The translations under genes and the position numbers were made by a program. The notes below the pieces were generated by a model. It saw only the letters and a program-made list of their open reading frames with translations, ran no database searches and was not told the origin of the DNA. From Terriglobia bacterium (GTDB lineage Bacteria > Acidobacteriota > Terriglobia > 2-12-FULL-54-10), in assembly GCA_963666975.2 (NCBI GenBank), contig CAXVYR010000004.1:1632001-1696000 (forward strand): a DNA stretch of 64,000 bases, in the 5' to 3' direction. Positions 1 to 64,000 of the stretch are shown piece by piece. Position 1 is the stretch's first letter. Every line of letters begins with the position of its first letter.

Positions 1-2776
1 CCCGCAGTGTTTGCTGAGAAGTATGCGCTGCTGGTGGGGATCAACGAATATTCCAAGGTCCGCCCCTTGCGAGGCTCCCTCAACGATATCGCCCAGATCA
101 AACAGATTTTGATCCGTGACCTGGAATTTACGGAAGACAAGATTCGGGTTCTTACCGACCGGGATGCGACCAAGGAACAACATCCTCTCCGCCTTGGACT
201 CCCTGGCCACCCAAACCAAGGCCGGAGACTCACTGTTGTGGTACTACAGCGGACATGGCTTCATGATGCTGGACGAGAACGGCGACGAAGCGTTTAGCGA
301 AGCGGGAGACCTCTACGATGAAATCCTGGTGCCCTACGACGCCGCGCCCTGGCCCCGGGAACGGGCCACGGACCCGAATCCCACGATGCTGAGCGATGAT
401 GAAATCGCCCGCGCCCTTTCCGGCATGGCAGGCAAGCGGGTAGTGATCATTTTTGACAGTTGCCACTCGGGGTCGGCAACGCGCGCGGTGGGAGACGCCG
501 GCGGCCGGTCACTCTATCCCGGCTTCGTGCCCTCCGATATCCCCAGAACCCGGAGTTTGGTTCATCCCACTGAGTCTCTGGACCTCGGCGGCCCTCTGGT
601 TTTTATCTCCGCAGCGTCGCCTTTGCAGAGCGCCTCGGACATGGGTGAATTTGAAGGAGAGAGACACGGAGCCTTCACGGCCAGCTTGCTCCGCTCCATC
701 AAAAAATCAGGGCCTGATTGGCACCGCACGCTGAGCTGGGATGGACTGTTTCGCGCGGCCAAAGAGGACCTGCTCAACCAAGGATTTTCCGGCCAGACGC
801 CAGCCATCCAGACGACGGGCGGTTTGGCCAAACGGCCTGTTGAGGAGTTCTTCAATCCTCCGGCATCCAGCGAGATTGCCGATCTGGATTCGCCCAGGGG
901 GGCCTTTGAGGTCCAGTTGGAGAGCCGCAAGTACCGGTTTGCGGAAGGGGACCTGCTGACGCTGGCTGTTCAAAGCGAGCGCAACGGTTATCTCTACATT
1001 TTTGACATCAACTCGGAAAAGAAAATCACCCAGCTCTTTCCCAACAAATTTGCTCCCGAAAACAGCATCCCGGCGGGCCAACTGAGGACGATTCCCAGCG
1101 AGAGCGATCCCTATCAGTTCCGGGCCGGCTCCCCGTTTGGAAAGAGCGTAGTGGTTGCCCTCGTCACCACCGAGCCGTGGAGCAAGGCGAATCAACTTCA
1201 ACTGCCCGATGATTTTCGTCCTATTACCGACAGCCAGCAAGCGGAGCTTCGGGAGCAGCTACGGCTTCTGCACGACGCCGCCCGAAGCGGCAGCGGCGAC
1301 AGTCAATGGGCCAGCCAAAAAATGGTGCTTGAAATCGTCCCCGCCGACCACGTCCAGCCGCCCGCCGAAGAGTGGGAAGCCGAAGAGTGGGAAATGGAGG
1401 AGGCGGAACCGGAAGAGACCGCAACGGTGACGGAAGCAACACAGGCAGAAACAAGTCCGGCGCAAGCAACCTCTGGCACACAAGCAACCTCTGGCACGAT
1501 GGAAGTCTCGCACGAAGCGCCGCCTCCTGCATCGGCTTCCCTGCCCCCGGCAGCGGAAGCAGCAGCCAGCGAGGCGGGGTCAGAGTCCGCAATTGCGGCC
1601 CCGGCCCCATCCGACGCCTCCCTCCTCGCTCCCCTTCCTGCGCCCCTTCCCGCTTCGGTTGACATTGAGGATGCGGGACTCAGTTGGGAAGACCAGCTCG
1701 ACCTACCGGGCCGGAAACCTGTTTTGTTTAGAAAGCTGCAGCAGATGGCTGAACGATACTCGCCCGTCTTCTGGCAGGATGTCAGCGGCGACTTTGACAA
1801 AAAGTTTCAGCCCTGGAAGGATTTTGTGATCCGCTACGACTTTGACCTCACCGAACAGGGTCCGAATTGGCCCGAGCCGCCGCGCTTCCAGGACGAGATC
1901 AAGCGGGAACGGAACCATTTTCTGGATGAAGCCTTCTCTCCCAACGCCTCCTTTAAGATCGAAACAGCCGAGGAAACGCTGGGAATATACAGGGTGCAGA
2001 ACACACAGGCCGGAGAAACCGTCCGGCTGGACCTGCGGCCTTTCGTTTACTGGACCGTGCTCACCACCTCCAGTCATTTCTTCTTCCAGTATGTGGTGTT
2101 TCATGCAGAGGATTGGAAAGGCCTTTTCGGCCACACCGGGGACCTGGAGGGCACCACCATCGTGGTGGACCGGGAAACGGAGCGGATGGTGGCGGCTTTC
2201 ACGCTGGCCCATGATGACGTCGATGTGGTCCGAAGTCTGGATGAAGATCCCGGATCGAACATTGGGATCCTCGTGGACCCGGAACTGGAAAGCCGCGGGC
2301 TGCTCGACGAGGGTGACGACCGCCCCGTCGATGGCATATTGGCTATGGATGTCACCAGGGATGGTGAGGCGTCTCCCAAGGAACATCAGGATATTTACAT
2401 CGAAACCAAGGGTCACGGGCAGTACGGTCCGAAAAAGATCAAGAAATCGCGGTACATCATTTACGCAACCTATTTGGATGATTCCACTTTCACAGCCCCC
2501 TCGTTTGAACGCGATCAATACCCCCAGACCGACCGTTTTTCGGAAGTGCTGAGCAAGCATAAGTACGAGCTGATCTACATTGGTTCAGGGGGATCGAGCG
2601 ACCAAACCACGCTTTGGGGTGAATACCGCACTCTGAAGCGGTTCGGAGGAGGAGTGAATCCTCCCTGGAACTGGCGTGACAACTGGTGGTTCAAAACCGG
2701 CTGGTGGAAAAACCCCCGGCGCATCAAAAAAATCGGAGACAAACGGTATCGCATTAATCCCTATCTGGAGCCCTAG
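1..2776 (+). pseudogene. Caspase-family (peptidase C14) protein with DUF4384-like domain and C-terminal NLP/Vps62-like domain; frameshift near 175; 5' end outside window
   Basis: ORF 7..297 gives the C14 N-terminus (KYALLVGINEY...LRGSLND...LTDRDATKE). ORF 116..2776 continues it (NILSAL...YYSGHG...IFDSCHSG). One extra base at 'aaggaacaacatc' separates the two frames. Confidence 0.8.
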
Positions 2777-2822
2777 CGGATCAATCGGTAATGAATTCAA
2801 TATTTGAATTTGAGGTGTAGCC

Positions 2823-5157
2823 ATGGTTCGATATCAATCCTTGCTGGTCGTTTTTTGGGCGGCGCTGGCGGCGTCCCTGGCATTCGGCCAGGAAAAAGGA
2901 TTTTCCGTGGAGGCGAAACCGGCGGAACTGCTTGAGCAGCAAGCCGGCATTGCCGAGCGGTACGCCCTGCTGATTGGAATCAGTGAATATGCGAATACCA
3001 CCATCGACCTCAATTTCGCTGCCAATGACGCGCGAGCCCTGAACGACCTCTTGCTTGACCCGGAGATCGGAGCTTATAAACCTGAGAACATTCGGTTGCT
3101 GCTCAACGAAGAGGCCACCCGCAGGAACATCATGAGCTCCCTCAATTCCTGGCTGGGAAACCGGGTTCAAGAAGAGGACAGCGTTTTGATTTTCTACTCC
3201 GGGCACGGCGCGCTGGGAAATGGCAATGAGGCTTATTGGGTCACCCATGACGCCGACGTGGAAGACCTCTATGCGTCCGCTTTGAGTAACACGGATATCT
3301 CAGGGTTGATTGCAAAGCTTCCTGCCAAAAGGAAGCTGACGCTGATTGACTCCTGCTACAGCGAGGCAACGGCCAAGAAGTACCGGGCATTGGTCCCAAG
3401 CGATATTTTTGAAGAGTTCACGGGCGAGGGGGTTGTCACCATCACGGCTTCCACCGGCCAGGAAAAGTCGGTAGAAGTGGGAGGCCACGGGGCCTTCACT
3501 TACCACCTGCTGGAGGCTCTGGAAGGCAAAGGGGATGTCAACGGCAACGGAGTGGTCGAGTTGGACGAGATGTGGAACTACCTGAACACCAAGGTGCAGA
3601 ATACGGCAGCCGACGCCGGAAACCGGCAGACTCCGGTGTTGCTCGCCGACCGCATGGAGCACGGCTTCCCGTTGACCATTAACCCCGCACGGGCGGCTGG
3701 CGCAACGCTGAACCAGCTCAAGGAGATGTACAGCGCGGGAACGATCACGGTCGATGAAATCGGCGAGGCCGAGCAACTGCTGACCACCAGAGGGGCTGAC
3801 CCGGAGCTGCGAAAACTCTATCAGGACATGGCGTCCGGCGTGCTGACACCCGACTATTTCCGAAGAATGCGGGAGATGCACCGCCCGGCGGCCACGGCTT
3901 CCAGCACTCCCGTCCAGCCGGCAACGCCTGCTGCGTACGCTTCTGAACCTCCATTCACCGCGGAATCAGCAATGACAGAAACCGCAGGAACAACCGGAAC
4001 CACGGGGTCCACCACGGGATCCTATGAAGAGACCGAGGCCTTTCGCGCCTCCGAACTGGTGAACTCTGCCGGGGGGTGGGAACGATTTCTCAGCCAATAT
4101 CCCAATGGCGCGCTGGCGGAGAGAGCCCGCGCTCGATTGACGGAAATGCAAGCTCAGGAGCGCGCCGAGACGATGGCCTACGACATCGCCAAGGCCGGCG
4201 ACACTGAAGCAGGCTGGCGTCAATACCTTGCCCGATTCCCCAACGGAAACTTTGTCTCCGAGGCCAGAGGCCGCATGCAGCAACTGCAGGAGAGCCGGCA
4301 GCACCAAGAGAGAGAACCGGCAGCTTACATTGTGGCCGAATCTCAGAACACCGAGGAGGGATGGGCGAATTTCGTCAGGGAATTTCACGACAGCCAGCTG
4401 GCCGTGGTGGCCCAGCGCCGCCTGGACGAGCTGCGCAAGGCCAACCGCGAAACTGAGAATAGCCTTTATGCCCAGGCACTCGAGAAAGACACTCAGCCAT
4501 TGTGGGACCAGTACATTCAGGAATTTCCCGATGGCCGCTTCCTGTCCGAGGCTATGGAAAAAAGAACCGTCGCAGTCAGAAGGGCGGATGAGGAGAACCA
4601 GTACCAACTGGCGGCCAACACAGATACCCGGGATGGCTGGATGGCCTACCCGGACAAGTTCCCGGAGGGCCCCCATGCCGGCGCCGCCCAGACTCGCATC
4701 CAGCAAATTACCTGGGCGGAGTTTGCCGACGTCGCTCCCATCGCCGGAGACTCGTTCATGATGGGCAACGCCAGAGACAAAGGCGACGCGAAACCTCCCC
4801 ACAAAGTGGAACTCGATCCCTTTCACATTGGCAGAACGGAGGTTACCAACGCCCAGTTCTCCAAGTTCCTGGAGGAGACGGGACGGCGCGCACCGACCCT
4901 GCGTGATTTTGCTTCCAACTACATGAGCGCCCAGCCCGACTTGCCGGTAGTGAATGTGACCTGCGCCGATGCCGAAGCCTACTCCAAGTGGCTGACGGAG
5001 AAGATCGGCTCCACCGTGCGGCTGCCCACCGAAGCCGAATGGGAGTACGCCGCCGGAGGCGGACAGGCTAACACTCTCTATCCCTGGGGAGCTGGCGATC
5101 CAAAAACGCAGGCTCGCTACAACGACAACGATCCGAGCGGGGTGAAGACTGTTAAGA
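2823..5157 (+). pseudogene. Secreted caspase (C14) + helical repeats + FGE/SUMF1-like domain protein, 5' part; interrupted by insertion at 5158
   Basis: Signal peptide, YSGHG and DSCYS dyad motifs, five WxxF/YxxxF/YxxG-type repeats, and an FGE domain (RLPTEAEWEYAA) that breaks off at GVKTVK. Confidence 0.9.
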
Positions 5158-5312
5158 GCGTAATTACTATATGAATCAAGAGAGGCTGCAATTGGAGCTG
5201 GTGGACCTGATTACCCGAACGGGTTCCTGAAAGCTTTCGGACGGAAACCTCCGCTTTATTTCGCACGGCTTCGCGCCATTTTAGCCCACTGCCTGACTAT
5301 TGCAGGCAATCT

Positions 5313-5723
5313 CTACAGCACTTCATAGCCAAAGAGAACTTCATCAACGTACCCCATATGAAGCATGTCAATAACACGGCAAAGATATGATCTGCCACAA
5401 TCCCACCACGTGTAATGGGCATCTATCATGAGGTAGTGCTTTACATCGACCCCCTCATGCTCTCGCAGTTCCTCAAGCTCCATTCCGTCTAGCAAACTTT
5501 CGTAAACCCCATCGGCAACGCGGCTACCGAATGTGGTGGTGTAATCGGCAAAAGATCGGGCGGCCGTCCCCATTTGATTCAGCCTGCGATTCTGTTTCTC
5601 CAATTTCTCCAAACGCCCGGCTACCGGGGGCCGGTCCAATGCAGGGGATGAGTTGAGTTTCCCTCCGGCTGTTTGTGTTCCTTGCCGGGCAGGATCGAAC
5701 CTTGCGCTGATGTCCGCTCGCAA
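5313..5723 (-). CDS. Hypothetical protein or gene fragment carried in the transposition unit
   Basis: 136-aa ORF downstream of the outer-membrane gene; no recognised motif. Confidence 0.3.
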   Translation of the reverse strand: MRADISARFDPARQGTQTAGGKLNSSPALDRPPVAGRLEKLEKQNRRLNQMGTAARSFADYTTTFGSRVADGVYESLLDGMELEELREHEGVDVKHYLMIDAHYTWWDCGRSYLCRVIDMLHMGYVDEVLFGYEVL

Positions 5724-5765
5724 CAGGTCCTGACGAACCCCATCTGGATCATTATTAATGGCAGA

Positions 5766-6708
5766 TTACGGCCCAGAATCGCCGGGACGTATCCGCAGAG
5801 AGAGGGCAACGGACATTTCGCGGATTCTTTCAACGTTGGAGCTGGTTCCAAACAATGCAGCATCAAAAGCAAGTCTTTGGGTCAGGTTGAGACCAATGCC
5901 ACCCGTCGGCTGCCAGCGCTTCCGAGAGTACCTGGCACCGCCTCGGAATTCGATTCGAGAGAAGCGGTATTCCGTGCCTCCATGAAAGCTGAAGTTCTCA
6001 AACCCATAGCCCAGGTCCACGAGCGCTGACCAGTTCTCCCAGTGGTAAGCGCCGTTGCCTGAGTAGCGGACGGGTAATTTTACATCGATGCTGCCGGTGG
6101 GGGGCGGGAGACGTCTGTCTGCAAATCCTGCGTCGACCAGAAGACTGGCCAGCGTAAACTGCTTTAGTTTGAACTCCTCCCATTTGATGCGGTTGCCGAC
6201 ACCGTTGGCGCCAAATCCCAATTCCCAGTTATCGTGGACGATTCCTGCGCCGAAATCCAAAGCAAAGCCCCTGCCGGACCTGGAGGTTAATTGTTCAATG
6301 ACCACTGGGGTCAATTGATCAACAAGGTCAGGAGGCAATTGATACAGGAGTTCAGGAATTAGTTCCACAACTTCTTGAGGAGACAATTGCTCAATGACCC
6401 CCGGAGGGAATTGTTGTAATAACTCCGGGGTCAAGAATGGAAGTATCTGAGAAGTTGTTACAGAGGGTAGGCTAATAAGGCCGTCGGAGTCTGTGTCAAT
6501 TCGCACGTTGAAGTCCAGAGCATCGTACCGAAATCCGCGCAGGTAGTGATAGTTGGCCGCGAAATAAATTCCGTTGCGATCCGAAGAGCTGGAACCCATC
6601 CAATCGGAGGCTCCGAGTTTGAGCCTGTAGCCTCCGGTGATGGCCAGCGCAGCCTGTCCGGTTGAGTCATTGAGTATCCGGTAACTGTCTTGGGGTATGG
6701 AGACAGGG
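5766..6708 (-). pseudogene. Outer-membrane beta-barrel-like protein, 3' part (split by IS256)
   Basis: In frame with ORF 8157..8760 once the IS is removed (SSPV|SIPQDSYR...MGSSSSD). Alternating aromatic beta-strand pattern. Confidence 0.8.
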
Positions 6709-8156
6709 GAAGGTGTCCCAAACTCAGTTGCAGGTTGGGACGGCGGGTTGAGTTCATATTACGCCACTTTCTCCTTGTGAGAGGAAGCAGCGTTTGACTT
6801 CGGCCGAGAATCGATGCCAAAGCCCAGAGATCGTGATAACCCATGATCTTCCGGAAATTCTTCTCGGTCAGCAGAAACGCTCCTGCCACCCAGCGCAACG
6901 TCATCTCGCCGTCGCGCCAGCGGCAAACATTGCCAGTCTTTTTCCGCACGCCCGACTGCGGGCTCTCGATGAGGTTCGTGGTTGCCAGGCAGCGGTGGAG
7001 GCTGGGAGGAACGTCGGCTCGATTGATCGTAAAGGTCTCCTCCAACCCTTCGCGCAAGCTGGCGGCTGCTGCCGGATGATCGCACTCGATCATCCCAGCG
7101 AGCTTCTTTATGCGCACGATGCCTTCCTCGGCTTGGGGCAATCGCCAGGCGGCGCGCATCAGCGACCGCACCTGATTCGCCAGCATTTTGTCGCCCTTTG
7201 GTAACCGCTCAGCCACGTTGCGCAGCTTATGAGTACGGCAACGCTGCACCAGCTGATTGCTGCCGAATACTTCCTCGATCCCCGCGCGGAGCGCTTTGGC
7301 GCCGTCGATCACAAACAGATAGCGCTGATCCGTGCGCAAACCTTGCTGGCGCAGGCGGGTGAGAAGGTCTTTCACCGCAGCGGCGTTTTCGGTCGCGCCC
7401 AGTTGAATCCCCAGCACATGCTTGCGGCCCTCGATGTCCACGCCCACGGCGCTGATGACGTGGTGGGAGCCGAACCGCATTCCGTCCAGGTAAATCACCA
7501 GAATCTCGACCTCCTCCCAGCGCCGCGCCAACAGTTCTTCCAGCCGCCGCGCTCCTTGCTCGGCCGCTTCCCGGCTCACCTGAGACTTCGACACCCCAGC
7601 GCTGTTGGCCATCTCCGGGATCACCTCGCGGTAGTTCCGCGTCGAAACCCCTTTCAACAGTGCCTCGAACATCTCCTCGCCCGTCTTCTCGCTTTTCCGC
7701 AGTGCTTCGTAGGCCGGCACCGCTTCTTCCCCTCCGCCCTTCCGGCGCAGCCGGGGCCGCTCCACCCGCAGCTGGCGATCGGCCAGTTTCACCCTCCCCA
7801 ATTGCCGGCCATGCCAGCGCACCTCTCCGCTCGCCTTCCCGGGACTCTTTGGCCCCGCGATTTGCTCTGCGCTCATGCTCAGAATCGTTTCAATCAAACC
7901 TCGCCCGGCCCGATCAATCACCTCATCCACCGCCAGACGCGCCTCCGTGATCAGATCCACCACCGGCAACAGCATCTGTCCGTTGGTTTGGCAAAACTTC
8001 TGGATGGTTTCTTCGGCTCCCTTGGAACCCAGTTCCAAAACGTGATATTTTCCCTTCATTCGGCGGTTCTCCTTCTATAGGATTTAGGCTTGGCCCGATT
8101 CTATTCGATTCGGGCCGAACCGCCGTTCAACCTTCAACTATGTATGGGACACCCTC
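6709..8156 (-). mobile_element. IS256-family element, copy 1
   Basis: IRs GAAGGTGTCCCA / TGGGACACCCTC; 8-bp TSD AGACAGGG at 6701-6708 and 8157-8164. Confidence 0.95.
6759..8059 (-). CDS. IS256-family transposase (1-bp deletion near the C-terminus relative to copy 2)
   Basis: DDE motifs (YLDG, IDG, QRCRTHK, TTNLIES). 'cgtttgactt' here versus 'cgtttggactt' in copy 2. Confidence 0.9.
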
Positions 8157-8760
8157 AGACAGGGCTGGAGCTGCCCAGAATATCGATCAGGCGTTGATCG
8201 AAGTCCAGGTCAGTGCTGACGGAAAGGTAGGGGCCTGCGCCAACGTAAATTCCGTGGAATGATTCATTGCCGCGCTGCAGAAATTTGAAAGTGTGACCCC
8301 AGCTTGGAGCAACCAATCCCTCGGCCAAAAACGTTCTGGGAGGGGTAAATCCTCGATAGTCGTTCAGGTCCCGGCTCATCTCTCCATTTCGTAGGTCATC
8401 GAGAAAATCAAATTCTCCTTTTCCTTTGCTGCGATCCAGCGTGTAGTGCAGGGGATTACCGGCGTAGTCAATCACCCGGACCAGGTCGAACTCCTCCTTG
8501 TCCGGATTAAAGACATCCATGTCTTGCACTATTTGCATCACCCCCAGAGGTATGACGATGGAACTGTATTCAAACTTCTGGGGAATATTCTTAAAGACAA
8601 TGTTGCCCGAGCCGATATTAGAAACACCTCCGAGGGAGATGTTGCGGGCGTCGAAACTATAGTTCTGCGCGAAAAGTGGCGAGGAGATAAACCAAGCGCA
8701 AAACAACAAGGTCCCGGCGCGGAAACAACTTTCGTCGAGAGTTCGCAACATGGATAACAT
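8157..8760 (-). pseudogene. Outer-membrane protein, 5' part with signal peptide
   Basis: ...SPLFA|QNYSFDARNISLGG, resembling N-termini of barrel proteins (DARxxxLGG); truncated at the IS256 TSD. Confidence 0.8.
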
Positions 8761-8808
8761 AGATTTTCCTCTTTTTGGGGATTCGTAAGCGGGGCGTAGC
8801 ATAGCAAA

Positions 8809-10592
8809 CCGGGATTTCCATTTTGAGCTACCCTTTTCCACAAGAAGCTAAACCTCCTGCCCTGTGGTGTCAAGCACAAATCACCATGGTCTGTTCGGGG
8901 TGGCCTTGCGGCTCGCTTTGACACTTCCCTTAAGCCGGAATTTCCTTTTTAGCTCCAACGACCCGCACTATACAGCCATCGCGGGGTTCCAGCGCACGAT
9001 TTTTTATTTGGCTGGGTCCAGGGCATCGGGACAGGGTCCTGTCTGCCCTAAAGCGAGTCCCTAAACTGCTGACCACGGGCCTTCCCATCGGCTCTTGCAG
9101 ACAACTCTCCATTCCTGGAGGATATCGGAATCGTTTTCTTGGGTGCCGCAGCCTGGGCTATCCCGACGGAAGCGGCAATCCATCGATCCGCCTCACCATA
9201 CTGGCAAATAAACGTCTCGTCAAATGGCTTTCCGCCAGCAGCAACCAATAATACCGGGCATGCTTAATCAGGCGTCCTCCGGTTTTGACCAATCGCTGCT
9301 GCAAGCTCGTCAGGGACCAGTTCCCGATTCTTTGCGGCAATGCCAGCCGCCGCCACAGGTTGCCGAGATTACAGGCAATGATGGTCAGCAACAGCCGTAC
9401 CTCGTTGGATCGGAACTTGTGGCAGCTCAGCCGCGTCATCTTCACTGCCTGCTTGCCCTCCTTGATCCACTGCTCGGCAGTGCCCCGCTTATTGTAAAAC
9501 CTCACCACCGCCCGACTCGGCAAGGTCAAGTTCGTAACGATAAACCCCACTCGCGGGAACAACTCTCCCTGGTGATGTTCCACCTTGGCAACGACCCGTC
9601 TCGCCTTGCCCCAACTCGCTGCTTGATAGAGAAAGCCCTTGTACTCCACCAACGGCTTCACACTGGGTCTTCCCACCGGGCGCGGTAACAGTTCGGCGAT
9701 ATCTCGTTCCAGGCTATCGTTCGCGGGTATGCGAATGGCGTACTTCACGCCGCGCTCCTCCAGCGCCTCATAAATCTCTGGCTTGGCGAAGGCGGCATCG
9801 GCACGAAACACCACCTCCTTGCCCAACTTCTGTTGCCGTTCGATCTCCGGCAGCAAGAGTTCTTCCCAGTCATCGGCGCTGTGCACGTTGCCCGGTCGCA
9901 ATTTGGCCGCCAGACAGTCACCATCGCGATTGAACAGCAACAACGGGTGATAGCAGCTCGACTCGAAATGCCCGTTGTAGGCGCTCTGCTCCTGCTGCCC
10001 GTAAACAGGAATTTCCGTGCTATCCATGTCCAGCACCACCCGCTGCGGTGAATCAACCGCCTCCGCCTTCGCGATCAGCCCCCGGTTGATCGCTGCCAGA
10101 CCAGCGAGATTCTCTTCTTGGGTCAACAGCTCCGTCTCGAACGATTGCAGCCGGGAAGTCAGCGCGGCTCCTCGCTCCCAGATCTTCTCCGAACCGATCA
10201 ACCGGAACGCCGGATCTTGAGAGAGCCGTTCCGCGTCGTTCATATCTTCGTAACCCGCCAAGCGGCTGTAAACGGACTGCCGCAGCAGATCAGCAAAGGG
10301 CAACCGTGTGTTCTTCCCACGAGGATCGACCAGGTGCTGCCTGATGAGTTCACCGAAGCCCAAATGTTCGTCCAGCTCTCGCACCAGGATCAGGCCACCA
10401 TCGGAAGTCACTCGTGATCCTTGAAAATCGACACGCAAAAACCTGTTGAACGAGAATTGAAAATGCTGATTTTGGTTGTCACCCGCTGGGTGTCTACCTC
10501 CTGGTGGCTGTATTGACGCTGGAACCAGCATGAATATTGGCGTCGGAGGTTAGTATAAGGTTAGCTTCGGAATTTTAAAACGGAAATCCGGG
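8809..10592 (-). mobile_element. IS1380-family element
   Basis: IRL CCCGGATTTCCGTTTT (minus strand, ending 10592) and IRR CCGGGATTTCCATTTT (8809). Confidence 0.9.
9158..10531 (-). CDS. IS1380-family transposase
   Basis: FQGSRVTSDGGLIL, LDMDST, YGQQEQSAYNGHF, RADAAF and YNKRGTAEQWIKEGK motifs. Start codon uncertain. Confidence 0.95.
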   Translation of the reverse strand: MLVPASIQPPGGRHPAGDNQNQHFQFSFNRFLRVDFQGSRVTSDGGLILVRELDEHLGFGELIRQHLVDPRGKNTRLPFADLLRQSVYSRLAGYEDMNDAERLSQDPAFRLIGSEKIWERGAALTSRLQSFETELLTQEENLAGLAAINRGLIAKAEAVDSPQRVVLDMDSTEIPVYGQQEQSAYNGHFESSCYHPLLLFNRDGDCLAAKLRPGNVHSADDWEELLLPEIERQQKLGKEVVFRADAAFAKPEIYEALEERGVKYAIRIPANDSLERDIAELLPRPVGRPSVKPLVEYKGFLYQAASWGKARRVVAKVEHHQGELFPRVGFIVTNLTLPSRAVVRFYNKRGTAEQWIKEGKQAVKMTRLSCHKFRSNEVRLLLTIIACNLGNLWRRLALPQRIGNWSLTSLQQRLVKTGGRLIKHARYYWLLLAESHLTRRLFASMVRRIDGLPLPSG

Positions 10593-10870
10593 TTAAGAAG
10601 GAAACTTTTGCGCCAAACAAATTTGGGCTTTACAACATGGCGGGCAACGTAGCCGAGTGGGTGAGCGATTACTATTCTGACAAATATTACAAAACCTCTC
10701 CGGCCAGGATGCCCACCGGCCCGCCGTCGGGCAAGGAACGCGTGGTGCGAGGGGGAAGCTGGAACAACGGAAAAGACGAGTTGCGCGTTGCCCGGCGCGC
10801 CAAACGCGAGCCCTACAAAACAGATGATACTATAGGCTTCCGCGTGGTGATCGAAGGTCTCCCGCAGTAA
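10593..10870 (+). pseudogene. C-terminal end of the FGE/SUMF1-like domain of the gene at 2823
   Basis: PNKFGLYNMAGNVAEW...RVVRGGSW...IGFRVV. Confidence 0.9.
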
Positions 10871-10908
10871 GCAGGCAACACCGCAGGCTTGCCTGAGAAT
10901 AACTATTC

Positions 10909-11844
10909 CTATAGGTGGTCGTACAGGTGAGCAACGAAGGAGCCGTAGCCGTTATACGGCAGCGTCGGGCGGGTTTCTCCCGTGCCGATGTCTTTCTCGG
11001 TGGCCTGGGACCATTGCGGATGAGGCACGCTGGGATCGACGTTGGCGGTAAAGTGGTACTCATGAGGCGCTACGTCATTCCAAAAGGTCCGGGGCTCCTG
11101 GGCCGTGAACTCAACTGCGACGATTGACTTGATGCTCTTGAAGCCGTACTTCCACGGCACCGCCAGACGGATAGGCGCTCCGTTTTGCTTGGGCAGTTCG
11201 TGGCCATACATCCCTGTCACTAGAAACGACAATTCATTCATCGCTTCGGCCATCGTCAAACCCTGGGAGTGCGGCCAGGGATGCCTTTGATGCTTCATCT
11301 GGCCCGGGGCCTGAGCGGGGCGGAAAAACGACACCAGGCGAACGTACCGCGCCTCCGATGTGGGTTGCACTAAATCTATCAATGCCTTGAACGGAAAGCC
11401 GGTCCACGGCACCGCCATGGACCACGCTTCCACGCAGCGATGCCGGTAGAGCCGCTCCTCCAGCGGAAGCCGGCGGAGCAACTGGAACACATCCAGCGTC
11501 TGCGGTTTGTGCACCAGCCCGGTGACTTCAATCGTCCACGGCTCGGTCTGAAACCGGTCCACCAGCTTCCAGACCATTTCCTTCTGATCGCTGAACTCGT
11601 AAAAGTTGTTATAGCGAGTTGCTATAAGCTCGCTGGTGATGGGACGGTCGAGCCGGAAGGCCGGGTTCCGTTTCGCCGGGTAAGGACTGTCGCTCGCCCA
11701 CAGAGACCGGGGACCGATCCCCGCTGTTCCCAGCGCCGTAATACCGAGGGCCGAGAGAAACTTTCTCCGGTTCCAGAAGACGTGTTCCGGGGTCGCCTGG
11801 TGCTCAGGAATTTTCCACCCTCTCGGAATCCGGATGTGCGCCAT
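10909..11844 (-). CDS. msrP: Protein-methionine-sulfoxide reductase catalytic subunit (molybdopterin, Tat-exported)
   Basis: NRRKFL Tat motif; YNNFYEF, ERLYRHRCVEAWSM, NGAPIRLAVPWKYGFKSIKSI, NVDPSVPHPQWSQATE. Confidence 0.95.
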   Translation of the reverse strand: MAHIRIPRGWKIPEHQATPEHVFWNRRKFLSALGITALGTAGIGPRSLWASDSPYPAKRNPAFRLDRPITSELIATRYNNFYEFSDQKEMVWKLVDRFQTEPWTIEVTGLVHKPQTLDVFQLLRRLPLEERLYRHRCVEAWSMAVPWTGFPFKALIDLVQPTSEARYVRLVSFFRPAQAPGQMKHQRHPWPHSQGLTMAEAMNELSFLVTGMYGHELPKQNGAPIRLAVPWKYGFKSIKSIVAVEFTAQEPRTFWNDVAPHEYHFTANVDPSVPHPQWSQATEKDIGTGETRPTLPYNGYGSFVAHLYDHL

Positions 11845-12073
11845 TCCCGCCTCCTCCCGACCGCGCGGGTATGCCTGCCAACCCGCTATTCCCATGATTA
11901 TACCCCCAGTCAGCGCCCTGGCAATCTGAGCTTGAGGCAACAGGACGGCGGGCGTAAAATCTTTAGCGAACAAGCTTCTGCGGCGCGGTCCACAAAGGAT
12001 GTTTCGGAAAGGATGGACTAGGATGGGTGTCAACGGAAAAGGCTTGTGTGGCTGGTAACTGGTATTTCTGCTC

Positions 12074-12472
12074 TTGGCGCTCTCGGTCGCCAGCCTTGCC
12101 GCAGCCTACGCGGGCGCGGATGAGACCATACAGTTTCTGGCAGACCGGGGAGCCAAGCGGGACGTGATGGACCGGTTCGGCCAGACGCCGCTGAGCATCG
12201 CCTCAGCTATCATTACGGCAGGCATGGCCGACTACGCCGACCCCAGGCCGCGCCGGTACCGCAAGAGCACCGTAGACTTGCTGCTCCAATTGGGGGCTAC
12301 CTCATTGGAAGAATCCGGCGTCCAAAGCCTGGGCTCAATGGCCGTAAGCAAGGAGTGGAGACGCCCGCAATCCAAGCCCATGGTGAATGGAGAGCGTTCG
12401 CCGTGGGTTTTTCCTGTTATTTCCAAAAAGGAGAGATATCATTCCAAAGCCCGGCGGTCTTTGCCGGGATGA
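12074..12472 (+). pseudogene. Ankyrin-repeat protein C-terminal fragment
   Basis: AAYAGADETIQFLADRGA...DRFGQTPL...LLLQLGA; no clear start or N-terminus. Confidence 0.5.
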
Positions 12473-12573
12473 GGAATCTGCTTGTTCGAGCGGCTTCCGC
12501 ATCAACCAAAAGACAAGCAGATCCCTCGCGGAGTTTATCCTGAGCAACGCCGAAGGGCTCGGGATGACAGCGC
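12443..12573. repeat. REP-like palindromic elements (GTCATCCCGAG...GAGGGATCT type)
   Basis: Minus strand reads GTCATCCCGAGCCCTTCGGCGTTGCTCAGGATAAACTCCGCGAGGGATCTGCTT; a related degenerate unit (…gaggaatctgctt) lies on the plus strand. Confidence 0.55.
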
Positions 12574-12603
12574 AGCATGGGATACACCAATGATGAAAAT
12601 GGC

Positions 12604-14052
12604 CTAAATAGCCGGTTTCCGGTTGTGCCAATCGGTGGCAGATTCGTAGGCATGGGCCAGCGCCAGCACAACGGAATCCCGAAACGGGGCGGCGCAGATC
12701 TGCAACCCGATGGGCAGGCCCGGCGGCGAGGTAGAAAACCCGGCGGGCACGGAAACGGCTGGAAACCCGCACAGATTGAACAGTGACTGGAAGACAATTA
12801 TGGGATGAGGGTTCTCCACTTCAATAGCCGGGGTGGGTGTGGACGGGGTCAGCAGCGCATCGAGCGGCTTGAAAACCTGGAGCATTTCGCGGAGGAAGAC
12901 CTTGCGAATTTGCTGTGCCCGCAGATATTGGGAAGCCGTTAGCAAGGAACCGGCCTCCACGGTCGTCCGCACCTGGGACACTTGCGGACCGGATTGATTT
13001 TCCGGGCCATATTCATCGGCTCGTGTCCGAAGGAACTGGCGATGATAGGTTGCTGCTTCGCTGATTCGGATAATGGTATGGGCTCGCCGCGCAACCGCTG
13101 TGCTCGAAGGCAAACTCACTTCCCGAATCTCCGCTCCGAGCCCTTCCATCATCTGCGCGGCACTCGTAAATGCGTTCCGTATATCGGAGTGGAAATCTTC
13201 CATCGCGGAGGCGGGCAGAATTCCCAGCCGCATGCCCCGGACATCTCTTCGCAAAAGACCAGGGTAGTCGGGAACCGGCGCCCGCGCGCTGTAGCGGTCG
13301 TTGGGATCATAGCCGGCCGTGGCCTTGAGAAGGATGGCGCAATCCTCTACACGCTTGGCCAAGGGGCCCAGATGGTCGAGCGTCCAGCTAATGGGGACCA
13401 CCCCGTAGCGGCTGACCACGCCAAAGGTCGGCTTGTGGCCCACCACGCCGCAGATGCTGGCAGGGATGCGAATAGAGCCGGAGGTGTCCCCGCCGGTCGC
13501 CCCTAATAGCATGGAAGCGGCCAGGGCCGCCGCCGAGCCTCCGCTCGACCCGCTGGCGTTGCGGGACAAATCCCACGGGTTATGCGTCCCCGGCGTCACC
13601 CCGCCGAAGGAGAATTCCGGCAGCCGGGTTTTGCCGATGAGGATTGCTCCGGCTTCTTGCAAGCGGCGGACGATGGTGGCGTCAAAATCCGGGACAAAAT
13701 TTTTCAGCATCGCCGCTGCGGCCGTGGTGGGGATGCCGCGCGTGTAATATGTGTCCTTGTATCCCACCGGAATGCCGTGCAGCGGACCCCGGTAGTTTCC
13801 CTGCTGAATCTCGCGCTCGGCGGCGCGGGCGGCCTCCAGCGCCTGCTCGGCGGCTACCGTGATAAAGGCTCCCACCTTGGGTTCGAGCGCCGTGATGCGA
13901 TCGAGCACCGCCTGGGTCAGCTCGACCGGCGACAGTTGCTTTTGCTGAATCTGCCTCGCCGCTTCCACCAAGGTAAGCGACGGCAGATCGAGCCCTCTTG
14001 ACGGGGCTGTCAAGCCTGCCTGCGAGGGAATGAACGCTGAAGGTTCTGCCAT
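12604..14052 (-). CDS. Amidase-signature family protein
   Basis: GPLHGIPVGYKD, SGSSGGSAAA, GGDTSGSIRIPASICGVVGHKPT. Confidence 0.95.
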   Translation of the reverse strand: MAEPSAFIPSQAGLTAPSRGLDLPSLTLVEAARQIQQKQLSPVELTQAVLDRITALEPKVGAFITVAAEQALEAARAAEREIQQGNYRGPLHGIPVGYKDTYYTRGIPTTAAAAMLKNFVPDFDATIVRRLQEAGAILIGKTRLPEFSFGGVTPGTHNPWDLSRNASGSSGGSAAALAASMLLGATGGDTSGSIRIPASICGVVGHKPTFGVVSRYGVVPISWTLDHLGPLAKRVEDCAILLKATAGYDPNDRYSARAPVPDYPGLLRRDVRGMRLGILPASAMEDFHSDIRNAFTSAAQMMEGLGAEIREVSLPSSTAVARRAHTIIRISEAATYHRQFLRTRADEYGPENQSGPQVSQVRTTVEAGSLLTASQYLRAQQIRKVFLREMLQVFKPLDALLTPSTPTPAIEVENPHPIIVFQSLFNLCGFPAVSVPAGFSTSPPGLPIGLQICAAPFRDSVVLALAHAYESATDWHNRKPAI

Positions 14053-14199
14053 TGCAATTACGTCCCTTTTTCCCGAGAGCCTCCCGAACGGCTCTGCTGA
14101 TTAGCCCTTGAAAACGGTATTTTGACACGCTATCCTGCCCGCTCACAGCTTTTTATGGTCGGCAATCTCGCATAGCGGTTTTGAAAAAGGGTAAGCTAT

Positions 14200-15759
14200 A
14201 TGATCGAAGCCGGGCAAAAGGCCCCTGAGTTTTCTCCGGGCCGCCCTCAAGGGGAGCCTGCCCTTCTTGTATTTCTCGAAACCGACTGTCCCACCTGCCG
14301 CCTCACGGTTCCCTACCTCAATATCCTGGCAAAAAACTCGGCGCGTGTGATCGGTATTTCCCAGGACAGCGAGGCGCTCACACAGAACTTTATCGAAGAG
14401 ATGTCGATCGTCTTTCCGGTCACCATCGACCGTGATCTGAAAATATCACAGGCCTATGATCCCGAGGCCGTGCCGACATTGTTCTTGCTGGATAGCGCGG
14501 GTGTGGTTGTAAAAATGCAGGTCGGCTTCGACAAAGACGGGTTGAACGCCATTGCCGCCGAGATGGGACAGTCGCCCGTTGCCGGTGCTTATGACGGCGC
14601 CCCGGCGACCAAGCCGGGTTGTACTTCCAGGCATCTGGAGCCATCGGGCGCGGATGAAACGGCGCAGCCGCTGCAGCTCCACCGGGGGCGCGGCTCGCGC
14701 GCCACACGCTTCGCCCTGGCCGAGGGAGAAGACCCTTACGAATATTGCAGGAGGGTCTTCGGCGACCCGCTGCCGGTGGTTCCTCCGACGGTGGAGCGCG
14801 TGGAACGAATGTTGCAGGCGACTCCGCTCGGCCCCCAGGCCAGACAACTCGAACCCGACGAAGTGATCGGGCAGATTCCGCCTTGTTACGGCGAAGCGAC
14901 GGTCGAGAAAATCGCAGCCAATGCCGTGATGGCGGGATGCGCGCCGGAGATGATGCGGGCACTGATTCCGCTGGTCCGCGCCCTCTGCGATGAGCGGCTG
15001 AACATCCACGGCGTGCAGGCGACTACGCACTTTGCCGCCCCGCTCATCGTCGTCAACGGCCCCATCCGCAACGAGCTTGGTTTTGCATACCGGCAGAACG
15101 TGTTCAGCAACGTCCGCCGGGCCAACAGCACGCTGGGGCGGGCCATGCAGTTGATCCTGCTGAATCTGGGCGGGGGCAGGCCGGACGGAATTGACATGTC
15201 CGCGCTCGGCAACCCCGGCAAGTTTTCTTACTGCATCGCCGAGAACGAAGAGGAGAGTCCGTGGGAGCCGTTTCACGTCGAAATGGGTTTCCAGGCGGAC
15301 CAAAGCACGCTGACACTGTTTGCGGCGGAGCCGCCGCGCGGGGTGGCCGAACACAAAGCGCGCAGCGCCAAGGGGCTCTTGAAGACCATTACCCGCACCC
15401 TGGCCACCGTGTTTACCTACCGAGCTTGTATGGGCTACGAGGCGATGGTCGTCCTGGTCCCGGAACATGTGAAGACCATCCATCGGGACGGCTTCCGCAA
15501 GCAGGACGTGCGGCAATTCCTTTTCGAGAACACCGGCATTCCTGTCCGCGCCTATGACGGCGAGGCCGGCGAAGGCACGCAGTTTGTTTCTCACTACAAG
15601 GAAGTGACCATTGACGGGGAGCGCTGCTATCAGAAATTCCGCGCGCCGGAGTCGATCAAGATCGTCGTCGCCGGGGGAACCGCGGGGAAATTCTCCGCGG
15701 TGATCGGCGGCTGGGTCTCCGGACCGCGCGGCAGCCAAATGGTGACCTATCCAATCTAA
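14200..15759 (+). CDS. Peroxiredoxin/TlpA-like (CPTC) domain fused to the large domain found beside UGSC proteins
   Basis: N-terminal ETDCPTC...IGISQD...VPTLFLLD. C-terminal PVVPPTVERVERML, TVEKIAANAVMAGC, RANSTLGRA, GNPGKFSYCIAENEE. Confidence 0.85.
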   Translation: MIEAGQKAPEFSPGRPQGEPALLVFLETDCPTCRLTVPYLNILAKNSARVIGISQDSEALTQNFIEEMSIVFPVTIDRDLKISQAYDPEAVPTLFLLDSAGVVVKMQVGFDKDGLNAIAAEMGQSPVAGAYDGAPATKPGCTSRHLEPSGADETAQPLQLHRGRGSRATRFALAEGEDPYEYCRRVFGDPLPVVPPTVERVERMLQATPLGPQARQLEPDEVIGQIPPCYGEATVEKIAANAVMAGCAPEMMRALIPLVRALCDERLNIHGVQATTHFAAPLIVVNGPIRNELGFAYRQNVFSNVRRANSTLGRAMQLILLNLGGGRPDGIDMSALGNPGKFSYCIAENEEESPWEPFHVEMGFQADQSTLTLFAAEPPRGVAEHKARSAKGLLKTITRTLATVFTYRACMGYEAMVVLVPEHVKTIHRDGFRKQDVRQFLFENTGIPVRAYDGEAGEGTQFVSHYKEVTIDGERCYQKFRAPESIKIVVAGGTAGKFSAVIGGWVSGPRGSQMVTYPI

Positions 15760-15771
15760 AGGAGAAAGCTT

Positions 15772-16320
15772 ATGCCTACGGTGATCGTGAATCCGCTAAA
15801 TGAAAATCAGCAAACCAGCGTCCCGGCTCCGCCGCGCCTGAAGACGCTGGAGGGAAAAACAGTCGGGCTTCTGGATATCAGCAAGCCGGGCGGCAGCGTC
15901 TTTCTCGACCGTATCGAGCGGCTGCTCAAAGAGCGCCACGGGGTTGCCTGCGTAGTGCGCGAGGTGAAGCCGACCTTCACCAAGCGTGCGCCCGGCGAGG
16001 TGATCGAGAAGCTGCGCGGCGTGGACGCCGTAATCGAGGCGCTGGCCGATTGAGGGTCGTGCACAACGTGCAGTTTGCACGATTCGATTCGCCTCGAAAA
16101 CTCAGGAATTGCGGCCGTCCCGGTGGCGACGCATGAGTTCATGCTGGCGGCGCGGGCGCAGGCGAGCGCGCTTGGCCGGCCGGACTTTGATGCCGTATAC
16201 GTGGAGCATCCGATTCAAGACCAGACGAAAGAAGCAATTGAAGCCAGGGCTGAAACCGCTCTGGGCGAAATCGTTGCGCGGCTGACGGGTGACGGTTGCC
16301 GGATTCTGGATTTTGGGTGA
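15772..16320 (+). CDS. UGSC-family selenoprotein (Sec at TGA 16051-16053)
   Basis: ORFs 15772..16053 and 16075..16320 are in one frame: EALAD-U-GSCTTCSLHD. A hairpin follows the TGA directly. Confidence 0.9.
16057..16082 (+). promoter_or_regulatory. Candidate bacterial SECIS hairpin
   Basis: TCGTGCA-C-AAC-(GTGCA)-GTT-TGCACGA stem-loop starting 3 nt after the in-frame TGA. Confidence 0.6.
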
Positions 16321-16365
16321 CGGGCAGAGAAAACGATCCACTCCTCCCCTGCCCATACTGCAAAA

Positions 16366-18666
16366 TCAAAAGCGATGCGTGTAGGACATTTTCGCGGCAA
16401 CTCTCCGGTCCTGAGTGGTGAGCTGAAATTGCTCGTCGATCCAGTTGTGCGTGTAAACGAAAAAGATGTCATTGCCGGGACGGACAATCCAGCGCAACCG
16501 GGACTGCCAGCCAAGTTCCCGGCTCACCGAATCGAACTGGATATTGTTCACCAGCGAAATCCAGGGGTTGAACTGGTTCCGGAAAACCGCCTGGAGCAGG
16601 CGTGTCGAGAAGTTTCCTTCCGCCAGCTCGACGCGATTCCATTCCCCTTCCAGATTGACGAGAAACCCCTTGCGCAGCCGAAAATTCAGATCGAGTGAGA
16701 TCTCCCGGCGGTTTCCGGAAAAGAAGCTTCCCAGAGTATATTCCACCCCCACGGCCACCCGCCTCCGCCGCGCCGTTCTGGCCTCGAACTCGTAGCGGGT
16801 AAACCGGTATCGATTCCCCTCGGGCAGCGTGATCTCATCCTCGAGGATTTCGAAATCCTCTTCCAAACGCTCCACGGTGGGATGGATACGGAATGCAATG
16901 TTGTCGCCGGAGTGAAGGAACATCTGGAAAAGCGCGATGTCGAACCTTCGGGTAACCATGCGATTCGACAAATCGGTCAGCAGCTCCAGATTGCTGCCGA
17001 AGCTGAACCGGCGAATCCAGGGATGATCCTTCGGACGGGGAGAATAAAAGAGGGCCGGATTGTAGCGCCGGAAATTTTCCCGCCGCGTGAAGCCCAGCGC
17101 CGGATCGTAGTTTTCCTGCAACTCCCGGATTGAGACCCGCGCGCGCCACACATCATTCGGATAGTTGAACCTCATCCCGTAAGCCTTGCTCTTGCCGGTT
17201 CCCAGCGGGTTGTTATTCCAAACGTAAAAGCCGGTGAGCTCCAGGTTTTGGGAGCCGCGGAACTGCGAGGTCGCCAGGGCGAAGTCCATTCCCAAGGTGT
17301 GGCGGTCCGGCTCCGGGCCGATGCGGGCCGCCCGGCGCGTGTACAGCATTCCGAGGTAAGACTTCTGCAAGAACCGGCGTCTCGTTCGGAGAACCGTGAA
17401 ATCTTCCCCTGTAAATACTCCCTCGTTCGCCGTCCGAATTTGCAGGAAGCCGAGATCGAAAGCTCCTATTTGTCCGGTGAGCTTTCCGCCGAAGTCGATT
17501 GCTTGTGGCAGGTCGGATTCTTCATTCAGGCCGATTCGTCGGCTGAAGAAAGGCTCCACCTGATTGGGCGCAAAATCAAAGAAGTTGCTTCCCTCCAGGA
17601 AAAAGGTCCGCTTCTCGGGGAAACGCAGGGGAAAGCGTGTCAAATTGACGAGGCGGTCGTCCACTTCCGTCTCAGCAAAATCTGTATTCAGCGTAAAATT
17701 GGCGCGCAAACCCGGTGTCAGATTGTAGAAAAAGTCTGCGCCCACATCCCCGGTTCGCACAGCGGAGGGCATCCTATCCCCGGGAGCATGCGTGATGCTG
17801 CCCACCACGTAGGGCTTGAAGTCGAGCCCGAAACCCTGGCTGATGTCCGAAAGCCCTTCCAGCAAACCCGTGTTGGACATCCGGAACAAACCCTGGTTGC
17901 GCGGAAAGCCCATCCACAAACTTTCTTCGTTCTTCCGGCGCACGGTTCGCTGAAAGTTGATTCCCCAGGCCGGGGCGTTTTCGTCGAAGTTTAACGTCCG
18001 AAAGGGAATCACGATTTCGATGGTCCAGCCGATCTCGCTTCGCTGCACACGAACATTCCAGATTCCATCCCAGGATTTGTTAATGCCGAAGCCTCTGGGG
18101 CCTCTTCCTCCACCGGGATCGATCAAACCGTCTCCCATTAGTCCGGATGGATTGACCTCGAAGAAATAACCGGAGCGGCCGTCGAGGTAGGGATCAATCG
18201 TCCACATGAAGCGGTCATCTCCGGAAAGCGGCTGGTCGCGCTGCAGTTGGTTTCCCAGCAACTTATCCGGCTCGGAATCGTAACAGATGACGCCCAAATA
18301 CAAACGGTTCTGGTCAAACACCGCCCGCACCTCGGTGCGCTCTGTGGCCGGCTGTCCATTCAGCGGGTCTTGCTGCAGGAAGTTCGTGGCCGGGACGGCG
18401 CGGTCCCACACGGGCTCATCGAGATTGCCGTCCAGCCGGATGGATTCAATTTCTCCCAGGCGGATGGCAGTCAGAACCCGCCGGCCATCCTCTTCCATGC
18501 TTCTTTGTTGTGCTTGAGGTTGCGCTCGGGGTTGCGCTTGGGACTGCGCTTGGGGCTGCGCATGGACTTGGACTCCGCCCAGAAGCAGGAAGAAAAGCCA
18601 GCAAAGGATAGGAAGGCTGATTGCGACCAACTGAGCGGAACAGCACGGGAAGTTACAGCTTTTCAT
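16366..18666 (-). CDS. Carbohydrate-binding family 9-like / DUF5916 outer-membrane protein
   Basis: Signal peptide; IRLDGNLDEPVW, WTIEIVIPFRTL, NTDFAETEVD, FPEKRTFFLEG, FFSRRIG; C-terminal Phe. Confidence 0.9.
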   Translation of the reverse strand: MKSCNFPCCSAQLVAISLPILCWLFFLLLGGVQVHAQPQAQSQAQPRAQPQAQQRSMEEDGRRVLTAIRLGEIESIRLDGNLDEPVWDRAVPATNFLQQDPLNGQPATERTEVRAVFDQNRLYLGVICYDSEPDKLLGNQLQRDQPLSGDDRFMWTIDPYLDGRSGYFFEVNPSGLMGDGLIDPGGGRGPRGFGINKSWDGIWNVRVQRSEIGWTIEIVIPFRTLNFDENAPAWGINFQRTVRRKNEESLWMGFPRNQGLFRMSNTGLLEGLSDISQGFGLDFKPYVVGSITHAPGDRMPSAVRTGDVGADFFYNLTPGLRANFTLNTDFAETEVDDRLVNLTRFPLRFPEKRTFFLEGSNFFDFAPNQVEPFFSRRIGLNEESDLPQAIDFGGKLTGQIGAFDLGFLQIRTANEGVFTGEDFTVLRTRRRFLQKSYLGMLYTRRAARIGPEPDRHTLGMDFALATSQFRGSQNLELTGFYVWNNNPLGTGKSKAYGMRFNYPNDVWRARVSIRELQENYDPALGFTRRENFRRYNPALFYSPRPKDHPWIRRFSFGSNLELLTDLSNRMVTRRFDIALFQMFLHSGDNIAFRIHPTVERLEEDFEILEDEITLPEGNRYRFTRYEFEARTARRRRVAVGVEYTLGSFFSGNRREISLDLNFRLRKGFLVNLEGEWNRVELAEGNFSTRLLQAVFRNQFNPWISLVNNIQFDSVSRELGWQSRLRWIVRPGNDIFFVYTHNWIDEQFQLTTQDRRVAAKMSYTHRF

Positions 18667-19087
18667 ACTAAATCTTATCGGCCTTCCCGGCTGATTCGCT
18701 TACTCGGAGTTTCGCCCCGGAATTCTATTATGGGAATATTAGAACTCGACCTTACACTACTATGTAGTTTATCCCAGCCGTCTTTTTGACTCAAGCTTAG
18801 ATGGTCAGGGGTGCTTTTAGGTTGCCCTCCGGCGCTGAGAACTTAGCTTCTGCAGGCTTGTCTGATCTGGCTTCCACCTCTCGGCGCTCTCCCCCGTAAA
18901 CGAAAGCTGCGGCAAGAGAAGATGTACAAGATTCAGTTCAGCCGTTCAGCGTTGGCAAGCGCGGTGGGTAGTTAGACGAGAGGATGGGTAGTTCAAGATA
19001 GATGGATGTGTTTTGGCCTTCCACAAAATCGCCTGCAAAAATTTGTACTGCGGGCTGGAGCGATCTGTACAGTCAGCCGCTCATTCA

Positions 19088-20218
19088 TCAAGAAACTGCA
19101 ACCAGGAATTCCTCGAGGACTGCTGTCTCTGGTTCGTCTTTGCTGTTTTTCACCCTCTCCGGAAACATGCAGATTGCACCCGCTTCTCTTTTCACATTCT
19201 GCCGTCCCGCCTGTATCCACTCTGCGGGCGGGATAGCCAGAAAAGCTTCCACCACCTTTGGATCGTACTGGCTCCCGGAACCGTTCCGAATTTCCTCGCG
19301 TGCCACCTCATCGGAGCGCATTTTTCGGTAGGGCCGGTCGTTGGTGATGGCGTCGTAGGTGTCCACCACCGCAAAGGTTCTCGCTCCCAGGCAGATCTCC
19401 TCACCCCGAAGCCCCTGCGGATAGCCTCCGCCTCCATACTGCTCATGGTGCTGGATCACAATCTTTGTGCCCTCTTCCAGGCCTGGAATCTCTGTAACGA
19501 TGTTATATCCCGCGTCCACATGCTTTTTCATCAGGTCCCACTCGTCGGGGTTCAGCGGGCCGGGTTTGAAAAGCACGCGGTCGGGCACCACAACTTTGCC
19601 GATATCATGCAGGAGAGATCCCAGACGAATGCTATCTATCTCCCCGGCGCTCAGACCCATTTTCCGAGCGAGGAAGTGGGCATAATTGCTGACTCTTTGG
19701 ACATGGGCGAACGTTTCAATATCTCGCAGCTCTAAGGTCTTGCAAAAGGACTCCATCGTTGCGAAGGCGATGGACCGGGATTCGTTCACCACCTCTTGCA
19801 ACCGGCACCGCAAGCCGAGCATTTCCTGCTCCTTCCTCGCGAGCGCCTGTTTCTTGGATACCGCTTCCCGCACCGAGCATTCTGCCGTCTTAAAATCAAA
19901 AGGCTTGAGGAGGAAGTCGGAGACGCCCAAACGCAAGGCTTGGATAGCCATATCCATGCTTTCAGTGCCGGTCATCAGGATCACAGCGATCTCCGGGTTG
20001 GACTGGAGGATGTTACGCGCCACATCCAATCCGTTCATGCTGGGCATGACTACGTCGCTGAGAACAACCTGGGGTTGTAGCTTTTGAAAGATGGACAGTG
20101 CCTCCTGGCCGCTGCCTGCTGTCTGGCAACTATAACCGCGTGTGGAGAAGAGGTTGGCGATAACCTCACAAACCTGCGGCTCATCGTCTACAACCAGCAT
20201 GCTTCGGCTCTCTTGCAT
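19088..20218 (-). CDS. Response regulator with HD-GYP phosphodiesterase domain
   Basis: REC domain (VVDDE, SDVVMP, KP) plus LLHDIGK, HHEQY...GYP, DTYDAITNDRPYR. Confidence 0.92.
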   Translation of the reverse strand: MQESRSMLVVDDEPQVCEVIANLFSTRGYSCQTAGSGQEALSIFQKLQPQVVLSDVVMPSMNGLDVARNILQSNPEIAVILMTGTESMDMAIQALRLGVSDFLLKPFDFKTAECSVREAVSKKQALARKEQEMLGLRCRLQEVVNESRSIAFATMESFCKTLELRDIETFAHVQRVSNYAHFLARKMGLSAGEIDSIRLGSLLHDIGKVVVPDRVLFKPGPLNPDEWDLMKKHVDAGYNIVTEIPGLEEGTKIVIQHHEQYGGGGYPQGLRGEEICLGARTFAVVDTYDAITNDRPYRKMRSDEVAREEIRNGSGSQYDPKVVEAFLAIPPAEWIQAGRQNVKREAGAICMFPERVKNSKDEPETAVLEEFLVAVS

Positions 20219-20457
20219 TGTGCGTCTCCTCCTTTGGATCAGTAAGGAACCCTGCAGCACATGGCGCTGAGGATGATCTTGGTTTAGCAATTCGCGTTCC
20301 ACGCCGGAAACTTCTTCGATTGGATTCGGGAAGTTGTTTTGATTTAGAGTGATATGCAACCTAATGGCAGAGTGCCGGACGTGCTCAAGCAAGAAGCTGG
20401 AATGCGGAGACTGTCGAAAAATGAGACATCCGCGCGGGAGAAATGGGCTTTCCACCC

Positions 20458-21906
20458 GAAGGTGTCCCAAACTCAGTTGCAGGTTGGGACGGCGGGTTGA
20501 GTTCATATTACGCCACTTTCTCCTTGTGAGAGGAAGCAGCGTTTGGACTTCGGCCGAGAATCGATGCCAAAGCCCAGAGATCGTGATAACCCATGATCTT
20601 CCGGAAATTCTTCTCGGTCAGCAGAAACGCTCCTGCCACCCAGCGCAACGTCATCTCGCCGTCGCGCCAGCGGCAAACATTGCCAGTCTTTTTCCGCACG
20701 CCCGACTGCGGGCTCTCGATGAGGTTCGTGGTTGCCAGGCAGCGGTGGAGGCTGGGAGGAACGTCGGCTCGATTGATCGTAAAGGTCTCCTCCAACCCTT
20801 CGCGCAAGCTGGCGGCTGCTGCCGGATGATCGCACTCGATCATCCCAGCGAGCTTTTTTATGCGCACGATGCCTTCCTCGGCTTGGGGCAATCGCCAGGC
20901 GGCGCGCATCAGCGACCGCACCTGATTCGCCAGCATTTTGTCGCCCTTTGGTAACCGCTCAGCCACGTTGCGCAGCTTATGAGTACGGCAACGCTGCACC
21001 AGCTGATTGCTGCCGAATACTTCCTCGATCCCCGCGCGGAGCGCTTTGGCGCCGTCGATCACAAACAGATAGCGCTGATCCGTGCGCAGACCTTGCTGGC
21101 GCAGGCGGGTGAGAAGGTCTTTCACCGCAGCGGCGTTTTCGGTCGCGCCCAGTTGAATCCCCAGCACATGCTTGCGGCCCTCGCTGTCCACGCCCACGGC
21201 GCTGATGACGTGGTGGGAGCCGAACCGCATTCCGTCCAGGTAAATCACCAGAATCTCGACCTCCTCCCAGCGCCGCGCCAACAGTTCTTCCAGCCGCCGC
21301 GCTCCTTGCTCGGCCGCTTCCCGGCTCACCTGAGACTTCGACACCCCAGCGCTGTTGGCCATCTCCGGGATCACCTCGCGGTAGTTCCGCGTCGAAACCC
21401 CTTTCAACAGTGCCTCGAACATCTCCTCGCCCGTCTTCTCGCTTTTCCGCAGCGCTTCGTAGGCCGGCACCGCTTCTTCCCCTCCGCCCTTCCGGCGCAG
21501 CCGGGGCCGCTCCACCCGCAGCTGGCGATCGGCCAGTTTCACCCTCCCCAATTGCCGGCCATGCCAGCGCACCTCTCCGCTCGCCTTCCCGGGACTCTTT
21601 GGCCCCGCGATTTGCTCTGCGCTCATGCTCAGAATCGTTTCAATCAAACCTCGCCCGGCCCGATCAATCACCTCATCCAACGCCAGACGCGCCTCCGTGA
21701 TCAGATCCACCACCGGCAACAGCATCTGTCCGTTGGTTTGGCAAAACTTCTGGATGGTTTCTTCGGCTCCCTTGGAACCCAGTTCCAAAACGTGATATTT
21801 TCCCTTCATTCGGCGGTTCTCCTTCTATAGGATTTAGGCTTGGCCCGATTCTATTCGATTCGGGCCGAACCGCCGTTCAACCTTCAACTATGTATGGGAC
21901 ACCCTC
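20458..21906 (-). mobile_element. IS256-family element, copy 2
   Basis: Near-identical to copy 1; 8-bp TSD TTCCACCC at 20450-20457 and 21907-21914. Confidence 0.95.
20508..21809 (-). CDS. IS256-family transposase (intact)
   Basis: 433-aa ORF with DDE motifs. Confidence 0.95.
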   Translation of the reverse strand: MKGKYHVLELGSKGAEETIQKFCQTNGQMLLPVVDLITEARLALDEVIDRAGRGLIETILSMSAEQIAGPKSPGKASGEVRWHGRQLGRVKLADRQLRVERPRLRRKGGGEEAVPAYEALRKSEKTGEEMFEALLKGVSTRNYREVIPEMANSAGVSKSQVSREAAEQGARRLEELLARRWEEVEILVIYLDGMRFGSHHVISAVGVDSEGRKHVLGIQLGATENAAAVKDLLTRLRQQGLRTDQRYLFVIDGAKALRAGIEEVFGSNQLVQRCRTHKLRNVAERLPKGDKMLANQVRSLMRAAWRLPQAEEGIVRIKKLAGMIECDHPAAAASLREGLEETFTINRADVPPSLHRCLATTNLIESPQSGVRKKTGNVCRWRDGEMTLRWVAGAFLLTEKNFRKIMGYHDLWALASILGRSPNAASSHKEKVA

Positions 21907-22235
21907 TTCCACCCGCAAACTGCCGTACTCAGAAACTTTTCCCTGTTGCGGATCGAGGATCGGAAACTTCCACAGCCATTGCGCGCATCGCCGGGACGTT
22001 AAGAATCTAAACGACGTTACCAAGAGATAAAACAAACCGGAAGAGCCGCAGTCAGCTTCTCTCATTTTTATTGAGCCGCTGAATTTGCTGCTGTTTCATT
22101 TCTGTACAGCAAGCCGTTGCATGGACAGCCTGCCTGTCCATTGACAAACTTACATTTGCCGGGTGTGGTGAACTATGTATAGTGAACTGTGCGCAGTGAA
22201 CTATTTGTAAAATTGTTAGAACTTTCCGGAAAGGC

Positions 22236-23650
22236 TTACTGTTTCTGCAGTGAGGGCTGCACCTTCTCGTCAACCACCTTTTGGCCATTTGCTTTCTGAC
22301 TAATCAAGCGATACAGGGTGGCGCGGCTGATGCCCAGCATTTCAGCGGCCCTCACTTTGTTGCCGCCGGTATGCTCCAGAACCTGCAAAGCATAGCGTCG
22401 GTTATATTCCTCGAGCGACACCCACTTCTCCTCCCCGGATACCAACTCCGGGAGAAAACATCGCAGGTGTTCCGGCAGGTCCGCGCTGTCAATGACTTTA
22501 CCCCCCGTCATCATGCAGGCGTTGCCCAGGACGTTTTCCAATTCCCGCACGTTGCCCGGCCATGCATACCGGGCCAGCAGGGCCTGCGCCCGGCGGGTGA
22601 TGCCTCGGATCGGTTTTTTGTATTGAGCGGAGAAGTGCTCCACAAAATAGCGCTCCAGCAGCGGCACATCCTCTTTCCTGTCGGCCAGTGCGGGAAGGTG
22701 GATTTCGACCATAGAGAGCCGGTAATAGAGATCTTCCCGGAATTGCCCGGTCGCCATCATGGCCCGCAGGTCTCGATTGGTGGCGGCAATCACCCGCACG
22801 TCGGTCTTGCGGACGGTGGGAGAACCGACGCGCTGAATCTCCTGGCTTTGGAGCACCCGCAACAGCTTGGCCTGCGTCGTGAGCGGTATCTCGCCGATTT
22901 CATCCAGCAGCAGCGTCCCGCCCTGGGCATATTCAAAGTAGCCGAGTTTGTCTTGGGTAGCGCCGGTAAAGGCTCCCTTTACATAGCCGAACAATTCACT
23001 CTCAAAGATGGTTTCCACCACAGCCGAGCAATTGCACACCGCAAAGGGTCCCGGTGCAAAGGGACTTCGTTTGTGCAGAGCCCGCGCCACCAGCTCCTTT
23101 CCGGTTCCGGTCGCCCCGGTGACCAAAACCGTTCGGAAATGCGGCGCCACGCGGCGAATGCGGCTGTAAACCCCCAACATCAGGGGGCTGCGGCCGACGA
23201 TGCCCTCAAACTGATAGGAGTCCAGCAGTTCACGGTCGAGCTGCAGGGTCCGGTGCCGCTGGCGAGCTTCCGCCGCCAGTCCGTCAACCATCCGCCACAA
23301 ACGATCCGCATCCAGCGGCTTGGTTAGAGATATTCACTGGCGCCGCTCTGGATCGCCGCCACTGCCGATTCAGTCGCAGTGGGGTGGGTCATTAAGATCA
23401 CGTCGGTCCCGGAATCCGCTTCCAGAATCCCCTCTAACAACGCACCGCCTTTCCCTCCCGGCATCATCCAATCGAGCAGCACAATTTGGGGATGTTCTTG
23501 GTGGACCAGTTGCAGGCCCTCGTTGGAGTCCTTGGCAGAGAGAACCTTAAAGCCATCGCGCGACAAGGCATCGGAGATAACTTCCCGGCATGCTGGATCG
23601 TCCTCAATCGCTAGAACAGTTATGGAAAAATCTTCACCAGTAGTCATCAA
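22236..23650 (-). pseudogene. Sigma-54-dependent response regulator (REC-AAA-Fis HTH), frameshifted
   Basis: REC ORF 23324..23650 ends GASEYL*. Removing a CT duplication at ~23327 gives EYLTKPLDADRLWRM, joining the GAFTGA-containing AAA ORF. Confidence 0.85.
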
Positions 23651-23931
23651 AAACCTGCCTACAACAGCGACGCTGCCGAGCTAACCAGCTTAGAGTGAAC
23701 ACCCCCTTAGAAAGAAGCTGTCCAAGCTGTATTTACGCTACATTAAGGTTCATCGACCGAGGAGGGCTTCCAGGTTAGCCTTCTTCCACATCTCACCCGT
23801 GGCAGGCGTTCCACCGGAGCGTCTTGAAATTGACCATACTCTGGCAGCGATTGTTCATTTTTCGAACATTTTGCGAATGGCGCAGCAACCCAAAATATAT
23901 CCATCTGTAACATTCCAAGCAGGATAAGAAT

Positions 23932-23947
23932 TGGCACCCTGCTTGCT
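23932..23947 (+). promoter_or_regulatory. Sigma-54 (-24/-12) promoter upstream of flagellin
   Basis: TGGCAC-cctgc-TTGCT matches the consensus TGGCAC-N5-TTGC exactly. Confidence 0.8.
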
Positions 23948-24110
23948 CTAGCGTCCGCGGGCATTCCAAAGATATAAAGATTTAAAGATATATAGATATC
24001 GGGAGGCTTATGAAACGTGCGACTTGAGCCACAAGACGCAAGCGGCTCTGCCTGCCAGGCCGGGCACCCCGATCCGTGATGGGGAATTTCGAGCAAGGAT
24101 ATAGAATTTT

Positions 24111-24923
24111 ATGGCACTTAGCGTTTTGAACAACATTGGATCCCTCGCTGCACAGAATCAACTGAGTTTTATACGGAAGTCGTTGCAAACCACGTTTTTT
24201 CGTCTGGCCTCCGGCTCACGCATCAACAGCGGAGCAGACGACGCGGCGGGGTTGGCCATCGCCGACGGGTTGCGCGCCAACGTCACCGCGCTGGAGCAGT
24301 CCTCAAGAAACGCCAACGACGGCGTCGGTGCCCTGCAGGTAGCCGATGGCGGACTGGGTCAGGTCAACAATTTGCTGAACCGCGCCGTCACGCTGGCCAC
24401 ACAGTCGGCCAACGGCACCCTCAGCGACTCGCAGCGGATGGCGCTCAACGACGAGTTCACCTCGATTAAAGCTGAAATCGACCGTATCGGGTCAAACACC
24501 ACGTTTAACGGCAGCTCGGTATTTAGCGCCAGCACCACATCCATCGTTATTAGCGACGGCACCGGGAGCAGCACCATTGGCACCACGGTGGGCACACTCT
24601 CCAGCGCAGGTCTGGGTCTGGCCACCGATATCTCCAGCGCCGCAAACGCCAGCACGGCCCTGACCGAGATCAACACTGCCATCAGCACGGTCTCTTCAAC
24701 GCGGGGCACTGTGGGAGCCTCCATCAACCGGCTTGATTCAGCCGCAAACGTCATCAATACCCAGGTGCTGAACCTGCAAGCAGCCGAGGATGGAATCCGC
24801 GCTACCGACATCGGTAAGGAGGTGGCGAACCTGACACGCCTCTCCATCCTGAACCAAACCGGTGTCTCAGCGCTGGCGCAGGCAAACCTGCAACAGCAGC
24901 AAGTTCTGTCGCTGCTCGGATAG
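24111..24923 (+). CDS. fliC: Flagellin (short, 270 aa)
   Basis: RLASGSRINSGADDAAGLAIA, NANDG, EIDRI..TTFNG, GASINRL, ALAQAN. Confidence 0.95.
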   Translation: MALSVLNNIGSLAAQNQLSFIRKSLQTTFFRLASGSRINSGADDAAGLAIADGLRANVTALEQSSRNANDGVGALQVADGGLGQVNNLLNRAVTLATQSANGTLSDSQRMALNDEFTSIKAEIDRIGSNTTFNGSSVFSASTTSIVISDGTGSSTIGTTVGTLSSAGLGLATDISSAANASTALTEINTAISTVSSTRGTVGASINRLDSAANVINTQVLNLQAAEDGIRATDIGKEVANLTRLSILNQTGVSALAQANLQQQQVLSLLG

Positions 24924-25045
24924 ACCAGCAAAACCTCTGGCGGCGGGGTCCTACAGAGGCCCCGTACGCTGAATACTTTGATTGCCCATGCTAGGAATAG
25001 ACTTGCTCGCATTTGTACTTTGCAACACCCCTGGGAGTATCCACG

Positions 25046-26365
25046 ATGGGTTCATTTAGTTTCGGAGCTGTCGGCTTCTCCAGCCTTTCCGGCTTCGACG
25101 TACAAGCGCTCGTGAACCAAGTGCTCTTCGTTGAGAAGGCGCCCGTTCGCTTGCTGGAAGGACAACAATTGCAACTCGACGATCAATCGTCCGCGCTCAG
25201 CGGCATCAACTCCGAACGGCTCGGCTTGAAGGATGCGGTCAACGCTCTCAATGACCCCTTTGGCAAGTTCAACTCCAAGCTGGCTGCTTCTGCCGATACC
25301 AGCGTCCTCACAGTCACAGCCGATGCGACGGCCACGGCCGCGACGCACACCGTCACAGTCAGCGCCCTGGCCACAACCTCTTCGTTTTCCTCCAACCAGC
25401 TCGCCGACGGCACCACCACGTTTGCCACGGGCAGCATCGGCCTGCAGGTCGGCGCCGGCGCGCCCGTCACGATTACGGTAGATAGCAGCAACAATACGCT
25501 GGACGGCCTCGCCGCGGAGATCAACAACCAGGACCTCGGCGCGACGGCCACTGTGATCACCGACGCCAACGGCGCCCGCCTCTCGCTCGTCAGCAACACC
25601 ACCGGCCAGCCGGACGACCTGACCATCTCCAACAACACAACGGGCCTCACACTCACTGAGGACGTGACCGGAACGAACGCCTCGCTTACCGTGGACGGAG
25701 TCTCCATCAGCAGCACGAGCAACACGGTGTCCGGAGCGATCCCCGGCGTGACGCTCAACCTGACTGGCGCTTCGGGCACAGACGTGACGGTGACGGTGCA
25801 GTCCGACACCGCCCAGGCGCGGGAGGCCATTGACGAGTTCGTGGCCAGCTACAACGCAGTAGTCGAAGCCGTCAATGCGCAGTCTGGCGCGGGCTCTCCG
25901 CTCGCCGGCAACAGCTCTTTGCGGCTGGTGCAGGAACAGGTCCTTTCCGCCGCGACCCATTCCATTACCGGCAACAACGGCTTCGTGAACCTGGCCGCGA
26001 CCGGGATCAATACGCAGGCCGACGGCACGCTCTCGGTGGACGGCGATAAACTCGACAGCAGCCTGTCCACAAACTTCTCCGAGGTCCAGAACCTGCTTCA
26101 GTCGCAATCGCCCGCCGGCGTCGCACAGAATTTCAGCGACAAACTAACCTCTTTGACCGACACCATCAACGGACCGCTCCACATCGCCCTGAAGGGCATC
26201 AGCAACAACTCGAAGAACATGACGGACCAAGTCGATGCCTTTGAGGTCCGGCTGGAGTTTCGGCAGCAGGCGCTGATCGAAGAGTTCAGCCGCATTAACA
26301 GTTTCCTGCGCGCACTCCCCTCCATTGAATTGCAGATTCATAATCAATTGAATGCTCTGCAGTAA
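25046..26365 (+). CDS. fliD: Flagellar filament cap protein
   Basis: SGFDVQALVNQ, NASLTVDGVSI-SSTSNTVSGAIPGVTLNL, FVASYN, DGTLSVD; follows fliC. Confidence 0.9.
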   Translation: MGSFSFGAVGFSSLSGFDVQALVNQVLFVEKAPVRLLEGQQLQLDDQSSALSGINSERLGLKDAVNALNDPFGKFNSKLAASADTSVLTVTADATATAATHTVTVSALATTSSFSSNQLADGTTTFATGSIGLQVGAGAPVTITVDSSNNTLDGLAAEINNQDLGATATVITDANGARLSLVSNTTGQPDDLTISNNTTGLTLTEDVTGTNASLTVDGVSISSTSNTVSGAIPGVTLNLTGASGTDVTVTVQSDTAQAREAIDEFVASYNAVVEAVNAQSGAGSPLAGNSSLRLVQEQVLSAATHSITGNNGFVNLAATGINTQADGTLSVDGDKLDSSLSTNFSEVQNLLQSQSPAGVAQNFSDKLTSLTDTINGPLHIALKGISNNSKNMTDQVDAFEVRLEFRQQALIEEFSRINSFLRALPSIELQIHNQLNALQ

Positions 26366-26439
26366 AAAAATTTGATCCTCCCAAAAGTTAGTTAGCCTGA
26401 GAAGCCGTATCACCTCAAAGTCGCCCCATTTTGAAGGTG

Positions 26440-26566
26440 CTAGAGCATTTTCCCGTAGGAGTAGAGTTCTGGCAGCCACGTAGCGCCAGCGTCCTCGCTG
26501 GCCCATTGGGCCGCCAGGATGGCGGCGCTACATTCCTCCTATACACTATCGGGAGAAATGCTCTAG
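26440..26566. repeat. MITE-like element with terminal IRs enclosing a REP palindrome pair
   Basis: CTAGAGCATTTTCCC ... GGGAGAAATGCTCTAG; inner GTAGCGCCAGCGTCCT...AGGATGGCGGCGCTAC. Confidence 0.6.
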
Positions 26567-26799
26567 ACCGGTTTCAGAGTTCGTGTATCCCCTATTGCGC
26601 TCTTGTCAGGGCACGGTTTGACGGGGCCCCCAGCGCGCCGCTGTCAGCGTGCTGGGATGTCTTTAACCGTGCGGCCACCCGGATCACGACAGCGGCTTCA
26701 GCCGCTGAGGTCGAGGTTAAATCGCTGGAACACGCAGAGTTCGAGACTCACCTCAGGCGCTGAAGCGCACTTGCTGGAGAACGTTTCGGCACGGCTTCA
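26567..26799 (+). repeat. REP cluster (GTCAGGGCACGG / GCGGCTTCAGCCGC family)
   Basis: Shares ~50 bp with 46248-46297 and motifs with the clusters at 45200, 47811 and 55289. Confidence 0.7.
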
Positions 26800-27220
26800 G
26801 AGAGTGTGTAAAAACCACCCTTGACAAGTTTGTATAATGTGTCTCAAGGAGGCACGATGAGATTTATGACCTACAACCCGGAGCAAGGGTATCTGCTGCC
26901 GCCCAGCGTGCGAGATGTGTTGGGAGGGGATCATGTCTGTTTCTTCCTGCACCGAGCCGTCGAGCGGCTGGACCTGGAGGCGTTCGAGCAAGGATAGGTC
27001 GAGCAAGGCCGCCCAGCCTATCACCCGGCGCTGCTGCTGAAGGTGTGGCTGTATGCCTACGCGCTGGGCTACACGGCGGACCTCGCCGTCAGTGAGGATC
27101 ACCTCATCGTGGAACAGCGCGTCACCCGGAATGCCACCGACCGCCGTTCGCTGGTCCCGGTAGTCGAGGCGGTCGAGCAACGCTGCGGGGAACGGCCCCA
27201 GAAGCTCAGCGCCGACGCCG
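26800..27220 (+). pseudogene. IS1182-family transposase remnant (nonsense mutation plus internal deletion)
   Basis: MRFMTYNPEQGYLLPPSV...G*...GRPAYHPALLLKVWLYAY fused to a later segment (QKLSADA); homologous to 55388-55812. Confidence 0.75.
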
Positions 27221-27392
27221 TTATAGATGGTCTAAATTGTCCAATTGTTCCATTGCCGGCGAGTACGCAGAGATGGCATGCCGGATATCATCGCCGCGCA
27301 AGCGAGAAACGCGTCTTGCAGCTATTGTCTCAAGGGGTGGGTGGGATATCAGTCCGGCTTGAACGGTATCCGGGGCGGAAGCCCGGATAGAA

Positions 27393-27926
27393 TCAGGCTG
27401 GCGGTCTCAAGCCGCCTGTGATTCCGGCAAGCAGGAGGATCACAACTATCTGCACGAGCCAGCCCAATACGCAGACGCCCACGGCACGGCCCGTGCTCTT
27501 ATAATCCAGCGCCTGCCTCACCGCAATGACCATCGCCACCAGCATCCAGATTGCGGTGACAAAGAAAACCAGACTCCCAAGAACGGGCACCACTCCAAAG
27601 ACTCGAAGGACCCCGGGTGAGCTGGAGAAGCCGGTGGTCCGCAACAACTCTCCCAGGTCAGCCCGTGTCTGAGGCTCGGGCAGAAGACGGGTGCCGATAA
27701 AGTACGTGAGAAAAGCCCAGATGAACCAGCCCGCCAGCGCCGCGATGGTGCCCCAGAAAATCCCAGAGACCCCTACACTTGAGATGGAACCCACCCCTGC
27801 TGCCAGGCTGGAGAGGATCACCACGGTCATTGCCTGCCCCATGGCCTGCTTGTCCGCCTCCACCTCCTCGTAGAGGTTGATATCCAGCTTGGCTGCGCGA
27901 ATCATGCGATCTTTCAAGTCGGCCAC
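27393..27926 (-). CDS. YIP1-family membrane protein
   Basis: RMIRAAKLD..YEEVEAD, ELLRTTGFSSSPG, AVRQALDY; several TM helices. Confidence 0.8.
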   Translation of the reverse strand: MADLKDRMIRAAKLDINLYEEVEADKQAMGQAMTVVILSSLAAGVGSISSVGVSGIFWGTIAALAGWFIWAFLTYFIGTRLLPEPQTRADLGELLRTTGFSSSPGVLRVFGVVPVLGSLVFFVTAIWMLVAMVIAVRQALDYKSTGRAVGVCVLGWLVQIVVILLLAGITGGLRPPA

Positions 27927-27977
27927 GTTGTCCTCCGTGTCTTTCTTCGCATCTTGCCTATAGATTGTTCAAAAAAC

Positions 27978-28769
27978 TTATTCCGCATACCACTTGCGGA
28001 GGCGGACTTCCACACCTGCTGTGTTGCGGAGCGCGTCGGCGAATTCCTGCGTGTTGCTGCCCCGGGAATGATAGGGGTAAACCACCTTGGGACGGAAGCT
28101 TTCCACGCACGCGGCCGCCTCGCCAGGAGTCATTGTGTAGGGAAGGTTCATGCAAACAAAGGCGACGTCAATGTTCTGCAGGCCCTTCATCTCCGGGGTG
28201 CATGCGGTGTCGCCGGAAATATAGACCCGCTTGTCCGCCAGGGTCAGGATGTAGCCGTTGCCCCGGCCTTTGTCGTGGAACAGCTTGCCCGGCTCCGGTC
28301 CCCGAGTCAGGTTGTACATCGGCACGGCCTCAATCCGCACTCCCGCCACGGTTTTTGTCTCGCCGTTGCGGATGGTCTGCGCCTCGGTGATGGTCTGAGC
28401 GACGGCGGGAGGCGCTACCACGACGGTTGACGCCTTTTTCAAACTGTTGACCATTTCGCGGTCCTGATGGTCGCCGTGAACATCGGTCACCAGGATCAGG
28501 TCGGCTTTGGGAAGACCGGTGAAGTCTCCTCCCCCGTTACTGGCAGGGTCAACGTGAATGGTCTTGCCACCGAACTCCAGCATGAGGCTGCCATGTCCAA
28601 TCGGGGTGATGCGAAGCTCACCCCCGGAGGTCTGGATCACGTCAGCGGATCGCGCCAGCGGTGCGAAGCTCAAAGCCGCGAAAACCGCCAGGAACAGGAC
28701 CCCGTGGAGCGTATAGTGGTGAACGCAAGGGTTTCTCTTCATATCGGCCACCTCCATATAAGCAATCAA
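27978..28769 (-). CDS. Secreted MBL-fold metallo-hydrolase
   Basis: IHVDP, TDVHGDH, HDKGRGNGY, YISGDT, VYPYH. Confidence 0.88.
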   Translation of the reverse strand: MIAYMEVADMKRNPCVHHYTLHGVLFLAVFAALSFAPLARSADVIQTSGGELRITPIGHGSLMLEFGGKTIHVDPASNGGGDFTGLPKADLILVTDVHGDHQDREMVNSLKKASTVVVAPPAVAQTITEAQTIRNGETKTVAGVRIEAVPMYNLTRGPEPGKLFHDKGRGNGYILTLADKRVYISGDTACTPEMKGLQNIDVAFVCMNLPYTMTPGEAAACVESFRPKVVYPYHSRGSNTQEFADALRNTAGVEVRLRKWYAE

Positions 28770-28862
28770 GCTAAGCAGTCAAGATCAGCCGGTTAGAATC
28801 GGAACCCCCACAATAGCTTGAGAGAACGGCAAAGGCAACCAAAAACAGCGCGGCAAAGCAGC

Positions 28863-30008
28863 TCAAGGCTGCTCTTCGCATAACGTTCCCATCTCAGCCC
28901 ATTCATAGCCCGGCAACAGCGGAACCGGAGTGTAGTCGGCTTGAGCGGCCAAGCGGCTCAACTGCTCGATGCGGTCGCTCGTCAGAGGGTGAGTAGAAAA
29001 ATATTCCGCCGCGCGAGGCATATCCCCGCTGCTTTCCTCCAGCTTGTTCAAGAAGCGGATCATTCCACTGGAATCGATTCTGGCTGCCTGCACCGCTTTC
29101 ATTCCTTCCCGGTCCGCCTCGGCCTCATCGCGCCGTCTGTAGCGCAACGCGCCAATGGTTTGAGCGGCGTCGAGAACCGTCGCCAACCCCGAAGCGTCGC
29201 CCACCGCCGCGGCAAACAGCACGCTCATCGACATCTCGCGGAACAGGGCCTTGGTGGCGTGCCTCTGCACAATATGCTGCATCTCATGAGCCAGCACCCC
29301 GGCCAATTCCTCCGGGCTTTCCGTTTTTTCCAGCAACCCCTGATAGATCACAATCTGCCCGCCTGGAGCTGCAAAGGCATTGACAGCAGGATCGTCCACC
29401 ACGGTAATCACAAACGTGTAGGGGGAGTCCGGTCCGGGAGCTGTCACTGTCAGTGTAGAGACAATCTGATCCAGGACCCCGATGCGCTCCGGGTCTGCGC
29501 ATCGCTTGCCGGCCGGGGCCATCTCGCCGACCACCTCACGGCCAAGCTGCTCTTCCCAGGAAACCGGAACGCGGGCGGCAGCTTGGTCGGCCAGAACAGG
29601 GATCCCCCAAAAATAAAGCGCCCACACAACCAGTATCGCTCCCGCTCCGGCTAGGAGTATGAACTGGAGCCGGAGCGACCGGCGGGCCGGGTTGTGGAAA
29701 CGGGCAGGGGCATCGGGGGCGATTTGATGGATCGCCGCCAGGAACGTCTCGTCGGCGACGACGACGGCTTCCGGAAGCTCGTCCCCTTTTTCCAAGCGCA
29801 CTTGCTCTCCGGAATGGAAGCCCTGAGTCTGGCGGATTTCCTCGTAGGGCCACCACAGGTCCGGACCACTCTCTTTGCCGTCCTGTTTCACGATGTGCAG
29901 GGCATTGCCCGTCACCGTGATCTTCACGGCCTGGCGGCTGGCCGTCCGGCCGTCGAAGTAGGCGCCTTCCCAAACTGTTTTCAGCGGAGATTGAGATTGA
30001 GGTTGCAT
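28863..30008 (-). CDS. M48-family metallopeptidase
   Basis: NAFAAPGG, LAHEMQH, EAEAD, STHP. Confidence 0.92.
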   Translation of the reverse strand: MQPQSQSPLKTVWEGAYFDGRTASRQAVKITVTGNALHIVKQDGKESGPDLWWPYEEIRQTQGFHSGEQVRLEKGDELPEAVVVADETFLAAIHQIAPDAPARFHNPARRSLRLQFILLAGAGAILVVWALYFWGIPVLADQAAARVPVSWEEQLGREVVGEMAPAGKRCADPERIGVLDQIVSTLTVTAPGPDSPYTFVITVVDDPAVNAFAAPGGQIVIYQGLLEKTESPEELAGVLAHEMQHIVQRHATKALFREMSMSVLFAAAVGDASGLATVLDAAQTIGALRYRRRDEAEADREGMKAVQAARIDSSGMIRFLNKLEESSGDMPRAAEYFSTHPLTSDRIEQLSRLAAQADYTPVPLLPGYEWAEMGTLCEEQP

Positions 30009-30052
30009 TGGCCGCGGTCGTTTGCTGTCTATATGCCCATCTATATACCCGT

Positions 30053-31162
30053 CTATATACCAAGGTCAAAGTCGAGGAAATCGGTCTCCAGAAACTCCGC
30101 CATGCCTTCGCCGGTCGCCGAGGCGGCTTGCGCTTCCTGCTGGATGCTTGCCAGGTCCAACGGTCCTTCGACGGAAAGATGGGCGAAAAGGAATTCCGTC
30201 TCGCGGACCCACACCCACGGATAGGCCAGCCCCATGGAAACGATCAACAGAAACCAATTCACCACCTTCAGCTCCAACAGCTTTCCGCCTGTGATCGTTG
30301 AGTTGAGCCGAGCGGTCCCGAAGGAGGTGTGCTGCCAGTAATAACGCTGTTTCTCCGCAGTAAACCAGAACCAGTAGAGGCCGAAGGTCAGCATGGTGAG
30401 CAGCCCGCCCACCAGGTGGATGTGGAACAGCTCTCCCCCATCTCCTTCGTAGTCAAAAGATGTATTGCCGAAATAGCTGTGGCTGGCTAGAAACCTCCTC
30501 ATGTTCGTCAGCAACCACGGGTAATAAATACCAAACGTGATCCCGGTCAGGATTGCGTCCCGTGCAAAGATTCGGATCAGTTCTTTCGTGCGCCCCCGGA
30601 AGGAAACCCGGATTCCTCTCCAGGAGGTGCGGCTTAACCGGTACCTTCGAGAGCCGACCACCACGACGGGCACCAAAATCACAAGGCTGCCGTAAAAGAA
30701 AAGCTGGCTCAGGGCTTCTCCGGTGGGTCCTTCCCAAACCGACTGGATTCCGAACATGGCGCCGAAAAACACGACCACGCCCAGGAACGCCTTGCTCCAC
30801 CCGATGAACAGCTCCTTGCCGGTTCCGTGGAAGGCGAAGCGGTCCCCTGCAAACTCCGACTGGCTGTACAGATATTGCCGGACTTTGACCTTGCCCCAGA
30901 AATAGTAAACACCCAGGGTGAGGACAGAGAGCAAGAGATTGACGCTGTAGATGCCAAACAGCGCTCCCCCGTCACCGTGGAAGGAAAGATAACGGGTCGC
31001 CCATTCCGCGCCGCCGGTTTCCGTTGCCGCCGGTTCCGCCGTGACGCTGGCTTGTCTTTCTTCCGGGAGGCTGGGTTGCTTCGTGGCGCTCACGAAGTAG
31101 TGGCCGCAAACGCATTGCCAGGTTTTTTCCGGAATGATCGCTCCACAGGCAGGACACTGCAT
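30053..31162 (-). CDS. YjgN/DUF898-family membrane protein with N-terminal zinc ribbon
   Basis: CPACG..CVCG; FHGDGGALF..NLLLSVLTLGVYYFW; typical M48 partner gene. Confidence 0.9.
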   Translation of the reverse strand: MQCPACGAIIPEKTWQCVCGHYFVSATKQPSLPEERQASVTAEPAATETGGAEWATRYLSFHGDGGALFGIYSVNLLLSVLTLGVYYFWGKVKVRQYLYSQSEFAGDRFAFHGTGKELFIGWSKAFLGVVVFFGAMFGIQSVWEGPTGEALSQLFFYGSLVILVPVVVVGSRRYRLSRTSWRGIRVSFRGRTKELIRIFARDAILTGITFGIYYPWLLTNMRRFLASHSYFGNTSFDYEGDGGELFHIHLVGGLLTMLTFGLYWFWFTAEKQRYYWQHTSFGTARLNSTITGGKLLELKVVNWFLLIVSMGLAYPWVWVRETEFLFAHLSVEGPLDLASIQQEAQAASATGEGMAEFLETDFLDFDLGI

Positions 31163-31510
31163 CCGTATTATCCCCCTCTGCGCACGGTACCCAAAAAGAA
31201 TCGATCCGGATCACCCGGCACCGGACATTTCCCAAATGAGCCGTGGGGCAGTGTGCGGAGACCCCATGCCCGCAAGCCGCCAAGATTGTGCATGGAAGGC
31301 AAGGCGAGCCGATGCTAGCCCAACGCAGAAATCAGAGTCAAGGCCAAATCTCCAGACTGTCGTTAGCACATGATATGTCCGGTGGAATTAGCAAGTGAAG
31401 TGTCCGCTTGGAAGGCAGCCTGGGGTAAGACCCCTGAAGGGGTTGCGGATTTTGCAGTCCAGGCAGGACCGCATAGGGGATACCCATGCGGTCCATTCTT
31501 CCTGGTTCCG

Positions 31511-32742
31511 CTAGGAAGCGGAGGTGGGATAACGAGCAGACAAGGAAGGAGAGGTCAAATGCTTCCAGCCGGTAAAGGGAAGCAGTTCGGTTTTTTCTTC
31601 CGACAAGATAAAGGCGCGTTCGACGACGTGCTGCAGCTCGCGAACATTGCCGGGCCAGGGATGAGCCTCCAGCGCGCGGCTCGCCTCCCGGGGAAGGATT
31701 TTGCGCGGCCCGCTGGCTTGCCGGCACAGCGAGGCGAGGAAATGCCCGGCCAGCGGCACGATATCCGCCAGCCGCTCCCGCAACGGAGGCAGCTCAATCG
31801 GAAAAATCGCGAGCCGGTAGTACAGGTCCTGCCCGCCGCCACGCGCGCGGCCAGGTCCGTGTTGGTCGCCGCAATCACCCGCACGTCCACATGCGAGGTC
31901 CCCGTGCTGCCCAGCCGCTGCAGTTCCCCCTCCTGGAGAAAGCGCAGCAGCTTGGCCTGCATGCTGAGAGGAATCTCGCTGATCTCGTCCAGAAACAACG
32001 TGCCGCCACGGGCCGCCTGGATCCGCCCCATGCGGGACTGCACGGCGCCGGTGAACGATCCGCGCTCGTAGCCGAACAACTCCGCCTCCAGCAGTGTCTC
32101 CGGAATAGCGGCGCAGTTGATCACTACGAATGGGTTCTTGGCCCGCGCACTGAGTTGATGCAACGCTCGCGCCACCAATTCCTTGCCCGTGCCGGTCTCT
32201 CCGGCCAGCAGCACGGTGGTGGTGCGCGCCGCCACCAGCCGCACCATGCGGTACATGGCGGCCATCTTCGGGCTGGTTCCGATCATTCCCGGCAGCGGTT
32301 CCACCGCAACGGGCTGCTCTTGTTGGAACGCGGCGTTCGAGTCCACCTTGCCGGGCTGTTTGCGCGGAGGCCATCCGGGCGGGTTCCCCGAGACGCGGAA
32401 CAGCTCCCGCGCGCGGAGATGGCGGAGAGTGCCTTGCGGAAGCGGCGCCTGGCCGGTTTCCGAATCCATTAAGAAAATGTCGACTTCCGGATGGCGGGAT
32501 TTGACGATCTCCAGCAGCTCGCCGACCTCGAGGTCGGGCAAGGAGCGGTCTACCAACAGGGCGTGACACGGGCCGGCGTCCAGTTTGGCCAGGGCTTCGG
32601 CTCCTCCCTGAGCTTCCTCGGCCAGCCAGCGGGCCGAGTGTAAGGTTTTCAGAATTCCTTGCCGATAGTCTTTATTCGGGCAAGCGACTATCGCAGCCAG
32701 AAACTGTGGTTCGTCGAGACAGATCGCCGGGGCCAGTGACAT
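31511..32742 (-). pseudogene. Sigma-54-dependent regulator (degenerate REC + AAA), frameshifted
   Basis: GETGTGKE, GSFTGA, LFLDEI. The frame breaks at VAAG|QDLYYRL (the xFR residues are missing), and no clear C-terminal HTH is present. Confidence 0.8.
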
Positions 32743-33192
32743 AGTTTCCCCTCGTCGTTTTCCCTGTGTCGTTTTCCCTCATCAGGGTTTGACTTGGTTG
32801 TGTTATTCCGTTTGCGAATCGCCAGTACGAATCGTCAATACGAAACACGAAAATACCACAGCCTTGTTTAGAGAACCGTTAGAGAGAGGTTAAATTCTCC
32901 TCATATCCTGCTTCCTCCCATATGGCTTCCCCGCAATCATCCGGAAGCTGAAATCCTGATCGCCAGGAGTGCCCATCACCAGTAGGGCCAACCTTGTTCG
33001 CCTCGGCAGTTTCCTGGCAGGGGATTCCGGTCCATGACCCACAGGCAACAAGATGCTCATGCCGCCAGATGGAAAACTGCCGCAGGGGAAGTGGGGCATC
33101 TCCCCCCTTCTGAGCCAACCGACGCTGCATGGCGGGTTCGCTTCGCACATGCAACAATTTGATATTAAATTAGGTTATATACTCGACAGCAA

Positions 33193-33207
33193 TGGCATGT
33201 CTTTTGC
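33193..33207 (+). promoter_or_regulatory. Candidate sigma-54 promoter
   Basis: TGGCAT-gtctt-TTGC, about 40 bp upstream of the small cytochrome c gene. Confidence 0.6.
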
Positions 33208-33248
33208 GGGAGCAAAGGCAGGTTTCTTAGCAGCTTTGGAGGTCGCTG

Positions 33249-33476
33249 ATGAAACGAACTAAGGTCTTCTTCGAGTTAGTCCTACTTACACTATTCCTTA
33301 TACCGATCATTGCCAGCATCACGGCCAGTTTTTCACAGGCCAAGCCGGAATTCGCCAAGAAGGAATCGAAAACCTGTACGGTTTGCCACGTTAAGCTGGG
33401 CTCCAAAGAGTTGAATGCTACTGGCAAATACTATAAGGAGCACGGTTCTTTAGAAGGATACGAACAGAAGAAGTAG
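33249..33476 (+). CDS. Small secreted monoheme c-type cytochrome
   Basis: GGAGG RBS, signal peptide, CTVCH heme motif, ELNATGKYY. Confidence 0.8.
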   Translation: MKRTKVFFELVLLTLFLIPIIASITASFSQAKPEFAKKESKTCTVCHVKLGSKELNATGKYYKEHGSLEGYEQKK

Positions 33477-33670
33477 TTGCAGAGGTTGGAAGGCTGGAAC
33501 GCATAGCAACGGCAACCGCGCGCGGGAAATGTTTCGCGCCGGTCGAACCACCCCGCGAGAGGAAGCAAGCCTCAGCATCGGATATTCCCTAACGGGGCGT
33601 GGCGAGCGGAATCAACTGTGGGGCTTCGCGACCGGCTGCCTCTATCTGTTCAACGGCGGAAGCGAGACCC

Positions 33671-34060
33671 ATGCCAAAAGTCGTGCAAATATCGCTTGAA
33701 GACCGCAGTTACGCCGAGCAGCTCTCTCGATGCTTGCGGGAGGATGCGACCTTTGAGGATTGCGAGATTGTTCTGAGCAAAATCAAAGAGAGCCCTCCGG
33801 AGGTGTCCGATGGGGTTCGCGTGATCGACGCCGCAAGCCTGCAAGCGCTTCCCCAGCCGCTGTTGAACCCTGCCAAGACACTGCTGATCGCCTCGGGCTT
33901 TGTCAATCTGACGCAGGCATGGGAGGTAGGCATCGTTTCCGTACTCAAAAACAGCGAGCCGATGGAGTACGTCAAGCTGGCCATCCTGGCAGCGCTTCTC
34001 CGTCCCGGGAAGCCTCCTCTTACCGGCTCCCCTCGCAGTCAGCCTAATTATTCTGGCTAA
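33671..34060 (+). CDS. Hypothetical protein (possibly a degenerate receiver-like fold)
   Basis: 129-aa ORF from ATG 33671; AWEVGIVSVL segment. Confidence 0.55.
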   Translation: MPKVVQISLEDRSYAEQLSRCLREDATFEDCEIVLSKIKESPPEVSDGVRVIDAASLQALPQPLLNPAKTLLIASGFVNLTQAWEVGIVSVLKNSEPMEYVKLAILAALLRPGKPPLTGSPRSQPNYSG

Positions 34061-34339
34061 GCATGAAGTTGCCCCAACCAAAGGGAATCGAATCTCTTCC
34101 CAGAACCCAATTTCACGTCCCTTCGTGGCAGGCATCTGAAGCTTAGCTTGCTTGGTGTAGCTATTGGTTTGGTCAACTGCTGCGTGATTTCACGCAGCCA
34201 ACGCCCAACTGAATTACTCCTTATTGCGATCCTTTTTATAATCTGCAAGTTGGATTGGCAGGCAGCTGGACCCCGGCGTGCATATTCACGACTCTAGGTC
34301 CGGAATTCTATGTCCGGGTTCTAAGCGCGGATTGGAAGG

Positions 34340-35491
34340 ATGGCGAGCCCCCCCGGTAATTTCGAACTTGAGTTTATGAAAACGGCATATCATCCACGGC
34401 TCTCCTGGCGCTGGAAAGCACTGATCCCTTTGTTGGTCTCAGCGGTGGTGGGGATGCTGCTGACGATGTACTCCGTGCGTTCTTTGCTATGGGAGCAGCA
34501 CCTCGTTTTGCAACATCACATCCTGGTGGGCTCAGTGATTCTGGGCCTGGTTCTGGTCATGCTGGTGGTTTTGATGGTCCTGGTGCATCGTCCGCTTTCG
34601 GAATTGCGCCGAACCATCGCCCGCACCCGCCAGGGTGACTGGCCGGCACAGGTCAGTTTTGCCGAGCGTGCCGACGAGATCGGCGCGCTGGGCTCGGACT
34701 TCAACGAGATGGTTCACCATCTCAAAGAAAACTGCGAGCGCTGCGACCTGCTGCACCGCGCGGAGATGCGCGAGGCGGAACACCTGGCCACGCTGGGCGA
34801 GGTGGCCGCCGGGCTGGCGCACGAGATCAAGAATCCTTTGGCGGGCATCAGCGGCGCGGTGGAAGTCGTAGCCAGCCAGTCTCCTTCCCACAGCCCCACA
34901 CGGGAAATTCTCGGAGAGGTGCAGGGAGAGTGTGACCGCATCGAGAAGCTGGTGAATGACCTGTTAGACTACGCTAAGCCCAAGAAACCTGCGATGGTCC
35001 TCGCCGACTTGAACGCCACGGTGGAATTAGCCGGCCAATTCGGCCGCCAGATGCTGGGCGACAAGGACCTCCGGTTTGAGACCGATCTCGATCCGGAGAT
35101 ACCGAAGATACTGCATGACCCGCAACTGATCCAGTAGGTTTTCCTGAATCTTATTCTGAACAGCGTGCAGGTGCTGCAACCAGGAGGCAGCATCCGAGTC
35201 CAGACCCGCTTCGTGCCGCAGAACGGCACGGCAGAGGTGACGGTCACCGATAGCGGCCCGGGAATTCCTCCCAACCTGCTGCCCCGAATTTTCCAGCCGT
35301 TTTTCACCACCAAGGGGGCGAACGGCACGGGGCTGGGATTGAGCCTGTCGAAACGCATCATGGAACAACACGGCGGCGGCATTCGCGTCAACAGCATTTT
35401 AGGAAAGATGACGGAATTCACAATCCGGTTGCCGGTTGCGACGCCGCAGCGCGTGACGCAACCGAGTGCCCAGGCAGTGACAAGACAATGA
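34340..35491 (+). pseudogene. HAMP sensor histidine kinase with in-frame TAG at 35135-35137
   Basis: AHEIKNPL H-box. After LIQ* the same frame continues VFLNLILNS...DSGPG..FQPFFTTK..GTGLGL. Confidence 0.88.
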
Positions 35492-36972
35492 ACGCACATA
35501 TCCTGATCGTCGATGACGAGCGGCTGGTGCGCTGGACGCTCCGAAAGAAATTTGAAGAGTGGGAATACACGGTGACCGAAGCGGAAACGGCCGCCGGAGC
35601 GCTGGAACAGTGGCGCGCGCAATCGCCCGACTTGGTGATGCTCGACGTGCGCCTGCCGGACCGCAGCGGCGTGGAACTGCTGACCCAGATGCGGCCGGAG
35701 AGCGAGCACACGGCGGTGATTATGGTGACGGCCGATCCGCAATTGGAGGATGTAAAAACGGCCTTGCGGGCCGGCGCGCACGATTTTTTGACCAAGCCGT
35801 TCCACTTCGACGAACTGCGCGTGACCTTGCAGAACGCGCTGGAAGCCTGCCAGTTGCGGCAGGAAGTGGCAACCTTGCGGGGAGAAGTGCGCCGCCAGAG
35901 CAAGCCGCCCGAGGTGGTGGCCCAGTCTCCCTCGATGGTTCAACTGATGGAGTTTGTCCACAAGGTGGCCCGCAGCGCCGCCGCCACACTGCTGATCCAG
36001 GGGGAAAGCGGCACGGGGAAGGACCTGGTCGCCAAAGCCATCCACATGACCAGCAACCGCCAGGACAAGGCCTTCGTGCCGATTAACTGTTCGGCGATCC
36101 CGGAAACCTTGCTCGAAGCCGAGCTGTTCGGGCACGAGCGCGGGGCCTTTACCGATGCCAAAGCAATGAAGCGAGGCCTGTTTGAAGTGGCCGACCAGGG
36201 CACGCTGTTCCTGGATGAAATCGGCGAATTGCCGATGGTGCTGCAGGCCAAGCTGTTGCGGGTGCTCGAGGACCAGACCTTCCGCCGCATTGGAGGGCTG
36301 CGGAACATCACAGTGGATACGCGGGTCATCGCCGCTTCCAACCGCGACCTGGAACACGCCGTGCAAGAAGGCCGCTTTCGCGAGGACCTGTTCTATCGCT
36401 TGACCGTCATTCCCCTGTTCATCCCGCCCCTGCGGGAGCGCAAGGAGGACATCCTGCCCCTGGCGGAACTTTTTGTGCGCCGCTACAGCCGCCGTCTCCA
36501 GAAATCGGCCCAGGGCATCAGCCCGGAGGCGCAGCAACTGTTCCTGCGATACCCATGGCCCGGCAACGTCCGCGAACTGAAAAACGCCATCGAGCGCGCC
36601 TTGATCCTGGAGGAAGGTCCTTGCATCCAGCCCCAATACCTGCCGGTAACGTTAGAGTCCCAGTCGGCAACAGAGGCTTTTCGTCCTAGTGCTCTGTGGC
36701 CGTCCGCGCAGCCGAGCCAGAGTTGGCGCGCGATGGAGAGCGGGCGCTACCTGCCCCCTTTGGAAATCCCCGACAAGGGAACTTCGCTCGAAGGAATCGA
36801 GAAGGAGCTGGTGCAGATGGCGCTGAAGCAAACTCGCGGCAACCAGACCCGCGCCGCCCGCCTGCTGGACATCAGCCGGGACGCCCTCCGCTACCGCATC
36901 AAGAAATTCTCGCTCGCCGAAGAGGAACGCCCGGCCACTGACACCCAGGCATCGAACCAAGCCGCGCGCTAG
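35488..36972 (+). CDS. Sigma-54-dependent response regulator (NtrC/AtoC type)
   Basis: REC, GESGTGKD, GAFTDA, WPGNVRELKN and Fis HTH; intact. Confidence 0.95.
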   Translation: MNAHILIVDDERLVRWTLRKKFEEWEYTVTEAETAAGALEQWRAQSPDLVMLDVRLPDRSGVELLTQMRPESEHTAVIMVTADPQLEDVKTALRAGAHDFLTKPFHFDELRVTLQNALEACQLRQEVATLRGEVRRQSKPPEVVAQSPSMVQLMEFVHKVARSAAATLLIQGESGTGKDLVAKAIHMTSNRQDKAFVPINCSAIPETLLEAELFGHERGAFTDAKAMKRGLFEVADQGTLFLDEIGELPMVLQAKLLRVLEDQTFRRIGGLRNITVDTRVIAASNRDLEHAVQEGRFREDLFYRLTVIPLFIPPLRERKEDILPLAELFVRRYSRRLQKSAQGISPEAQQLFLRYPWPGNVRELKNAIERALILEEGPCIQPQYLPVTLESQSATEAFRPSALWPSAQPSQSWRAMESGRYLPPLEIPDKGTSLEGIEKELVQMALKQTRGNQTRAARLLDISRDALRYRIKKFSLAEEERPATDTQASNQAAR

Positions 36973-37278
36973 GCAGCAGCCCCTCAAAACTTAAACATCG
37001 TCCTGAACTTCTTCTGCAAATCGACCTCGACCAAGCCTCTGCGCCGGACTTTTTGAGCTTCACTGCCCTTAGCGCCGAGTTTCAGTTCCTGGAAAAAGCG
37101 AGGAACAACTTGCGGCCGGGCAGGTTGTTGAATTTTTCCGCCAGTCCGGGCGCAGCTTCTCCGCACCCATCGGAGGCGCCGCCGGTATTACCCCCTCGTC
37201 GTCGGAGGAAGCCGGATATTTGGATATAATGTTAGGGCGATACAAATTCACAGCACTGCCAGCAAGGAGATTCATCAG

Positions 37279-37731
37279 ATGGCTCATGCACCGGGGAAAT
37301 TTTGCGGGGACGTAAACAAGGTTCGCTGGAGCTTGATTGCAGGCACCCTCACGCGAACGACCACCGAGGGCGGGATATGGAATACAACTGAAATGCCCGT
37401 CCAGCAAGTGATGGGGATCGAGAAGCTGACGATTGAGGAAAGCCGCCGGGCGCCGCTCGGCGTGCCGGTTACGTTATTTGCCGTGGCCCTTTTGGCGATT
37501 GCCGGATGGGCCGGCTCGATCCCCGTCGGCGTGATCGGGATGCTCTGCCTGTTTTGGGGCGTCCGGATGCTCCCCAAGCAGAAGGTCTCGCACGAAGCTC
37601 ACCGGCTGCTGGGCCCCGGTCTGGACCCGAAGGAATGGGTGCTGGTCGGCTCCGGCGCTGACGTCGCAGGCTTCCTCGATGCGCTCCAGTCCGAGCTGTC
37701 GCAAAAAACCGAGTCGGTGCAGACGCAGTAA
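37279..37731 (+). CDS. Hypothetical membrane protein
   Basis: AAGGAG RBS; two hydrophobic helices. Confidence 0.65.
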   Translation: MAHAPGKFCGDVNKVRWSLIAGTLTRTTTEGGIWNTTEMPVQQVMGIEKLTIEESRRAPLGVPVTLFAVALLAIAGWAGSIPVGVIGMLCLFWGVRMLPKQKVSHEAHRLLGPGLDPKEWVLVGSGADVAGFLDALQSELSQKTESVQTQ

Positions 37732-37819
37732 GAAAACGCGCCAGGAAAGAAAAACGGAAGGAAGAACGAAAGAAGGGAAAGCGGCAGGGCAACGGGAGTG
37801 AGCCAGCTCTGAAGCTTTT

Positions 37820-38725
37820 TTAGAAGACTCGGATCATCTTCAAGCCGCTGGCCAGCACCAGCAAGGCCATCCCGAACTTCAGCGGCCGGGCTGGAGTTAA
37901 GTAAGCCAGCCGGCTGCCCAGAATCACGCCGGGCAGGGAACCCAGCAGCAAGTTAGCCGCAAGCGGAATATCGACGGTCCCAATCTGCCAGTGCGTCACG
38001 GCGGCGGCGCTGACCAGCACCAGGGCATGGGCGATGTCGGTCCCTACGATGCTGGTGGCGGGAAGCCGCGACACCGCGATCAACGCCACGGCAATCAATG
38101 CCCCGCTTCCCACCGAGGTGAGCCCCACCAGGAAACCGACCCCAGCTCCCAGCAGGATGATCTTGGCGCGGTGCGCCCGCGGGTCAAACGGCTCCGATAC
38201 GCCATCCTCACGGCGGCGCTTCCGGTAGATTTCATGGATCAACGTAACGAAGGCGGCCAGGACCAGTACCCCGCCCAGGCCCATCCGCACCATTCCGTCC
38301 GCCGAGCCGTACTGCAGGTTGACGTAGTGGATCAGGTAGCTGGCTGCCACGGAGGCCGGAACGCTCCCGATGGCCAGGTATCGCACCCAGCCCCACTGGA
38401 TGCTGCCGCGCTTCCAGTGCTGGTGGGACCCAACCAGCTTGGTCACCGAGCCGTACAACAGGTCGGTCCCCACGGCCACCATGGGGCGCACGCCCAGCAA
38501 GATGAGGATCGGGGTAAGAACGGAACCGCCCCCGACGCCCGTCAGCCCCACCAGGAAGCCGACCACCAGCCCCACTAGAATAATGAGAAAGCGGAGTTCT
38601 GAGATCAGTTCTCCGGTGGACTGGGCCAACTCCGCCTGGAGGAAATGGAGCAACGCCGCCCCGGAGGGCACGTCGAACAGCGTCATCGCCGCTGCGTTGC
38701 CGGATTGTATGAGGCCGATTGCCAT
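37820..38725 (-). CDS. Sulfite exporter TauE/SafE family protein
   Basis: GFLVGLTGVGGGS, AVGTDL, VGLTSVGSG, IVGTDIAH. Confidence 0.92.
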   Translation of the reverse strand: MAIGLIQSGNAAAMTLFDVPSGAALLHFLQAELAQSTGELISELRFLIILVGLVVGFLVGLTGVGGGSVLTPILILLGVRPMVAVGTDLLYGSVTKLVGSHQHWKRGSIQWGWVRYLAIGSVPASVAASYLIHYVNLQYGSADGMVRMGLGGVLVLAAFVTLIHEIYRKRRREDGVSEPFDPRAHRAKIILLGAGVGFLVGLTSVGSGALIAVALIAVSRLPATSIVGTDIAHALVLVSAAAVTHWQIGTVDIPLAANLLLGSLPGVILGSRLAYLTPARPLKFGMALLVLASGLKMIRVF

Positions 38726-38758
38726 CGAATTTTCTGCGAGCTTCCTGAAAACCTGCGT

Positions 38759-38803
38759 AAAAACAAAAAACCCACCAACCGATTTGCCGGTTGGTGGGTT
38801 TTT
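38759..38803 (-). terminator. Intrinsic (attenuator) terminator between the Cys leader and the tauE-family gene
   Basis: CCCACCAACCG-gcaaat-CGGTTGGTGGG followed by TTTTTTGTTTTT on the minus strand. Confidence 0.85.
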
Positions 38804-38826
38804 GTAAGCCTGAATTAAGAAAAAAT

Positions 38827-38943
38827 CTAATTCAAACCACTACCCCCCGCGCCGGCAGACGTACAACAACACATACAACAGCACGCCATCTGGCCGCTGA
38901 CCATTGTCTGGGTGTTTGCCGGTTTGGAGTAGCAGAAACGCAT
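38827..38943 (-). CDS. Cysteine-rich leader peptide (MRFCYSKPANTQTMVSGQMACCCMCCCTSAGAGGSGLN)
   Basis: Six Cys codons within seven codons (38863-38883), directly upstream of a terminator and a sulfur-transport gene. The exact start Met is uncertain. Confidence 0.75.
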   Translation of the reverse strand: MRFCYSKPANTQTMVSGQMACCCMCCCTSAGAGGSGLN

Positions 38944-39193
38944 TGAACAAATAGTAATTGCTAAAAGCAAGCTCCATTCTAGGAGGCCCCCGTCTGGCGT
39001 GTCAAGCAAATAATCACCAAATTTTAAGCCATTTTTGCGCGTCACCGCTTTACCTGCCAGAAGGGGTTTTGCCTGCCGGGAGGGCGTTTCCCCCAGGCGT
39101 GGGCCGCCTGGTTTTATGAGTGAACATTTCCCTAGACAGCCAGGAACGGCGGGCATATAATGGCTGCCATCTGAGGTTATGGGTAAAAATTCA

Positions 39194-39244
39194 ATGCTCG
39201 AACGCACTCGATTTTACTTTTACTGGAGGTGGGCGGGCCGCTGA
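39194..39244 (+). CDS. Aromatic amino-acid leader peptide (MLERTRFYFYWRWAGR)
   Basis: F-Y-F-Y-W-R-W run upstream of a terminator and DAHP synthase; alternative in-frame ATG at 39179. Confidence 0.85.
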   Translation: MLERTRFYFYWRWAGR

Positions 39245-39269
39245 AAGGATTCAGCAGCGTTGAGTTCCC

Positions 39270-39306
39270 GCCCGCTCGGTCAGCCCGAGTGGGCTTTTTG
39301 CTTTTA
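39270..39306 (+). terminator. Attenuator terminator upstream of DAHP synthase
   Basis: GCCCGCTCGG-tcagc-CCGAGTGGGC-TTTTTGCTTTT. Confidence 0.85.
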
Positions 39307-39350
39307 GGGACGCTTTCCGGTCGAGGCGCGGCTTATCGCGGAGGCAAAAC

Positions 39351-40400
39351 ATGATTATATCAATGAAGCTAAGGGCCAGCAAACAGGAGGTGGAGCACGT
39401 CTGCCAGCTTCTCCGGGAATTTGGTTATAAAGCCCACACCATCCAGGGAGAGGAGCGGGTCGTCATCGGCGCCGTGGGCAAGCTGGAAAACAAGCAGCAG
39501 GTGATGAACTCCATCGAATCCGCGCCGGGCGTCGAGTCGGTGGTCGCTGTCAGCCAGCCCTACAAGTTTGTCAGCAAAGAATCGCAGCCGGGCAAGACCG
39601 TTCTCCGGCTCGATGGATGCTCCATCGGCGGCGCCGAGTTTGCCGTCATTGCCGGCCCGTGTTCGGTGGAGAGCGAGCAGCAGATACTGTCAACGGCAGA
39701 GGCCGTCAAGAAGGCCGGGGCCACCATCCTGCGCGGAGGCGCCTTCAAGCCCCGCACCTCCCCTTACGATTTTCAGGGCCTCGAAGAGGAAGGCCTCAAG
39801 TTGCTGCGAAAAGCAAAGGAGAAAACGGGGCTGGCCGTCTGCACCGAGGTGATGTCGCCACAGGATGTGGAGATGGTCGCCGAGTATGCCGACGTGCTGC
39901 AGATAGGCGCTCGCAACATGCAGAACTACACTTTGCTCAAGCGGGTGGGCAAGACGAACAAGACGGTCATGCTCAAGAGAGGACTCAGCGCCACGATCAA
40001 GGAGTTGCTGCTCTCGGCCGAATACATCCTGACCGGCGGCAATCCGAATGTCTTCCTGTGCGAGCGCGGCATCCGAACCTTTGAGACCTACACCCGGAAC
40101 ACGCTGGACCTGTCCGCCGTCCCGGCGCTGGCCGAGCTTACCCACCTGCCCATCATCGCCGATCCCAGCCACGGCACGGGGAAGCGTTCCCTCATCCCTC
40201 CCATGTCCCGTGCCAGCGTGGCCGCCGGAGCCGACGGGATCATGGTGGAGGTCCATACCAATCCGGAGAAGGCATTCAGCGACGGCGCACAAGCCTTGTT
40301 GCCTTCCGAATTCGACCAACTGATGCAGGACCTGAAACCTTACCTGGAAATCTGGAAAGCCACCCGCACGGCTGCCCAGGCCTCCGCCGTGGTCGCATAA
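39351..40400 (+). CDS. aroF: 3-deoxy-7-phosphoheptulonate (DAHP) synthase, type I-beta with N-terminal ferredoxin-like regulatory domain
   Basis: [44 protein letters not shown]. Confidence 0.95.
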
Positions 40401-40415
40401 GCTGAGTGTCTCTGT

Positions 40416-40544
40416 AGGACGGAGGAAGCGGTCGAACTCACCCGCGAGGCGATTGACATTCACATCGAGAGCCTCCTGCAGGACGGCATCTCCGTGCCTT
40501 CGCCTAGCTCCGAGGGTGAGTTTGTGGAGGTGACTGCCGCCTGA
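40416..40544 (+). pseudogene. HicB-like antitoxin C-terminal remnant
   Basis: RTEEAVELTREAIDIHIESLLQDGISVP; no start codon. Confidence 0.55.
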
Positions 40545-40683
40545 CACGGCGTTGCAGTCGCGCTTCGGGTTGGAGGGGGTGGCGTTGAGAAAACCCACAG
40601 CGAGAAAAAGCACTCGCCGTGGCCACCCCGCTTCGGCCATACTTTTACCCCTTCCTTGATTGCGTCCGTTGCATAAGCTGTGA

Positions 40684-41454
40684 TCAAGAAGCCGTACCCT
40701 CCGGCTTCCCTTGCAACCCTAACCTCATAATCTCTGGATTTGTAGATCGAATGATTCTGAGAATTGCGACAGGGAACGCTGACGGTGGACCCACGCCTCC
40801 TTCCATCCGCTGGTTTTCTCGATCTCCAAAAACGCAAAATCCAGCTTGCTCCAGTTCGCGAAGTAATGAGGCCATCTTAAAAGTCGCTCTTACCCGCGCG
40901 GCTGCTTCCATATCAGACCACATTTCTCCGTAGTCCTGTGCTTCCTGAAGAAAGTGACCAACCAGATCAACTTCTGCTTCGGAATGAAGTTCTTCGTGTT
41001 CAAACGAGCTTGCCGAGGCGTCGCCCACGATCTTCATGATGTCGCCACCTGACGTAAGACGCACAAGCAAAGGAGGAATGTTTTCTTTGATACGTCGTAT
41101 ACGAACCGGCTGGACCTGCTTCTCCTCGGTTAGGGTTGACGATACCCACTTCTCATGGTTTGCCTTTATCTTATGAAGTACCTCAGCAGTGTAGGTTTCA
41201 TGCTGATCGTCGACCATCTTGTGGTGAGTTCGGCATAACAAAACCAGGTTATCTGGCTCATCTAGGCAGTCAGTTCGGAAGGCAAGATCGTGTCTTGGCC
41301 CCTGGCCTTTCCCCGAAACGATGTGGCATTCCTCACCCACCACGGATTCGTCATCCGCCGGGGTAGCTTCTACCACTAGTTCTCGCCTACATATGGCACA
41401 CCGGTTTCCAGACTTTCCCCACAAGACCTTCCTCGTTTTATCTGAGATTGACAT
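40684..41454 (-). CDS. HNH endonuclease domain protein
   Basis: LWGKSGNRCAIC..EECHIV..NLVLLCRTHHKMVD. Confidence 0.85.
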   Translation of the reverse strand: MSISDKTRKVLWGKSGNRCAICRRELVVEATPADDESVVGEECHIVSGKGQGPRHDLAFRTDCLDEPDNLVLLCRTHHKMVDDQHETYTAEVLHKIKANHEKWVSSTLTEEKQVQPVRIRRIKENIPPLLVRLTSGGDIMKIVGDASASSFEHEELHSEAEVDLVGHFLQEAQDYGEMWSDMEAAARVRATFKMASLLRELEQAGFCVFGDRENQRMEGGVGPPSAFPVAILRIIRSTNPEIMRLGLQGKPEGTAS

Positions 41455-41601
41455 GAGCCACGATGTCTTGACTAATGAGCAGCGGGTGTCTCGCAAAGTA
41501 GATTTTTTCGTGGGCCTTCTTAACAGTAGAAAACGAACCTGCCCGCACTAGTGCGATTATACCTAAACGAGATGCCTCAGAGCCGTTGAGCACCACTCGG
41601 C

Positions 41602-44600
41602 TCAGGCCTCCAACTGTTGCAGCACCGCTTGCACTTGCGGCAATAGTTCCTGCGAGTTTCCCCGGAAAGGAATCCGCAGCATCCCCGAAGGAGTAAACTG
41701 CACTTCCGGGTGTTTCGAGATAAATTTCGTCAGCCGTTCCGGATCGACCGGAGCGCTCGAATGAAACTGAATGTTCACCGCCTCGCTTTTCCGTTCGATG
41801 GACTGAATCAAAAACCGCTGCGCCATTGCCTTCAGACTGGCGTACTCCAGCAGGTTGAGGACCGGTGCGGGAGGAGCGCCGTAGCGGTCCTCCAGTTCCT
41901 GTTCGACGGCGGCCCGCTGCCCGGCGTTTTCAATCGCGCCGACGGTCTTGTACATCCGCAGGCGCTGGCTCTCCTCGGCGATGTAGCCGGGCGGGATGCG
42001 GATGTCGAGCCCCAGGTTGATGGTAGTGGCCACCTCGGGCCGCGTTACCTCGCCTCGCAATTGCTGCACCGCGCCCTCCAGCATCCGGCAGTACATCTCA
42101 AATCCGATGGCGTTCACCTGCCCGTGCTGTTCTCCCCCCAGCAGGTTCCCTGCGCCGCGCAACTCCATGTCCAGGGCGGCTACGCGGAACCCGGAGCCAA
42201 GCTCGCTGAACTCTTTCAGGGCGCTGAGGCGGCGACGGGCCAGCGGGGTCAGCTCCTCTTTGTTCGGAACCAGCAGGTAAGCGTAGGCACGGCGGTTGGA
42301 GCGCCCCACGCGGCCCCGCAACTGGTATAGCTCGGCGAGCCCGTGGCGGTCGGCGCGGTTGACGATGATGGTGTTCACCTGCGGGATGTCGAGGCCATTT
42401 TCAATGATCGTGGTGGCCACCAGCACATCCCATTCCTGCCGAATGAACCCCAGCATTACCTTCTCCAGTTGTTTCTCGCCCATCTGTCCGTGAGCCACCG
42501 CGACGCGTGCCTGGGGCACCAGCTTCTGAATCAAAGCGGCGATGCTGTAGATGGACTCTACGCGGTTGTGGACGAAGTAAACCTGGCCTCCGCGCTCCAG
42601 CTCTTGCTCAATGGCCGCGCGGATCAACTGCTCGCGGAAAGGGGCCACCACGGTCTGGATCGCCAGCCGGTCCTTGGGCGGCGTCTCGATCAGCGACATG
42701 TCGCGCAACCCCACCAGCGACATGTGCAGCGTGCGCGGGATCGGCGTGGCGGAGAGCGACAGCACGTCCACGGATTTCTTCATGGTCTTGAGCCGCTCCT
42801 TGTGGCGGACCCCGAAGCGCTGCTCCTCATCGACGATCACCAAGCCCAGGTCCTGGAAGATGACGTCTTTGGAAAGCAGGCGGTGTGTCCCCACCACCAC
42901 ATCCACCTTCCCTACGGCCAAATCCTCGAGGACCACTTTTTGCTGCGCGGCGCTGCGGAAGCGGCTGAGCATCTCCACGCGCAGCGGAAAGGCGGCCATG
43001 CGCTGGCGGAAGGTCTCATAGTGCTGGAAGACCAGAACCGTGGTGGGAGCCAGCACCGCCACCTGTTTGTTTTGGATGGCGGCTCGGAAGGCCGCCCGCA
43101 TGGCGATCTCCGTCTTGCCGTACCCCACGTCGCCGCACAGCAGCCGGTCCATCGGCTCCGGTTTCTCCATATCCCGATGGACGTCTTGAATGGCGCCCAG
43201 TTGATCCGGCGTTTCCTCATACTCGAACGCCTCGGCAAACTCCCGCTCCCAGTGGCTGTCGCCAGTGAAGGCGTGCCCGTCCGCCATTTTCCGCTCGGCG
43301 TAGAGCTTCAACAGCTCATCGGCCATCTTCTCCATGGACTTGCGAATGCGAGCTTTGGTCCGCGCCCAGGAGCCGCCTCCCAGTTTGTCCAGCGTGGGCC
43401 GCCCCCCTTCGAGGCCCCGGTATTTCTGGACCAAATCCAGCCGCGCCAGGGGCACGTAGAGCCGCGCCTCGCTCTGGTACTCCAGTTCCATGAACTCGCT
43501 GGTGACCCCGTCATGCTCGATCTCCCGCAACCGGCGGTAGCAGCCGATGCCGTGCTCCACATGCACCACGTAGTCGCCCGCCCGGAGGTCTCGGAAATCG
43601 GAAAGGAAGGTGGAGACCTTGGAGCGGGGCATGGCAGGCCGCGCCACCGCCTCGGAAGCGTCGTACAGGTCCTGATTGCCCAGAATCAGGAGCCGCCGTG
43701 GGGGGATCATGACGCCGTTCGGCGCAGTTCCTTTGCTGATCCAGCAGGTGGGAAGGGCGGAAGACAGTTGAGACTTCTCCTGCAAAAAGGCGTCGCTCTG
43801 CTTGGGACGCTCCGCGAGGTGGAAGGGGATTTTGTATTCGGCCAGCAGCTCGGACAACCGTTCCGATTCTCCCTGGCTGGCCGTCAGGAACAGCACGCGG
43901 TACTGTTGCTGCAACAGCTTTTCCAACTCCGAAAGACAGAGCGGCACGTTGCCGTGGAATCGCGGAGCCGGGCGCGTGGCGAACGAGAAGCGAGAAGAGT
44001 GCGAAGAAGCCGCCTCGGGCGGCGCGGCCATGTCCAGTTCCTCCGCGTTCACCACCGGACGGCGAGCCCACCCGGCGGCCATGGCATCCCATCGAAAAAA
44101 GAGCTGTTCCGGAGCCGCTGCCACGCGGCCTTCCGACTGCGCCTCGGCGTACTCCGCCTCCAGCAGCATCCAGAGGTGATCCATCTCTTTGCGCAGCTCC
44201 TGCGGCTCGTCTAAAAAGACGACCGCATCGTCATTATTCACCAGGTCCAGGATAGCCCCCGGCAACGGATTGAGAAGAGGGACCAGAAACTCCCAGCCGG
44301 GAAACATCTCACCGGGAATAAATACGGAGGATTGGGAAACCTCCGGATGAGAGGAGAACTTTTCGAGCAGTTCCTTGCGGAGTGGAAATTCGGTCAGAGG
44401 AAGCACGGCAGCCCTCTCCACCGGCTCCACGGAGCGCTGCGTTTCGATGTCAAATTCCCGGATGGAGTAGACCTCATCGCCGAACAACTCCAGGCGCACG
44501 GGGCGGCGCGTCTCGGGAGAAAACAGATCGAGGATACCTCCACGGAGCGAGTACTGGCCGGTCATCTCGACCGGATCGTGCGGCGCGTAGCCGGCCATCT

Positions 44601-45114
44601 CCAGGTGTTCGAGCAGGTCTTGGAGGTCGATCTCCTCGCCTCTGCGAATCTGCAGCGCCAGCCCTTGGTAGAATGCACGCGACTCCATGCGGCTGGCGAG
44701 AGCCGCCGCCGGGAGAACCGCCAGAGACGCCTGCCGCGCCGCAAGCTTCCACAACCCCAGCGCTCTTTTCTCGCTGATGTCGGCGTGCGGAGAAAGCCCC
44801 TGATAAGGGCGGATATCATGGGCGGGAACAAAAACGGGCGGCGACTCCCCCAGCAGCCTCGCCCAGGTTTCCATCAAATCCAGAGCCTGCTCGGCCTCGC
44901 GGTTGGTGCGGGTGACATAGACCAGCGGTTTCCGCAGGGCGCGGCGGAGCAGCACGGCACAGAGCGTCTTGGCAGGAACGGTCAGGCCGGAGGCGTGGAG
45001 GTTGACTCCCTGCTTCCCGGCAGAGGCGCGCTCCAGCTCGCGGAGAATGGCTCGAAACTCCGGGCCTTCTGCGACCTCGTGTAAAAGCTCCGCTACGGGA
45101 TGCTCGATCATCAT
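41602..45114 (-). CDS. mfd: Transcription-repair coupling factor
   Basis: DYVVHVEHGIG, CGDVGYGKTE, DEEQRFGV, SATPIPRTL, QLRGRVGR, TRCF domain. Confidence 0.98.
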   Translation of the reverse strand: MMIEHPVAELLHEVAEGPEFRAILRELERASAGKQGVNLHASGLTVPAKTLCAVLLRRALRKPLVYVTRTNREAEQALDLMETWARLLGESPPVFVPAHDIRPYQGLSPHADISEKRALGLWKLAARQASLAVLPAAALASRMESRAFYQGLALQIRRGEEIDLQDLLEHLEMAGYAPHDPVEMTGQYSLRGGILDLFSPETRRPVRLELFGDEVYSIREFDIETQRSVEPVERAAVLPLTEFPLRKELLEKFSSHPEVSQSSVFIPGEMFPGWEFLVPLLNPLPGAILDLVNNDDAVVFLDEPQELRKEMDHLWMLLEAEYAEAQSEGRVAAAPEQLFFRWDAMAAGWARRPVVNAEELDMAAPPEAASSHSSRFSFATRPAPRFHGNVPLCLSELEKLLQQQYRVLFLTASQGESERLSELLAEYKIPFHLAERPKQSDAFLQEKSQLSSALPTCWISKGTAPNGVMIPPRRLLILGNQDLYDASEAVARPAMPRSKVSTFLSDFRDLRAGDYVVHVEHGIGCYRRLREIEHDGVTSEFMELEYQSEARLYVPLARLDLVQKYRGLEGGRPTLDKLGGGSWARTKARIRKSMEKMADELLKLYAERKMADGHAFTGDSHWEREFAEAFEYEETPDQLGAIQDVHRDMEKPEPMDRLLCGDVGYGKTEIAMRAAFRAAIQNKQVAVLAPTTVLVFQHYETFRQRMAAFPLRVEMLSRFRSAAQQKVVLEDLAVGKVDVVVGTHRLLSKDVIFQDLGLVIVDEEQRFGVRHKERLKTMKKSVDVLSLSATPIPRTLHMSLVGLRDMSLIETPPKDRLAIQTVVAPFREQLIRAAIEQELERGGQVYFVHNRVESIYSIAALIQKLVPQARVAVAHGQMGEKQLEKVMLGFIRQEWDVLVATTIIENGLDIPQVNTIIVNRADRHGLAELYQLRGRVGRSNRRAYAYLLVPNKEELTPLARRRLSALKEFSELGSGFRVAALDMELRGAGNLLGGEQHGQVNAIGFEMYCRMLEGAVQQLRGEVTRPEVATTINLGLDIRIPPGYIAEESQRLRMYKTVGAIENAGQRAAVEQELEDRYGAPPAPVLNLLEYASLKAMAQRFLIQSIERKSEAVNIQFHSSAPVDPERLTKFISKHPEVQFTPSGMLRIPFRGNSQELLPQVQAVLQQLEA

Positions 45115-45181
45115 CGGTTCTTAGCCACTTTCTGTTGTCCGGTGCGCGCCAAGCTGATCTTTTATTGTAGCTGAACTGTTT

Positions 45182-45661
45182 GTAGTGGTCAGTTTCAACG
45201 TCAGGGCACGGTTTTAACCGTGCCGATAACGAGGTGCCGAAGAGCGGCTTTAGCCGCTGAGGGGTTGCCGCCGGCAAATTTATCGCATCTGTAGGTTGGA
45301 AAACTTCGCTGAGAGCCTCAAGACGTGAAACTCTCGGCGAGAGCCCTCAGGGGCTAAAGCCCTTCAGAAAACGGCCATCTAACGGCACGGTTAAAACTGT
45401 GCCCTGACAAATCGTGTGACGATGTGCCTAACGGAAACTGACCCACTACCGAACTGTTTGCTTGGCGGCATTCCGAGCCGCGACAGTGATGGAGCGGTTC
45501 CAAAAATGACTCAATTGACTAGCGTTTGGTGTCCGCTTGCTTACGCGCGCGGCTCGGATTTATTTCTGAGCCATTTCCAGGGTTGCTGTAGCGCAGCCGC
45601 CAAAGTAGGGACAGGCCTCCAGGCCTGTCCTCTCAAGGGCAGGCAGGAATGGCTGCCCTAC
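45182..45661. repeat. Nested cluster of several REP/MITE-like palindrome families
   Basis: GTAGTGGTCAGTTTC...GAAACTGACCCACTAC encloses GTCAGGGCACGG...GTGCCCTGAC (45200-45407). It is followed by CCGAGCCGCG...CGCGGCTCGG and GTAGGGACAGGCC...CTGCCCTAC. Confidence 0.75.
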
Positions 45662-45789
45662 CTGAGGGCTATACAGCAACGCCGAAAATGGTCTAGCCTC
45701 TGCGGGGCTGGTGATACAATCGCGGTCAGCAAGGCGGGAATCACACCATTTTCGCTGCCACGGCCATCCGGCAGGAGAGGGAGGCTCAA

Positions 45790-46233
45790 ATGCAGACTCG
45801 AACACGATTTCGGTTGATCGGAGTTTTATGCGTGATGCTTATGTTCGCGCAGGGATGCGCCCAAGGCACTCGATGGGATAGGTATATAGATGCCGGAACG
45901 GAGGCCTATCAGCAAGCCAACTATGCCGAGGCGGAGAAGCAGTGGACGGATGCGCTCCGGGAAGCAGAAAAATTCGGGCCGGAAGACCCCCGCTTGGCGA
46001 CCAGCCTCAACAACCTGGGGGAGCTGTACCGCCTCCAGGGCAAGTACGCCGAGGCCGAGCCGCTCTACCAGCGGTCGCTGGCGATTTGGGAGAAGGCCCT
46101 GGGTCCGGAGCATCCCGACGTGGCCATGGTTCTGGAGAACTACGCTGGGCTGCTCCGGGAAACGGGGCGAGAAGAGGAGGCGTCTAGCATGGAAGCCCGC
46201 GCCCAGGCGATCCGAGCCAAGCGCGCCCAATGA
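45790..46233 (+). CDS. Tetratricopeptide-repeat (lipo)protein
   Basis: LATSLNNLGELYRLQGKYAEAEPLYQRSLAIWEKALGPEHPDVA; lipobox-like AQGC. Confidence 0.9.
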   Translation: MQTRTRFRLIGVLCVMLMFAQGCAQGTRWDRYIDAGTEAYQQANYAEAEKQWTDALREAEKFGPEDPRLATSLNNLGELYRLQGKYAEAEPLYQRSLAIWEKALGPEHPDVAMVLENYAGLLRETGREEEASSMEARAQAIRAKRAQ

Positions 46234-46298
46234 TTTCGTTTAGACCTGTTTCAGGGTTCGTGTATCCCATATTACGCTCTCGTCAGGGCACGGTTTTA

Positions 46299-47810
46299 TG
46301 TGCCCCGTCAGGGCTTGTTGGACAGGTAGAGGGTAATAGTTAAGGTGATGTTTTTGGCTCATCGTAGAGACTGAAAGGAACGAAGATGAGACAAAAACAA
46401 GACGACAGGGGGGCGGTCGAGAAGGCCGTCCGGGAGATCAAACGCAGGACGCGGCGCAGGTTCAGCCCGGAAGACAAAATCCGCATTGTATTGCAGGGAC
46501 TTCGCGGCGAGGACAGCATCGCGGAGCTGTGCCGCCGCGAGGGGCTGCACCAGAACCAGTATTACCGCTGGAGCAAGGAGTTTCTGGAGGCTGGCCGCAA
46601 GCGGCTGGCGGGCGACATAGACCGTGAGGCAACCAGTGGCGAAGTCAAGACTCTGCGGGAGCAGGCCGTACAGCTGAAAGAGGCCCTGGCCGAGGCTATG
46701 CTGGAAAATCGCCTGCTAAAAAAAAGCGTGATCGGGGATGGGGAGGAACATACATGAGATACCCTGCCTCGGAGAAGCTGGAGATCATCTGCACGGTGGA
46801 GCAATCTGCCCTGGGGGTGCGCCGGACGCTGCAGCAGGTTGGCATTCCCAGATCGACGTTTTACAACTGGTACGACCGCTATGTGTCGGAAGGCTTTGAT
46901 GGGCTGGAAGACAAAAAACCCGATCCTGGCCCTGTCTGGAACAAGGTGCCGGAGGAGATAACTCAGCAGTTGGTGACGTTAGCCCTGGCCGAGCCCGATC
47001 TGTCGTCACGCGAGCTGGCGGTGCGTTTTACCGAGGAAAGGCGGTATTACCTTTCTGAATCGACGGTTTACCGCGTCCTGAAAAGCCATGACCTGATTAC
47101 CGCGCCAGCCTTTATTGTCCTGAAAGCGGCGGAACGGTTCGCCAACCCGACCACGGCGGTCAACCAGCTCTGGCAGACCGACTTCACCTACCTGAAAGTC
47201 ATCGGTTGGGGCTGGTTCTACCTGTCCACGGTGCTGGACGACTTCTCGCGCTATATCATCGCCTGGCGGCTGTGCAAAACCATGAGCGCAAGTGACGTCT
47301 CGGCCACGTTGCGGGATGCTTTGCAAGCCACCGGCCTCGACCGCGTGGGCGCCCGGCACAGACCTCGCCTCCTGAGCGACAACGGGCCGTGCTACGTCTC
47401 TTCCGAACTGCAATCATGGCTGGCAGAAAACAGCGTGCCGCATACTCGCGGCAAGCCCTATCACCCCATGACGCAGGGCAAGATCGAACGCTGGCACCGA
47501 ACTCTGAAAGACCGCATCCTGCTCAACAACTATTACCTGCCAGAAGAGCTGGAGCGGCAGATCGATGCCTTCGTCAACCACTACAACACCAACCGATACC
47601 ATGAAAGCCTGAACAACCTGACACCGTATGACGTTTTTACAGGCCAAGGCAGTGCCATCCTGCAAAAACGGGATCGCATCAAAGAGAAAACTATGATCTT
47701 AAGAAAACGGTTGCACTTCAAAAGAAGGGCAGCCTAACATCAACCCAGAGGAGCCTGAACGCCACCTTATCTTTTTATGCTCTGTGTCCAACATTATCTG
47801 ACGACGTACA
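46299..47810 (+). mobile_element. IS3/IS481-like element inserted in a REP
   Basis: TGT...ACA ends with imperfect IRs (TGTGCCCCGTCAGGGCTTGTTGGACA / TGTACGTCGTCAGATAATGTTGGACA); flanking repeat GGTTTTA at 46292-46298 and 47811-47817. Confidence 0.9.
46386..47737 (+). CDS. Transposase OrfAB (probable -1 programmed frameshift at the A8G run ~46718)
   Basis: OrfA 46386..46757 (HTH) and OrfB 46754..47737 (WQTDFT, LSDNG, GKIERW); slippery CTAAAAAAAAGC. Confidence 0.9.
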
Positions 47811-48141
47811 GGTTTTAACCGTGAAACGAGATGCCGAAGAGCGGCTTTAGCCGCTGAGGTTGATTTCCCTCAGGGGCTAAAGCCCTTCTGGAAACGGCCA
47901 TCTAACGGCACGGTTAAAGACACCCCAGCTCGCTGTGATGGGCCAAAGCAAAGCCACATTTATGGTGCTGTTGGTATGGTTCTGCTGGTCCGGAATCGCA
48001 GCAAATTCCGGCTAATGTGGTTAGTGTTAGCCACGGCGAAGGTAGTATCTCGCCGTGGGCTTTTCCCGAATTTACAAACCCACGGCAAATTTAAACTGCA
48101 AATTTGCCGTGGCTACCTTGCTTACGCGCGCGGCTCGGATT
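47811..48141. repeat. Continuation of the REP cluster plus further palindromes
   Basis: Near copy of motifs at 45211-45395; CCACGGCAAATTT..AAATTTGCCGTGG; TTGCTTACGCGCGCGGCTCGGATT shared with 45537-45560. Confidence 0.7.
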
Positions 48142-48231
48142 AGCTCACCCACCTATCAACGAACCATCATAGGCCTCGTGCTACAATGGGCCGCCGCCAG
48201 ACGGTGCATTTCCTTTGCAGGTAAAATACGG

Positions 48232-49569
48232 ATGAGCCCTTCACGAAAACGATCCCGGTCCAATGAGCTTTATGAACGCGCCCGCAGCCTGATCCCCGGC
48301 GGCGTGAACTCGCCGGTGCGCGCCTTTCGCGCCGTGGGGGTCGATCCGCTATTCCTAGCCAGCGGCCGTGGCTCCCAAGTCACCGACGTGGACGGGAACC
48401 GTTACATTGACTACATCGGAGGCTGGGGGCCGCATATCCTGGGCCATTCCCATCCTGCCATCCAACGGGCAATCCGCGAGGCGCTCAAGCGCGGGACCAG
48501 CTTCGGCGCGGCGACCGAGGCTGAAATCGATCTGGCACGGCTCATCTGTGATGCCATTCCCTCCATTGAGAAGGTCCGGCTGGTCAATTCCGGAACCGAA
48601 GCGACGATGAGCGCCGTCCGCTTGGCGCGGGGATTCACGGGCAGATCGCTGCTGGTCAAGTTCATCGGGTGCTATCACGGCCATGTGGATTCTCTGCTGG
48701 TCAAGGCCGGTTCTGGCGTGACCACCTTCGCCCTGCCGGAGTCGGCCGGCGTGCCCGCCGAGTTCACCGGGCTGACCCTGGCCGTTCCGTTTAATAATCC
48801 CGATGCCCTCCGGGAAGTTTTCTCCGCCCACGGCGAAAAGATCGCCGCCGTGATTGTGGAGCCGGTGGCGGGCAATATGGGCTGCGTGCTGCCCGCCGAC
48901 GGTTTTTTGGAGACCCTGCGTGAGCTGACCTCGCAGGCCGGGGCCGTGCTGATCCTGGACGAGGTGATGACGGGCTTTCGGCTGGCCTACGGCGGTGTCC
49001 AGGGAAGCTATGGCATCCGCCCTGACCTGACCACGTTAGGAAAGATCATCGGGGGCGGACTGCCGGTCGGTGCTTACGGTGGCCGCGCCGAGATTATGGA
49101 TACGGTCGCACCGGAGGGGCCTGTCTATCAAGCCGGGACGCTTTCCGGCAATCCGCTGGCGGTGGCGGCCGGCATTGCGGCGCTGGAGGAGTTGCGCCGC
49201 CAGCCGGGTCTCTACGCCGAACTGGATAACCGCGCCGAAGCGCTGGGGGAAGGGCTGGCGGAGTCCGCTCGGCGGGCAGGAGTAGAGGTTTGCGTGAACA
49301 GGGCAGGGTCGATGGTTACGGTTTTCTTTACTCCGGGACCGGTCACCGAATTCGATTCAGCCTCCGCCGCTGACCGCGATGCCTTTGCCTGTTACTTCCA
49401 AACGATGCTCGAACGGGGCGTGCTGCTGCCGCCCTCGCAATTTGAAGCGGCGTTTGTCTCCGCCGCGCACACCGACCGCGATGTGGAGAGAACGCTGCGC
49501 GCCGCTAAGCAGGCTTTCAAAGCTGTTGCCCGCCGGCGCAAAGCCAAGCCCGGCAACCGGGCCGGTTAA
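48232..49569 (+). CDS. hemL: Glutamate-1-semialdehyde 2,1-aminomutase
   Basis: PGGVNSPVRAF, NSGTEATMSA, GCYHGH, DEVMTGFR, GKIIGGGLP, YQAGTLSGNP, PSQFE. Confidence 0.97.
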   Translation: MSPSRKRSRSNELYERARSLIPGGVNSPVRAFRAVGVDPLFLASGRGSQVTDVDGNRYIDYIGGWGPHILGHSHPAIQRAIREALKRGTSFGAATEAEIDLARLICDAIPSIEKVRLVNSGTEATMSAVRLARGFTGRSLLVKFIGCYHGHVDSLLVKAGSGVTTFALPESAGVPAEFTGLTLAVPFNNPDALREVFSAHGEKIAAVIVEPVAGNMGCVLPADGFLETLRELTSQAGAVLILDEVMTGFRLAYGGVQGSYGIRPDLTTLGKIIGGGLPVGAYGGRAEIMDTVAPEGPVYQAGTLSGNPLAVAAGIAALEELRRQPGLYAELDNRAEALGEGLAESARRAGVEVCVNRAGSMVTVFFTPGPVTEFDSASAADRDAFACYFQTMLERGVLLPPSQFEAAFVSAAHTDRDVERTLRAAKQAFKAVARRRKAKPGNRAG

Positions 49570-49596
49570 AAACGACATTTCCATATACAGATGTAT

Positions 49597-49935
49597 TTAG
49601 TGCCGGATGGGTTTGGCCATTTCTTTCACCATCTCCAGCAGTTCCTGGCGCTGCTGAGGTGAAAGTTGAGGCAGGTAGGAGCGCAACTCATCGAGAGAGT
49701 CGGGCGGGCCATGGGCCTCGACCGTCGCGGGTGGCGCGCCTTCGGTTGGGAAAAAGTCCGCCAGGGTCACCTCCATGGCTGCGGCCAGGCGCTGGAGCGT
49801 GGCGAGCGAAGGGACGGTATGTCCGTTCTCCACCCGCGAGAGATAGGAGCGCAAAATTCCGGTGCGCTTCTGCATCTCTCCCTGGGAGAGCCCCTTGGTT
49901 TGCCGAATCTTCCGGATCGAATCGCCCAGATTCAT
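49597..49935 (-). CDS. XRE-family HTH transcriptional regulator
   Basis: IRKIRQTKGLSQ..RSYLSRVENGHTVPSL. Confidence 0.88.
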   Translation of the reverse strand: MNLGDSIRKIRQTKGLSQGEMQKRTGILRSYLSRVENGHTVPSLATLQRLAAAMEVTLADFFPTEGAPPATVEAHGPPDSLDELRSYLPQLSPQQRQELLEMVKEMAKPIRH

Positions 49936-50023
49936 TCCAAACTCCGTCGTCAGAATCAATGCGCGAAGTTCCGTTCTATTTCTTCCGGCGCCATTTTGCC
50001 GGATGCTCCGCGCCGAATCATCG

Positions 50024-50623
50024 TCACTCTCGCTTGAGCAGGGTCTCAATTTCTTTCTGCAATTTCTCGTACTCTTTTCTCATGGAGCGGCGCGACGATT
50101 TGCCGTCGTACATCCCGTCGGGCTGAATGTAGCGGATAATCCCCTGGCGGTCGATCAAAAACGTGGTCGCCGTCAGGTCGGCGTCCGGGCGGTTCAGCCA
50201 ATAGCGGCTCAGGGTTTCCCAGCGGGAATCCAGCCCCACCGGGAACTGGAATCCAAGAGCAGAAGCCAGCCGCTGGAGATGCTTCACGTCGGTTTCTGTC
50301 GGAAAAGGCGTCGGGGCATAGAGGCCGACCACCATCAGCCCTTGCTCCCGGTAGGTCCGGTGAAGCTCGTTCAGGCTGGATACGCCGGTGGGGTTGTCAT
50401 TGAAGAAACGGAGCAAGACCACATTGTCCCGCAGATCACCTACGTCCAGTGGCTTGGAATTGACCCATCCCAGAGCTTTCCACGCCGGAGCTACCTCATC
50501 GATCATCTGCCAGCTTCCCAGCGCCAGTTCTTTATTAGTGAATTGTGCCTGGAGCAGCGCCGCGCTCATGCCAAACAGGATCAGACGCAGCGCCCAGATA
50601 CCGACGATTGCACGCCATCTCAT
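50024..50623 (-). CDS. Secreted redoxin/TlpA-like protein lacking CxxC
   Basis: WVNSKPL..DLRDNVVLLRF..GLMVVG..TTFLIDRQGIIRY; no cysteines. Confidence 0.75.
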   Translation of the reverse strand: MRWRAIVGIWALRLILFGMSAALLQAQFTNKELALGSWQMIDEVAPAWKALGWVNSKPLDVGDLRDNVVLLRFFNDNPTGVSSLNELHRTYREQGLMVVGLYAPTPFPTETDVKHLQRLASALGFQFPVGLDSRWETLSRYWLNRPDADLTATTFLIDRQGIIRYIQPDGMYDGKSSRRSMRKEYEKLQKEIETLLKRE

Positions 50624-50805
50624 GGATTTGTTTCCTCCGCGCCTTTCCTGTTCTCTCACAGCAGAATCTCCGCTGAGCGCATTCAGCAAGTTTCCGCGAT
50701 TCTACCATAACTGACCGGGGTGGCTGGGAGTGTGTTATCTTGGACAAAGTTTTTTCCGGCAGGACTCGGCAGAAGCGGTCCGGTCCGGCAGCCCTGATTC
50801 CACGC

Positions 50806-53706
50806 ATGACCCAAGCGAGCGAACTCGAGTTCGAGCTGAAAAAAGCGGTTCGGGGAGAGGTGCGCTTCGACGCCTACTCGCGCACCCTGTATTCCACCGA
50901 CGCCAGCATCTACCGCGTGGAACCGCTCGGCGTCGTGATCCCGCGCGACCGCGATGACGTCATAGCGGCGCTCGAAGTCGCCCGGCGGCATCAAGCGCCG
51001 GTTTTGCCACGCGGAGGCGGCACCAGCCTGGCGGGACAGGCCATCGGCCGTGCCGTCATCTTCGATTTTTCCAAATACATGAACCGGGTGATTGGGGTGA
51101 GTCCCGAGGAACGGCGCGTCCGCGTGCAGCCGGGCGTGGTGCTGGATGAGCTGAACGAGCAGCTTCGCCCCCACGGACTGTTTTTTCCTCCGGACCCGGC
51201 CAGCGCCAGCCGCTCCAGCATTGGAGGCATGATCGGAAACAACTCCTCCGGCGCGCGGTCCATCGTCTACGGCAAAACCGTGGATTACCTCCACAGTCTG
51301 CGGCTGGCCCTCTCCGGCGGCGAGGAGATTCAGACAAGATCGCTCTCGCCGGAGGAACTCGGCGCAAAGCGAAAAGGACAGAGCCGCGAGAACCGGATCT
51401 ACGAACAACTGCTCCGGCTGGCTGGCGAGAATCGCGAGGAGATCGACAGGCGGTTTCCGAAGATCCTGCGCCGCGTAGGGGGATACAACCTGGATGCTTG
51501 TCTCGAACCCAATCACATCAACCTGAGCCGGTTGATCGCCGGTTCGGAGGGCACCCTCGGCGTCGTCACCGAGGCGGAGATCACGCTGGCGGTCCGGCCC
51601 CGGGCTGCGGTGCTGCTGGTGGCGCACTTTCGGGAGCTGGCCGAGGCGCTGGAGGCCACGCAGGTGCTTCTCGAAACCGGCCCGACCGCGGTGGAGTTGA
51701 TCGACAAGATGATCCTCGATATGACGCGGGGCACGCAGGAATACCGCCGCCGCATGACTTTTGTCGAGGGAGACCCGGCCGCGTTGCTGGTGGTGGAATA
51801 CTCCGGCGAGGACCCCGGCGAGTTGGCGGCACGCCTGGACCATGCCGAAGCGAAGCTGCGCCGCGCGGGGATGGGGTACGCTTTCCTGAAGGCCGTCGAT
51901 GCTCCCTCGCAAGCCAACATCTGGAAAGTTCGCAAGGCGGGACAAGGTTTGCTGATTGGAATGGTGGGCGACCGCAAGCCGATCTCTTTTGTGGAAGACA
52001 CTGCCGTCGCTCCGGAAAAACTTCCGGCCTACATTGCGCGGTTTCGCGAGATCATCCGGGAGCACGACACCACGGCTGCCATCTACGCGCACGCCAGCGT
52101 GGGATGCCTGCACATCCGTCCGCTGATCGACCTGAAGCAACCCGCCGAGGTGCGGAAGATGCGGTCGCTGGCCGAGGCGGTCTCCGGGCTGGTGCTGGAG
52201 TTCGGTGGCGCATTGAGCGGCGAGCACGGCGACGGAATGGTTCGCAGCCCCTTTAATAAAAAAATGTTCGGCGCACAACTCTATGAAGCCTTCCGTCAGG
52301 TGAAGCGCGCCTTTGACCCGGAAGGGCTGATGAACCCCGGCAAGATCGTCGATGCCGCTCCCATGACCGAAAATCTGCGGATGACGCCCGCCCCGCCGTA
52401 TGAGGTGGGCAAGACCCGTTTCGACTACAGCAGCCAGGGGGGATTTGCGGGCGCCGTCCAAATGTGCAGCGGCGTGGGCGCTTGCCGCAAGCGCGGGGAG
52501 GGAACCATGTGTCCTTCTTACAGAGTCACCGGCGAGGAGGAGCACTCCACGCGGGGCCGCGCCGTGCTGTTGCAGGCGGCGCTCGACGGCAGTCTGCCGC
52601 CGGAGGAGCTCAGCTCCACTCGGATGTTCGAGGCGCTGGACCTGTGCCTGGAGTGCAAGGGCTGCAAGGGAGAGTGCCCGGCCAACGTGGACATGGCCAA
52701 ATTGAAGTATGAGTTCCTGGCGCGCTACTACCAGCGGCATCCGGTCCCCCTGCGCGTCCGTTTGTTCGGGGAGGTCGCCAGGCTCAATGAAAAGGCCTCG
52801 CGCTTTGCTCCGGTCTACAACTGGGCTATCGGGAACGGGCTGGTCCGCCGCGCGATGGAACGGATGGCGGGCATTGACCGCAGGCGTCCGCTCCCGACGC
52901 TGGCCCGGCAGAGGTTTTCCAGATGGTTTGCTGATCGGAAGGGAGCAGGCGGCAGCGCGACTCGTGGCACACGCCGTCCCGCGGTCGGCCTGTTTGTCGA
53001 TACCTTCACCGAGTTCCACTACCCGGAGGTGGGGAAGGCGGCGACACGGGTTCTGGAGGCTTTCGGGTATCAGGTCAGGCGTCTGGAGAGCGTGTGCTGC
53101 GGGCGACCCTTGATCTCAAAAGGCCTGCTCGACCGCGCCCTGGAAAACGCTCGCGCCAACTTGCAGGTTCTGGGGAAAGCCGCAGACGAGGGAATGCCCG
53201 TTGTCGGGTTGGAGCCGAGCTGCTTGCTGACGTTTCGGGATGAATATCTCGACATGGTTCCGGGGCCGGAGGCGCAGCGGATTGCCAAAAATACTTTTCT
53301 GCTGGAAGAGTTTCTCGACCCCGGCAGCCAGCATCAACACCCCAACCCGGCATGGCGTTTCCGGCCGCTGCGGCAACAGGGCTTGTTTCATGGCCATTGC
53401 CACCTGAAGGCGCTGGTGGGCAGCGAGCCTTCTTTGAGACTTTTGCGGAGCATTCCAGGCTTTGAGGTCCAGGAGGTGGACTCGGGCTGCTGCGGCATGG
53501 CTGGCGCTTTCGGATTTGAGAAGGAGCACTACGATTTCTCGATGGCAGTTGCGGAAACCAAGCTTCTCCCGGCCGTGCGGTCACTTGCTCCGGATGCGAT
53601 GGTGGTGGCCGCCGGGGTTTCCTGCCGCCAGCAGATCCTTCACGCTACCGGCCGCCAACCGCTCCACCCCGCCGAGGTCTGCGAGCGGGCTTTGATCTCA
53701 TCCTAA
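50806..53706 (+). CDS. FAD-binding and Fe-S-binding oxidoreductase (GlcD/GlcF fusion, YdiJ-like)
   Basis: YSTDASIY, RGGGTSLAGQ, GSEGTL, SGEHGDG, CLECKGCKGECP, CCGMAG. Confidence 0.93.
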   Translation: MTQASELEFELKKAVRGEVRFDAYSRTLYSTDASIYRVEPLGVVIPRDRDDVIAALEVARRHQAPVLPRGGGTSLAGQAIGRAVIFDFSKYMNRVIGVSPEERRVRVQPGVVLDELNEQLRPHGLFFPPDPASASRSSIGGMIGNNSSGARSIVYGKTVDYLHSLRLALSGGEEIQTRSLSPEELGAKRKGQSRENRIYEQLLRLAGENREEIDRRFPKILRRVGGYNLDACLEPNHINLSRLIAGSEGTLGVVTEAEITLAVRPRAAVLLVAHFRELAEALEATQVLLETGPTAVELIDKMILDMTRGTQEYRRRMTFVEGDPAALLVVEYSGEDPGELAARLDHAEAKLRRAGMGYAFLKAVDAPSQANIWKVRKAGQGLLIGMVGDRKPISFVEDTAVAPEKLPAYIARFREIIREHDTTAAIYAHASVGCLHIRPLIDLKQPAEVRKMRSLAEAVSGLVLEFGGALSGEHGDGMVRSPFNKKMFGAQLYEAFRQVKRAFDPEGLMNPGKIVDAAPMTENLRMTPAPPYEVGKTRFDYSSQGGFAGAVQMCSGVGACRKRGEGTMCPSYRVTGEEEHSTRGRAVLLQAALDGSLPPEELSSTRMFEALDLCLECKGCKGECPANVDMAKLKYEFLARYYQRHPVPLRVRLFGEVARLNEKASRFAPVYNWAIGNGLVRRAMERMAGIDRRRPLPTLARQRFSRWFADRKGAGGSATRGTRRPAVGLFVDTFTEFHYPEVGKAATRVLEAFGYQVRRLESVCCGRPLISKGLLDRALENARANLQVLGKAADEGMPVVGLEPSCLLTFRDEYLDMVPGPEAQRIAKNTFLLEEFLDPGSQHQHPNPAWRFRPLRQQGLFHGHCHLKALVGSEPSLRLLRSIPGFEVQEVDSGCCGMAGAFGFEKEHYDFSMAVAETKLLPAVRSLAPDAMVVAAGVSCRQQILHATGRQPLHPAEVCERALISS

Positions 53707-53832
53707 GGTCGTCATCCTAAAAGGCCTCGAATTGCTATGGTTGCCTCACAAGGTCAGCAGCCGTCCCAAAAGGAAACAGATTCAGCGCAGCAGATAGGTC
53801 AATCGGGAGAAGCGTGGCGGGGAGGTTCCTGC

Positions 53833-54126
53833 TTACGAGCGTTTGCGCTGATAGTGTCGTTCCATGTATTGCTGTATATCCTGCTCGCCGATATTCAGGC
53901 GGGATTTGGCGAGCGACTCTTGGGTTTCGATATCCAGTTCCTTCTGCAATAGCTCAAAGCAGATCGATGGGCCGTCCTGATATTGCAAGGAGGTCGAGCG
54001 AAACAAATCCAATGGAACCTTGACAGTGAACTGGCGGGATTCCCGCAGGGCGTCAATCACGAGGAAATTATAATCGCGAGAAGCGCGCGCAACAACCAAA
54101 CCATCATACTGTATTAGGATACTCAT
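53833..54126 (-). CDS. Hypothetical protein
   Basis: 97-aa ORF downstream of the RRM gene, with AAGGA RBS. Confidence 0.6.
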   Translation of the reverse strand: MSILIQYDGLVVARASRDYNFLVIDALRESRQFTVKVPLDLFRSTSLQYQDGPSICFELLQKELDIETQESLAKSRLNIGEQDIQQYMERHYQRKRS

Positions 54127-54280
54127 CCACGCATCCTTGAATGATCGGCGAATGATCAGCTTTGCGGCTTCCGTTCGACGGCAGCCAAATTCTGCTGGGT
54201 TGCCATCGGCCTCTCAGAGAGGGCATTGGGGGCGACTTCCGTCGCCCCCAGAGGAAATTTTGTTGGAATTTCGTTGCTTG

Positions 54281-54634
54281 CTACCAGCGCGGTTCGCGTG
54301 ATTGGTAGCCGCCGCCGCCGCCGCCACGACCGCCGCCGCCACCACGACCGCCGCCGCCGCCGCCGCCGCCCCGCGGCCCGCTGCGCTCCGGCTTGGGACG
54401 CGCTTCATTCACGTTCAAGGCTCGTCCGTCCAGTTCCTTGCCATTCAACTCCGTGATTGCCTTGGTCGCTTCACCGTCATCGGCCAATTCCACGAAAGCG
54501 AAACCGCGGGCCCGTCCCGTATCGCGATCCGTCATCACCTGGAGGCGCGTGATCTCTCCATACGGCTCAAAGATCGACCGCAGTTCATGTTCCGTGGTTT
54601 GGAAACTCAGGTTTCCTACAAATAAATTCTTCAT
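54281..54634 (-). CDS. RRM RNA-binding protein with Gly-rich tail
   Basis: LFVGNLSF (RNP2), RGFAFVE (RNP1), VNEARPK, REPRW. Confidence 0.95.
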   Translation of the reverse strand: MKNLFVGNLSFQTTEHELRSIFEPYGEITRLQVMTDRDTGRARGFAFVELADDGEATKAITELNGKELDGRALNVNEARPKPERSGPRGGGGGGGGRGGGGGRGGGGGGYQSREPRW

Positions 54635-55288
54635 TCTCTTTTCTCTTTTCTCCTTAAGTTTGCCGCACCGCTCTTGTGAAGCGGTCAGGTCAGCCGGCCA
54701 TAGAGCGGGTTGCACCGTAACGGCTATTGGCATTTGATGGAGTCAACTAGGCAGGAAGCAAACGACAGTTGTGAATGGTTTCAAGCGAACCGACTTTCTC
54801 AAATACTCGGTTTAGTATGGCAATGTTTGCCGCTAACACCGCGCGAGACGAAATTGGGGAAAAATGAAGGGTGCAGAAACTATGTAGTTTTTCGCAGGCG
54901 TGGGAATAATAGAGGATACAAGCTGGCCGCAACCTGACCGTCGGGCCGTCGCTTACGGAAATGAATCTACTCCCCCCTTCCGAGCGCCGGAGGCGGACCC
55001 TTTCCGGAACTTCTCTTATCCCAGCTTCGACCCGGTATAGGCTGATTCGGAGCGCGCTATAACGCCCGCGCAGCCCGGAGGGAAAATTTTTACCGAAGGG
55101 ATCAAGGATCAGGGACAAATCAAGCCGAGGCCCGCGCAGATCCTATTCCTACCATACGTAACGTCACAATGATGTGCGCACCTCACGAAGAATGATCTTG
55201 CTTTATGGACCTCGCGATGCGGTTTACGCTCAATTATCTATGTCGCCATGTATAGTTACAGCATTTTACGGATTGATGTATAGGGGTT

Positions 55289-55387
55289 CGTCAGGGCACG
55301 ACTTCAGTCGTGCCGCAACGAGGCCAGCCATCAGGGGTTTTAACCCCTGATGGGACCCGATAGAAAAATATGAACCGCAGCGGCTAA
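55289..55387 (+). repeat. REP element (GTCAGGGCACGAC-TTCA-GTCGTGCC; TCAGGGGTTTTAACCCCTGA)
   Basis: Same family as the clusters at 26604, 45200 and 46282. Confidence 0.7.
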
Positions 55388-55812
55388 AGAGTCTGTGTGA
55401 AAACCCCTCTTAACTGATCTCGTATAATGCACCGCAAGGAGGCGCGATGAAATAGTTGACTGACAACCCCAAACAAGGCTATCTGCTGCCGCCCAGCGTG
55501 CGAGACGTACTCGGAGAAGGGCACGTTAGTTTCTTTCTGCACCGAGCCGTGGAGCGGTTGGACCTGAGCACATTCGAGCAGGGATACGTCGAGCAAGGAC
55601 GCCCGGCCTATCACCCTGTCCTGCTGCTGAAGGTGTGGCTGTATGCCTCCGTGTTGGGGCTCACCTCGGCGCGGCGGCTGGAGCAACGGATTCGGGAAGA
55701 CCTGGCGTTTCGGTATCTGGCGGCAGGAGCGGATTGAGAAACCAGAAGGTATGCTGTTATGCATCAGCGGGTTCGTCCCAAAACAAAAATCGGAGGTTTT
55801 TACACAGACTCT
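55388..55812 (+). mobile_element. Non-autonomous IS1182 derivative (internally deleted)
   Basis: IRs AGAGTCTGTGTGAAAACC / GGTTTTTACACAGACTCT. Transposase N-terminus only, with an early stop (ATG AAA TAG) then YLLPPSV..GRPAYHP..SARRLE. Confidence 0.85.
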
Positions 55813-55837
55813 TTAGGCCCTGGCGTTGGGGGCCTTT

Positions 55838-56155
55838 CTAAGTATTCCTCGCCTGCTGCGCCAGCGCGGCTCGCAACTCTTCTAAGAACCGCCCGAAATT
55901 TTCAAGCGGCTCGCCTTCAGCTTCAACCTGCTTTGACTTGTAAACAAACATTGGGCGGCCTTTGCGCTCCACCAGCAGGGCGATCTGCCCGTCGAGAAGA
56001 TACCCGGCCGAGCTGAACAGCTTCACTCCGCCTTCCGGTGTGGGCTCCAGCAGCGCAGCGCAGTTGTACTTCTCCACGGCCATGTGACGCGGGTAGGCCG
56101 GAAAGCTGCGAAAAGTGAAACCCCGCTCCAGGAGGTTTTCCAATATCTCCATCAC
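55838..56155 (-). CDS. Hypothetical protein
   Basis: 105-aa ORF co-oriented with the radical SAM gene. Confidence 0.65.
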   Translation of the reverse strand: MMEILENLLERGFTFRSFPAYPRHMAVEKYNCAALLEPTPEGGVKLFSSAGYLLDGQIALLVERKGRPMFVYKSKQVEAEGEPLENFGRFLEELRAALAQQARNT

Positions 56156-56219
56156 GTATCACTCTAATCCTGGCTAATCCTGGTTCCAAATCCCCGGACT
56201 ACACTACGGTGAGTAGGGT

Positions 56220-57287
56220 CTAGGCGGGCTGGAAGTCGCGCGCGTCCCGGAAGGGAAGGCTCGGATCATCGAAGTCCGGGCGGTAATAGTCCGGGGCGTC
56301 CGACTCCAGCGGCTGTATCCAACCATTTTCAAATCCAAGCCGGTCCACGATCTCTAGCGCCTGTTCCCACTCCCGTGGACGAATCTTGCGGTTCAGCAAC
56401 GGGAACAACTCCTCGCCGCTCCGCCGGGCGGCCTTGCCCACCTTGTGCGTGGGATAATATTGCGCCATCAGGCTCAGCGTTACGCGAGGGGAGAGATGAT
56501 CGTGTATCCACTCCAGGCTCTCGCGGATTCCGGCCAGCTCGTTCGGCAGCACCAGCAGCCGGATCACCAAGCCCCGGCGCAGGAGTCCCTGCTCAGCTTC
56601 ATCCATCACAACCTTGTCGCCCACCTGGCGGTACATCTCCCGGATGGCGGCGCGGGCGCTCTCGACGTAATGGGGTATTTGGGAGTACTCGCGGGCCACG
56701 CTGCTGGAGCTGTATTTCAGGTCGGGCAGGTAGATGTCGAAGATTCCCTCCAGTTGCCGCAGCGCCTCCACGCTGTCGTAGGCGTTGGTGTTATAGATCA
56801 GAGGAAGACGCAGGCCGCCGGCGACTGCGAGGTTCAGCGCCCGCACAATTTGCGCCGAAAAATGGGTGGGGGAGACGAAGCCGATGTTGTGGCAGCCCTG
56901 CTCTTGCAACTCCAGCATCATGGCTGCCAGCCGCTCGAAGCTGGTTTCGCCCGACTGACGGAAGTTCTGGCTGATCTGCCAGTTTTGGCAGTAAGAGCAC
57001 CGCAGGTTGCAGTGGCCGAGAAAGATGTTTCCGGCTCCTTTGGCCTTCCCTGCCTCGAGATGAGTTCCGCTGAGCGCAGGCTCTTCCCCGAAGTGCGGCC
57101 CGTAGGAGGAGACAATCGGCAGATAGCCGGCCACGCATACCTTTGTTTCGTTTTGAATCCGGTTCACGCGGCAGTCCCACGGACACAGCGTGCAGGATTC
57201 CAGCATCTGCTCCAAGCGGTCGGCGCGCCGGGCCAACTCACCGCTTTCTGCCAGACGAAGGTAAGATGGAAGGATTGGGTCAGACAT
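56220..57287 (-). CDS. Radical SAM protein (PflX-like)
   Basis: CTLCPWDC, HFGEEP, CNLRCSYCQN, YLPDLKY, MAQYYP. Confidence 0.92.
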   Translation of the reverse strand: MSDPILPSYLRLAESGELARRADRLEQMLESCTLCPWDCRVNRIQNETKVCVAGYLPIVSSYGPHFGEEPALSGTHLEAGKAKGAGNIFLGHCNLRCSYCQNWQISQNFRQSGETSFERLAAMMLELQEQGCHNIGFVSPTHFSAQIVRALNLAVAGGLRLPLIYNTNAYDSVEALRQLEGIFDIYLPDLKYSSSSVAREYSQIPHYVESARAAIREMYRQVGDKVVMDEAEQGLLRRGLVIRLLVLPNELAGIRESLEWIHDHLSPRVTLSLMAQYYPTHKVGKAARRSGEELFPLLNRKIRPREWEQALEIVDRLGFENGWIQPLESDAPDYYRPDFDDPSLPFRDARDFQPA

Positions 57288-57596
57288 CAACGCTCCAGAC
57301 ACTAACGCTCAAAACATTAACGCTATTGTAACATGAGCTTTGCTCCTCTCCGGAGCCACGCTCCACCTGCGCCGGCCCGAGCGCCAGGCAGAACTTTGTA
57401 TGGAGACGGCTACGGCCAAAGATCTAACTATTTTGAAATCAGAAACTTTCGTATGGCAGCCGGGCTGCGTAGCCGTACCGGAGGCATTCGTCGCAAGGAT
57501 TGCCGACTTGCCCCGCGCGGCTCGCCACAATGCGGCTCAGTGGCGAAAAAATTGAACGAGACTTGCGGCGCGATAGTGGTGTAGAATAAAGGGGAG

Positions 57597-57613
57597 TTGC
57601 GACTCATTATCAA
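57597..57613. promoter_or_regulatory. Fur-family operator-like box
   Basis: TTGCGACTCATTATCAA, with a perfect ATTATCA half-site, 70 bp upstream of the metal RND cluster. Confidence 0.55.
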
Positions 57614-57682
57614 TAATAGTTACACATCAGAGTGTGACCTGGAGATATTGCTGGAAGTGTCAATTTCAGGGGGAGGTTCTAG

Positions 57683-58294
57683 ATGAAGAGTGTTGTCACC
57701 GGCGTTTTTTTCTTGTGCATGGTGGTTATAGTCATGGCCGGTCAAGCTGCCGCTCAGGAGCAACCGGGCGAGGCAGAGCAGGCTCCCATTGATCCGAAAG
57801 TTACATCAAGGGTGACGCTGGGAAGCAGTTCGGGGACGCCAGGCACGTCGCTCGTAGTTCCCATTTACTTTACGCCGGCTGAAGGTTTGCAGGTAGGACG
57901 ATTGAAGCTGGATGTGAACTTCGTCAGCACCAACCTCAAATTTAGCAAGCTCGATGCCGGTATCGCCGCCGAGCTGGGAAACGTGACTATAAACACCGAC
58001 GTGCAGGTGGGCGAGAATGAGGATGGATTGGAGACTACGACGCTGGCGATTACGGCGTCGTTTCCCCCGGGGGAGCCACCCGAGAAAGGAATCCCCGCAG
58101 GTTTGCTGGGCTATTTGACCATGCGGATTGAGGAAGACGGACGGGCCGCCAGCATCACCCTGCGCACTAGCGCGGAGGGTTCCTCATTAGGCTCGAACGA
58201 GCCCCTGAAGGACCTGCGATCCTTTGACGCCACGGTGGATGTTCTCGCGCCGGGCACACAGCCGCTTGTTGCTTGCTTTTTTTTCACCCATTAG
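57683..58294 (+). CDS. Secreted beta-sandwich (cohesin-like) hypothetical protein ending CFFFTH
   Basis: GGAGG RBS, signal peptide, beta-rich sequence. Confidence 0.7.
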   Translation: MKSVVTGVFFLCMVVIVMAGQAAAQEQPGEAEQAPIDPKVTSRVTLGSSSGTPGTSLVVPIYFTPAEGLQVGRLKLDVNFVSTNLKFSKLDAGIAAELGNVTINTDVQVGENEDGLETTTLAITASFPPGEPPEKGIPAGLLGYLTMRIEEDGRAASITLRTSAEGSSLGSNEPLKDLRSFDATVDVLAPGTQPLVACFFFTH

Positions 58295-58327
58295 CGGAAG
58301 ACGGAGGGTCCTGCCTCACGGCTGCCG

Positions 58328-59125
58328 ATGGCCCTATATTCCTGCATGAGCAAGATAACTATTCAGGCGATGGTTCCTGCCAGGATTTCGCTTCGGGTCA
58401 TTCTGCTTCTTGTCATGGGAGCAGCGGGCTCGCCCCTGTGTTTGCGGGCTGCAGATGCTCCGGCTGAGCTGACGCTTTCTCAGTTTCGCGCGCAGGTCCG
58501 CGAGCAAACCCCGCCTGCAAAGCAGGCCGATTCCACCAAGCGTGCCGTGGAAGTGTTCCTTAAGTTGGTAATTGCGCAAGGCAGGGAAGCTGCGGCGCGG
58601 CAGAATCTCGACCGGCTGTCCGGGTGGCACGAGGCGGCACAGGCGCGCCTGGAAACGCAGAGCATCCCTCCGCTGGAGGTGGAAATATTGCGCTTTTCCG
58701 AAGCCAGCGCTGCCGCCCGGGCGGCACAATTTCAAACCGAACGTCGCAGGGCTTTGCAGCAGGCCAACCTCTTGCTCGGCAGAGCCCCGGACGCCTCCCT
58801 CGTGGCCCTGACGCAGGCAATTGCCGTAACAGCTTCGGACAACATAGGCGAACAGTCCGGCATCCCACTTCTTAGTGGGGAGCAGCCGGCGTCCCCGCAA
58901 ACACAAGAAGAATGGGAGGATTTCGCCAGCCGCATAGCTCAGTTCGAGACAGAGTTGCTGCCGCAGGGGCGCGATTTGCTGGCCAAAATGTACCAGAGCT
59001 ATTTGCTGGGCGGCACCCGGCTGAGCGCTCTGCTGAGACAGGAAAGCGAAGTTTATCAGACGGAGTTACAATATAGGCTGCTGTTGGTGGAAGCGGAAAG
59101 GATGCTTGCGCCAACACAAAGTTGA
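58328..59125 (+). CDS. Short TolC-like / helical outer-membrane factor-like protein
   Basis: Helical, with SYLLGGTRLSALL resembling TolC repeat ends; RND context. Start uncertain. Confidence 0.55.
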   Translation: MALYSCMSKITIQAMVPARISLRVILLLVMGAAGSPLCLRAADAPAELTLSQFRAQVREQTPPAKQADSTKRAVEVFLKLVIAQGREAAARQNLDRLSGWHEAAQARLETQSIPPLEVEILRFSEASAAARAAQFQTERRRALQQANLLLGRAPDASLVALTQAIAVTASDNIGEQSGIPLLSGEQPASPQTQEEWEDFASRIAQFETELLPQGRDLLAKMYQSYLLGGTRLSALLRQESEVYQTELQYRLLLVEAERMLAPTQS

Positions 59126-59223
59126 CCGGAGTTGACCATAACCCTCCGCGAACTCGGCTTCATCGGGAAACAAACCCGCCGGACCGTTCGGCAGGAATTT
59201 GGTCAAAGAGCAGGGAATGTATA

Positions 59224-59805
59224 ATGAAACATGGAATGAAAACCACGCCACGTTTTGTTCTCGCTTTGTGTTTATTGCTTTGCTTGCTGCCGGGAAGTTC
59301 TCTGCTGGCCCATGAAACGGGCTTCCCGGAGGAGACCCTGAAGAAAGTCTTTCCGGAGGCCACCGGTTTCACACTCCGCAAAAAGACCTTGACGCCAGGC
59401 CAGTTAAGACAAGCCGAGCAACTCTCCGGCAGCAAGGTGCAGCGCAACGACAATCCTTTGTCCCTCTATGTGGCGCTCGGCAAGAGTGGAGATGGTTCCG
59501 GCGTGTTGGGAACCGTATTGATGCTCGATACCCGGGGACCCATGGGGGGGATCGACTTGGCGGTCGGCTTCAAACGGGATGGCAGTGTCAACCGGGTGGT
59601 TGTGGTTGAAAATGCCGATGATCCCGGCCTCGGCTCAGCCGGTTTCCTGGACCAGATTCAGGGAAAAGGACTAGAGGCTGATTTGTCGGTGGGTCAGGAT
59701 ATTCAATTTTCCGGAGACGCCAAGTCCGCCCAGGCTCTTCTGAATGCCGTGCGCCGGGGCCTGTACTTTTTGGAGGCGGCCGGATTGATGTCCGCAGCGA
59801 AATAA
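59224..59805 (+). CDS. Secreted FMN-binding-domain-like protein
   Basis: LKKVFPEA, GPMGGIDLAVGFKRDGSVNRVVV, FLDQIQGK (RnfG/FMN_bind-like); signal peptide. Confidence 0.7.
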   Translation: MKHGMKTTPRFVLALCLLLCLLPGSSLLAHETGFPEETLKKVFPEATGFTLRKKTLTPGQLRQAEQLSGSKVQRNDNPLSLYVALGKSGDGSGVLGTVLMLDTRGPMGGIDLAVGFKRDGSVNRVVVVENADDPGLGSAGFLDQIQGKGLEADLSVGQDIQFSGDAKSAQALLNAVRRGLYFLEAAGLMSAAK

Positions 59806-59817
59806 GAGAAATAGAAA

Positions 59818-60741
59818 ATGCAAAGGGAAGAAAAAAACAGGAAAGCCAAGAAAGCAAGGTCCGCCGCAATGCCTGCTGGTGGCAGCCTGCGCCCCCGCTG
59901 GACAGCGGGTTTCCGGTCATGGGCAGGTTGCGCGGGTCTGTTGGTCTTCGGGAGTTTTTTGTTTTCCGGCGCCGCCAGCGGAGCGGAGCCGGCAACAGTT
60001 TTAGGGGAAGTGGTTCCTCTTCCCGACACAGTGGTGGAGGTCCAGTGCCCCGCCGCCGGGCGAATCATATCGCCGCGGGAGAAACCTCTTACGGTGGGGG
60101 AAAAGGTGAAGGCCGGGGACCCGCTGGCAGTCATCGAGCACCATTTCGTATTGCACGATGCCGCCCACCTTTCCAATACCCTCTGGAATCTGCTGATCGC
60201 CATGCTGGATGCCCGCGGGGTTGCCTTGGAAGCGAGGATCAAGCGGGAAAAAGCGGAGCGCCTTCTCGGGCTCGGCAGTGTCTCCGGCCAGCAGGTGCAG
60301 GAGTTGCGTGCCGCCGAACTGGTGGCGAAGGCGGAGTATGACAAACGCAGGACGCTGCACGAACAGCAGGATTCACAGCTCCAGAAGACGGAGTTGGTGC
60401 GCCGGGGAATCTTTTCTCCCATCGACGGAGACGTCAGCTTCACGAACTTCACGCAAGGCCAAGTCGTCAACGAGGGAACCCTGTTGTTCCGGATCGTCAA
60501 TATGAAGGAAGTCGGAGTCTCCGCGCGCTTTGCAGAAACGGATCGCAACCGCCTGCGGCCGGACTCGACCGTCAGCGTTCGTTTTGACAACGTGCCTGGA
60601 AAGGTCTTTACCGGCCGCCTGGAAGTGGTGCCGCCCGCGGTCAATCCGGTGACGCGCACCTGGGACGTTCTGTTTCGCGTGGAAAATCCCGGCGAATATC
60701 TCCGCTTTGGGATGATTGGCCGGGTGGAGTTGTCCCTATGA
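59818..60741 (+). CDS. RND efflux periplasmic adaptor subunit
   Basis: GEKVKAGDPL, SPIDG, VNPVTRT, LRFGM. Confidence 0.88.
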   Translation: MQREEKNRKAKKARSAAMPAGGSLRPRWTAGFRSWAGCAGLLVFGSFLFSGAASGAEPATVLGEVVPLPDTVVEVQCPAAGRIISPREKPLTVGEKVKAGDPLAVIEHHFVLHDAAHLSNTLWNLLIAMLDARGVALEARIKREKAERLLGLGSVSGQQVQELRAAELVAKAEYDKRRTLHEQQDSQLQKTELVRRGIFSPIDGDVSFTNFTQGQVVNEGTLLFRIVNMKEVGVSARFAETDRNRLRPDSTVSVRFDNVPGKVFTGRLEVVPPAVNPVTRTWDVLFRVENPGEYLRFGMIGRVELSL

Positions 60742-62624
60742 ACCCAATAAAGAAAAATAGCGGTTTTGTTTCTGTTCTTGCTGTGCTCCCGGTCCCCTTG
60801 GGGATTGCGCTGGCAGCATTGCTTGCCCTTGCCACAAACGGCTGGGCTCACGGAGAAATTGCGGGCAGCGGGCAGCGAAATCTGGAGCGCATCGTGGAGG
60901 GACGGGACGGGCGGTACCGGATAGAGCTGATGCATTCCCCCGCCTTGCCCACAGCGGGCGAGCCGACCAACATCGAACTGAAAGTGATGCGCCTTCTTCC
61001 GGAGCCCGACCCTCTGCTCGGTTCGGAAGTGCCCGTGGCGCTGACGCCGGAGGTTTCTGTCCTCTACGCCGGCTCCCGGAAGCTGCTCGATTCCCACTTG
61101 CCGCTGCATGCGGAAGGGGAAGCGGGAATCTTTGGGGCCGAGTATGATTTCCCGGACCACGGCTCCCTCTTGCTTCGGTTTGCGATCCACACGGAGACGG
61201 ACGACGAACTGAGCGTTGATTTCAGCATAGTAGTGGAAAGGGATTGGACCGCTTTCTTTCGGCGCTGGGTAAACTTTGCGGTTTCGATTCTGATCCTGGT
61301 GCTGACCGGGATGCAGTTATGGAAGGTGCGCGCAAAGGGAGGCCGGCTGGGGCAAATGGTGCGGCCGATCACCCTCGGGGCGCTTTCCTGGGTGGTGGTG
61401 ATTCTGGGGATGAACTTTTTTGTCCTGGACCAGGTTTTGGCCTTGCGCGAACCAATAGTTATCGAGGGGACGGCAGAAACCGTGACGGCCAATGAGGATG
61501 GCTCTTACACGATTCCCGCCGATATCCAGCAAGAGCTGGGGATCGTCCTGGTCGAGGCAAAGCAGAGGTCTCTCGATGAAACCTTCTCCGCTTTCGGGGT
61601 CATCGAAGCCAGTCCCCTCCATTCTGCGGAGGTGGTGGCCCCGCTGTGGGGAAGAATTGAATTTGCGGACGAGAGCATTGCGGTGGGCGACCGGGTCCAG
61701 CGCGGCCAGTTATTAGTGTACATGGTGCTGGAACTTTCCCAGCTCGAACGCTTTCCCATGGTGGCCAAGCACCACGATATCCAGGGCGCGCTCCAGAAGG
61801 CGACCGAGCGCAAGGAGGCCGCCGAGCTGGAATATGAACGCGCTCAAAAACTGTTTGCGGCCAATCCCCTGTTTGAGCAAGACCTCCAATGGGCCACCGA
61901 GTTGCTTGAGGAAGCCACCGACACCTACGAGCAGATTTTCACTCAAGAGAAGAACTACGTGGGCGTGATGAAGTGGCGCGACCCCCGCAAAACGCCCGTG
62001 ATTGCGCCGATCAACGGTACCGTGGCCTCGGTGGATTTCATTCCGGGACAGTTGAACCTGTTCGATGAATATCGGAAACTCTTCACCATTGTGGATACCA
62101 GCGAGGTCTGGGTGCGGGGGGAGGTGTATGTTTCCGACGCCATCAAGATGAAGATCGGGCAGCGGGCGCTGGTGTATCCTCAAAGCAACCCGAACCGGCC
62201 TTTGCGGGCGACGGTCCACTATATCGATGACAGAGTGAATCCGGTGAATCGCACGCTTTCCGTCATCCTGGATGTTCCCAACCCCGAGGAGCAACTTTTC
62301 TTGGGGAGTTTTGTTCGGATGGAATTCCAGCAGCCGCGCCGGCAGGCCGTCGCCGTGCCCGAGCAGGCCGTGGTGGACAACGGCGCGATCCAGTGGATTT
62401 ATGTGGCCATGGACGAAGAGACATTTTTGCCGCTGGAAGTTGAGATGGGAATCCGGAAGGAAGGATGGTGGCAGGTGGTTTCCGGTTTGCAGGAAGGCGA
62501 CCGCGTCATTGGAAAAGGAGTTGCCTTGCTGGGTTCGCTTCGGCAAAGCGAGCCGGAGACGCCCGCAGCCAGCCATTCTCCCGCGACCCAGACGAGCAGC
62601 TCGTTGCTTCCTGCCGAACCGTAA
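60738..62624 (+). CDS. RND periplasmic adaptor with extra N-terminal periplasmic domain and two TM helices
   Basis: N-terminal A|HGE domain, TM helices, GDRVQRGQ, APINGTV, VNPVNRT, GLQEGDRV. Confidence 0.88.
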   Translation: MNPIKKNSGFVSVLAVLPVPLGIALAALLALATNGWAHGEIAGSGQRNLERIVEGRDGRYRIELMHSPALPTAGEPTNIELKVMRLLPEPDPLLGSEVPVALTPEVSVLYAGSRKLLDSHLPLHAEGEAGIFGAEYDFPDHGSLLLRFAIHTETDDELSVDFSIVVERDWTAFFRRWVNFAVSILILVLTGMQLWKVRAKGGRLGQMVRPITLGALSWVVVILGMNFFVLDQVLALREPIVIEGTAETVTANEDGSYTIPADIQQELGIVLVEAKQRSLDETFSAFGVIEASPLHSAEVVAPLWGRIEFADESIAVGDRVQRGQLLVYMVLELSQLERFPMVAKHHDIQGALQKATERKEAAELEYERAQKLFAANPLFEQDLQWATELLEEATDTYEQIFTQEKNYVGVMKWRDPRKTPVIAPINGTVASVDFIPGQLNLFDEYRKLFTIVDTSEVWVRGEVYVSDAIKMKIGQRALVYPQSNPNRPLRATVHYIDDRVNPVNRTLSVILDVPNPEEQLFLGSFVRMEFQQPRRQAVAVPEQAVVDNGAIQWIYVAMDEETFLPLEVEMGIRKEGWWQVVSGLQEGDRVIGKGVALLGSLRQSEPETPAASHSPATQTSSSLLPAEP

Positions 62625-62647
62625 AGAGACCCTGATTTCCTCAGGCC

Positions 62648-64000
62648 ATGTTAAACCATATCATTCGTTCTTCCCTCGAACACCGGCTCATGGTGCTGAG
62701 CCTGACCATCTTCCTGCTGGGCTACGGCGGGTATGTCATCGCTTCCGGGCTGGACGTGGACATCTTTCCCGATCTGAACCGGCCCACGGTAACCGTGTTC
62801 ACCGAGGCGACGGGCCTGGCGCCGGAGGAAGTGGAGGTTCTGGTCACGCTGCCTCTGGAGTATGCGCTGAACGGAGCCACCAACGTGGAACGCATCCGCT
62901 CGCAGTCGGCGGTGGGCCTTTCGCTGCTGTTTGTCGAATTTTCCTGGGATTCGGATATTTACAGGAACCGGCAGATCGTTACAGAAAGATTGCAACTGGC
63001 GGCCGAACGCCTGCCCGCCGGGCTGACGCCCGTGCTGGGACCGATCAGTTCCATCATGGGCGAGATCATGCTGGTGGCCTTGCAGGCCGATTCGTCCGGC
63101 GTTTCTCCCCTGGACATTCGCACGGCGGCGGATTGGCTGATCCGTCCCCGGCTGCTGGCGGTTCCCGGCATTTCCCAGGTGACGGTCATCGGCGGCGGCG
63201 TGAAGCAATATCAGGTCTACGCTTCCCTCGACCGCCTGCGGGAGTACAACGTCTCCCTGCATGAACTGGAAGCCGCCGTGGCGACCACCAATGAGAACAC
63301 CTCCGGCGGATTCCTGATCGGTTCCAACCGGGAATTCCTGATCCGGAACCTGGGCCGCACCAACCGCCTGGAGGATATCGGCGAAGCGGTGGTGGCTTAC
63401 CGCGGCAACCAGCCCGTCTACGTCCGCGATGTGGCCCGGCTTCAGTTCGGCCCGGCGGTCATGCGCGGGAGCGCGGGATTTAATGCGGAGGCGGCCCCCA
63501 CGGTGATCATGAGCATTTACAAGCAGCCGGGGGCCAACACGATTCCTCTCACACGGGCCGTCGAGAGCGCGCTCGAAGACATGCAGGGTTCCCTGCCCGC
63601 CGGCGTCACCATGGATACGCACGTCTTCCGGCAGGCGAGCTTCATTGAGCTGGCCATCGCCAATGTGGAGGACGGCCTCGTCGAGGGATCGATTCTGGTG
63701 ACGATTGTTTTGTTCCTGTTCCTGCTGAATTTTCGCACCACGTTTATCACGCTCACGGCCATTCCGACCTCCTTCCTGGTCACGCTGCTGTTTATGCGCG
63801 CCTTCGACCTCAGCGTTAACACCATGACCTTGGGGGGAGTTGCCATCGCCATCGGGTTGCTGATCGATGACGCCATTGTCGATGTGGAGAACGTCTTCCG
63901 GCGCTTGAAGGAAAACCACGAGCGGGAGAACCCGGAGCCTATTCTTCAGGTGGTGTTCAAGGCCTCGGTCGAGATCCGGAGTTCGATTGTTTACGCCACG
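62648..64000 (+). CDS. CusA/CzcA-family heavy-metal RND permease (runs off window)
   Basis: MLNHIIRSSL..DIFPDLNRP..GLAPEEVE..NTMTLGGVAIAIGLLIDDAIVDVENV (read directly; absent from the ORF track because there is no stop). Confidence 0.92.
   Translation, partial: MLNHIIRSSLEHRLMVLSLTIFLLGYGGYVIASGLDVDIFPDLNRPTVTVFTEATGLAPEEVEVLVTLPLEYALNGATNVERIRSQSAVGLSLLFVEFSWDSDIYRNRQIVTERLQLAAERLPAGLTPVLGPISSIMGEIMLVALQADSSGVSPLDIRTAADWLIRPRLLAVPGISQVTVIGGGVKQYQVYASLDRLREYNVSLHELEAAVATTNENTSGGFLIGSNREFLIRNLGRTNRLEDIGEAVVAYRGNQPVYVRDVARLQFGPAVMRGSAGFNAEAAPTVIMSIYKQPGANTIPLTRAVESALEDMQGSLPAGVTMDTHVFRQASFIELAIANVEDGLVEGSILVTIVLFLFLLNFRTTFITLTAIPTSFLVTLLFMRAFDLSVNTMTLGGVAIAIGLLIDDAIVDVENVFRRLKENHERENPEPILQVVFKASVEIRSSIVYAT

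Follow-up and report, generated by a model that had tools for sequence, protein, structure and literature searches.

A probable cysteine-responsive transcription attenuator ahead of a TauE gene in a Terriglobia bacterium, with similar leaders before other sulfate-assimilation genes

The window analyzed here is a stretch of 64,000 nucleotides from a Terriglobia bacterium (GenBank assembly GCA_963666975.2, contig CAXVYR010000004.1). On its minus strand, a gene of the TauE/SafE family is preceded by a short cysteine-rich ORF and an intrinsic terminator. A first-pass annotation of this DNA had described a small ORF containing C-C-C-M-C-C-C, a strong hairpin with a U-tract 24 nt after its stop, and then a tauE-family gene. 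All of these were found again, the ORF at 38943–38827 on the minus strand. Two further parts, a promoter (TTGACA-18-TAGAAT) and an upstream protector (38933–38917), were missing from that annotation. The features are as follows, in window positions.

39000..39005, minus strand: −35 hexamer (TTGACA) of the leader promoter, unchanged across all 8 aligned tauE leaders
38976..38981, minus strand: −10 hexamer TAGAAT, with a putative start site near 38969
38827..38943, minus strand: leader ORF of 38 codons plus TAG, encoding MRFCYSKPANTQTMVSGQMACCCMCCCTSAGAGGSGLN and containing CCCMCCC
38917..38933, minus strand: segment 1 (protector), partner of segment 2; the 1:2 duplex has −17.3 kcal/mol and is present in the MFE fold of the naked RNA
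38863..38883, minus strand: sensor codons Cys-Cys-Cys-Met-Cys-Cys-Cys, with UGU as five of the six Cys codons
38841..38857, minus strand: segment 2 (antiterminator strand), partner of segment 1 or 3; the 2:3 duplex has −19.6 kcal/mol; assigned by position in the family and covariation
38808..38837, minus strand: predicted inner hairpin holding the leader stop codon, nested within 2:3
38785..38803, minus strand: segment 3, terminator 5′ arm and shared switch strand; assigned by folding and covariation
38759..38782, minus strand: segment 4, terminator 3′ arm and U-tract; assigned by folding and covariation
37820..38725, minus strand: tauE (TauE/SafE, TSUP family, 301 aa), the putative regulated gene; PF01925, E 7e-48

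The leader promoter is of the σ70 type, with TTGACA from 39005, an 18-nt spacer, and TAGAAT at 38981–38976, and sequence inspection gives 11 of 12 consensus matches. The leader ORF follows an AU-rich 5′ leader of ~26 nt that has no Shine–Dalgarno motif. The intrinsic terminator (38803–38759) consists of 17 pairs followed by UUUUUUGUUUUU, and its first base lies 24 nt past the leader stop. Its hairpin has −27.1 kcal/mol (z −5.8), and none of 200 shuffles was equally stable. The U-tract is only 34 nt from the tauE start. A tauE promoter downstream of the hairpin had been named by the first-pass annotation as evidence that would count against regulation by the leader, and no promoter match was found in this interval. 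The encoded protein scores 163.7 bits against PF01925, for which the cut-off is 32.6. Because the next ORF (37279–37731) is convergent, tauE is probably the sole gene of its transcript in its own genome.

Rfam covariance models searched over 37000–41500 gave nothing near any gathering score and no credible family. A T-box or SAM riboswitch was considered and set aside, since neither family is among the seven weak matches (E 0.12–4.9) of that interval.

A second probable attenuator lies back to back with the Cys one in divergent orientation (39133–39300, plus strand), before aroF (39351–40400), which encodes DAHP synthase. It has a promoter match at 39133–39161, a terminator at 39270–39300, and a leader at 39194–39244 (plus strand) that reads MLERTRFYFYWRWAGR, and combines Phe, Tyr, and Trp codons. 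Of the eight family loci that include upstream DNA, seven have a similar aromatic leader with an ATG, and the remaining one shares the codon motif. In the masked folding described below, the values for this leader go from 0.96 ahead of the run to 0.53 at the stop, a less clean switch than that of the Cys leader. For Acholeplasma, PMC8632094 describes an aroF uORF containing Phe codons. Between aroF and a large helicase-like ORF lies a weak HNH-endonuclease-like ORF (40684–41496, minus strand; E 3.5e-5).

When folded as naked RNA, the leader contains 1:2 (38933–38917 with 38857–38841), the inner hairpin that encloses the stop, and 3:4, the terminator. In the folding model, four mutually exclusive pairing segments form a trp-like 1:2/2:3/3:4 switch. 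The first-pass annotation had recommended folding the alternative structures, and among these 2:3 has −19.6 kcal/mol. It had also proposed that the terminator 5′ arm pairs with the 3′ end of the leader at 38844–38833. This part has GGUAGUGGUUUG and can indeed pair with the arm (−8.8 kcal/mol), but the main partner is the overlapping 38857–38841 (−19.6 kcal/mol). Segment 2 holds the arm chiefly via CCGG, against the loop-side half of the arm. Pairing of 38840–38833 with the arm is ~0 in every masked fold. The segment 38844–38833 is mostly part of the inner hairpin around the stop, and it was rejected as the main antiterminator.

In masked folding, RNA was folded only downstream of the ribosome and before the 3′ arm emerges. 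Mean sequestration of segment 3 was 0.64 for Cys stalls versus 0.17 at the stop, and it was higher for the Cys stall in 64 of 64 leaders. In the family, sequestration falls at the 3′ edge of the Cys run, within 2–3 codons after it, and in the window leader it drops from 0.6 to 0 within three codons past the run. The same script produced the same step after the sensor codons of Escherichia coli trpL and thrL, and no clean switching for the hisL control. Computed in this way, the antiterminator is mutually exclusive with the terminator, free at a sensor stall, and masked at the stop. This supports the first-pass proposal that a ribosome on the Cys codons or at the stop decides between antiterminator and terminator.

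The energy gap between the terminated and antiterminated states is 11.8 kcal/mol, compared with a range of 4.7–25.0 kcal/mol for trpL, thrL, and hisL. At equilibrium, the full-length RNA always has the terminator formed, even with a stalled ribosome, so antitermination must be under kinetic control. The 1:2 protector was compared in 60 leaders with kin kept in, and cognate pairs had −23.7 kcal/mol versus −20.2 kcal/mol for permuted ones. One locus (L150), which has neither a start codon nor a sulfur gene, was excluded from the segment, permutation, masked-fold, Met-count, and energy-gap tests.

We conclude that the tauE element is very probably a leader-peptide transcription attenuator of the classical, trp-like kind, with the supply of charged tRNA-Cys as its signal. 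The promoter, the six-Cys leader ORF, the four segments, the terminator, and tauE are all present in the sequence, and their pairings were computed. We infer translation, stalling, and regulation by analogy with trp and thr attenuation, whose logic is established.

The switch would proceed in the following courses. Segments 1 and 2 would pair upon emergence, and a ribosome initiating at 38943 would open 1:2. First, when cysteine is scarce, the ribosome would stall on the Cys run, 6–27 nt upstream of segment 2. With the 3′ arm still to be transcribed, segment 2 would then capture the terminator 5′ arm (2:3), and polymerase would enter tauE. Second, when cysteine is plentiful, the ribosome would reach the stop and cover segment 2 and the inner hairpin, so that 3:4 would form and transcription would end. 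Third, when the leader is not translated, 1:2 and 3:4 would lead to termination.

Covariation had been another check suggested in the first-pass annotation. In 62 leaders, duplex energies with the arm stay near −8 at all positions except a 30-nt stretch that ends 10 nt ahead of the stop, where they reach −18. The core of segment 2 tracks the arm, as CUGGC/GCCAG (21 times), CCGGC/GCCGG (10 times), and CCGAC/GUCGG (5 times). Cognate 2:3 pairs were better than all 10,000 permutations at the level of 41 clusters. At five clusters (70% linkage) the cognate test was not significant, with 1622 and 3368 of 10,000 permutations as good. Only 39 of 64 leaders beat 95% of their segment-2 shuffles.

An unfitted alignment of 51 leaders was also scored; the other 14 of the 65 had been set aside for shifted geometry or weak matches. 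Two-sided changes occur at five of seven pairs of the 2:3 helix (e.g., U-A 20 and C-G 14) and at six of 14 pairs of the terminator helix, so that covariation is seen in both. More cells were paired in the 2:3 helix than in any of 500 shuffles. In a slide control, the +1 register scored higher for covariation (0.196) than the named register (0.178), in part because the unfitted alignment shifts the tauE leaders by one column.

The leader ORF has several signs of being translated. Its first ATG is invariant in eight of eight aligned tauE leaders, the gaps between the ATG and the Cys run are multiples of three in all eight, and the Cys codons differ at position 3 only. UGU makes up 289 of the 459 Cys codons in 65 leaders versus 25% in long ORFs of the window's own genome, an excess to which intergenic base composition could contribute. 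This genome has one tRNA-Cys(GCA) gene. The absence of a Shine–Dalgarno motif and the position of the ATG, ~26 nt from the putative start site, were counted against the attenuator reading. The ATG is 32 nt past the −10 hexamer in the window versus 6–13 nt in many relatives, which are near-leaderless. Metatranscriptome contigs from four runs of two studies align perfectly to parts of the tauE coding region; none covers 38696–39295, and they carry no information on strand, ends, or level.

Recurrence of the element was examined in three sets that were picked without using Cys, namely, tauE orthologues, terminator-only matches, and terminator-like sites of the window's own genome. All five close tauE orthologues among 40 relatives (57–94% identity) have a leader with 6–7 Cys and the same terminator, and the Cys run is thus conserved in relatives, a point on which the first-pass annotation had staked its reading. 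The records with TauE 57–94% identical to the window protein are titled Acidobacteria or Terriglobia. The terminator-only pattern gave ten matches in 301 genomes of the class. Nine of these are in the window's family, all after a Cys leader, and the single match outside the family has no Cys leader. A Cys-only DNA pattern run on the same 301 genomes drowned in trinucleotide repeats and gave no information outside the family.

In the own genome, an upstream ATG mini-ORF with CCC was found at three of 731 terminator-like sites, which precede tauE, sat-cysH, and a NirA/SirA-type reductase gene. The sat and cysH products score above NCBIfam cut-offs; the NirA/SirA-family reductase scores below its cut-off and is called a sulfite reductase by context. 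Thus, sulfate uptake, activation, and reduction would each carry a leader.

The reductase leader (G000:C4:1085345-1085185, minus strand) encodes MRGKSHLRRIMCCCCCCCV upstream of the sulfite-reductase-type gene. In this leader and in that of locus L070, a TAG comes almost directly after the Cys run, which places the antiterminator past the stop; locus L080 has the usual longer frame. The sat-cysH leader (G000:C4:1767908-1767750, minus strand) is near-leaderless and has a different terminator sequence. It is kept in both same-genus relatives, one of which has an early stop after CCCP, and masked folding gave 0.78 on CCC versus 0.35 at the stop.

A pattern joining CCC codons to the terminator collected 100 loci, 30 from genomes and 70 from metagenomes. 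In 84 of them, the ORF stops 20–40 nt before the terminator. A sulfur-pathway-type gene lies downstream in 79 of these 84 versus none of the other 16, although the loci were picked by the CCC-plus-terminator pattern and the references for the downstream labels were drawn from the same set. The downstream genes of the 84 are sulfite-reductase-type (29), tauE (24), rhodanese-type sulfurtransferase (12), cysD (4), peroxiredoxin (3), cysH (2), and one each of sbp, cbs, cysG, sat, and a MetX-like gene; four loci are too short to tell and one has no match. The titles of the 22 named genome loci with the same geometry give Acidobacteria or a subgroup in 20 cases, Myxococcales in one, and Gastranaerophilales in one.

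The element is not a general feature of TauE genes, since no Cys leader was found in the 450 nt upstream of distant tauE homologues at 17 loci (at most 43% identical). One of these 17 homologues sits further down an operon that starts with a Cys leader. In a relative (L069:1463-5500), a reductase-type Cys leader is followed by what appear to be the first reductase codons only, a split tauE, cysH, cysD, and cysN, which suggests that the leader was transferred to another operon. In L009 and L010, from another family, a reductase-type gene is divergent from tauE-cysH-cysD, and the absence of a Cys leader within 450 nt before tauE implies some other control there.

Several other readings of the leader or of its gene have to be weighed. 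The best surviving one keeps the attenuator and makes it a dual sensor of sulfur amino acids, in which Met codons in or just before the run stall the ribosome as well. The thrL leader is controlled by both Thr and Ile. All eight aligned tauE leaders have an AUG either at mid-run or two codons ahead of the Cys run, Met occurs within or adjoining the run in 37 of 64 family leaders, and the antiterminator signal for a ribosome stalled on those Met codons (0.6) equals that for a Cys stall. On the other side, the middle codon is Ile or Thr in some orthologues, the AUG before the run may serve as an alternative start, and 27 of the 64 leaders have no such Met, these being raw counts. We regard co-sensing of methionine as rather doubtful, and cysteine as the very probable signal of the attenuator.

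A different question is what TauE carries. The first-pass annotation had pointed out that induction upon cysteine starvation would make this ‘exporter’ an importer of sulfur, and this is now probable. The orthologous tauE in relatives directly precedes cysD-cysN-cysH, sat-cysH, or cysH, and, as reported in PMC11535334, a Pseudomonas TauE complements E. coli cysA and an Acidovorax homologue is tied to a cys operon. Because of this linkage and that importer, the window TauE is likely the sulfate importer of the assimilation pathway. It resembles TK06_RS10770 and Ac3H11_578 (PMC11535334) in belonging to the TauE family and in its linkage to sulfate assimilation, a likeness drawn from their descriptions. 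In its own genome, tauE is standalone, without adjoining sulfate-assimilation genes. In favor of import by TauE, this genome (98.9% complete) has no family match for the sulfate-binding protein Sbp. The window TauE also has ~45 residues ahead of the Pfam domain, which are similar in close orthologues and absent from ~40%-identical homologues.

The regulation could be as proposed with TauE carrying thiosulfate, sulfite, or sulfonate, or exporting sulfite. Sulfite and sulfoacetate exporters are among the characterized members of the family (PMC11535334 and PMC5840216). The nearest Pseudomonas and Oxalobacteraceae homologues are only 38–39% identical to the window protein, and the tree does not resolve their joint placement with it. 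One SulP-family gene is also present in the own genome, so that TauE may not be the sole importer, as are three other, distant TauE genes. These points are opposed by the position of the orthologues at the head of cysDNH or sat-cysH operons, and by the fit of import with induction by cysteine shortage. Moreover, an Oxalobacteraceae genome has its best homologue flanked by cysB and a sulfite-reductase-type gene, which is the setting described for the sulfate importer in PMC11535334. Another substrate or direction is therefore judged unlikely, and sulfate import is the preferred assignment. In the 450 nt upstream of the nearest proteobacterial homologues no Cys leader was found, and CysB is among the neighbors at the Oxalobacteraceae locus.

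It is very unlikely that the nascent Cys-rich peptide itself is the sensor, as an arrest peptide for metal, sulfide, or thiol state, or that it has a function of its own. Runs of 4–14 Cys do resemble metal-binding peptides, and peroxiredoxin genes follow three of the 84 leaders, but the peptides vary in sequence and length outside the run, with no conservation there in the eight aligned tauE leaders, and relatives tolerate a frameshift or stop directly after it. The exact peptide is also absent from a collection of 15 billion proteins, a weak point since small ORFs are rarely called there. Also very unlikely, despite a strong hairpin that wins at equilibrium, is a constitutive terminator of a small-RNA or small-protein transcript with tauE under its own promoter, as only 34 nt without a promoter match are left for it and the compensatory 2:3 changes and the recurrence before about ten different sulfur genes would go unexplained.

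With the cysteine attenuator as the preferred reading, each sulfate-assimilation unit of the own genome (tauE, sat-cysH, and sulfite reductase) would have its own leader of such kind. The best CysB match in this genome has 26.5% identity. We tentatively propose, as a possibility at present less probable than its negation, that the sulfate-to-sulfide pathway of this lineage is run by a dispersed, modular attenuator regulon in place of a CysB-type regulator. One attenuator family would then stand before about ten sulfur genes, the tauE version would co-sense methionine, and the leader would mark the TauE clade as sulfate importers and the peroxiredoxin, rhodanese, and MetX-like products as parts of cysteine supply.

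If the attenuator is real, classical attenuation also reaches sulfur assimilation, in a phylum that is abundant and mostly uncultured. The attenuator would also be a compact switch and a functional tag in favor of sulfate import by TauE proteins of a clade that is annotated as exporters. The mechanism is textbook and the surprise is limited to that extent; here, it would act on the whole sulfate-assimilation pathway. A 2014 paper of the Lyubetsky group reportedly predicted cysteine-dependent attenuation, Rho-dependent or classical, in Actinobacteria, and this prediction may lower the novelty of the tauE element.

The first-pass annotation knew of no Cys attenuator with an intrinsic terminator controlling a TauE gene in this lineage. 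In the literature searched, none is reported before tauE or in Acidobacteria, and no experimentally tested one is reported at all. The kind itself has been predicted, however, and the nearest case is that before cysS (PMC8632094). In the supplement of PMC2965389, of which the covered part holds 30 of ~138 Acidobacteria rows, no Acidobacteria row appears at the eight ‘sulfite’ places, the five ‘DUF81’ places, or the first 18 of 25 ‘sulfate’ places. The supplement text of PMC8632094 contained no matches, and PMC4833913 and PMC5840216 served as background only.

The cysS case, uORFC-8-2 of Rhodobacterales (Alphaproteobacteria), combines a Cys uORF with a U-tailed terminator and is predicted only. 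Like the tauE leader, it is proposed to allow readthrough on tRNA-Cys shortage. It has two tandem Cys codons, mostly UGC, and stands exclusively before cysS (PMC8632094). Compared by description, the tauE-type family differs from it: the runs have 3–14 Cys with UGU as the main codon, the terminators are of a different family, and the genes downstream serve sulfur uptake and assimilation.

Mycobacteria have poly-Cys leaderless sORF attenuators that are translational, acting by SD occlusion, without conserved terminator hairpins (bioRxiv 10.1101/834739 and PMC1262725). These sORFs are like the tauE leader in lying near the transcript 5′ end, before cysteine-pathway genes, and several per genome. 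The tauE element differs in its output, an intrinsic terminator ending 34 nt upstream of the start codon. It is not a leaderless sORF of the mycobacterial type, as 32 nt separate its ATG from the −10 hexamer, with a start site placed by prediction. SD pairing of that type does not apply either, as the terminator is conserved and the predicted switch helices end at least 34 nt before the tauE start.

The closest likeness is to classical attenuators, whose features are found here as an end-product codon run in the leader ORF, a terminator before the first gene, an antiterminator, and a protector. E. coli trpL, thrL, and hisL have the same arrangement of a leader ORF with a cognate codon run, 1:2/2:3/3:4 helices, and an intrinsic terminator. 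Even the distance from stop to terminator is similar, at 24 nt in the tauE leader versus 23 in thrL. Unlike the E. coli attenuators, the tauE element would sense Cys and control transporter and sulfate-assimilation units rather than a carbon-skeleton biosynthetic operon, and tauE-type leaders occur in Acidobacteriota and are often near-leaderless or without a Shine–Dalgarno motif.
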